From the NCBI RefSeq assembly GCF_901765095.1, contig NC_044044.1, positions 26,760,132 to 26,824,131 on the forward strand: a stretch of DNA of 64,000 nucleotides, given 5' to 3'. Both the position numbers and the translations under genes were made by a program. Source of the stretch: Microcaecilia unicolor. Its lineage: Eukaryota. Position 1 is the stretch's first letter. Every line of letters begins with the position of its first letter. The notes beneath the pieces are model-generated. The model was not told the DNA's origin and made no database searches. It saw nothing but the letters and a program-made list of their open reading frames with translations. Below are positions 1 through 64,000 of this stretch, in pieces.

Positions 1-1499
1 CCACTGTTTCAGGTTGGTTGGTTTATTGATTGATTGATTGATAGTATTTGATATATCCCCCTTCTGGGTAAGGACAAATCATAGAAGTTAACAAAGTAAG
101 GTTTGTAAAAATAATCAGCAATGAAGTGTTGACATTGTAAGCAGTAACTATGCCATATTTTGTATTGTTGTTTGAATATTTTTACTGCTGTAATTGTCTA
201 TTGCTTACGTTTGATTTATGCTTACTGTATATACTGCCTTGAGTTCATTCTTTCAAAAACAAAGAAAAATAAAATAAACCCAAATAGATCGTTTAAAATA
301 AAACAGCACACATATAACCAAGTGAGGGGAACCACATCCCTTAGGCCAGGCAGTGATGGTACTGACTGCTCTAAACCCCCGGAAATGCATGAATGGAAAA
401 GTTCCTTTTTTTTTACTGAGCTTTTTAGAATAACAACATATGTGTTGTAGGTTTGGAAGGGCAGGTTTCCTATGTATGTGTTAAGTGCATTTTTTCCAGG
501 GTTTTCAGTTAACACCGTACAGTGCCTGACTGTGGAGGAAATTTTTGTTGCTTGTATCGAGGTGAACCCTAATCCTTGATTTGCCACCTGACCCCATGTT
601 ATAAGGAACAGGTTAATCGGGCCTGGTTTCACTCTAATGCAGCAGTTCCCAATCTTTTTGTGACTGTGACCCCCATGATTGCAGTCAAATGAAATTGTGT
701 AACCCCCGCTGATCTGCCAAATTACCCAGTGCTAGGACAGAGACTTTTTGGCCAGTCCTGGTTTTAAAGCTAAATCCCAAAGCAGTGTGGGATTTGTAGT
801 CTTTGAGTTTTCCCATTGAAATCAATGCTGCAGATCCCGTAATGCACTATGATGATTTGTAATTCTATTTTCTATGTAAGCCGCATTGAACCTGCTATGT
901 GTGGGAAAGCGCGGGGTACAAATGTAATTAATAATAATAATGGCAGAAATCCAGGACCTAAAAATCTCCTTCCTGGAACTAAGGAACTTGGAAGCTCTGG
1001 GTGCAGAATAACGATGCACCTGTGGAGAGCCCACCCGGGTCCCGATTCACATTTTGGAAGCGCTGTCCTATTGCATGCAGGGACTTGTAGTTCTGATTGT
1101 CCCATTTAGTATCCCAAGAAAACCAATGCTACAAATCCAGACATGCACTGTAGTAAAACCAGGACTGGAGCACCCTGTCCTAATGACCCGGAGGTGGCAA
1201 GCCTAAGCGCTGTATGCTGTTTTTGGAAAGGATGCTCCTCGGTAAGGCTCTATCCACTGCCAAAATAAAACAAGACACAGAAGCGTATTCAATATTTACT
1301 TGACGGAGGATGTGATGGGGAGTAAAAAAAACCACACTGCAGAGCTGTTGGGTGGGGGGTACTGTACGGCTCCAGAAAAAGGAGGACACGTTAATCCAGT
1401 CCGGGCTTTGCTTCCATTGAACGCAGTGGAAGTAAAACCCAGACTGGCTCAATCTGTCCTCCTTTTTCTGGAGCCATAGGGTAACCCTAACTGTAGGGC

Positions 1500-2060
1500 A
1501 GGAATGAGGTACATAGGCAGAGCTGTTCAGGGAGTTTCAGTACTGGAACAGCAGGAGGTGAAGCAAGGCAGGAGTGAGGTGCATTGGTGGCAGGAGGGGG
1601 TTTCAGTACTGGCATTTATAGGGAGTGCTATGGCACAAGATAAGGTGCATTTGGTAGAGCTGTGTGGGGCCCTCGATACTAGAAAAGAAGGGAGAACGCA
1701 GGGCATGAAAGAGGTGCATTGGCAGAACTATGTGGAGGTTTCAGTACTGGAACAGCAGGGGGTGCTGCAGGGCATGAAAGAGGTGCATTGGCTGAACTAT
1801 GTGGAGGTTTCAGTACTGGAACAGCAGGGGGTGCTGCAGGGCATGAAAGAGGTGCATTGGCTGAACTATGTGGAGGTTTCAGTACTAGAACAACAGGGGG
1901 TGCTGCAGGGCAGGAAAGAGGTGCATTGGCAGAATTATGTGGGGACTTCAGTACTGGAACAGCAGGAAATACACAAGATGGAAATGAGATGCACAGGTCT
2001 CTCAGTACTGGAATAGCAGGTGGTGCTGCAGGGCAGGAATGAGGTGCATGGGCAGCGCTG
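1500..2060. repeat. Minisatellite, roughly 59-60 bp unit (ggcatgaaagaggtgcattggctgaactatgtggaggtttcagtactggaacagcagggggtgctgca), about 9 copies, just 3' of the KLHL33 stop
   Basis: Direct periodicity visible in the sequence at 1620-2040; the overlapping ORFs 1504-2016 and 1719-2042 are repeat artefacts. Confidence 0.85.
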
Positions 2061-2072
2061 TGTTGAGACTCC

Positions 2073-2607
2073 TCATGTCTCAGGTGTTCTTTCTCTCAGG
2101 TGTGAAGGCAGAGAGAGCACGCAGGCCTTCATATCAGTGTACGCCTTCGGCATGGTGCCCAGATTAACCCAGCGGTCGCTCTTGGGGTTGTAGCAGTGCA
2201 CAAGGTGTGTGTCCTTGTAGGTTTCATAAGAGTAGCCCCCAAGAACATACAGTTCCCCTAGAAAGGTGACAGAGGCAGCCACCACATGCGTGTGGGTCAG
2301 GGGAGCGATATCCGTCCATGAGTCCTCGGCTGGGCTGTACACTTCGCAGGCATACAAGTCCATGTAACCCCGTTCCCCGTGGCTCAGGCCCCCAGCCACA
2401 TACAGACGTTCCCCTAGAGCTTCCATCACATGGCCCCCCCGGACGTGGGTCATGGGGGAAAGATGGGTAGAGCCAGCCGCAGGGTCGTAGTGGAAGAGAT
2501 CACGGAGTATGTGGTAAATGCCAGTGCAGCCTCCAGAGACATAGATCTTACCACCGCTGACCGCCGCAGCATGCCCACAGAGGGGGAGAGGCAAGGGGTG
2601 CACGAAC
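2073..2607 (-). CDS. KLHL33: KLHL33 terminal coding exon: Kelch repeats 3-6 and stop (FVHPLPLPLCGHAAAVSGGKIYVSGG...SHLRERTPET*)
   Basis: Acceptor ttttcag|GTTCGTG (plus 2608-2610). ORF 2073-2633 includes the stop codon. Repeated GG / Y-V-x-GG Kelch motifs. Confidence 0.85.
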
Positions 2608-5600
2608 CTGAAAAGGAGAGAGAAGAGGAACACTCAGTCTCTCAACACAGTCCCTGAGGTTTCTACTCCCTCTGTCCCCTCTCTCTTACTTCCAAGAGTT
2701 CTTTGCCGGGTCGTAGCACTCGACTGTATCCAGGCACTGAGTGTTGCTGTTGTCTGGGTTCCCCCCCAGGACATACAGAAGCCCCCCCAAGCTCACGGCC
2801 TGAAAGTAGTTGTGCCTCTCTTGCATATCTGCCAGCCTCTCCCACGTATCCTGCAGTGGGTCGTACCTGTGGAAGAGAGGTCATTCATTAGAATCTGCTC
2901 GTATGGCGGGTTCAATGTGGCTTACATATTGCTAAAAAGGCGGTTACAAAATTTAGATTTGTAGAAATCTAACACATAATACAGAAGTACAATGATAGCT
3001 TAGGTTGATATATTAGCGTATTGTGAGAGAGGTTAATATTATTCTTTTCCATTTCTGAACTTTTCGTGATGTATGGTGGTGTACGATTAGGCAGATCCAG
3101 GGGGGAAAGACTTCTTGAAAAGATGTTACATAGTAACATAGTAGATGACGGCAGAAAAAGACCTGCACGGTCCATCCAGTCTGCCCAACAAGATAAACTC
3201 ATATGTGCTACTTTTTCTGTATACCCTACTTTGATTTGTACCTGTGCTCTTCAGGGCACAGACCGTATAAGTCTGCCCAGCACTATCCCCGCCTCCCGCC
3301 ACCGGCTCTGCCTACTGCTGTAATGTAAGTAAGTCACTGTTTGATGTGTGTTCATTAGCTACAATTAAATATTTCTTTAGCAAAGGTAGCAACCGTTTTT
3401 ATTTTTTCTGTCCTCTTTTTTTTGTCTCCGCAAATATGGTAACCCTAGTTGGGGGGGGAAACACAGGTGGAAGATTAATAAACCTGAAAAGAGACCTAAG
3501 CATGAGCGAAAAAGAATGGGCCTGTTTTCTGAAGTAGGTTTCTCTAAGGGAATGCATTAGTGACTGATTGAGTAGGCCTAAAAGTCTAGGGAAGTGTAGA
3601 AATGAGTGAGGGAGTAGGCCTGAAAGTCTGGAAGTAGGTCTCTCTAAGGGAGTGCAGGGGTGTCTGAGGAAGAGTAGGCCTGAAAGTCTGGAAGTAGGTC
3701 TCTCTAAGGGAGTGCAGGGGTGTCTGAGGAAGAGTAGGCCTGAAAGTCTGGAAGTAGGTCTCTCTAAGAGAGAGTAGGGGTGTCTGAGGAAGAGTAGGCC
3801 TGAAAGTCTGGAAGTAGGTCTCTCTAAGGAAGAGTAGGCCTGAAAGTCTGGAAGTAGGTCTCTCTAAGGGAGTGCAGGAGTGTCTGAGGAAGAGTAGGCC
3901 TGAAAGTCTGGAAGTAGGTCTCTCTAAGGAAGAGTAGGCCTGAAAGTCTGGAAGTAGGTCTCTCTAAGGGAGTGCAGGGGTGTCTGAGGAACAGTAGGCC
4001 TGAAAGTCTGGAAGTAGGTCTCTCTAAGGGAGTGCAGGGGTGTCTGAGGAAGAGTAGGCCTGAAAGTCTGGGAGTAGGCCTCTGTTTTGCAAAATTCCAA
4101 TGACCAAATGTCTGGACCCACTTAGGGGCTAATGCAGAAAGTCCAGTGGTAGAGCTGCACAAGGATGTCTAAATATGTGGCTTAGTTCTACTGCAAGCTT
4201 CATACCATGACATGCAAATGCTATGCACAGAAAGTTTTCAGCTAGTTGGGGGTGCTGGACACACGTGCACAAAAGATTCATGATATTCAAGGCTCTTTGT
4301 ACACATGTCCAAACAAAAATCATACGTGAAAGCACACATCGGCGGCAGTTCTTATATGCCTAAATATGAGCCTTGCAAAAATTACTCTGCATTGCCACGG
4401 AATACTCAATGGCCTCATTAGCATTCATAGAGTTTATCCCTTGGCAATTGCGTGGTTGTTAGGCCCATGGTAGCTTTCTGCATCAGCCACTTAGGGAGGT
4501 GTGAAGGTTTGGGCATTTTATGCCATAGTGATATAAGCATATTAAACACCAAAAGAGACCTCACAGGACCTCACCTCACCACACTCTTCAGCACATCTTC
4601 CTTCCCATAGAAATGGTTCCCACCAAAGACGTATAGTATGTTGTCAAGTACAGCCACAGCATGACGGAAGCGTGGCATGTCCGGGAGGGTGCTCAGGGCC
4701 TTCCACTCAATGTGTTTGACCAAGCCAATACCGCTAATGAACCGGTGGGCGAACCATAAGTCCTGACTGGGCACGCGACTGGATAGGTTCCTGGTGAGGC
4801 TATCTCCTCCCACGATGACCAACACATGGCTCGGCAAGCGAATCCTGCAGGGCAGCTGGCTCAGAACAGACGGACCCTTGGGTACGCTCAACAGGGAAGC
4901 CTCAAGGACCTTGTAACACTTCTCGGAAGGCGCCATCAGATCAGCAGCAATGACCTGCCTGAGTTCTCGGTTAGTCATGAGTGGGAAGCGGACACACTTC
5001 ATGACTTTGGCAGCCTGGGAAAGTCGGGCCTCCCTGTCCTCATCAACCCAGCATAGAACAGCTTGGAAGACCTCAAATTCCATGGTGGTATAGAGACCAT
5101 CTTGGCTTAGGAGGGCCACCAGCTGGTCCATCTTGAGATCTTGGAACTTGGGCACCTGTGCCACCTCCTTGAAGTTCCTAAGGATGAAGTCCTCAGTCTC
5201 CTGCCTCAGCTCGGGCAGATCGAAGGCCTCAGCCAGAGCCAGGACATCCAAACTGTGTTCTGACTCCATATTCTCTCTGAAAAACCGGTAGCAGAGCTGC
5301 AGGATGCCAGACATCTGGTAGGGTAGGGCTGCCTCAGTGACTTCAAAAACATTGTCCCAGCCAAGGAGAAGAGAACCAGAGTAGATGAAGGAGATAAACA
5401 GGGATAAGTCTGCTGAAGAGAAGGTGCTGAGGGACACCATGTCTTGATGGGCCTCCTTCATACCACTGGTAAACATTCCACGGAAGAAGTCGCTGCCTGC
5501 AGCCAGGATCACTCGGTGTACTGTAACAAGAGCAAAGGACAGAGATTAACGAGTGGGTTTCAAGAACCAGCCATCATGACTGGCTGTGACAGTAATCATG

Positions 5601-6554
5601 AAAATTGCATTAATGCAAGACCTTATACAAAGTAATACATTGTGCAGCCACCTCTGGGGTGGAAAAGTTGGCCAACATTGCCTTCCAAGGGGAATACCAG
5701 GACGGAGAGGACTGGAAATTGTTTTTGAGGGCTTTGAAAGCAGTGTGAAAACAAGGCTGTGGTGGGAGGATTGGGGGGGGCATGGTGAAAAATATTTTAC
5801 AGACGTTGAGAGGCGGAGAAGTTAAGAACAAGCCTGAAAAAAATGAAGAATTGCTATTTTTTCAGAAATAGACATTTGCAGTCCCGTGATCACTGTAGGA
5901 CAGCTTACGTCCTGAGCTCCTCCTGCATGTACTTCAGAGGAATCTTCCCGACCTACCTTTCAGGGATATCCCATCTGCCTGTAGCTCCAAATCCCATCCA
6001 ATCCCATGTCTTTGCAGCTCCTGGATGCCCCTCAAGTTCTGAAGCTTCTCTTCGGATGCCAGCACCTCCTTGTGGTCTTGTAGTGCAGGATTAAGGAATT
6101 GTTTGCATAGGGCAGCCACCCTGGGTGCCCCTAGAGCTTCTGACACCCGAAGAACCTCCATCGCTGAATCTTTGCTGACATCACAGTGGCCCTCGTAGGC
6201 AAAGTCCAGGAGGGCTTCCAAGCCACAGCAGGTGGCCTTCCCCTCCAGATCCACCATATTGCGCTGCCCCTGCTCCAGGATCTCGGCAAAGAAAGTGCTT
6301 ACAGCGGCCAGAGGGAGACAGTGAGTCTGGTAGAGTCTCCCTTCCAACGCCAGGCATATGTCCACAAGGAGACCCTGCTCCCTCAGCTGGCACAGGGAAC
6401 AGAAAAAATCATCCACGTAGTCCAAGTTCTGGAGCTCCTGGAGATCTACAGAAGACTCCTTCTCCTGTTCAAGTGTCCCAGCATCCATCTTGCCACATAA
6501 ATCCCTGGATCTGGTGGAAGAAGGGTCTCCCTGGGAACCCTCCATATAAGACAT
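2073..6554 (-). CDS. KLHL33: Gene span of a Kelch-like family member 33 orthologue (BTB/BACK plus 6 Kelch repeats); 4 coding exons 5957-6554, 4575-5520, 2690-2866, 2073-2607; 751-aa model
   Basis: Long minus-strand ORFs encode BTB, BACK and Kelch-repeat motifs (GG doublets, W, Y/F spacing). Canonical GT/AG junctions join them in frame, and the total CDS of 2256 nt is a multiple of three. KLHL33 lies next to OSGEP/APEX1 in human chr14q11.2. Confidence 0.75.
2690..2866 (-). CDS. KLHL33: KLHL33 exon: Kelch repeat (RYDPLQDTWERLADMQERHNYFQAVSLGGLLYVLGGNPDNSNTQCLDTVECYDPAKNSWK)
   Basis: Acceptor ccacag|GTACGAC (plus 2867-2872) and donor TGGAA|gtaagag (plus 2683-2689). 177 nt; the phases join exon 2 (AG+G=Arg) and exon 4 (AA+G=Lys). 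Confidence 0.85.
3105..3300 (+). mobile_element. Copy of a high-copy interspersed element with the core catagtaacatagtagatgacggcagaaaaagacc...gtccatccagtctgcccaacaag; related copies at 12780-12960(-), 13270-13400(-), 19690-19850(+), 20800-20910(-), 42590-42720(-) and 42900-43080(-)
   Basis: Multiple near-identical segments across the window in both orientations. Confidence 0.7.
3540..4085. repeat. Minisatellite, 60-bp unit (agtaggcctgaaagtctggaagtaggtctctctaagggagtgcaggggtgtctgaggaag), about 9 copies, in the KLHL33 intron
   Basis: Regular 60-bp periodicity; the minus-strand ORFs 3824-4162 are repeat artefacts. Confidence 0.85.
4575..5520 (-). CDS. KLHL33: KLHL33 exon: partial BTB, BACK and first Kelch repeat (HRVILAAGSDFFRGMF...NILYVFGGNHFYGKEDVLKSVV)
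   Basis: ORF 4571-5512 continues upstream to the acceptor ttgttacag at 5521-5523. The donor is GTGGTGAG|gtgaggtcc, and the exon length of 946 nt is consistent with the flanking phases. BACK-domain and Kelch signature residues are present. Confidence 0.85.
5957..6554 (-). CDS. KLHL33: KLHL33 candidate first coding exon encoding a complete BTB domain (MSYMEGSQ...ADGISLK, 199 codons plus 1 nt)
   Basis: ORF 5934-6554 carries a BTB consensus (LVDICLALEGRLYQTHCLPLAAVSTFFAEIL...GLEALLDFAYEGH...AALCKQFL). The donor AAAG|GTAGGT at 5957 is phase 1 and matches the phase-1 acceptor ttgttacag|TACACC of the next exon, giving ...ISLK-V-HRVILAAG. An upstream acceptor-like ttatcttccag precedes the ATG region, so a 5'UTR exon is possible. 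An alternative donor GCT|GTAAGC inside the ORF is out of phase. Confidence 0.5.
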
Positions 6555-6819
6555 CTTTCCAGGAAAGATTCCAAGCTCTTGGAAACAGCTGGAAGATAAA
6601 AAGCATTAATGAGGCTCAGATTTCAATACAAAGGTACAGGAACCTACAAATCTCTCTGAAAACAAGTATTAGACTTCAGGTTTACTCAGTGCTAGAGGTG
6701 ATAGGCTTTGTATCCCTGTGTCCATCCCCTGAGCCCTCAAGTCCTAGAGGTGATAGGTTCTGTGTCCCTGTGTCCATCCCCTGAGCTAGAGGTGACAGGC
6801 TCTGTATCCCTATATAAGT

Positions 6820-7700
6820 ACATAAGTATTGCCACACTGGGACAGACCAAAGGTCCATCAAACCCAGCAGTTTCCCAACAGTGGCCAATCCAGGTCACAA
6901 ATACCTGGCAAGATCATAGAAAAGCTCAATACATTTTATGATGCTTATCCTAGAAATAAGCAGTGGATTTTCCCAAGTCCATCCTAATAATGGCTTATGA
7001 CCAGAGGTGTAGCTAGGTGGGGTGCAGCTGCTCCCCCAAATGGATCTTGACTAAAATGGTGCCTATGTGGATCAGCCCTCCAGCTTCACACTGATGCCTT
7101 TTTTAACAAAAGGTCTGCTCCCCCTGACATCAAAACCTGGCTACGCTTCTGCTTATGACTCTTCTTTTAGGAAATGCTCCATACCTTTTTTAAACCCTGC
7201 TAAGCTAACTGCTTTTACCACATTCTCTGGCAACGAATTCCAGAGTTTTATTTCCGATCTGAGGAAGAAGGGCAACCTTCGAAAGCTAATCAAGAAATGT
7301 ATTAAGTTATGTCCAATAAAAAAGGTATCATCTTATTTTCTTTTCCATGTTTTATTTTGTTTGATTTCTATTGATAACCTTAAGAGTGGACTAACACGGC
7401 TACCACACTCCTCTACTTGTTGAGTGAAGAAATACTTGCTCTGATTTGTTTTAAATTTACTACTTTGTAGCTTCTTTGCATGCCCCCTAGTCCTAGTATT
7501 TTTGGAAAGAGTAAACAAACGATTCACATCTACCCGTTCCACTCCACTCATTATTTTATAGACCTCTATCATATCTCCCCTCAGCTGTCTCTTCTCCAAG
7601 CTGAAGAGCCCTAGCCGCTTCAGCCTTTCCTCATAGGGAAGTCGTCCCATCCCCTGAGTCTTCAAGATAAAGGAGAAGGCAATGCCCCTCTCTCCGGTCC
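6820..7700 (-). mobile_element. CR1-like LINE 3' fragment (encodes the RT C-terminal tail [37 protein letters not shown]...RLFTLSKNTRTRGHAKKLQSSKFKTN)
   Basis: The minus-strand ORF 7333-7665 matches the conserved ORF2 C-terminus of vertebrate CR1-family LINEs; homologous copies lie at 10240-10850 and 37840-38400. Confidence 0.7.
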
Positions 7701-9029
7701 TGCTTCATTCCCTCTAGCCTTTCCTGCATAAAGTACATATTAGCAAGTTTTAAATGTCAGTTCCCCTGCAAGCAGGATATTATTTCTTACTCAATAAGTT
7801 CTCCCAGGAGCTCTGTGCTGTGGACCACATCTGAGGGCTGAAACTTCTTTAACTGGCTGTGTTATGTCCTTGCTGTCTGCCCTCGAGAACGTCCCTGGCT
7901 TCTGTCCGAAGAGTGGAGTTAATTATAGCAAAGGAAAGCTGCCTCAGTCACTCTTGGTGCCCACATGGTGTATATGTTTGTGGGTCTGTTTGTGTTGTTT
8001 TGTCTGACCAGTGCCTCTGTGCAAGTGTGTCTCTTTCAGTGTGTGTTTGTCTCTGCTTTGTGATTTTCAGCTCATAATCTGCATAGCTTTAGTGGGTGCA
8101 GGTAGGTTTCATTGAGGCAGTGTGACAAAGACAGAGGAAGTTCTGAATGTGTTCCTCTTGCAGGATCCTCTCTCCTGTGTTGTTTTTTTAATTCTCAGGA
8201 AGGCAAAGTAATTATCCTCTAATGACCCTTATTTAAATCTTTTTTAAAAAATGAATAAATTATCTCTGTCCCAGAGGGTGTGAGGGAAGGGTGTCCCAGA
8301 TGAACTGGCTGGTCTTCTCTGTCATGGCCTACCTGCTGTCCACAGGTGCAGGGGGGAATATAACCCTGCCAATGAATCCCCATCAGCCTCTGCTCTTCTC
8401 ACCCTACAGTGGGTAGGTGTTGAGCCTGAGAGATGGCTGGAGGCAGCTGGAGACTCACAGTGGTATGGTCCAAAGCTGCCAAGTTATTCAGTGCCAGGAG
8501 GGAGATTTTTTGGGCCAGTCCCAGACCGGTTTTGATCCCAAAGCAGTGTGGAATTTGTGGTCAGACCTTGTGCATGGCCACTTTCCTTGCTCCTTTCCAT
8601 CCGTCTCTCATCGAGGAGCCATGAGGCAGAACCTTTCCTTGTTAGAGGAAGCTTGCATAAGTTGGTGCTTGAAACAGAAGCCCCCAACTCTCAGCCCATC
8701 CACTCAGTTAAATTTATTGCATTTTATTAGGGTGGATATGAAGTATAACAGCAGATTCACTTGTATGGAGCAACATTGCCATCTGGTGATGGATGGCGGT
8801 ATTGCCTGAAAATATATCAACACCAGCTCTCTGAGCAGCAAAGGACCTTGATCTGCAGGTGTCTGCAGGGAAGAAATAGGATTCAAGAGGGTCATTTTTA
8901 CATATGCCTCCTCCTGAATCATATTCTACAGGTGCTGCTGTTCAGATCCACGTTGGAAAGCCAGTCCAGTTAGGATTGCCAGTTACCCAATAGAAAGCCT
9001 AAAGTTGCTCCAGGGACATCATTACTACT

Positions 9030-9500
9030 ACTACTATTTAGCATTTCTATAGCGCTACAAGGCGTACGCAGCGCTGCACAAACATAGAAGGAAGACAGTC
9101 CCTGCTCAAAGAGCTTACAATCTAATAGACAAAAAATAAGGTAATCAAATCAATTAATGTGGTCAGGAAGGAGGAGAGGAGGGTAGGTGGAGGCGAGTGG
9201 TTACGAGTCAAAAGCAATGTTAAAGAGGTGGGCTTTCAGTCTAGATTTAAAGGTGGCCAAGGATGGGGCAAGACGTAGGGGCTCAGGAAGTTTATTCCAG
9301 GCGTAGGGTGCAGCGAGGCAGAAGGCGCGAAGTCTGGAGTTGGCAGTAGTGGAGAAGGGAACAGATAAGAAGGATTTATTCATGGAGCGGAGTGCACGGG
9401 AAGGGGTGTAGGGAAGGACGAGTGTGGAGAGATACTGGGGAGCAGCAGAGTGAGTACATTTATAGGTTAGTAGAAGAAGCTTGAACATCATTCTTCAGAT
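9030..9500. mobile_element. Interspersed repeat family of about 470 bp (begins tactactactatttagcatttctatagcgctacaaggcgtacgcagcgctgcacaaacatagaag), copy 1; further copies at 15730-16060 and partial copies at 30650-30830 and 37120-37390
   Basis: Near-identical sequence at 9030-9330 and 15730-16040; the minus-strand ORF 9201-9491 is a spurious ORF within the repeat. Confidence 0.7.
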
Positions 9501-9839
9501 ATGCATAGCAATAAAAGCCACAGCGGTGGCCCAACCTTTAAACTCATAAATCCAGTTGCCGGGCTCTGCCCCTTCTGATTCAAGCATTATTTCTAGGTCA
9601 TCTTATATATATTTTTTCTTACTTCCCCGAGCCCTTGTTCTTCATCTATCTGTGCTGTATTCATGCTTTCTTCATCTATCTGTGCTGTAGTCATGCTGTA
9701 TCAGTGTGATTCCTGCACGTGATTCCGATAAAGATCAGCTCTTCAGTTGTTGGTGCTGTGTTGCTGCTTTATATGTGTCACTGTGATACCTGCATGGGGG
9801 GATTTTCTGATGAAGATGATCAGCCTTGCAACACCATTG

Positions 9840-9965
9840 CTGGGTTAGAGGGTGTAGTTTAATGGTTAGCGCAGCAGCCTGAGAACCAGGGGGAAATGGT
9901 TCAAGTCCCTACTGCAGCTCCTTGTGACTCTGAGCAAGTCACTTAATCCTCTATTGCCCTTGTAT
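9840..9965 (+). mobile_element. tRNA-derived SINE copy (truncated)
   Basis: gggtgtagtttaatggttagcgcagcagcctgagaaccaggg...ggttcaagtccctactgcagctccttgtgactctgagcaagtcacttaatcc. Confidence 0.7.
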
Positions 9966-10239
9966 ATAAGCATAGCAAACCAGAGGATGCTACGGGGCAA
10001 GAGAGAAGACTCATTGACTGAGCCATGTAGAGGGGTTGGAGTAGGCACAGCAGGGCAGAAATGAGGTGCACAGAACAGAGACACCCTTCTTGCACCAGCA
10101 AGTCCATAGTAATATAACAGATGATGGCAGTTAAGGACCGCCCCCCCCCCCCAAAAAAAAAGGAGTAGGGGAAGATGGCTCTTCTCAAACAACAAAGGAG
10201 ACATGTGGATGGATTAAAGGCTTTATTGCAAAAACATCA

Positions 10240-10870
10240 AACTCGACTCGACACAGCAAAGATATAGTGGAATTGGAAAAGGTGCAGCGAAGGGCGACTA
10301 AAATGACAGCGGGGATGGGACGACTTCCCTATGAAGAAAGACTAAGGAGGCTAGGGCTTTTCAGCTTGGAGAAGAGACGGCTGAGGGGAGACATGATAGA
10401 GGTATATAAATAATGAGTGGAGTGGAACAGGTGGATGTGAAGCGTCTGTTCACGCTTTCCAAAAATACTAGGACTAGGGGGCATGCGATGAAACTACAGT
10501 GTAGTAAATTTAAAACAAATCGGAGAAAATGTTTCTTCACCCAACGCATAATTAAACTCTGGAATTCGTTGCCGGAGAACGTGGTGAAAGGCGGTTAGCT
10601 TGGCAGAGTTTAAAAAGGGGTTAGACGGTTTCCTAAAGGACAAGTCCATAAACCGCTACTAAATGGACTTGGGAAAAATCCACAATTCCGGAATAACATG
10701 TATAGAATGTTTGTACGTTTGGGAAGCTCGCCAGGTGCCCTTGGCCTGGATTGGCCGCTGTCGTGGACAGGATGCTGGGCTCGATGGACCCTTGGTCTTT
10801 TCCCAGTGTGGCATTACTTATGTACTTATGTACAGCAGCCGTCCATCCAGTCTGCCCAGCAAGGTGTAAC
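10240..10870 (+). mobile_element. CR1-like LINE 3' fragment (plus orientation)
   Basis: Encodes [37 protein letters not shown] and, via ORF 10413-10598, VEQVDVKRLFTLSKNTRTRGHAMKLQCSKFKTNRRKCFFTQRIIKLWNSLPENVVKG; the same family as 6820-7700. Confidence 0.7.
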
Positions 10871-11289
10871 TGCCTCTCTGTTAAGGTTATCCCAGTGCTT
10901 AGATACCATCCTCTTGGCAAAGTTATTCATCTCTGAAGAGTCACATTAAACAACTTATTAAGACTGTCCTTTTTAAATTGAGAGTGTTGAGGAGAAGGAG
11001 AGAGAGTTGCTTTCTGCTTCTAATTTCCATATGATTTTGCAGAGTTGTGTACCACATTTCGACGATTGTAACTCGTTACTTGCGGGTCTTCCAGCTTCTA
11101 CGCTGAAGTCGCTTCAGGTTGCGCAGAACTCTGCGGCTCGTATGATTGCACAGATTCCACGCCATGAGCATTGTTTCCCCAGATCTGGCTTCTTTGCATT
11201 GGTTGGCCATTGATAAAAAAAAAAAAGGATTCCTTTAACAAATGTAACTTTTAGCTTTTAAGGTTTTGAAGAACGATGCTCCAGCTATC

Positions 11290-12080
11290 ATGTCCTCTAC
11301 TTTGAAGTTGTAAAAATCCAGTAAGAACCTTTCCCTGTCCATGGAGGGCTCACAATCTAAAGTTTGTACCTGAGGTAATGGAGGGTTAAGTGACTTGCCC
11401 AAGATCACAAGGAGCAGCAGAGGGATTGGAAACTGGCCACCTCCATTCAAATCCCGCCGCTGCTCCTTGTGATCTTGGGCAAGTCACTTAACCCTCCATT
11501 GCCTTAGGTACAAACTTAGATTGTGAGCCCTCCTGGGACAGAGAAATATCCAGAGTACCTGAATGTAACTCACCTTGAGCTACTACTGAAAAAGGTGTGA
11601 GCAAAATCTAAAATAAATAAGATTCTGGAATCTTAAAGAGTGACAAGATTCCATCTAGAATCTCAAAGAGTAGTGACATTCCATGTAGAACCCCAAAGAA
11701 TAGCAAGATTCCGGAGTGGAGGAGTGGCCTAGTGGTTAGAGCACTGGTCAGTTCAAATCCCACTGCTGCTCCTTGTGATCTTGGGCAAGTCACTTAACCC
11801 TCCATTGCCTCAGGTACAAACTTAGATTGTGAGCTCTCCTGGGTCAGAGAAATATCCAGAGTACCTGAATGTAACTCACCTTGAGCAAAGGTGTGAGCAA
11901 AATCTAAAATAAATAAGATTCTGGAATCTTAAAGAGTGACAAGATTCCATCTAGAATCTCAAAGAGTAGTGACATTCCATGTAGAACCCCAAAGAATAGC
12001 AAGATTCCGGAGTGGAGGAGTGGCCTAGTGGTTAGAGCACTGGTCAGTTCAAATCCCACTGCTGCTCCTTGCAGGTACAA
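11290..12080. mobile_element. SINE-rich block: an inverted pair of SINE bodies (11290-11540) followed by a tandem duplication of about 300 bp (11590-11890 and 11890-12080), each unit carrying satellite-like tail repeats plus a SINE head
   Basis: ggagggttaagtgacttgcccaagatcacaaggagcagc (minus orientation) abuts ctgctccttgtgatcttgggcaagtcacttaaccctcc (plus orientation). The unit gcaaaatctaaaataaataagattctggaatcttaaagag...ggagtggcctagtggttagagcactggtcagttcaaatccc is repeated. Confidence 0.75.
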
Positions 12081-12689
12081 ACTGGATGAAAAGAACAGTG
12101 CTCAAATGTTCTAATTGTTAGTGTCAGGGATTTTGATTATATATGCAATATTGTAATCCACTGGGATCCGTGGACTTTGCAGAAAATAAATATATATTAA
12201 AAAAAAAAAAAACTTTCCAAAAAGGAAAGAGGGGGGGTTACTTGTTATTTACTACAGAAGAATTGGTGGTGCCTGGGAGGAGAAGGGGGAATGTCCCTGT
12301 TCCAGTATCACAATGCTACTGTTGTCTAGTCAAACTCTTTCCTTCCCCCCCCCCCCCCCCCATGGAAAGTTCAACCCTTTATTTAACACTCTGCAAATAC
12401 TAAGCACATTGGTAGAGCCAATGGGCACTGAAATCCTTACAATGGGACACCTGATAAGATCAACCTGAGTCAAGCCAGTTCATTCCAGCTCTGGAGGCCA
12501 ACCTGTTTAAAAAAAAAAAAAAAAGAAATTCTCCCCTTACCCCGTCCAGAATCCTCCAGCATTTCTGCTTTGATCCATCACTTTATCCCTTCAGATTGTT
12601 CACTTTTCAAACATATATTATGGGATAAACATAAAGGAATCCTGTGCAGAAGGAATGGATCCTCTGAAGCTTAGCCGAGATTGGGAGGC

Positions 12690-13300
12690 GGGGTTGGTGT
12701 TTGGGTGGTGGGGCTAGTTCTGGGCAAGACTTCTAGGTCTGTGTCCTGAAAATGGGGCTGGTTCTGGGCAAGACTTCTACGGTCTGTGTCCTGAAAATGG
12801 CAGATACAAATCAAGGTAAGGTATACACAAGAAGTAGCACATATGACTTTATCTTGTTGGGCAGACTAGATGGACCGTGCAGGTCTTTTTCTGCCGTCAT
12901 CTACTACGTTACTATGTTATATTGTATTGGCAGTACTTTGTCCGGTGGTGCGGAGGGCTACCCTGATCCTTAAACTTTTAGATGGGAGGCGGGGCTGGTG
13001 TTTGGGTGGTGGGGCTAGTTCTGGGCAAGACCTCTGCGGTCTGTGTCCTGAAAATGGGGCTAGTTCCGGGCAAGACTTCTGCGGTCTGTGTCCTGAAAAT
13101 GGGGCTAGTTCTGGGCAAGACCTCTGCGGTCTGTGTCCTGAAAATGGGGCTAGTTCCGGGCAAGACTTCTGCGGTCTGTGTCCTGAAAATGGGGCTAGTT
13201 CCGGGCAAGACTTCTGCGGTCTGTGTCCTGAAAATGGGGCTAGTTCCGGGCAAGACTTCTACGGTCTGTGTCCTGAAAATGGCAGATACAAATCAAGGTA
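12690..13300. repeat. 45-bp tandem array (aatggggctagttccgggcaagacttctgcggtctgtgtcctgaa), about 9 copies, expanded from the flank of a high-copy interspersed element
   Basis: Direct repeats visible at 12700-13290. The unit is homologous to the terminal region of the gtagatgacggcag element copies at 12780-12960 and 42890-42960. Confidence 0.8.
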
Positions 13301-13779
13301 AGGTATACACAAGAAGTAGCACATATGACTTTATCTTGTTGGGCAGACTAGATGGACCGTGCAGGTCTTTTTTTTCTGCCGTCATCTACTATGTTACTAT
13401 GAGGCATATTTTCAAAGCACTTTGGGAGGCTAAGTTCCATAGGTTTCTATGGAACTTTGGGAGGCTAAGTGCTTTGAAAATGAGCCTCCAAGTCTTCCTC
13501 ACAATGAAATTGGCCTAACATTGTTTAGCATTGTAGTCGAATATTATCTCTGTAGAATAGTGACCCCCCCTCCCCCCCCCCCCCCCCCCAACCACTGATC
13601 TCTCCAGTGAACTTCCTTTAGCTGTTCTCTGACATATGGGTCTCAGATGCTGTAGAAGGGGGACACTTACACTCCCTTCCTTCCTAATCCACCACAAAAT
13701 TTAGGAGTCACCCCGTATGTGATTGGCAATCAGACGCAGTCTGGATCTAAGACTGCGGGTTTAGAAGCAGCTTCACTGA

Positions 13780-13935
13780 GAGCGAATGGTTGTAGCCTAA
13801 TGGTTAGTGCAGCAGCTGGAGAATCAGGAGAATTGGGTTTAATTCCCACTGCAGCTCCTTGTGACTCTCTGGGTAAGTCACTTAACCCTCTGTTGCCCCT
13901 GGTACAAAATAAGCACCTGTATGGAATATGTAAAC
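13780..13935 (+). mobile_element. tRNA-derived SINE copy
   Basis: ggttgtagcctaatggttagtgcagcagctggagaatcagg...ttaattcccactgcagctccttgtgactctctgggtaagtcacttaaccctctgttgcccctggtacaaaataagcacctgtatgg. Confidence 0.75.
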
Positions 13936-15729
13936 CACAGAAAGGCAGTATATCAAGTCCCAGCCCAATGTTCCTTCTGGATGTTGCCCCTGCCGTCCAA
14001 AAGGCTAGGCTAAGGACTGAGAGAGAAAACCCACGCTGAAAGAATTTTCCCAGCACTTTCTAGCATCTGAATGATTTAGCTCCAACAAATGAAGTCAAAT
14101 ACAGTCATTCTGATTATTCAGAGAACCCAAGGAATACAGCACAAACTACTGAAGAGCAGATCTTTATCAGAGCCCTCCATGCAAGTGTCACGCTGATTTG
14201 TGCAAAGCACGAATACAGCACAGACAGATCTTCAACTGGGCTCCATTCCTCATCTGTTTGTGCTGAATGATAGGTACGGGCAGTGTTCTTTCCTCTCCTG
14301 TGGTCTCTCTTCAGTTGTTTGTACTGTATTCGTGTAGGGTTCATTTAGCCGTTGTTGCTACCATGTACTTATAGCAATCAGAATAATAACAGTCCCTTAT
14401 AAACATTGGGGGGGGGGGGGGGGAGAGATTGACCCTGCAACTCTTGTCTGGTCCTTCGGCACATAACCATCAGGATATCTAGACTGCCCCAACTTGACAT
14501 TTCGTCCTTTAGATTGTAAGCTCCGTCGAGCAGGGACTATCCTTCTTTGTTAAACTGTACAGCGCCGCGTAACCCTAGTAGCGCTCTAGAAATGTTAAGT
14601 AGTAGTAGTAGTATTACATATAGCAGTGATTTAACCAGAGCTGAGATTGTGATGTCATAATGCCTCAATCCACCAATGCCTAAGAGCCAACCTCATCAGT
14701 GATGTCACAATGGCTTGGCTTACTATTATTACATATAGCAGTGATTTAACCAGCTGAGATTGTGATGTCATAATGCCTCATTCCACCAATGCCTAATAGC
14801 CAACCTCATCAGTGATGTCACAATGGCTTGATTGGCCTATATTTGTCTCACTCTTATCTATTAAAGGGCCCTAAATGATGATCGTGGAAAGGGCTCCAGA
14901 TCAGGGGTTGCACTTCCAGAAGATCCAGAAGCAACTGTGACTGTCTCCACCCCCAGCCCCTTTAGGCAAAATTTGTGCCCCTATCCCAGGGCATTGTTGA
15001 ACATGGGGGTAGGGGGGGGGGTTGATCTTCTGCCAATAAACTGAGTCCCAAATGCATGATCCCTACACCGTATTCAGCTGGAATTTCTTTGATTATAGAA
15101 TGAACACAGGACTGGGATGGCGAGGGGGGGGGGGCTACAGAAATCAGGGTCATTAGCAGGGGCGTAGCCAGACAACAGATTCTGAGTGGGCCTAGGCAAG
15201 AAGTGGGTGGGCACCAAGTGTTCTTCACCACCACCCCACCACCAAAAAAATATCTCAGCTGACGAGAAAACGCTTCTTTCCACCTTGGCTTACCATGAAA
15301 GGGAAGCCTTCAGCTGATAGAGCTTGGGATCTCCACCAGCTACCACTAAATGTGTGCTACTGTTGGGTGGGCCTGAACCCAGGGCCCACCCAGGCCCACC
15401 TGTGGCTACGCCACTGAAAGCGATCAGCCCGTGGCAGGATGTATTACAGGAACACTCAGCCCTGCTTCGCGGTCCTGTTGCAACAAGGGTTTCGGCTGTA
15501 GATTTAAGGATACCTTATTGTTTATCCACTCCTACCCTAGCTGAGATAATATTTAATCACCTCTCTGACCTCATGTGCAACTCCGTATTTTCTAATTCCT
15601 CTTACTCTCTTACCTATCTATATTTTCCATCTTTGCTTATACCCTATGCTGTCTATTAAAACGTTTTATTACGTATTGTGTTGAATAGTATAATATGCCA
15701 TACTTTGTATTGTTATTTGAATATTTTTA

Positions 15730-16060
15730 CTACTACTACTACTACTATTTAGCATTTCTATAGTGCTACAAGGCGTACGCAGCGCTGCACAAACATAGAA
15801 GAAAGACAGTCCCTGCTCAAAGAGCTTACAATCTAATAGACAAAAAATAAAGTAAGCAAATCAAATTAATTAATGTGTACGGGAAAGGAAGAGAGGAGGG
15901 TAGGTGGAGGCGAGTGGTTACAAGTGGTTACGAGTCAAAAGCAATGTTAAAGAGGTGGGCTTTCAGTCTAGATTTAAAGGTGGCCAAGGATGGGGCAAGA
16001 CGTAGGGGCTCAGGAAGTTTATTCCAGGCGTAGGGTGCAGCGAGACAGAAGGCATTTTTA
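15730..16060. mobile_element. Second copy of the tactactac / tatagcgctacaaggcgtacgcagcgctgcacaaacatag interspersed repeat
   Basis: Sequence identity with 9030-9330. Confidence 0.7.
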
Positions 16061-17599
16061 CTGCTGTAATTGTCTATTGCTTATGTTTGATGTATTCTTA
16101 CTGTACAACGCCTTGAGTGAAATCCTTCAAAAAGGCGGTAAATAAATCCTAATAAATACTGGAATGGGTAGAGGGGATGTGATAGGAAAGATTTGGCCCT
16201 TGAAAAAGGAGATGTACACTGTTAGGAAGACCCCCTCCCTCTTTTTCCATGTGTTCTCATGCAGAAAACAATTTCATGGGAAAGGGGAGATTGAGGGACA
16301 TGGCTGCTCTTACCTCTCTGCTCAGGAAGGATTTTATCCTTGACTTAAACCCGAGCATCTCGGATTTCCACAGCAGATTGACAGGAGGCACATTGTAGGG
16401 TCCCCTGTCCTCACTCTGGCATCAGGGTCTCCGCTAACAAATGTCTGAACGGAGTGCTCTGTTTTGGGTCACCCCTGTTGCACTGCTTAGTTCAAACAGT
16501 GATGCGAATAGGGCACAAACAAGTGAAGGATTAGGGGCCCCTGCCTGCCATCTGTTACCTCTGCAGGGGCCCATCTTTGTCCTTTTTGGGGGGGCTCTGG
16601 GATGCTGCCTGGCTCTTGATAATTGCGGTTTTCAGATACCCCCAGATGCACAGACTATGACAGTGCGTAAAGACCTCCCAGTCCTGGCCCATTTTTCCCT
16701 TCTTTTCTCTGGGAATGTGAATACAGCACAAATAGCTGAAGAGGGATCCCTGGAGAGAGAGAGAGGGTGGGAAGGGCAGAATTTGTCCTTTATGCTCTAA
16801 AAACTATTACATATATAGGAATAAAGAAAAAACATAATTAAGAAAGTAGAACAAGGAATGGGATCCAATGGAGATGTGAAAGAGCCCAGGAATGAGCAAG
16901 GATCATATTATATATTTATTTATCCATTCATAAGTACATAAGTATTGCCATACTGGGAAAGACCAAAAGTCCATCAAGCCCAGCATCCTGTTTCCAACAG
17001 TGGCCAATCCAGGTCACAAATACCTGGCAAGATCCCCAAAAAGTACAAAACATTCTATACTGCTTATCCCAGAAATAGTAGATTTTCACCATACTGGGTC
17101 AGAACAATGGTCCATCTATATCAGTATCCTGTTTCCAACAGTGGCAAATCCAGGTCACAGGTACCTGACAGAATTCCAAATAGTAGCAACGTTCCATGCT
17201 ACCAGTCCCAGGGCAAGCTTGGCTTTCCCATGTCTGTCTCAATAGCAGACTTATAGACTTTTCCTCTAGGAACTTGTCCAAAACTTTTTTTTAAACCCAG
17301 ATACACTAACCACTGTTACCACACCCTCCCCCCTTCCAGTCCCACAATCCCTCCATAAAGAGGCAATATTCCCCCTTTCTACTATGGAAGTGCCACAAGG
17401 CTGCTTCTATCAGCAGTAGGGTGGAATGGGGGATCTTGCCTCACCTGTCCATTGTGGGCTGGTATCTTCCCCTTTTTATGTACAATCTGGTCATTGCTAG
17501 GCTAGCTATGAAATATTTAGGAATACCAGCTACAACTGTCCCTTGTGAGTGTTTTCCTATCAGGACACTTAGAGGGGCATTTTAGATATGACTTTTTAA

Positions 17600-17825
17600 G
17601 TCTGACTTTAGATGGTTTGCCCTAGTGGTTAGGGTGGTGGACTTTGGTCCTGAGGAACTGAGTTCAATTCCCACTTCAGGCACAGGCAGGTCCTTGTAAC
17701 TCTGGGCAAGTCACTTAACCCTCCATTGCCCCAGGTACAAATAAGTACCTGTATACAATATGTAAGCCGCATTTTGTCCATTTCTGAAAAAGCAAAACAT
17801 CTTTTTTTTTTTTTTTTTTGAAAAT
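17600..17825 (+). mobile_element. tRNA-derived SINE copy with a poly-T tail
   Basis: ccctagtggttagggtggtggactttggtcctgaggaactgagttcaattcccacttcagg...gggcaagtcacttaaccctccattgccccaggtacaaataagtacctgtatacaatatgtaagccgcatt followed by T(22). Confidence 0.75.
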
Positions 17826-19239
17826 ACCATATGTAATATGTTTTTATGCTCTGTGTTATTACCTTTTTGGTCATAGAGGCTGGTAACTAATATTTTCAAT
17901 CACATTGTTTAGGGGTGGGAGGGGGTCAGCGATCACCGGAGCAGCGAGGGGGAGTCATCCCTAATTCAATTCAGTGGTAATTTAGGGCACCTTTTTGTGC
18001 CTTATTTGTTCTAAAAATAGGTCTAGACCAAAACATTAAAGTTTCATCCCTAGATGAAACTTTTCATTTTGTTTCATTATGGCTATAAAACATCCAAGTG
18101 TTAGGTATGCCCTAATCTTACCCTCATCCCACCTCCAAAATGCCCCCGACATGCCCCCTTCATTCATTCATAATTGTCTCAAAATAACCACTTGCTGCAG
18201 AAACATTGGGAAGGTTTGGAATCGAAAATCAAAACTTCAAAGCAACAAAATGCAATGCACCAAAAGGAAATATCCCATCTCCTCCCGGATTAGACTATAA
18301 ACATTATGGAAAGGACATAATTAGTGAAGTTACCAACAAGAAAACAGTAATAGCGAGGATGCAACCCAGCTTCATTACCCATCACCCTTAACCAGGGCTT
18401 TTCTTGAGGGGGTACTTGGGGGTACTGAGTACCGGCACCTTTTCCGTTGTCTGCTAAAATTGACCCATGGACCCCAAGTTTTAATGAAAGAGCTCAGGCT
18501 CTACACACCAATTCTGCCTTGTCATAGATTCTGTGACTGGTTGCAGGGGGCCTGGCTTTTGTGGGGTGGGTCCCTCAGTGATCACCCCACCCCTGAAGGG
18601 TGGTCTGGCATTTGAGTACCGGCACCTTTTTGCTAAAAAAAAAAAAAAATGCACTGCTCTTAACTAAACTCCTTAGGGAAGCAGGTAAACCAGACTCTTT
18701 TCGAATCTAAAAAAGACAAGGAATTATAAAGAGGCATTTAACACCCAGGAAAGAAATAGTTTGCGTCTTTCCTGTGTTGCTCATGCAATATCTAGATATA
18801 TCCATACATTCTTTCTCCTAGACATTTGAGTATTTGTTTCCAGGGTTCATCGCTGGAGGTTGATATTTTCTTAGGGATATACGGCCACTGCTGCTTTTAT
18901 GGACTAACAATCAGAGTTCCTTCTCCCTGCCCCCTGTGTCTTTGGATAGGGGGAAGAGGGTCCCTGGCACTGTCCCCCCTCCCCCTCCTGGGAGATTTTG
19001 TTTAATTAAGGCTGCTTGCCAGGGGTTAATTCTCCTCTGGACTGGTCTCAGCTGCCAGGGCTGTGGATTAACCCAGGAGGTGGCCTGTACCTGGGGACCA
19101 CCTGCTAGTTAGCCACACCCTCACTTTCTGCTTGCCTTAGGAGATCTCCTCTGTCTGTTTTTAACTATCACTTCAGTTTTTCTTCCTCTGGCATCTCTCA
19201 CTTCTTATAAACCTATATAAATGGAAGCACCACGTAAAT

Positions 19240-20510
19240 ACCCCAAGTCTAACAAATCAACTCGTACAACTCCTTAGGCTCAAACAAATAATATTTTTTT
19301 AAAATTTTCTCTTAATGCAATTTTAAAACAATTCTACACAAAAAAGTTGTGTATATCAAAATGTGCTCAGTCCGTGCCTGGTGCAACCATTATATCCCCA
19401 GGGAGAATATGTGGTCATCATGTCACAGTTGGAAAAGCATCACTGCACATTCAATGTTCCGCCTCCTTAAATGTATGTACATACACCCAGACCAGATATA
19501 AGGCCTTCACCATATATGAGATAGTATAATAAATTTAAATTAGCACATTTTTGACAAAACATTGCCCAACCTTCTTAGACCCTACTAGCTCACTCCTGCA
19601 CTAAATATATGAAGGTACATGCATACTCACTGATATAACTATCCCCACAAACAAAACAACCAAATCTGTCCAAAAAAATGCACAGCAAATATTATTATAA
19701 TCACTTCCCATAACATAGTAACATAGTAGATGACGGCAGAAAAAGACCGGCATGGTCCATCCAGTCTGCCCAACAAGGTAAACTCACATGTGCAACTTTT
19801 TGTGTATACCTTACCTTGATTTGTACCTGTCCTTTTCAGGGCACAGACCGTGTAAGTCTGCCCAGCACTATCCCTGTCTCCCAACCACCAGTCCCGCCTC
19901 CCACCACCGGCTCTGGCACAGACCGTATAAGTCTGCCCAGCACTATCCCCGCCTCCCACCACCGGCTCTGGCACAGACCGTATAAGTCTGCCCAACACTA
20001 TCCCCGCCTCCCACCACCGGCTCTGCCACCCAATCTCGGCTAAGCTCCTTAGGATCCATTCCTTCTGAGCAGGATTCCTTTATGCTTAAGGATATCTCGT
20101 GCTCTTGTTGGTGCTCAAAACATACTCATACATTCATCCATGCTTTCTCTCAATTTCAGTACTTTGTTCCCTTTAACTCTGGCCGAGTTTCACACATCTT
20201 CATCAGAAAGGGAAACTATAAACAAAGAAATTCAGTAGGGAGATAGACCCTATCAAATCAATTGTTAACCTCTTTAAAGGGTACTTACTCATAACAAAAC
20301 CATTATAATCCTATAAGGGTCAACTGTGACATGATGGCCACATATTCTCCCTGGGGATATAATGGTTGCACCAGGCACGGACTGAGCACATTTTGATATA
20401 CAAAAATTTTTTGTGTAGAATTGTTTTAAAATTGCATTAAGAGAAAATTTAAAAAAAAATTATTTGTGTGAGCCTAAGGAGTTGTACGAGTTGATCTCTC
20501 ACTTCTTGCC
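19240..20510. mobile_element. Element flanked by roughly 200-bp terminal inverted repeats (19241-19437 and 20321-20507), possible DNA-transposon or foldback remnant
   Basis: The right arm is the reverse complement of the left arm (..aaatcaactcgtacaactccttaggctcaaacaaataat...gtgtatatcaaaatgtgctcagtccgtgcctggtgcaaccattatatccccagggagaatatgtggtcatcatgtcacagttg). The internal region carries an unrelated interspersed repeat. Confidence 0.65.
19840..20035. repeat. Roughly 60-bp tandem triplication (ggcacagaccgtataagtctgcccagcactatccccgcctcccaccaccggctct) inside an interspersed element copy
   Basis: Three near-identical direct copies at 19850-20030. Confidence 0.75.
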
Positions 20511-21399
20511 TGTTTCAGTTTCATCTCAGTGGGAAGGAAAGCTAGTGTGGTCTGTGGTTCTGCAGCAGGAAGGGCTGGAGTGTAAATTTTAAGGGGCTTC
20601 AACATTAGCTTCAGAACTTTTAGTACAAGAACAGTGCTGGGCAGACTTCTACGGTCTATGCCCTGATCGTGACTGAATAGATAGGGATGGGCTGGAGTGT
20701 GAATTTTAAGGGGCTTCAACGTTAGCTCCAGAAGTTAGTACAAGAACAGTACTGGGCAGGCTTGTATGGTCTGTGCCCTGAGATAGGCAAGGACAAATTA
20801 AACTCAGGTATACATATAAAGTATCACGTACCATGTAAAATGAGTTTATCTTGTTGGGCAGACTAGATGGACCATTCAGGTCTTTATCTGCCATCATCTA
20901 CTATGTTACTATGTAAGGGTGCTTGAACAGAGACTGGAAGGGCCTGAGTGGAGCAGGTGAAGGGGAGGAGGGAGCCCGGGGGGGGGGGGGGGGAGCCCAG
21001 ATTTTCCATTTCTGTATGCTTCTGACTGATAAGAACCAAGAGAAGGCAGCAGAAAGAGAAATCCCTGACATAAACCCACTCATTCCACCATCTCCCATCT
21101 CGCTTAACAAATGCACACACTTCATCCCTGTCCCCCTCCCCGCTTCCAAGATTAACTCCCTCCACCCTGCACCCCCATCCTGTTCTACCTAAAGTATTTC
21201 TTTAGTCAACCCAATAAAGCTCGGACAGCTAATGAAATCATGGGGGTGGGGGCGGGGGATGTAGTTTTGAAGATGATCCCTTCACACCTTTCCTGATGTC
21301 ATTAAGTGCTGTTGGAGGGGCTGCTGAGTTTGGAAGGAGGCAGAGAGCAGCTATTGTCTTTCATTTGCCCACCCCAGGTATATAAGGAGGGTGCAAAAC

Positions 21400-21830
21400 C
21401 TCAGAGCATTTACTAGAAGGGAGAAGGGACAGGGAAAGGGTCAGAGGGATAAGGAAGGTGAAAGGGAGACATTTAGGAAGGGAAGAGGGGGTAGAGATGG
21501 GAAGATAGAGGGTGAGAGATAAAAGAAAGGGAAAAGGAAAAGGGAGAGACAGAGAGGAAAGGGGAAAAGAGAAAGGAGGTGAGACCAGAAAAAGGAAGGA
21601 AGAGACAAAAGGGGATAGAGAGACAAGGGAAGACAGAGAGGAGGTAAAAGACAAGAGCATAAAAGGGAAAGAAAACAGGAAACAGAGACAGAGAGGAAAG
21701 GGGAAAGAGAAAAAGAGATAGACAAAGAGAAGGGAAGAGAGGAAGGGAGAAACGGGAGGTGCACGAAAGAGGAGAGAAGCAGAAAAAACAAGAAATACCG
21801 AGAAAGGGGGGAGAGAGATTTTGATGTGGG
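21400..21830 (+). repeat. Purine-rich (GA/AG) low-complexity tract of about 430 bp
   Basis: Plus-strand runs such as gggagaagggacagggaaagg and gaaaagggagagacagagaggaaagg. The ORFs 21361-21863 (minus) and 21512-21721 (plus) are composition artefacts. Confidence 0.85.
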
Positions 21831-22559
21831 GTTGATTTTGTTGCATAATATTCCGCTTTCCACCCTACAGCACCAAGGCAGTTACAAACATAACCTCACA
21901 ACGATACATTTAATACATAATCAGGAAAATCAAAGACAACAAAGAAAAAAGGAGAAAAACAGAAAAGGGAAAAAGAGACGGGAACAGTGAGTGATTGACC
22001 CAAAACCTTTGGCCTTCTCCGACCCAGGACCTGCAGGTAGGTGAGTGTGACCAAGGGGAGGGATGAAATGTGGCCAGTAAAAAGTGGCTATTGAGCCTCA
22101 GGTCACCCAAACAGGCTGAGTCAGTCCTGGATTTCCCCCCTAGTGCATGCTGAGACATGTAGTGCGTTTCTTAATTAATGATAGCACTAGGCTTCTCACT
22201 CAGCCCTTGGCTGTAATCTGCTACTGGAGCAAGTTTTACCTTATTTTCTAACTCCTCTTACTCTCTTACCTAGCTCTATGTCCCATCTAGTCTTATACCC
22301 TACACTGTCTATTAAAATGTTCTATTACGTATTGTGTTGACATTGTAAGTAGTAACTAACGCCAGGCTTTGTATTATTGGAATATTTTTACTGCTGTAAT
22401 TGTCTATTGCTCATGTTTGATCTATTCTTGCTGTACACCGCCTTGAGTGAATACATCCTAATAAATAAATACAAGGAAAGGAAATAACAGAGGGGGAAAA
22501 TGTTTCTGCTTTCCATTTACCTAGAAGGTCTCACCTTTTCAATTCACTTGGCTTCTGTT

Positions 22560-23300
22560 GTACTGTAGTTTCCCATTTAAAGAGCTCTTCCTGTCGTCAC
22601 CCCTGCCAAATCCCCACTCCCTCCATGTACAAGGTTTTTGTATCTCTGGTTATTGCCCCTGCTTTTCCCCTCCTGCCCCCTCTCTCCCCCCAGCAGTTCC
22701 TGTGTCTCTGGTTATTGCTTCTGCATTTTTCCCTCCTGCTCATCTCTCTCCCTCAATAGTTCCTGTATCTCTGGTTATTGCCCCTGCTTTTCCCCTCCTG
22801 CCCCCTCTCTCCCCCCAGCAGTTCATGTGTCTCCAGTTATTGCCCCTGCTTTCTCTTTTCTGCCCTCCTCTGTCTCCTCAGTGGTTAGGTTTGTATGTCT
22901 CTGGTTATGGCTTCTGCCCTCCTCTGTCTCATCTCTACAATGTACAATTCGTGTATTTCCCCCTCTATCTCTGCTGGCAATTCTGCAGTTCCTGTATCTC
23001 TGCTAATTGCCCTTGCTTTCTCTTCTCTGCCCACTCTCTCTCCCCTCAGCCGTTCAGTTTGTGTGTCTCTGGTTACTGCTCCTGTGTTTTTCCATCCTGC
23101 CCTCCTCTATCTGATCTCTGCAGTTCCTGTACTTTCCGCTCCTGCCCCCCCCCCCCCACTTTCTCCCTAAATGGTTCCTGTATCTCTGGTTATTGTCCCT
23201 GCTTTCCCTTCCCTGCACCTCTTTTTCCTCTCAGTAATTACTGTCTTTTATTGTCCCTGCTTGTTCCCTCCTGCCCTCCCCCCCCCCACCCCACCTCAAA
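22560..23300 (+). repeat. Pyrimidine-rich minisatellite, roughly 60-bp unit (ctctctcccccagcagttcctgtgtctctggttattgcccctgctttcccctcctgccccct), at least 10 copies
   Basis: Periodic recurrence of ttcctgtatctctggttattgcccctgctttc; the ORFs 22558-23337 and 22638-23170 are artefacts. Confidence 0.85.
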
Positions 23301-23319
23301 CAGTACCTCTGTGCCAAAC

Positions 23320-24300
23320 AGTGGAACAATAGCCTAGTGGTTAGTGCAGTGGACTTTGATCCTGGGGAACTGAGTTCGATTCCCACTGCAGCTCCTTGTG
23401 ACTCTGGGCAAGTCACTTAACCCTCCATTGCCCCTGGTACAAAATAAGTACCTGAATATATGTAAACCGCTTTGAATGTACTTGCAAAAACCACAGAAAG
23501 GCGGTGTATCAAGTCCCATTTCCCTATTTCAGATTCTACATGGATTGTTGCTAGTGGAGGAGGAGTCTAGTGGTTAGTGCTTTGGACTTTGATCCTGGGA
23601 AACTGGGTTCAATTTCCACTGCAGCTCCTTGTGACTCAGGGCAAGTACCTGAATATATGTAAACCGCTTTGAATGTAGCTGCAAAAACCTCAGAAAGGCA
23701 GTATATCAAGTCCCATTTCCCTTTCCCCCTTTCCCTTATGACATCACAATATCAGAAGTGAGCCGAGTATCGGGCAATCAAGCCATTGTGACATCACTGA
23801 TGAGGTTGGCTCTTATTGGTGGAATGAGTGGAGGAGTAGCCTAGTGGTTAGTGCACTGGACTTTGATCCTGGGTAACTGGGTTCAACTCCCACTGCAGCT
23901 CCTTGTGACTCTGGGCAAGTCACTTAACCCTCCATTGCCCCTGGTACAAAATAAGTACCTGAATATATGTAAACCGCTTTGAATGTAGTTGCAAAAAAAC
24001 TCAGGCAGTATATCAAGTCCCAATTCCCTTTCCCTATTTGAGATTCTATATGGAATGTTGCTAGTGGAAGAGTAGCCTAGTGCTTAGTGCAGCAGACCTT
24101 GATCCTAGGGAACTGGGTTCAATTCCCATTGCAGCTCCTTGTGACTCTGGGCAAGTCACTTAACCCTCCATTGCCCCCCCAGATACAAATAAGTACCTGT
24201 ATATACTATGTAAACCGCTTTGAATGTATTTTTTATTTTCGTTACATTTGTACCCCGCGCTTTCCCACTCATGGCAGGCTCAATGCGGCAGAAAGGCAGT
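23320..24300 (+). mobile_element. Cluster of four same-orientation tRNA-derived SINE copies (about 23325-23520, 23555-23720, 23820-24010, 24065-24300) immediately upstream of the SLC12A3-like start codon
   Basis: Each copy has a tRNA-like head (gcctagtggttagtgcagtggactttgatcctgg...gttcgattcccactgcagctcc) followed by gggcaagtcacttaaccctccattgcccc...gtaaaccgctttgaatgta and sometimes a tail of the cattgtgcagc type. Confidence 0.8.
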
Positions 24301-24402
24301 ATATCAAGTCCCATTTCCCTTTCCCCCTCATAACCTGTCTCTTCTCCATGTTTTTTTTCAGTTACTGTGAAGGAGGCAAGACCTCCCCCCCCCCCTCCCC
24401 CT

Positions 24403-41743
<17,341 letters not shown>

Positions 41744-42317
41744 CCACTGGGTCGCAGGTGTTCGGCTGCGACTCTAAATGGGTTCATAATGTCATAGACG
41801 AGTCATGGGATATGGAAGCCACGTGGTTGGGTCAATCCCGCATAGAGGGCACCTTTGTTGTGTGTTCAGGGTTATGATGGCTACTGAGCTCCTGCATGGT
41901 GTTCAAGATGTCTTTATTTCATAACCATGATCTAATGATGTCATATGCATCAGCTCAAGGAGGAAAAAAAAAACCCCACATGTTGACCTTCCTATCCCAT
42001 TTGATACTCTGCAGTAACCAATACTCAAGTAACATTCAAGCAGTAAAACTGAGCAGCTCTGAGCTAGCAATTGTAGAGCAGCACCTCAAGCAACTATTCT
42101 TGCATCAATGAACTGTTTTATACTGTCTGCCGCCTCACATTTCATTCTTACTGCAAAGGGGAACCCACTTCCCAAGAGGTGGCTGTATTTTAGCCCCAAC
42201 GACCCCAAACCTGTCTTGTAAGATGACCCACTCCAGTGTTAAGTGTTACTTTTAAGTCCTGTCTTGGCCTCATGCCCTTGTAAATATTAAATTTGGAAAC
42301 CTAAGTAGAAGCAAATC

Positions 42318-42323
42318 AATAAA
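42318..42323 (+). terminator. Candidate polyadenylation signal AATAAA for the SLC12A3-like gene
   Basis: AATAAA sits about 575 nt downstream of the stop codon in AT-rich 3' sequence. Confidence 0.3.
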
Positions 42324-43618
42324 CATCTATGTAACAAGCCTGCCGCCTTCTGTGTGTCTGTTTGTTTGGGGGAAGGTAGACAGAAATAATCCGTATGGGT
42401 CCCTGGTGCTCTTGGCTGCACAGGGGTGGACATGCCCAGGTCCGGAATCAGGGTGGACCGAGTGATCTTCGCTGGCTGTCTCCTCTTGACTTACAAAGTT
42501 ATGTGGAGGTGTTTTCAAAGCACTTAAGTCTTACAAAATTACACAGTAACCTATGGCACCTTGTAAGACTTTGTCAGACTATAGGTGGGCCCTGAAAATG
42601 GCAGATACAAATCAAGGTAAGGCATACACAAAAAGTAGCACATATGAGTTTATCTTGTTGGGCAGGCTGGATGGACCGTGCAGGTCTTTCTCTGCCCTCA
42701 TCTACTATGTTACTATGGTTGCTGTACTTCAGTTAAGGTGGTGGTATTTTTTCATAGAGTGGGGGATACTTGGAATGCCCTCCCGCGGGAGGTGGTGGAG
42801 ATGAAAACGGTAACGGAATTCAAAAATGCGTGGGATAAACATAAAGGAATCCTGTTCAGAAGTAAGGGATCCTCAGAAGCTTAGCCGAGATTGGGTGGCG
42901 GGGCTGGTGGTTGGGAGGAGGGGATAGTGCTGGGCAGACTTATACGGTCTGTGCCCTGAAAAAGACAGGTACAAATCAAGCTAAGGTATACACATATGAG
43001 TTTATCTTGTTGGGCAGACTGGATGGACCGTGCAGGTCTTTTTCTGTTGTCATCTACTATGTTACCTTGAAAATGAACCTCTTTAGAAAGGAGACAAAGG
43101 TTCATCTTAATTTTGCTGTAATGATAGGTTTGTTAAAAAAAAAAGTGAAAACAGAAAACATGGAAGTTTATTTTCCCCCCTGAGGGAAGCAAATGTATCA
43201 GTTCTGTTTAGAAACATGAAGGAGAAAAAGGGACATAAAAACTGTTTTTTTTTTAAATGTGAATAAATAATCACCACAAAGGTTAAAATCAGGAATGTAA
43301 AGCCAATAACAGCATCACCAGGGCTGCTCTGCCCAAGCTGGTTTCCTTTAGTTTATCAAATAAAAGAAGTCTCACAGCTGGCTTTTGTTTGTTTAAAACA
43401 TCTGGTTTATTTCTTAATGCTATTTTGCCCCCAACAAGGGATCCCCTGCCCCGCTCAACAGCTCAAAGCATGTCAATGTACCTGGCTCCATTTGAGTTAC
43501 CCCCCCCCCCCCACCCCCCAGCAGCAGAAAGGGAAATCCCAGAGTTCCCTCCTGATCATGGTAGCCAGTTGGCACTCAGTAGCTTAACAGACATATTTGT
43601 GTAAGAAAAATGAACAGA

Positions 43619-43624
43619 TTTATT
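43619..43624 (-). terminator. APEX1: Candidate APEX1 polyadenylation signal (AATAAA on the minus strand)
   Basis: TTTATT on the plus strand lies about 200 nt downstream of the APEX1 stop. Confidence 0.35.
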
Positions 43625-43822
43625 TCCTGCCCCACTAGGCTAGGAGATGACACTGCCAAGGCCAGGGAAGTGACAGGAGACAGTACAGAAATGTAGTCCC
43701 TGATGAGACTCAGTGACCTCCCAGCGCATCGACCACTGGCCTTGACCTCCTCAGCTCAGACAGCGTGGGACGAGGGCAGAAAGCGCTGAACATATGGCGC
43801 AGCACTATGGCCCCTGCCACTG

Positions 43823-44337
43823 TCACATGGCCATGTACAGCGTGATGGGACAGTGGTCGCTCCCCATGGCCTTGGAGCGAATTTTGTTGTCACAGAGCTT
43901 AGGAAGCAAGGCCTCAGAAAGCAGGAAGTAATCGAGCCTCCAGCCCACATTCTTTCCCCGAGCGTTCATCATGTAAGTCCAGAACGTGTAGGCGTAGGGG
44001 ACATCCGGGTACAGGTGGCGGAAGGTGTCAACGAACCCCTCCCCCAGCAGGGTGCCGAAACCCTCCCGCTCCTGCGGGGTGAATCCAGCTGTCTTCTTAT
44101 TCGTCTTGGGATTCTTCAGGTCGATCTCCTCGTGGGCCACATTGAGGTCTCCACAGAGGATAAGGGGCTTCCGCCCATCTAGACCCTTCAGGTAGGCCCG
44201 GAACGCTACATCCCACTTCTGACGATAGTCCAGCCGGACCAGGCCACGACTGGAGTTGGGCACGTAGGCCGCCACCAGGAAGTAGTCCTTGAATTCTGCT
44301 GTAATGACTCGCCCTTCTTTATCATGTTCCTCCACAC
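43823..44337 (-). CDS. APEX1: APEX1 terminal coding exon with stop ([16 protein letters not shown]...[13 protein letters not shown])
   Basis: Acceptor tctacag|GTGTGGAGG; ORF 43823-44368 holds the catalytic-core motifs. Confidence 0.92.
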
Positions 44338-46800
44338 CTGTAGAACAAGGGAGAAAAAAAAATAGCAAGCAGAAGATGAAAGGGCCTCATCCACAATGCA
44401 AACATTACCCCCCCCCCCCTTTCCTTACCAGCTCAACTCACAATTAAAAAGCTCACTACAGGATGGGTATCACAGGCTCTTTTCTCCTCAGACATATGAA
44501 CCCTGCTCCCTACGTCATAATCAACAGAAGGGGTGGGATCCTGAGTTAAGGGAGCAAGGGTGAAACCTGCTTCCTTCTTAAGGGATACATTTTCAGTCAT
44601 AGAAGAGAACAGACTTTCCAGCCCTTTTTGTTATTCCACATGTTCACCCCTAGCATTTTACTTCTCCAATTTCTACATGTGCAACTGTGGTTCCCCCCCC
44701 CACCACCACCACCACCACCACCACCAAGGAAGGTACGACTGAGTTAGGAATGTCTCACCAATGGCACACGTGTGGTCATCCTTTGTAGGTGCACCATGCT
44801 GCATGTGGGAAGTATGAGAGTCTGCATCTGCCTGTGAGCTATCAGAGTATGATATGGTCCAACCCCTGATCACGCGTGAAGGAGCGAAACATGGACCGTG
44901 AAATTGGCTCTTGTGATTTGGTGATTGTGCATCGCAGGTTCAAGAGTGTAATTTGAACAGTTTTCTTGAATTACTCATACATCCTGGAAGTGGGGGAATG
45001 TCGTGATATGACCTTGGAACGTTGGACTGATCATTTGTTTAGCAGCGGCTGAACTATTCAAGGTTACTACAGCTATGAACGTTATTGGAACTTGGATTCA
45101 GTGACGTGATTAATGGAGGTTACAAGATGGCCCAATAGTATTTATTTTGGGATTGTATGGTGTATTCTAAGCTGTATAGTGTGAGTGTGTGATGATTGTG
45201 AAGAATGTTGTGTTTGACAAGTTGGTACCATAGCATTCCCTGTTACTGGTTTTAGAGGTTTTTCTATATTGTTTCAAAGCATGCATAGTTGTTAATATAT
45301 CGTACCAATGCCGTAGGAGACATTGAGTGGCGAGTCTTTGCAAAGCATGGCCACGCCGCTGTAGCCCTCCTTGTCATCCGAGCAGGCCCAGTACTTGTTG
45401 GGGTACTCCGCCATATCCTTGATCTCGCTAGGCAGGGCCTTCTCAGCACATTTTGTCTCCTGTAGGCACAGGATGTCTGGATCCTCCTGCCGCACCCACT
45501 GAAGGAAAAATAGAGGAAATATTTATTCACAGCAAGAAATAGGGACCAGGCAATTGATGCCTCACAGACAACAGCACAGGAGCTCCCTGTGGTCTCTCAA
45601 GTGCCCCACGGGGATGGGAGGAGGGTGGAAATTTAAAAGGCAACAGAGAAGCATTAATTCACCCATGGCTTCATTATCCCTACAAAGGAGCAGGTGCAAA
45701 AGGAAGCAATTAGAAAAGCTGGTACCCCTCCCCCATCTAAGAGGCAAACAGCAACACCATGAATCTGGTACCCTGGGAGCAAGTCTCGGGGCTGGATTGC
45801 AGGGGAGGGGGGGGGATGAGAGGCATGCAGTCGCTTGTACAGAAGGGGCAGGGTGGGGGTGGGCGGTTAATACTCACATCCAGGCCCTTCTTCTTCACCC
45901 AGGCTCGCAGCCCATCCACGTTCCAGGAGGTGATCTTGAGGTTGTACTTCTTCCCTGCAGAAGAGGTCAGCTTTTCAGGGGGATCCTCGTATGTGGGGGG
46001 CGCCTCAGGCTCCTTCGCGGCTTTGGCCCCCCCTCCCTTCTTGCTCTTTTTCGCTACCTGTTCTGAAGAGAAGCAATAGGGAAAGAGAAATAAAAACACA
46101 CTACTGTTCAAATGTCTTCCCTGGTTATCTTCTCGCTGCTCCTTGCCTCATAAGGCTGTCATCAGGGAGACTGAACGTGACCCATCTCTGCTTATCAGGA
46201 AGCCACTGTGCAACTAGTAAATCCTGGCCCCGATTCTCAAGGTACCCTACAAATATGCATGAGATAGATTTACATACATTGCATGCAAATCTCTCATACA
46301 TATTCGTTAAGAGTATCCCAAACCTCTGACCTGTCTGCAGCATTGAGGGCTGTCATTGAGTACCACTGCTCAAGGTGTTACCATGACTGTAACACAGAAT
46401 TTATTGATTTTGTAAATTTCTAGCCCACAACAAACAAGTAAATAAACAGACTGCTATGCATCAGAGAACAAAAGTGCTGGAATTAAGGCACAGGGAAGCA
46501 GGCAGTTTGTTCCATAAAAGAGGCCCTTCCTTTAGAACACTGGTTCTCAGCCCAATTCATGGGACACATCCAGCCAGTCTGTTTTCAGGATATCCACAAT
46601 GAACATGCTGCATGAGACAGATCTGCATACATTCGATGATGTACATGCAAATCTATCCCATACATAATCATTGTGGCCAGAGCAGTTTGAAATTCACTGC
46701 TCTGGAAGGGTGATGAGGCTCAATTACCATTTTCATCCTGCTCCTGGCACTCAACATTCACAGTCTCCTCCTCAAGCGCCTTCTTCCCACGTTTTGGCAT
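43823..46800 (-). CDS. APEX1: Gene span of AP endonuclease 1 (APEX1/APE1/Ref-1), 4 coding exons, 321-aa model
   Basis: Exon peptides match APE1: MPKRGKK start, ...[35 protein letters not shown]...[12 protein letters not shown], the C-terminal catalytic core ...[34 protein letters not shown]...[22 protein letters not shown]...SDHCPITLY. All junctions are GT-AG and the CDS of 966 nt is a multiple of three. Confidence 0.92.
45306..45498 (-). CDS. APEX1: APEX1 exon ([64 protein letters not shown])
   Basis: Acceptor ttccttcag|TGGGTG and donor GGCATTG|gtacga. Confidence 0.9.
45878..46062 (-). CDS. APEX1: APEX1 exon ([62 protein letters not shown])
   Basis: Acceptor tctcttcag|AACAGG and donor CTGGAT|gtgagt. 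Confidence 0.9.
46728..46800 (-). CDS. APEX1: APEX1 first coding exon ([24 protein letters not shown], phase-1 end)
   Basis: ATG at plus 46798-46800 (reverse complement) and donor AAAATG|gtaattgag. The upstream acceptor ttccttttccttcag near 46862 suggests a non-coding exon 1 in the CpG island. Confidence 0.85.
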
Positions 46801-47912
46801 CCTCCAAATGGAGCTCGAGCGGAGCCAGCTACGGAAAACAGCAACACGTAGAATTTCTCCTGAAGGAAAAGGAAATTCGGATAATGCTCTTGTACCATAA
46901 GAGATCCTAAGGCTCAAAGGAGCCGACACTGGTTGTGGCATAAAACAGAACTATCAGGGCAAGAGCTCCGTGTGCGGAGTTCCGGTTGCCTCTATAACCC
47001 TCTCCATTCCCTGGTCTTGCACACGGATTCCAAGGGACTGGCACATTTCATGGGAAGGGGCCACTGCATACAGCTAAATTTAAAAAAAAATGCATTTGGA
47101 TAAATGATATTAACCACCTACACATCGGAAACGCCAGCTGTTACTGCTGGGCACAGATCCTCTCATCAGGATCTGAAAGGGACTTCCAAGTGACCCAGAC
47201 TAATCAGTTAGAGGCAAGATAGGTGGTAGGCTCTGTGGACCACTGATCCATGAAAGCAGACCCTTTTATGATTTATTTGTTACATTTGTATCCCACATTT
47301 TCCCACCTATTTGCAGGCTCAATGTGGCTTACATAGTACCGTAAAGGCGTTTGCCATATATGATCAGAAAGGGCTGCCACATACTTTTTACATAACGATA
47401 ATAATAAATTCTGTATCCACAGTCAGAATCTAGAGGCTGGACTCTAAGGCCCACTGATCTGAGCCAGCCCTTCCCATAGATGCTTTTCCATGACCATGCA
47501 TTTTGTAGGATTGCATTTATATAGAGAGAAGGCGTGCAACTCCTCTGCAGGCGCTGGGACCAAAGAAGAGCCAGGACCGTGCCAGCAAAGCATGCACCTT
47601 GGAGCACGAGAGGGGCGCTCCCGGGCCCAGACAAAGGGGGTGGGGATTGGAGAACGCACCGGGACTACAGGCCGCTCGCTCTCAGAACGTTCCTGGGAAG
47701 GGAATCTTCTCCTCGCGCCACTCTCGTTCCAGGCCAGTCCTAGCCACGCCCCCTCGCTCGCAGACAGAGCCCCAGAAGCACGCCGCACGCGGCACATCAA
47801 CAAAGAGGAGCGGAAGCGGAAGGGGCTGGACCGGAAATGCGCGTGGGCCGGAAGCGGCCTGGTGGAGCTTGAAATCGGGATTTTTTTTTTTTTTGCCCCG
47901 CTTTTCGCCGTC
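46801..47912. promoter_or_regulatory. Bidirectional CpG-island promoter region shared by the divergent APEX1 (minus) and OSGEP (plus) genes
   Basis: Only about 1.1 kb separates the two start codons, which face outward. The 47560-47880 stretch has a high density of CpG dinucleotides (CG-rich, many CGs per 100 bp), GGAA/CCGGAAG ETS-like motifs, a CCAAT-like motif and no TATA box. The APEX1-OSGEP head-to-head pair is conserved in mammals. Confidence 0.7.
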
Positions 47913-56457
<8,545 letters not shown>

Positions 56458-59019
56458 TACTACACAAAGCAAAAGAACCAACCCTACATTTAAAATCGCA
56501 AAGAAAACATGTTTTTACTGTATGTATGTACGCGCGCAGATTGTATGACTCCTGAAGCAGTCATTTCCACGCCGAAACATGGCTCCGTGTCGAGACTTTT
56601 TACTGATGGTGCTCCAATAACTATTTTTGATCGCTACTTATCCTCTGGAGATCTGCTCTCCGACTTTGTGTGTTTTCTCTGCGATGAATACTATGCCAGC
56701 CTCACAATATTTAGATGTCTGTGTGCCAGATCTGAGCTTTTCCTATGGAAGAGAGACGCGTAGCTCGTAGAGCTGAATTTAATGACCTAGAACTGGAGCC
56801 AACATCAGTCGCGGGTAAAAAGCAGTGGCTATGTATAGAGTCTGAATACTAATTAAAAAACACATTGTATTGCATTCTCTAAGGGTTGTCTTGCTGTTCA
56901 GATTCTTTTTCCTTCCCCCCCCCCCCCCCCCCCATCCCCTGCTTTCGGGGTTGCTTCATTTTAGACTGTATATGTTGATGACATTCATAATCTTTGACAT
57001 ACAGAGAGCTTTAAATTCATTGCTAAAGCCAGAGAATTCATACGCTTGTTCACCCCCCCCCCCCCCTCAACCCCGTCGGCAGTACAATCCTGCATCTCTT
57101 CCTTGCCAGCCTGTGGGTTCAGCATCTCACCCCTGCAGCAACTCGAAGTTGAATCAGAGAGAGGGCTCCAGGCAGCCTAGGAGGGTCACTGCACTTCTAC
57201 GGCTCTATAGAAGACACTTTTAAAGGTACACAGTGAGGGGCGTGGGCATTGAGATGCTGAACCTGTGCGGTGGAAGGGAGGGAGAAAGAGAGGTACTGGC
57301 CCGGGGAGGGAGTATATTTGGTAGTCAATATGTCATCAGTGTGATACCCTTCTGAGGCTCTGCTGGAAATCTGTTCTTTTTAGTGGATGTGTGCTGTGCT
57401 CATGCTGTACCTGTGTTGGGGTGGGGGGGGGGGGGGGGAGCAGCACACTCCTTTGAATTACTCAAAATTCAGGACAGGGAGAAAAGCTCACCTAGAGCTT
57501 CCCAACTCTTACAATGAAGTGTATTAACTTGAAAAGGAAAAGAAGATATCCATTAACACCTGATCTGGTTTCTGCAGTTGATTTGGCGTCATGAAACAAA
57601 CATATTTTGAGTATTGCTGTCGGTTTTACACTTGGAAACATTCAGTTCCTGATCCCAAAATCTCACAGGGGATTGCTCTGACCCAAACCTTTAAATGAGA
57701 GTCTTGGGGGGGGGGGGGGGGGGGGAAGAAGAGTTTAGCAAATGGGGGAAAAAGGCCACCAATGCTGCTTCTTTTACAATTAAATTTATTTGCAGCTGTA
57801 TCACGGCTACCTTACACACATGGAGGGATTAAAAATATATCAGCAAATATACATCCAAATTAACAGGAAAATCATATAATCACAAAAAAGTTTAAAAAAA
57901 AAACAAAACTTGTTGCTCCAAAATAAAATAATCAACTATTTCTCTGCATTCTTATACAGGCCAGAGAAGCAAAAGAATATTTACATGTCAGTTCTTGATT
58001 GGTTGAATACACAGCTCTTATATACAGGGCAAGCGCTTTGATCCATTTTAAGTTAATTGATTTGGTTAGATTGTGCAGTTAGGCTACGGGGAGGAGGTCT
58101 GGAAGCCAAATGGAAATGGGTTCAGTGGCTGCAAGATGGGGCTGGACCCAGGGACTGACTGGCGGTTGCTGCTGGGAATACAGGTATGTAATGGCTGCCA
58201 ATCTGGGGCAGTGCAACGGCAGAAAAGCCCAAGAGAGGATCTGCCCGAGTAACCGGCCAGTACGACTGCTGCTTTCAAAAGGGGCAGAAGCGGGGAAACA
58301 CTTCTTAACTGCCTTCTAGAAAGAATCCGAGGTGAAAACGGTCTGAAATCGAGGGGGGGGGGGGGGGAGATAAGGTCCAGGTTTACAGCGAGAGGGAAGG
58401 ACCCTAACCACCTTCCTCAGTCACTGGGATCCCTGATGGCTGCTGTGCAAAAGACTTATATCCTGTGGTCCTGCCCATCAAGCTAGGATAGGAAAGACGC
58501 TTTTTTTCTGCCTAATGGCAGCCATGATACCGCAGCCAAAGCTGTTCATTTAGTCTGCCAGGAACTTCGGACAGCCTCTGACTGGTGCAAAAAGTGGGGC
58601 CACTTCCAGTGCTAATGAGCTGTAGCTGCGGATGTTTTTTGGGGTTTTTTTTTGGGGGGGGGGGGAGGGGAGGCAAAGCTGCTAATATAAAAACAGTCTT
58701 CTCATCCTGCTGCTCATTCCGAAGAGTGGACTGAGATATCTCCCACTGGTATAAGCAAATTCAAACTTTTAAAACCCCGGTTACATTAGTGTCGAGGGCT
58801 GCTGGGCATTGATCTGGGGTTTTACAATTCCTCTTCCATTTTATCAGTCTCTGCTGCTTACTGATCAATTATATAAAGCATAACGGTTGCATCCACACAA
58901 CCTCCTAAGTCTTACTTTTGGGACCGGGATCCCACTTGTGTCCGTTCACATTTATTTAAAACTAGAAAAAAATGCCCGTTTCTGAGCGCAATGAAATGGG
59001 CGCTGGCAAGGGGCCCCCT

Positions 59020-59255
59020 CCTTCCGAGCTACTTGCCTTGTTGGGGGTTGGCGTTCGCCTCGCGTTTTGGCCCTCCGAGTGTTATAGCTCCGCCCTCGAC
59101 GTCATGACGTTTTGACGCGAGGGCGGTGCAGACCCTCCCTCCGAGCTATTTGCGTTGTTCGGGGTTCGTGTTCGCCTCGTGTTTCGGCCCTCCGAGTGTT
59201 ATAGCTCCGCCCTCGACATTTTGACGCGAGGGCGGTGCAGACACTCCAGGGCACA
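59020..59255. repeat. Roughly 115-bp tandem duplication containing CRE-like palindromes (gccctcgacgtcatgacgttttgacgcgagggc), between the convergent OSGEP and PIP4P1 3' ends
   Basis: ccctccttccgagctacttgccttgttgggggttggcgttcgcctcgcgttttggccctccgagtgttatagctccgccctcgacgtcatgacgttttgacgcgagggcggtgcagac is repeated with minor changes. The upstream motif gcccgtttctgagcgcaatgaaatgggcgctggcaagg recurs at 63420-63460. Confidence 0.8.
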
Positions 59256-61044
59256 CCGGATATCTCGGGCGCCTCAACTTCTGTGGAGGCTTCAGAACGT
59301 TGGGGTTGCCTTTTATATAGAGAGAGAATTAGTGATTAATTTAATCATGGGCTCACAGCCTGTACCATTTCACTTGCTCACAGCTGCCACCCTGCCGTTG
59401 CACTGGACTATATTTCAGAAGTCTTGCGATATGAGTTTAAGAACCTTTTCTATCGTTGCTGCTTCTGGGACCTGCCTCCTACTCTCTCTGTTCCTGAGGG
59501 AGTCACATTAGCCACCGTAGCTCCAGGACTCAGTTAAAAACAAGGGTTTTTTTTTTTTTTTAATATGTCTTTTTCTCTGAATGCATGGGGACGATCTGAT
59601 TCTATGTCCCAAGTCTACTCCAACACCAGCAGTAAAACATCACAGCTGACGGGGCTGATTCCAAAATACAGTCACAGCTCAGAGATTCCACTGTCAACAA
59701 GGGGCCAGAGGAAAGAAAGGACTTTTGATTTTAAGTTCTTACTGCTGTGTTTTTATCACAGCGTCCCGCACTACCTCGTGCCTGAGTGCAGCCAGTCTTT
59801 ATCTGTTAGGACGCCCTGGTTTACGAACCCAAATTTCTTGCTGGTTCTCTCTCAGGACCTCCAAGTGAGGGGGAAGGTGGCTCCGGCATGCCAGAAAAAT
59901 AACCGATTATTATGCATTCTCATTCTGGATTTAGAGATCAAGCCAGAGGCCTGGCTGTTTCTTTCTTGCATGTGGGTTATTTTATTTTATTTTTTGTTTG
60001 TTTTCTGGGGATTCTCTAAACAAACATCACCTTATTTAAAAACAGTGAACAGGATGGACTGGTAAACCTTTCACTGCCTCTAGAGGGCAGCAGCAGCATT
60101 AAGCCATCCTACAGAGCAAAATCCATTGCGGAGGGTTTAAGTTATATCTGAAATACCTTATTTCTTACACACCTTACTAAGAGGGGCTAGATCCTGCCCT
60201 CTTCCACATTCAGCCAGCGATCAATGCCCTAAAACATCCAGCTTCCTCTGTAAACAATAAATATTCAGCCACATAAAATCCCAAGTCCACCCCGTCTTTC
60301 TTCCTTCCTTTCCCAGAGTGGGGCGCAGGACAGGTAGGAGAAACTGAACTCATGATACGCTCTGATTCTTCTGTTTCATGCTGTAGGCAGGCAGTGGGTT
60401 TGGGGTAGTGGATGGAATTGGCTGTGATTTTGTCTGTTAATCACCAAGGGCTGGGTTCTGACGGGGGGGGGGGGGGGGGGTGTGCAGGGAAGCTGTGGTT
60501 CTGCCTCTCCTTTCTCACTGAAAGGTGGGTTGCAGCGAAGGCTACTGGGGGCTCCAGGGAGACTGTAGGGTGCTGTGCTTTTGAGGTTCTCTTGCTCCCA
60601 CCTCACTGTAGGATGGTGGAGGAGGAATGGGATCAGAGGGCTTTGATTATCACATTGTCCTTATTTTTTTACTGGGACGCTGGCGCAGGTATGGAGTTCA
60701 GGAGAAGCTCTGGCCAAGAGACGACTGAGATTTTCTCATTCCTCCTTGAGAAACAGGTTCATGAGAAGCTCTGGAGGGGAACAGGATGCCGAGGTTCTCT
60801 TGCTCATTCCTTGCTGGAGGAGAGGTAGGCTCAGGGGAAGAACTGAAGGGGCGGGGGAGAGCGGCCTGTGATTCTGAGAGTCTCGTACGCCCTGAGGAAT
60901 GGGCTCAGGAGATGCTCTAGCTAGGGCCTTGTTCCTCACTACGACGCAGTGCAGGATGTGTGGGCTCAGGAGATGCTCTGGATTTGAAAAGTGCTGAGTT
61001 TCCGCCTTGTTCCTCACTGCAGTGTGCCAAGAAGAAGGGTGCAC

Positions 61045-61185
61045 TCAGAAGCCCCGGAGCGGTTGACTGACCCTCATGCATGCCCAGTAAACAGCGCGGC
61101 TCATCGCGGCGACGGCCACCAGGATGACCACTGCCCATGAAGCATAGATGCCACCATATCTGTTTGCATGTTTCCATGTGCCGAC
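61045..61185 (-). CDS. PIP4P1: PIP4P1 terminal coding exon ([46 protein letters not shown])
   Basis: Acceptor ttctgttatag|GTCGGC and TGA at plus 61045-61047 (reverse complement); TM2 and the conserved WACM-x-VS tail. Confidence 0.75.
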
Positions 61186-62965
61186 CTATAACAGAAGCAA
61201 CATCAGCTTGTTACATGCAACCAAAAGCAGACTTAAGGTATCAGAACATGCAGTGACTGTCGCAGGATACGATGCGCATCACTAAGAAATGACACGACAA
61301 ATACCAGTAGTCAAAGAACACAGAGGGAATACCTCTACGCCAGCAGGAAAAAGTAGAGGCTGAACAAAGGCGAATCCAACACTGGAGATGTTATGAAGAA
61401 ATACTTTATCGATGCAGCTATAGAGGGACCCGACACGGCCCGTGTTGCGGCGAATCACACCGCCTACATCAGGGCTCAAATAAATAATTTGTCCTAAAGA
61501 ACTTATATTCAACTCTGCGTATATCAAATCAAGGAGCTGTGATCCATTCGAAATGATCAAAGGACATGCGCAAATAAACCACCGCTTGCAAACTCTGGGG
61601 GTCTGCTCGAATGGATCACTGCTCCTCGATTTGATATACGCAGAGTTGAATATAAGTTCTTTTGGACAAATTATTTATTTGAGCCCTGATGTAGGCGGTG
61701 TGATTCGCCGCAACACGGGCCGTGTCGGGTCCCTCTTTAGCTGCATCGATAAAGTATTTCTTCATAACATCTCCAGTGTTGGATTCGCCTTTGTTCAGCC
61801 TCTACTTTTTCCTGTTATGGCAATAGCAGTAACATACCATGGGCAGGACATCACTCAAACACAACATGGCTCGGAGCATAGGGATGAGGCATTGAGTAAC
61901 AACGTGAGCATCACATGCTTAACTGACTGACGGGTGCAATATAACCCACAGCCAGTCTCCTGTGGAGCCACTGTCGGCCCATTCTAGCCCTCACAACATT
62001 CCCACAACCATCACTGTGTTAAGAAAAACAATAACACTCTATCTATCCCACCTACAACACCCCCCCACACACACACACAGTGCTGCCTAATATCCAGCGC
62101 ACAGCTAAATTACCCCAGAGCACATGATATCTGCTACTGCTGGAAGCACCGAGCTTCAGTCTAACTACAAAGCAGCCCTGGAGGACAGAACTCGCTCCCT
62201 CCTCCCCCACCCCTTTAATATTTATGGTGCTTGTTAACCAAAATGCAGCACCTTCTCCCATTAATGGTCACTGCAGTGGGAAACAGAGCATGTCCTGAAT
62301 ACCCTCCTGCTTGCTCTGGTTCTCTGTGCTGTAGAAAGGGGAAAGGGTGCAGACCAGCAGGGGTTAAGGGAAAAGACACTTGAATACTTACTGCCAGACC
62401 AGCCGCGGCAATTGCACAGAATAATCCTAATAAAAAGTAACAGAGGCACTTTGTCCGCGGATATCGCCGTCCAATAGAGGAACTGAAAGCCACAAGGAAA
62501 ACAGCTAATCAGGAATTTTTCTCTTATGGGTCTGGTTCTGCTGTCTACAGGGCTCTTGCATCAAACTGGATGTCAGAGCTATAATCTACCATGGAAAAAC
62601 ACAGTACAGCTGTACCCTCCCCCACTCCGCCCCAGTCGAAGGAGCAAGAACCAGATCCAAGAATGGAACCCAAGTCTTCAACCGCTGCACCACTTCCAGC
62701 TCAAGCCAGAAGGGGAACCAACATCTAACTTCTGCAGCAGTCCCCAGTCTGAAGTGCAGGGGTTGGGATTGCAACCCATCGCTCCCAAACACTTCTCAGA
62801 AAGAGTTCCCCCCTCCCCCACATGCTAGGCTGCCAGGCCTCCCTCACAGAAGGAACAGCACCTAACACGAGAAAGATCCCCTCCACCATGCATGCCACAA
62901 AGTGTCACTTACACCTTCCTACAGTGAGGACAGCGGGCGAGGGTTCGGGCCGTGAACTCTGTCCA
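61045..62965 (-). CDS. PIP4P1: 3' part of the PIP4P1/TMEM55B gene (type 1 PtdIns-4,5-P2 4-phosphatase); last three coding exons, 5' exons outside the window
   Basis: Exon peptides [17 protein letters not shown](V), [30 protein letters not shown] and [46 protein letters not shown] match the TMEM55B C-terminal Cys motif and the two transmembrane segments. The gene lies tail to tail with OSGEP. Confidence 0.75.
61330..61810. repeat. Near-perfect long inverted repeat (arms about 215 bp, spacer about 45 bp) within a PIP4P1 intron; hairpin or foldback element
   Basis: 61335-61560 (cagcaggaaaaagtagaggctgaacaaaggcgaatccaacactggagatgttatgaag...ggagctgtgatccattcg) is the reverse complement of 61606-61806 (cgaatggatcactgctcc...ctccagtgttggattcgcctttgttcagcctctactttttcctg) with only a few mismatches. 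The ORFs 61282-61560(-) and 61553-61930(+) encode the same peptide because of this symmetry. Confidence 0.9.
62392..62482 (-). CDS. PIP4P1: PIP4P1 exon ([33 protein letters not shown]1)
   Basis: Acceptor ggctttcag|TTCC and donor GGCA|gtaagtatt; the phase completes Val with the previous exon. Confidence 0.75.
62913..62965 (-). CDS. PIP4P1: PIP4P1 exon ([17 protein letters not shown], phase-2 end)
   Basis: Acceptor cctgcatag|TGG and donor AAGGT|gtaagtgac. Confidence 0.7.
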
Positions 62966-63459
62966 CTATGCAGGCGTTGGAGAGGAAAGACATGAGAAAT
63001 AAAGTGAAAAACACAGAGAGCTGAACACCTTTCCCATGACCACCCTCCCCCCCCCAAACTGGCAAAATGCAGGGTTTGGTCTGCAGACTTTTAATCTTTT
63101 AACTTCTAGAATTTTCAGGTTAGAAACACAACTGTCTAAGATGGTTTTGAAAACATCAAGGAAACTGATATGATTCTCCATGTTATTTTGGTGAAAACCC
63201 AAAAAGATACTGAGAGAATTACTGGTTCTTCTCACTCCTTTTATCAATATTTTCAACTTGGGAAATCATACCAAAAGCAAGTACTCTCTTAATGATATCA
63301 ATCCCTATACAAACTTCAAAATACTAATATTTTGTATCACTATATGTCCATATAGGAAAAGAGCAGAAAGATATAGATGATTCTTTCTACCAAAATATTT
63401 AGCAACTAGTAGAAAAGGCCCGTTTCAGGCACAAATGAAATGGGCGCTAGCAAGGTTTT

Positions 63460-63830
63460 CCTCGGAGTGTGTATGTTTGAGAGAGTAGAGTGTGTGTGAG
63501 AGAGAGAGAGTGAATTTGCGAGTGTGTGCCTGGGGTCCCTCCCTCCCACCCAGTTCCAGTGTCCCCCCTCCCTCCGAGTTCCAGGGTAGTCCCCCCCCCC
63601 TTTTTTTTTTTATTTTTTAGTTTTTGTACAGGTGGTGCATTCCCCTCCCCTCCTCCGAATTCCAGACTCCAATCCCAGACCCCCCTCCCTCTGAATTCCA
63701 GACCCCTCCCTCCCACTCTCCGAGTTCCAGACCCCACCTCCCTGCCTCCCTCCCTCCGATTTGCAGAGCCCACCTCCCTGCCTCTGATTTACAGAGCCCC
63801 CCCCCCCCCTTGGAGTGCCTGACCCCTGGA
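63460..63830. repeat. Low-complexity region with TG/GA dinucleotide runs followed by degenerate direct repeats of about 30-40 bp of the ccctccctccgagttccaga type
   Basis: gtgtgtgagagagagag; the repeated motifs cc(g/t)a(a/g)ttccagac.cc and ccctccctcc at 63540-63790. Confidence 0.7.
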
Positions 63831-64000
63831 CCCCCCTGTTGCGACCCTCTCGAGCCCCCTTCCCGCCGCCAAACCACCACCGTCGTGTGCCTGTGCTGGC
63901 AGGGGACCCCAACCCCCACCAGCCGAAATCTCCTCGGCCGCGTGGTGTGGACGAATGATGTTATCAAGTTTGAATCAGTTTGTGCTCGTGCGTCTGATGC

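What the first reader, a model, noticed from the sequence alone, without database searches (positions are those of the whole stretch)
5957..6554. KLHL33 carries an extra upstream exon encoding a complete BTB domain, giving a tandem BTB / partial-BTB architecture
The exon at 4575-5520 already starts within a BTB-like segment (HRVILAAGSDFFRGMFTSGMKE...) and continues through BACK and Kelch repeats. Mammalian KLHL33 is thought to start near this point with a truncated BTB. About 440 bp upstream on the same strand, a 199-codon ORF encodes a full BTB domain plus the start of a BACK or 3-box (FCSLCQLREQGLLVDICLALEGRLYQTHCLPLAAVSTFFAEIL...GLEALLDFAYEGH...VAALCKQFL). Its phase-1 donor (AAAG|GTAGGT) splices exactly in frame to the phase-1 acceptor of the next exon. 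The result is a 751-aa protein with duplicated BTB sequence. This could be the ancestral full-length form, an exon duplication, or an alternative first exon.
Basis: partly seen in the sequence, partly recalled or inferred. Interest (0 to 1): 0.6.

Follow-up and report, generated by a model that had tools for sequence, protein, structure and literature searches.

The report
KLHL33 first coding exon, already annotated
The upstream exon is real and splices as proposed, but it is the normal first coding exon of KLHL33: the exact 751-aa product is already in RefSeq for this caecilian, and related species have the same two-BTB layout, so the finding is ordinary.

Summary
On the minus strand, an ATG at 6554 opens 199 codons that end at a phase-1 donor (AAAG|GTAGGT, 5957/5956). 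This joins in frame to the acceptor at 5521/5520, and four GT-AG exons give a 751-aa protein.

The interpretation needs correcting in three ways.

1. The second BTB is not partial. The last 34 codons of the upstream exon encode its first helix and two strands. Pfam therefore finds two full-length BTB domains (aa 56-155 and 178-282), then BACK and Kelch repeats.
2. The exon is not extra. The 751-aa product is identical to RefSeq XP_030043385.1, kelch-like protein 33 of Microcaecilia unicolor. Annotated KLHL33 of newt, gharial, paddlefish and marsupials has the same layout, as does an amphioxus homologue. Human NM_001365790 is numbered 264 residues ahead of the short isoform.
3. It is not a recent duplication. 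The two BTBs are only 24% identical.

Novelty: already known at annotation level. Interest is low.

The parts
5957..6554 (-). KLHL33 first coding exon (exon A), aa 1-199 plus the first base of codon 200. It encodes a disordered N-terminus, BTB1, a linker and the start of BTB2.
   Evidence: ORF and splice sites. Pfam BTB. Exact match of the spliced product to XP_030043385.1.
6555..6588 (-). Possible 5'-UTR part of the same exon, lying behind a candidate acceptor (ttatcttccAG at 6590-6589). This would imply a further non-coding exon upstream. Inference only.
   Evidence: Sequence read. No transcript data.
6090..6443 (-). BTB1 (aa 38-155): strand beta1, helix alpha1, B1-B3, A1-A5. It lacks the phi-x-E Cul3-contact loop.
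   Evidence: Pfam, 57 bits. AF2 pLDDT above 90 with these secondary-structure elements. Loop alignment.
6060..6089 (-). Inter-BTB linker PALQDHKEVL (aa 156-165). Low model confidence and poorly conserved.
   Evidence: pLDDT dip. 10-33% identity to orthologues.
5957..6059 (-). N-terminal third of BTB2 (aa 166-199: helix alpha1, strands B1 and B2), encoded at the 3' end of exon A.
   Evidence: The Pfam BTB match at 178-282 spans the junction. AF2 elements H166-182, E189-193, E196-200.
5521..5956 (-). Intron 1, 436 nt, GTAGGT...TTACAG, phase 1. Its position is conserved in other vertebrates.
   Evidence: Exon-A-type ORFs of turtle, rabbit and others read into the intron with Gly at the same point. 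Gavialis isoform X1 has a 37-aa insertion exactly here. Logan contigs L002/L003.
4575..5520 (-). Exon B: the rest of BTB2 (aa 200-282; aa 201-282 at 5273-5518, including SGMKE), BACK (aa 290-390, 4949-5251) and the first Kelch blade.
2690..2866 (-). Exon C (Kelch repeat).
2073..2607 (-). Exon D (Kelch repeats and the TGA stop at 2075-2073).

Best explanation
The segment 5957-6554 (minus strand) is the canonical first coding exon of the KLHL33 gene of the caecilian Microcaecilia unicolor. It splices through a conserved phase-1 intron to exon B. The product has the layout BTB1 - 10-residue linker - BTB2 - BACK - Kelch propeller. The intron cuts inside strand B2 of BTB2, so exon A is needed for BTB2 to be a complete domain.

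Shown here: the gene structure, the two full-length BTB matches, identity with the RefSeq protein, and conservation of the layout and of the intron position.

Inferred mechanism, which I rate at about 0.5:
- The two BTB domains pair with each other inside one chain through the usual BTB dimer interface.
- Strand beta1 of BTB1 would lie against strand beta5 of BTB2.
- KLHL33 would then act as a single-chain pseudo-dimeric substrate adaptor for Cullin-3.
- Only BTB2, which carries the conserved phi-x-E motif SGM[KR]E and sits next to the 3-box/BACK, would bind Cul3.
- BTB1 would cap the dimer interface, giving one Cul3 site and one Kelch propeller per BTB dimer instead of two of each.
For: Gene model:
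- four GT-AG exons, 751 aa.
- Pfam BTB twice (aa 56-155 at 57 bits when scored alone; aa 178-282 at profile positions 2-108 of 110, across the junction). Also BTB_KLHL33 PF21536 at 106.6 bits against a cutoff of 27, BACK at 83.5 bits, and 5 Kelch_1 stretches.
- exact sequence identity with XP_030043385.1 / A0A6P7WYL0, 'kelch-like protein 33 [Microcaecilia unicolor]'.

Conservation:
- exon A alone retrieves full-length RefSeq KLHL33 of Lissotriton (743 aa), Gavialis (756), Polyodon (784) and Sarcophilus and other marsupials (775), plus a Branchiostoma protein (713). Each has two BTB stretches and all align collinearly.
- BTB1 is 30-44% identical across these proteins and BTB2 is 30-56%.
- Intron position.
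- Human long isoform numbered 264 residues ahead: (PMC12119447).
- Synteny with APEX1 and OSGEP in the window.

Mechanism:
- AF2 model of aa 36-395, pLDDT 90.4, pTM 0.84.
- Foldseek TM 0.84, normalised to 4u2m_C.
- (PMC7271949): that tethered heterodimer uses the same interface as homodimers.
- SGM[KR]E is conserved in BTB2 of the ten vertebrate sequences (GSLKE in the amphioxus homologue). The equivalent BTB1 loop varies in length and sequence and has no such motif.
Against: - No transcript or junction reads for this species were available. An exact-product look-up found no transcript contig. The RefSeq XP record is itself a computational model.
- The pseudo-dimer rests on one AF2 prediction from a 7-sequence alignment. 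AF2 may favour the BTB dimer geometry it has learned.
- I had no access to model coordinates, so I could not measure interface contacts.
- The full-length model has lower overall confidence (pLDDT 76.3, pTM 0.53), although both BTBs stay above 90.
- Absence of phi-x-E does not prove that BTB1 cannot bind Cul3.
- Orthology of the amphioxus protein to KLHL33 was not tested by phylogeny. NCBI names it 'kelch-like protein 9'.
Confidence: 0.85

Rival explanations
1. Exon A is an alternative first exon. A shorter isoform, starting inside or just before exon B with a truncated BTB like the human 533-aa form, would be the main product.
For: Human RefSeq lists both a short (NM_001109997) and a long (NM_001365790) transcript. 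Pfam family PF21536 models only the last 63 residues of BTB2, starting at the conserved Met215. UniRef holds truncated entries such as a 512-aa Vombatus and a 465-aa Crocodylus protein.
Against: Exon B lacks helix alpha1 and strand B1 and has only the last residue of strand B2 of BTB2, so a product that starts there could not form a complete BTB. Met215 is the Met of the FRAMF-type helix and is conserved for structural reasons. Exon A is conserved from paddlefish to marsupials, with the same intron position. An additional minor short isoform cannot be excluded.
Confidence: 0.1
2. The two BTB domains do not pair within the chain. Each engages a BTB of another molecule, so the tandem drives chains or higher-order oligomers of the adaptor rather than a closed pseudo-dimer.
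For: BTB domains are known to form hetero- and homo-oligomers (PMC7271949). PDB hits to BTB1 include filament- or polymer-forming BTBs such as ZBTB8A, ZBTB5 and ZBTB9. The pseudo-dimer is only a prediction.
Confidence: 0.3
3. Exon A arose by a recent duplication of the BTB-coding sequence in this lineage.
For: Two BTB sequences lie about 440 bp apart on the same strand.
Against: BTB1 and BTB2 share only 24% identity. BTB1 is orthologous to the first BTB of newt, gharial, paddlefish and marsupial KLHL33. An amphioxus protein has the same layout. The closest solved relatives of BTB1 are mostly zinc-finger and BACH-type BTB domains, not BTB2.
Confidence: 0.02
4. 5934-6554 belongs to a separate gene or a pseudogene, and the RefSeq model wrongly fuses it with KLHL33.
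For: The ORF can be read on through the donor to a stop at 5934, as a stand-alone 206-aa ORF.
Against: The last 34 codons before the donor are the missing N-terminal third of BTB2. Only the spliced product gives a continuous full-length Pfam match and a confident fold. There are no frameshifts or stops. The junction is conserved in at least eight taxa or contigs.
Confidence: 0.02

Closest known systems
Annotated KLHL33 proteins: XP_030043385.1 Microcaecilia unicolor; XP_078497344.1 Lissotriton; XP_019368767.1 Gavialis; XP_041092749.1 Polyodon; XP_003755846.3 Sarcophilus; human NM_001365790 product
   Same: Identical to the first of these. It aligns collinearly with the other four proteins retrieved here (47-58% identity overall for the non-mammals, 41-43% for marsupials). 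The layout is the same, BTB-BTB-BACK-Kelch, and the intron position inside BTB2 is the same. The human product was not retrieved; only its +264-residue numbering offset is known.
   Different: Nothing of substance. The N-terminal disordered tail varies in length: marsupials have about 50 more residues and the newt about 30 fewer.
Human short KLHL33 isoform (NM_001109997) and Pfam PF21536 BTB_KLHL33
   Same: Corresponds to the window protein from about Met215 onward: the C-terminal 63 residues of BTB2, then BACK and Kelch.
   Different: It lacks BTB1 and the first third of BTB2. The offset of 264 residues relative to NM_001365790 comes. That the short form is an incomplete or minor product is my inference.
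Tethered 'forced' POZ heterodimers Miz1-BCL6 and Miz1-NAC1 (PDB 4u2m, 4u2n)
   Different: They are engineered constructs of transcription-factor BTBs, with no BACK or Kelch and no Cul3 role. KLHL33 would be a natural version. Its arrangement is predicted, not solved.
Canonical KLHL / KBTBD Cul3 adaptors (KLHL3, KLHL11, KLHL22, KEAP1, KBTBD2)
   Same: BTB2-BACK-Kelch matches them in fold and in the phi-x-E motif.
   Different: They have a single BTB that homodimerises, giving two Cul3 sites and two propellers per dimer. KLHL33 has an extra N-terminal BTB that is predicted to occupy that interface.
Other two-BTB proteins: RhoBTB1-3 and LZTR1
   Same: Two BTB domains in one chain, and a link to Cul3 ligases (PMC4931677; PMC8154269).
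   Different: RhoBTB has a GTPase domain and a bipartite first BTB that is the Cul3 binder. LZTR1 has an N-terminal Kelch domain followed by two BTB-BACK units. KLHL33 has BTB-BTB-BACK-Kelch with a single BACK, and the Cul3 motif sits on the second BTB.

Membership tests
KLHL (BTB-BACK-Kelch) family, KLHL33 orthologue | BTB/POZ domain (PF00651) | tested here: met
   129.5 bits in two stretches, at aa 56-155 and 178-282.
KLHL (BTB-BACK-Kelch) family, KLHL33 orthologue | BACK domain (PF07707) after the BTB | tested here: met
   aa 290-390, 83.5 bits, profile positions 2-102 of 103.
KLHL (BTB-BACK-Kelch) family, KLHL33 orthologue | C-terminal propeller of 5-6 Kelch repeats | tested here: met
   Kelch_1 at 167.7 bits in 5 stretches; all-beta region at aa 432-738 in the AF2 model. 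I did not count the blades exactly.
KLHL (BTB-BACK-Kelch) family, KLHL33 orthologue | KLHL33-specific signature PF21536 above its gathering score | tested here: met
   106.6 bits against a cutoff of 27, profile positions 1-63 of 63.
KLHL (BTB-BACK-Kelch) family, KLHL33 orthologue | Sequence identity with a protein annotated as KLHL33 | tested here: met
   the 751-aa model is exactly XP_030043385.1 / A0A6P7WYL0.
KLHL (BTB-BACK-Kelch) family, KLHL33 orthologue | Conserved neighbourhood (OSGEP and APEX1 beside KLHL33, as at human 14q11.2; the human order is from my own knowledge) | tested here: met
   APEX1 exons at 43823-46111 on the minus strand (E 4e-94). OSGEP start at 47913 on the plus strand.
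KLHL (BTB-BACK-Kelch) family, KLHL33 orthologue | Binds Cullin-3 through the BTB phi-x-E loop plus the 3-box | not testable with these tools
   The motif SGMKE is present in BTB2 and conserved as SGM[KR]E in the other nine vertebrate sequences aligned (GSLKE in the amphioxus homologue). Binding itself needs an experiment.
Single-chain (tethered) BTB dimer | Two BTB folds in one polypeptide joined by a short linker | tested here: met
   10-residue linker at aa 156-165.
Single-chain (tethered) BTB dimer | The two domains pack through the canonical BTB dimer interface | tested here: inconclusive
Single-chain (tethered) BTB dimer | Monomeric in solution, with one Cul3 bound per chain | not testable with these tools
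   Needs SEC-MALS or native MS and a binding assay.
RhoBTB family | N-terminal Rho GTPase domain and a bipartite first BTB | tested here: not met
   no GTPase match, and BTB1 is continuous over profile positions 3-107.
LZTR1-type | N-terminal Kelch domain followed by two BTB-BACK units | tested here: not met
   the order here is BTB-BTB-BACK-Kelch, with a single BACK.

The most novel reading that the evidence does not exclude
KLHL33 may be a natural single-chain BTB pseudo-dimer that predates vertebrates. A degenerate N-terminal BTB, with no phi-x-E loop, would permanently occupy the dimer interface of the Cul3-binding BTB. The result would be an asymmetric, monovalent Cul3 adaptor with one Cul3 site and one Kelch propeller, unlike the symmetric homodimers formed by other KLHL proteins. 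I found no paper in the searchable literature that describes this. One paper calls LZTR1 unique among BTB-Kelch proteins for having two BTBs.
Probability: 0.45. Interest if true: 0.4.

Novelty: already known. Interest (0 to 1): 0.15.

Why it matters
For genome annotation it changes nothing, because the exon and its splice are already in RefSeq and UniProt for this species and its relatives.

The useful outcome is a correction. KLHL33 should not be treated as a KLHL with a truncated BTB. The full-length protein has two complete BTB domains, and the 533-aa human form and Pfam PF21536 describe only its C-terminal part.

If the predicted intramolecular BTB pairing is real, KLHL33 would be a built-in example of an asymmetric, monovalent Cul3 adaptor. 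That would interest people who study CRL3 architecture, since KLHL33 is a muscle-enriched gene of unknown function (PMC7672584).

Tried and rejected
- The word-indexed protein search with aa 1-289 returned only three Logan ORFs, all equivalent to exon B. It said nothing about exon A directly, but contigs L002/L003 did show the end of an upstream exon and a roughly 100-nt intron at the same position.
- The exact-product look-up for contigs encoding the 751-aa protein found nothing, so I have no transcript-level evidence.
- The AlphaFold-database fold libraries (afdb50, afdb_sample) were not available. I could not list other natural proteins with the same two-BTB packing.
- The 2013 KLHL family review (PMC3658946) does not mention KLHL33 in its main text. 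The KLHL phylogeny paper only says that KLHL33 fits no clade.
- The bacterial promoter/terminator scan of 5400-7400 is irrelevant for a vertebrate gene and showed nothing.
- Alternative starts at Met4 and Met23 are not on record as annotated products.
- Readings rejected: recent exon duplication (24% identity), a separate gene or pseudogene (BTB2 is split by the intron), and a BACK or 3-box at the end of exon A (it is BTB1 helix A5, the linker and the start of BTB2).

Full report
**Observation.** I read the region on the minus strand.
- An ATG at 6554 follows an in-frame stop 19 codons upstream. It opens 199 codons that end at CTG AAA G|GTAGGT, with the last exon base at 5957.
- The ORF can be read on to a stop at 5934, which gives the 206-aa ORF.
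- After 436 nt the intron ends with a polypyrimidine tract and ...cttgttacag|TACACC at 5521/5520.
- Both exon borders are phase 1, and the junction codon G+TA encodes Val200.
- Adding exon B (5520-4575), exon C (2866-2690) and exon D (2607-2073, TGA stop) gives a 2256-nt CDS and a 751-aa protein with no frame break. All introns are GT-AG.

**What the exon encodes.**
- Pfam finds two BTB matches in the spliced protein. Scored alone, aa 1-164 gives 57.1 bits (E 2.4e-15) over profile positions 3-107 of 110.
- The second match covers aa 178-282 and profile positions 2-108 of 110. It runs continuously across the exon junction at aa 199/200.
- After these come PF21536 BTB_KLHL33 (aa 215-277, 106.6 bits), BACK (aa 290-390) and five Kelch_1 stretches.
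- The downstream BTB is therefore complete, not partial. The last 34 codons of exon A (ASEEKLQNLRGIQELQRHGIGWDLELQADGISLK) provide its helix alpha1 and strands B1 and B2.
- In the AF2 models the junction falls inside strand B2 (E196-200).
A 10-residue linker of low confidence follows it.

**Is it already known?**
- An exact-sequence look-up shows that the 751-aa model is identical to RefSeq XP_030043385.1 / UniProt A0A6P7WYL0, 'kelch-like protein 33 [Microcaecilia unicolor]'. The window is therefore from this caecilian, and the proposed splice is already the annotated product.
- I ran a full HMMER search with the exon-A ORF alone. It retrieved full-length proteins that their sources name kelch-like protein 33: Lissotriton helveticus (743 aa), Gavialis gangeticus (756 and 793 aa), Polyodon spathula (784 aa), and Sarcophilus, Vombatus, Trichosurus, Phascolarctos and Sminthopsis (775-809 aa).
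- The same search retrieved a 713-aa Branchiostoma floridae protein.
- Each of the five full-length proteins I scanned (Lissotriton, Gavialis X2, Polyodon, Sarcophilus, Branchiostoma) has two Pfam BTB stretches plus BACK and Kelch. All eleven sequences, including the window protein, align collinearly through BTB1, linker and BTB2.
- Per-region identity to the window protein is 30-44% for BTB1, 30-56% for BTB2 and 37-62% for the Kelch region.
- For human, an exome paper lists one variant as p.G278R in NM_001109997 and p.G542R in NM_001365790 (PMC12119447). The long RefSeq isoform is therefore numbered 264 residues ahead of the 533-aa form, which I take to be an N-terminal extension.
- The idea that mammalian KLHL33 starts at a truncated BTB reflects the short isoform, on which the 63-residue Pfam model PF21536 seems to be based. 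That last link is my inference.

**Intron position.**
- Exon-A-type ORFs from other genomes read through the donor with a Gly (G|GT) at exactly the same point. They include Chelydra KAG6920859.1, rabbit A0A5F9DNZ3 and several unnamed Logan ORFs.
- Gavialis isoform X1 differs from X2 by a 37-aa insertion precisely at this junction.
- Two Logan contigs from a distant species show the end of the upstream exon (…LCRQ…NVGCDVILEAIGGSL), a roughly 100-nt intron, and then AHRVILAAGSDYF.

**Age of the duplication.**
- BTB1 and BTB2 are 24% identical (E 9e-8), so this is not a recent exon duplication.
- The best PDB sequence hits for BTB1 are mostly zinc-finger and BACH-type BTBs, plus KLHL26.
- The amphioxus protein suggests that the tandem predates vertebrates, but I did not test orthology.

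**Orthology and context.**
- The window also carries APEX1 exons at 43823-46111 on the minus strand (E 4e-94 to APE1 structures).
- Head-to-head with APEX1 is the first coding exon of OSGEP, starting at 47913 on the plus strand (E 2e-16).
- From my own knowledge, these are the neighbours of KLHL33 at human 14q11.2.

**Mechanism (inferred).**
- By family, KLHL proteins are substrate adaptors of Cullin-3 ligases that homodimerise through the BTB.
- In KLHL33, the Cul3-contact loop (phi-x-E) is conserved as SGM[KR]E in BTB2 of the ten vertebrate sequences (GSLKE in the amphioxus homologue). The equivalent BTB1 loop varies in length and sequence and has no such motif.
- An AF2 model of aa 36-395, built on a 7-sequence alignment, is confident (pLDDT 90.4, pTM 0.84).
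- Foldseek gives TM 0.84 normalised to 4u2m_C.
- That engineered heterodimer uses the same interface as natural homodimers (PMC7271949).
- The DSSP strings show a beta1 strand only in BTB1 (aa 39-42) and a beta5 strand only in BTB2 (aa 249-252). This fits a single beta1-beta5 sheet between the two domains.
- I therefore propose that BTB1 caps BTB2 within the chain. That would give a pseudo-dimer with one Cul3 site and one propeller.
- This rests on a prediction. I could not inspect coordinates, and the rival of intermolecular pairing or oligomers remains open.

**Literature.**
- I found no paper describing two BTBs in KLHL33.
- One paper states that LZTR1 is unique among BTB-Kelch proteins in having two BTB domains (PMC8154269).
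- RhoBTB proteins are the other well-known two-BTB Cul3 adaptors, and in them the first BTB binds Cul3 (PMC4931677).
- KLHL33 is reported as preferentially expressed in skeletal muscle (PMC7672584).

**Verdict.**
- At annotation level this is already known, so interest is low.
- The only point that goes beyond the databases is the untested hypothesis of a single-chain BTB pseudo-dimer.

Noticed in passing
window 43823-46111 (-) and 47913-48028 (+): APEX1 exons on the minus strand (E 4e-94 to APE1 structures) lie head-to-head with the first coding exon of OSGEP ([17 protein letters not shown]..., E 2e-16 to human OSGEP). The two are about 1.8 kb apart, so they probably share a bidirectional promoter. 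From my own knowledge, these are the neighbours of KLHL33 at human 14q11.2.
   Followed up: partly
window 24367-25932 (+): A 521-codon open frame rich in Ser, Thr, Pro and Cys, with imperfect 33-nt (11-aa) repeats at 24884-25182. Its last ~45 residues match Pfam AA_permease_N (PF08403, 37 bits). It looks like a long first coding exon of an SLC12-type cation-chloride cotransporter with an expanded repetitive N-terminus. The C-terminal part has no PDB sequence match.
   Followed up: partly
window 1489-1967, 3612-4083, 6688-6786: Minisatellite arrays around KLHL33. A 69-nt unit (about 4 copies, 91% matches) lies just 3' of the stop codon. Units of 20/40/60/100 nt lie in intron 2. A 52-nt unit in two copies lies about 130 nt upstream of exon A. 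They produce spurious repetitive ORFs.
   Followed up: no
window 7333-7665 (-), 10413-10598 (+): ORFs with the motif ...[43 protein letters not shown]... They look like 3' fragments of a reverse-transcriptase-bearing interspersed repeat (CR1/LINE-like, from my own knowledge). Copies occur on both strands upstream of KLHL33.
   Followed up: no
P0154 (Gavialis gangeticus XP_019368766.1), alignment A1 columns 312-348: The predicted isoform X1 carries a 37-aa insertion (GELGRGALQV...) exactly at the exon A/B junction. It looks like a retained intron or an alternative donor in the gene prediction. It incidentally marks the conserved intron position.
   Followed up: partly
window 12870-13518, 19639-19998, 40182-40517, 55071-55772: More tandem-repeat arrays give long repetitive ORFs on both strands, for example ...GASSGQDFCGLCPEN... 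and ...[10 protein letters not shown].... These are probably non-coding minisatellites.
   Followed up: no

Follow-up and report, generated by a model that had tools for sequence, protein, structure and literature searches.

The last intron of PIP4P1 carries a 471-bp near-perfect palindrome (61344-61814), in which two flush 208-bp arms, complementary at 204 of 208 positions, enclose a spacer of 55 nt. We give about an even chance to the reading that this palindrome is a young, non-coding insertion of mobile-element type, either similar to a MITE or foldback element or composed of the two terminal repeats, now paired, of a larger element that has long inverted ends, and functionless in itself. 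It cannot be filed as a MITE, as the test for a target-site duplication (TSD) failed. Below, the window denotes the whole stretch of DNA that was analysed, 64 kb in length.

Geometry of the palindrome and its host intron

The long inverted repeat noticed at this site in the first-pass annotation was borne out by our repeat search (98% complementarity) and by a base-by-base comparison of the arms, which also revealed that complementarity breaks off sharply at the outer and at the inner end of each arm. The sizes given there were essentially right, with arms of 208 rather than about 215 bp and a spacer of 55 rather than about 45 bp. When RNAfold pairing was compared, the sequence outside the arm ends paired no better than random segment pairs taken from the window. 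By chance, the longest inverted repeat expected at such spacing in 64 kb is approximately 11 nt, and the palindrome was the single outstanding inverted repeat of the search. The outer terminus of the left arm reads 5'-CAGGAAAAAGTAGAGGCTGAAC. Within 61344-61814, Tandem Repeats Finder identified no tandem sub-repeats and self-BLAST gave the inverted match alone, while the spacer displayed no significant match to either flank, to the outer ends or to the rest of the window. Folding, which had been proposed as a check on the initial observation, yielded an extreme hairpin: the predicted RNA of the plus strand folds at -411.6 kcal/mol (z = -45) and that of the minus strand, which is the sense strand of the host gene, at -417 kcal/mol (z = -49), with a corresponding value of -268 kcal/mol (z = -46) for single-stranded DNA.

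The placement of the repeat inside a PIP4P1 intron, likewise claimed from the sequence at first pass, agrees with our tblastn searches, for which the human TMEM55B sequence served as the exon query. Minus-strand coding exons were located on both sides of the palindrome, the intron boundaries are GT/AG, and the joined C-terminus, used as a protein query, matched PF09788 (TMEM55) proteins alone. Read in the direction of the gene, 577 nt of intron separate the 5' splice site from the palindrome and 158 nt separate the palindrome from the 3' splice site; the palindrome takes up 39% of the intron. The positions of the exons, the intron and the parts of the palindrome are collected in the table.

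PIP4P1 is adjoined within the window by APEX1 and OSGEP. A Kelch-type gene, named from its ORF sequence and the gene order, occupies the place where KLHL33 sits at the human locus, and the gene order in the window is that of the human PIP4P1 locus at 14q11. The terminal exon of APEX1 displayed identities of 80% to turtle, 78% to frog, and 77% to both shark and human, the best of any being 81%; with these lineages at nearly the same distance, the source is taken to be a non-mammalian vertebrate, possibly a caecilian to judge from its repeat sequences. No close relative that could supply an orthologous intron was present in the protein libraries searched, where the best PIP4P1 match reached 66% and the best APEX1 match 81%.

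Table. Positions in the window of the palindrome, its host intron and the neighbouring PIP4P1 exons
Feature	Position	Strand	Length, content and basis
PIP4P1 terminal coding exon, with stop codon	61045-61185	minus	tblastn; sequence reading
PIP4P1 last intron, host of the palindrome	61186-62391	minus	1206 nt; tblastn, GT/AG boundaries
CpG-rich segment adjoining the left end of the palindrome	61250-61343		94 nt, 5 CpG
Left arm	61344-61551		208 nt; repeat search and base-by-base check
Spacer (hairpin loop), non-palindromic	61552-61606		55 nt; repeat search, base-by-base check, fold
Right arm, reverse complement of the left arm	61607-61814		208 nt; repeat search and base-by-base check
PIP4P1 penultimate coding exon	62392-62482	minus	tblastn and splice-site inspection
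PIP4P1 coding exon	62912-62965	minus	tblastn and splice-site inspection

CpG content, arm divergence and open reading frames

The composition of the palindrome is foreign to the surrounding intron, and it has not undergone CpG decay. Its 471 nt contain 23 CpG (observed/expected 0.98, GC 44.6%), compared with an observed/expected ratio of 0.31 for the whole window (1081 CpG) and of 0.21 for the 577 nt of intron to its right (7 CpG); at the flank rate, 23 or more CpG would be reached with P = 4e-8. Both arms contribute, the left with 10 CpG (observed/expected 1.00) and the right with 11 (observed/expected 1.08), and each on its own is enriched relative to the flank rate (P = 7e-5, the value for 11 or more CpG in the right arm at the rate of the adjoining intron). 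Despite its GC content, the palindrome falls in the top 1% of 471-nt windows, and equal scores were attained only by promoter-like CpG islands of the window. DNA long resident in such a methylated, CpG-depleted intron would be expected to have shed its CpG, which points to a recent arrival or, less likely, shielding from methylation. The edge in CpG density is sharp on the right (61814/61815) and not sharp on the left, where the adjacent segment at 61250-61343 has 5 CpG against 1.1-1.6 expected (P = 0.006-0.02) and is possibly, with some uncertainty, part of the same young block.

The arms have diverged by 1.9% (Jukes-Cantor 0.0195). Using neutral rates of 0.5-2e-9 per site per year and assuming that gene conversion was absent, we infer that the duplex arrived or was completed roughly 5-20 Myr ago. 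Four differences separate the arms: one is a CpG-to-CpA change, and the other three are T:T on the plus strand, that is, A-to-T three times over, a bias with P of about 0.001-0.01. Because these three leave the duplex unpaired on either strand (A:A or U:U, with no wobble), the arm differences appear to fit neutral drift, with no sign of selection for pairing. The initial suggestion of a very recent origin or active maintenance is thus upheld in its first half, by the 1.9% divergence and by a CpG ratio of about 1.0 against 0.2-0.3, and maintenance is not needed, as three of the four differences unpair the arms.

Two facing ORFs cross the palindrome, at 61282-61560 on the minus strand and 61553-61930 on the plus strand, and the peptide encoded by the arms is common to both, with three substitutions. 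This shared peptide, already pointed out in the first-pass annotation, is a trivial consequence of the symmetry of the arms. The ORFs of the palindrome reach at most 125 aa, and the 125-aa frame returned neither a match among 5.8 billion proteins nor an exact record, in libraries that hold few vertebrate proteins. A 49-aa frame had a sole match among 1.84 billion representatives (P0014, E = 3.9e-9), a 1321-aa tandem-repeat, low-complexity protein; as BLASTP gave no alignment, this match was set aside as an artefact of composition. Pfam, searched with the arm ORFs, returned RmuC alone (E = 0.067), which was taken as noise. With no protein or Pfam homologue found, the palindrome is judged from its sequence to be non-coding.

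Ends of the palindrome and competing origins

Flush arms of equal length are expected of a unit that was moved or copied as a whole. In common with MITEs, the palindrome has flush terminal inverted repeats and a small size (471 bp) without coding capacity; another hallmark of MITEs, a TSD of superfamily-specific length, is missing. The flanks read …TACGCCAG/CAGG…CCTG/TTATGGCA…, the slashes marking the two ends, and no exact TSD was found for lengths of 2-11 bp at offsets of ±12 nt from either end. Since a cut-and-paste insertion is flanked by a TSD, one would be expected to be intact at the age given above. A 7/8 match near the ends was rejected, as it required asymmetric offsets and is attributable to chance among 625 offset combinations (author's estimate). 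The motif CCTCTAC (61332, and again in the right arm at 61799) was considered both as a TSD and as microhomology; as a TSD it was rejected, because the insert would need to contain 16 nt of its own target in inverted form. The termini contain no recognisable motif beyond the CAGG…CCTG ends, and the 8-bp flanks differ from each other; hAT-type termini have only the first three bases, CAG, in common with these ends. The systematic search of both ends therefore agrees with the earlier impression by eye that neither a TSD nor a known terminal inverted repeat is visible.

With BLASTN at word size 9, the only match to the arm in the window was the partner arm, and the 22-nt terminus does not recur there with up to 3 mismatches. 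Neither a tRNA search nor Rfam identified a tRNA, 7SL or 5S head, and there is no tail; with the TSD also missing and no Rfam family matched, an inverted pair of SINEs or an RNA pseudogene was rejected as the source. A foldback or MITE-type transposon, one of the classes named at first pass, remains the best class for the palindrome, with the qualification that the TSD has now been tested and is absent and that, where a MITE would have many homogeneous genomic copies, the 64 kb hold no second one. Palindromic MITEs and foldback-type elements such as zebrafish Angel, human MADE1 and the long-TIR MITEs of Xenopus are likewise small, non-coding and formed almost wholly of one hairpin, lie in introns, and give dsRNA once transcribed; our palindrome differs from them in that it lacks a TSD and a recognisable superfamily terminus and occurs only once in the window. 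It differs from FB-type foldback elements in particular, whose terminal repeats consist of tandem sub-repeats of the kind that Tandem Repeats Finder did not detect here.

An origin in place, the main rival, which we hold to be possible at a clearly lower probability than the insertion, would dispense with transposition of the palindrome as such. One arm and the spacer (approximately 61250-61606) would then be pre-existing intronic DNA, young or unmethylated, and the second arm would have arisen on the spot, through a template switch to the opposite strand during replication or through fold-back synthesis as a double-strand break was repaired. The absence of a TSD and of any other arm copy in the window favours such a duplication, as does the CpG-rich block, which runs about 94 nt past the left arm and ends precisely where the right arm does, the asymmetry that would result from adding the right arm as a copy. 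The same 94 nt count against the insertion reading, as they are not predicted by a clean insertion of the palindrome alone (P about 0.01). Template switching is, moreover, a documented one-step route to perfect hairpins (PMC10710096), which resemble the palindrome in being a perfect inverted copy placed beside its source, at a single locus, without a TSD and in one step. However, the published copies are short, with stems of about 35 bp against 208 bp here (PMC10710096), so that the arm is some six times as long as their stems; its composition is foreign, and reading of the sequence revealed essentially no microhomology at either junction. The source segment would itself be unusual, with a CpG observed/expected ratio near 1, and a recent insertion is therefore needed in any case. 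The missing TSD would also be compatible with the paired inverted terminal repeats (ITRs) of a DIRS-type tyrosine-recombinase retrotransposon whose interior was lost, an origin that we regard as quite unlikely. In DIRS1-like elements the ITRs span 66-316 bp and integration produces no TSD (PMC3266345), which the 208-nt arms and the missing TSD fit, and in one caecilian 26-30% of the genome consists of DIRS elements, whose terminal repeats measure 61-343 bp (PMC8498967). Unlike the DIRS1-like elements (PMC3266345), the palindrome has no internal complementary region, its spacer matching neither the outer ends nor the flanks; it has no zone of "divergent ITR" or extension above chance, and protein and Pfam searches recovered no remnant of the reverse transcriptase, RNase H or tyrosine-recombinase genes. 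A deletion that spared both complete ITRs and left only 55 nt between them would also be a coincidence.

A functional hairpin locus in the PIP4P1 intron, acting as an endo-siRNA or miRNA-like precursor or as a regulator through ADAR or dsRNA and kept near-perfect by selection or gene conversion, is about as improbable in our estimate as the DIRS origin. Such a locus would be transcribed by default with the host intron, its fold is extreme, and plants and flies are known to have long hairpin RNA loci from which siRNAs arise (PMC8728187). The palindrome shares with the hairpin RNA loci of LIRBase a short-loop inverted repeat from which a host promoter would produce a long hairpin RNA, and differs from them in that its arms are under the 400-nt cut-off of that resource (PMC8728187). 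Against a functional role, no Rfam family was matched at threshold, whether the region was scanned permissively or the whole window at the gathering score; the best hit, MIR8007, reached 51 bits where 195 are required, and the sub-threshold hits as a whole (MIR8007, Yfr17, HrrF and snoR30) were dismissed as generic long-stem or chance matches. Animal miRNA precursors have a stem of approximately 35 bp (PMC10710096) and belong to a described family, whereas the palindrome has a 208-bp stem and no Rfam family, and vertebrates lack long miRNA hairpins according to PMC12553114. Three of the four arm differences are A:A or U:U rather than wobble pairs. The arms of a hairpin-RNA locus would derive from a target gene or be complementary to it; here no target can be named, as the arm is unmatched in the window and the two open frames match no protein in libraries with few vertebrate sequences, and the retained CpG is explained more simply by youth than by function. 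The reading as a miRNA or hairpin-RNA precursor, raised at first pass, has thus gained no positive support from the Rfam searches, the stem length or the search for target homology. Less probable still, and very unlikely to our minds, is either a maintained hairpin-RNA, endo-siRNA or dsRNA-sensor/ADAR module acting on PIP4P1, with gene conversion, possibly GC-biased, preserving both the arms and their CpGs, or a captured hairpin telomere of parvovirus-ITR type from a linear DNA virus. We consider least probable of all an artefact of assembly or sequencing, for instance a chimeric long read of the fold-back kind or a hairpin adapter that was overlooked, or else a contaminant from a vector, phage or bacterium. 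Palindromes are a known type of long-read artefact; this one, however, is short and internal, lies inside a correctly spliced gene and carries four substitutions between its arms, and its 55-nt spacer is unlike a SMRTbell adapter. Exact 23-25-mers found no match in metagenome, prokaryote-genome and viral collections, in which there is almost no vertebrate DNA, and BLASTN found none among plasmids and phages; these negative searches exclude contamination or an origin from a microbe or virus and do not touch on copy number in the host genome.

The predicted transcript and comparable structures

As transcription of the host gene passes through the palindrome, each PIP4P1 pre-mRNA would be expected to carry a near-perfect duplex of 208 bp, in which 205 of 208 positions pair on the sense strand when one G-U is counted. 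From established knowledge of such RNAs, this duplex would be expected to leave with the spliced-out intron, to be, while present, a long intronic dsRNA of the type that undergoes ADAR hyper-editing, and to yield at most low-level Dicer products. On the same general grounds, the 55-nt spacer would let so long a DNA palindrome persist without rapid deletion.

As it stands, the palindrome matters little, as long inverted repeats are extremely common in vertebrates and this one bears no functional sign. Across 208 vertebrate genomes, LIRBase lists 4.59 million long inverted repeats whose arms measure 400 nt or more; shorter arms were dropped there so as to leave out short inverted repeats along with potential MITEs and Alu elements (PMC8728187). 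The modest value of the palindrome is that it offers a clean, datable and very long (208-bp) near-perfect duplex within an intron of a housekeeping gene. Given expression of the host gene, the duplex could be a natural substrate for studying ADAR hyper-editing, dsRNA sensing and the stability of short-spacer palindromes in a non-mammalian vertebrate, and the absence of a TSD may make it a useful case for telling transposed palindromes from those made by repair.

At least one further tight hairpin, apparently single-copy, was located in the window at 31371-31634, with 116-nt arms of 92% complementarity. The 11-mer CCTCTACTTTT, common to the palindrome and to the flank of this second hairpin (31358), was ascribed to chance, since 51 of 200 shuffles reached the same alignment score. 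Several repeat-derived hairpins also occur in the window, and the presence of these other hairpins within the same 64 kb suggests that such structures are common in this genome.

Mismatches between the PIP4P1 hairpin arms

Comparison of the two arms of the PIP4P1 hairpin, the near-perfect inverted repeat in the last intron of that gene, revealed that three of the four arm mismatches are T:T oppositions when read on the plus strand, implying that an A-to-T change of the same type occurred three times. The remaining mismatch (61531/61627) corresponds to a CpG-to-CpA change. Such a bias among the mismatches was unexpected, with P about 0.001-0.01.

Positions of features in the window
Feature	Position	Strand	Detail
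T:T mismatches, PIP4P1 hairpin arms	61421/61737, 61495/61663, 61538/61620	+	
Second tight hairpin, arms	31371-31486 / 31519-31634		region to about 31680
APEX1	43826-46111	-	
OSGEP	47490-53544	+	located exons 47.5-53.5 kb
CpG-island-like peak	58700-59400		
Long ORF	24367-25932	+	521 aa
Multi-copy repeat family	54957-56318; also 40118-40525, 23317-24289, 17618-17737, 11628-12008		
SINE copies, inverted pairs	11360-11431 / 11446-11517 / 11752-11823		
Large inverted pair, repeat copies	19256-19877 vs 20321-20919		spacer about 0.9 kb
CR1-like LINE fragment	7333-7665	-	inverted partner 10311-10545
C/G-rich tandem repeats, dense block	63535-63830		periods 25, 28, 36, 65

A second hairpin

Another tight hairpin, rich in GC and CpG and present as a single copy within the window, pairs 116-nt arms at 92% complementarity around a 32-nt loop; after it comes a run of roughly 35 G residues. 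It displayed no sequence relation to the PIP4P1 hairpin, and the 11-mer CCTCTACTTTT (at 31358), common to both hairpin regions, was dismissed as a chance match.

Gene order and unassigned features

The order Kelch-type (KLHL33-like) gene, APEX1, OSGEP, PIP4P1 in the window matches that of the human 14q11 neighbourhood. APEX1 and OSGEP lie head-to-head, with a CpG-rich region (about 47.5 kb) at the centre of the arrangement. A separate CpG-island-like peak, with an observed/expected ratio of about 1.0 and 31-36 CpG per 471 nt, sits downstream of where PIP4P1 ends (3' end) and rightward of the located OSGEP exons. No gene was recognised at this peak, which may represent an orphan promoter. The long ORF runs without interruption and looks like a single large exon of some gene; S, T, P and C are abundant in it, and TPTC and SFTSD(G) motifs recur.

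Other repeats and inverted pairs

The multi-copy repeat family includes tandem units of about 30 nt each (TTCTACATGGAATGTTGCTA…), has perfect palindromes in its interior (e.g. 55860-55947) and gives rise to long spurious ORFs. Additional hairpin-capable structures are formed by the inverted SINE pairs, whose copies combine a tRNA-like head with a MIR-like core (…GTGACTTGCCCAAGATCACAAGGAGCAGC…). The large inverted pair includes 138 nt at 97%, with flanking segments at 75-94%, and the CR1-like LINE fragment likewise has an inverted partner. The dense C/G-rich block, hosted by an upstream PIP4P1 intron, also carries long G and A homopolymer runs.
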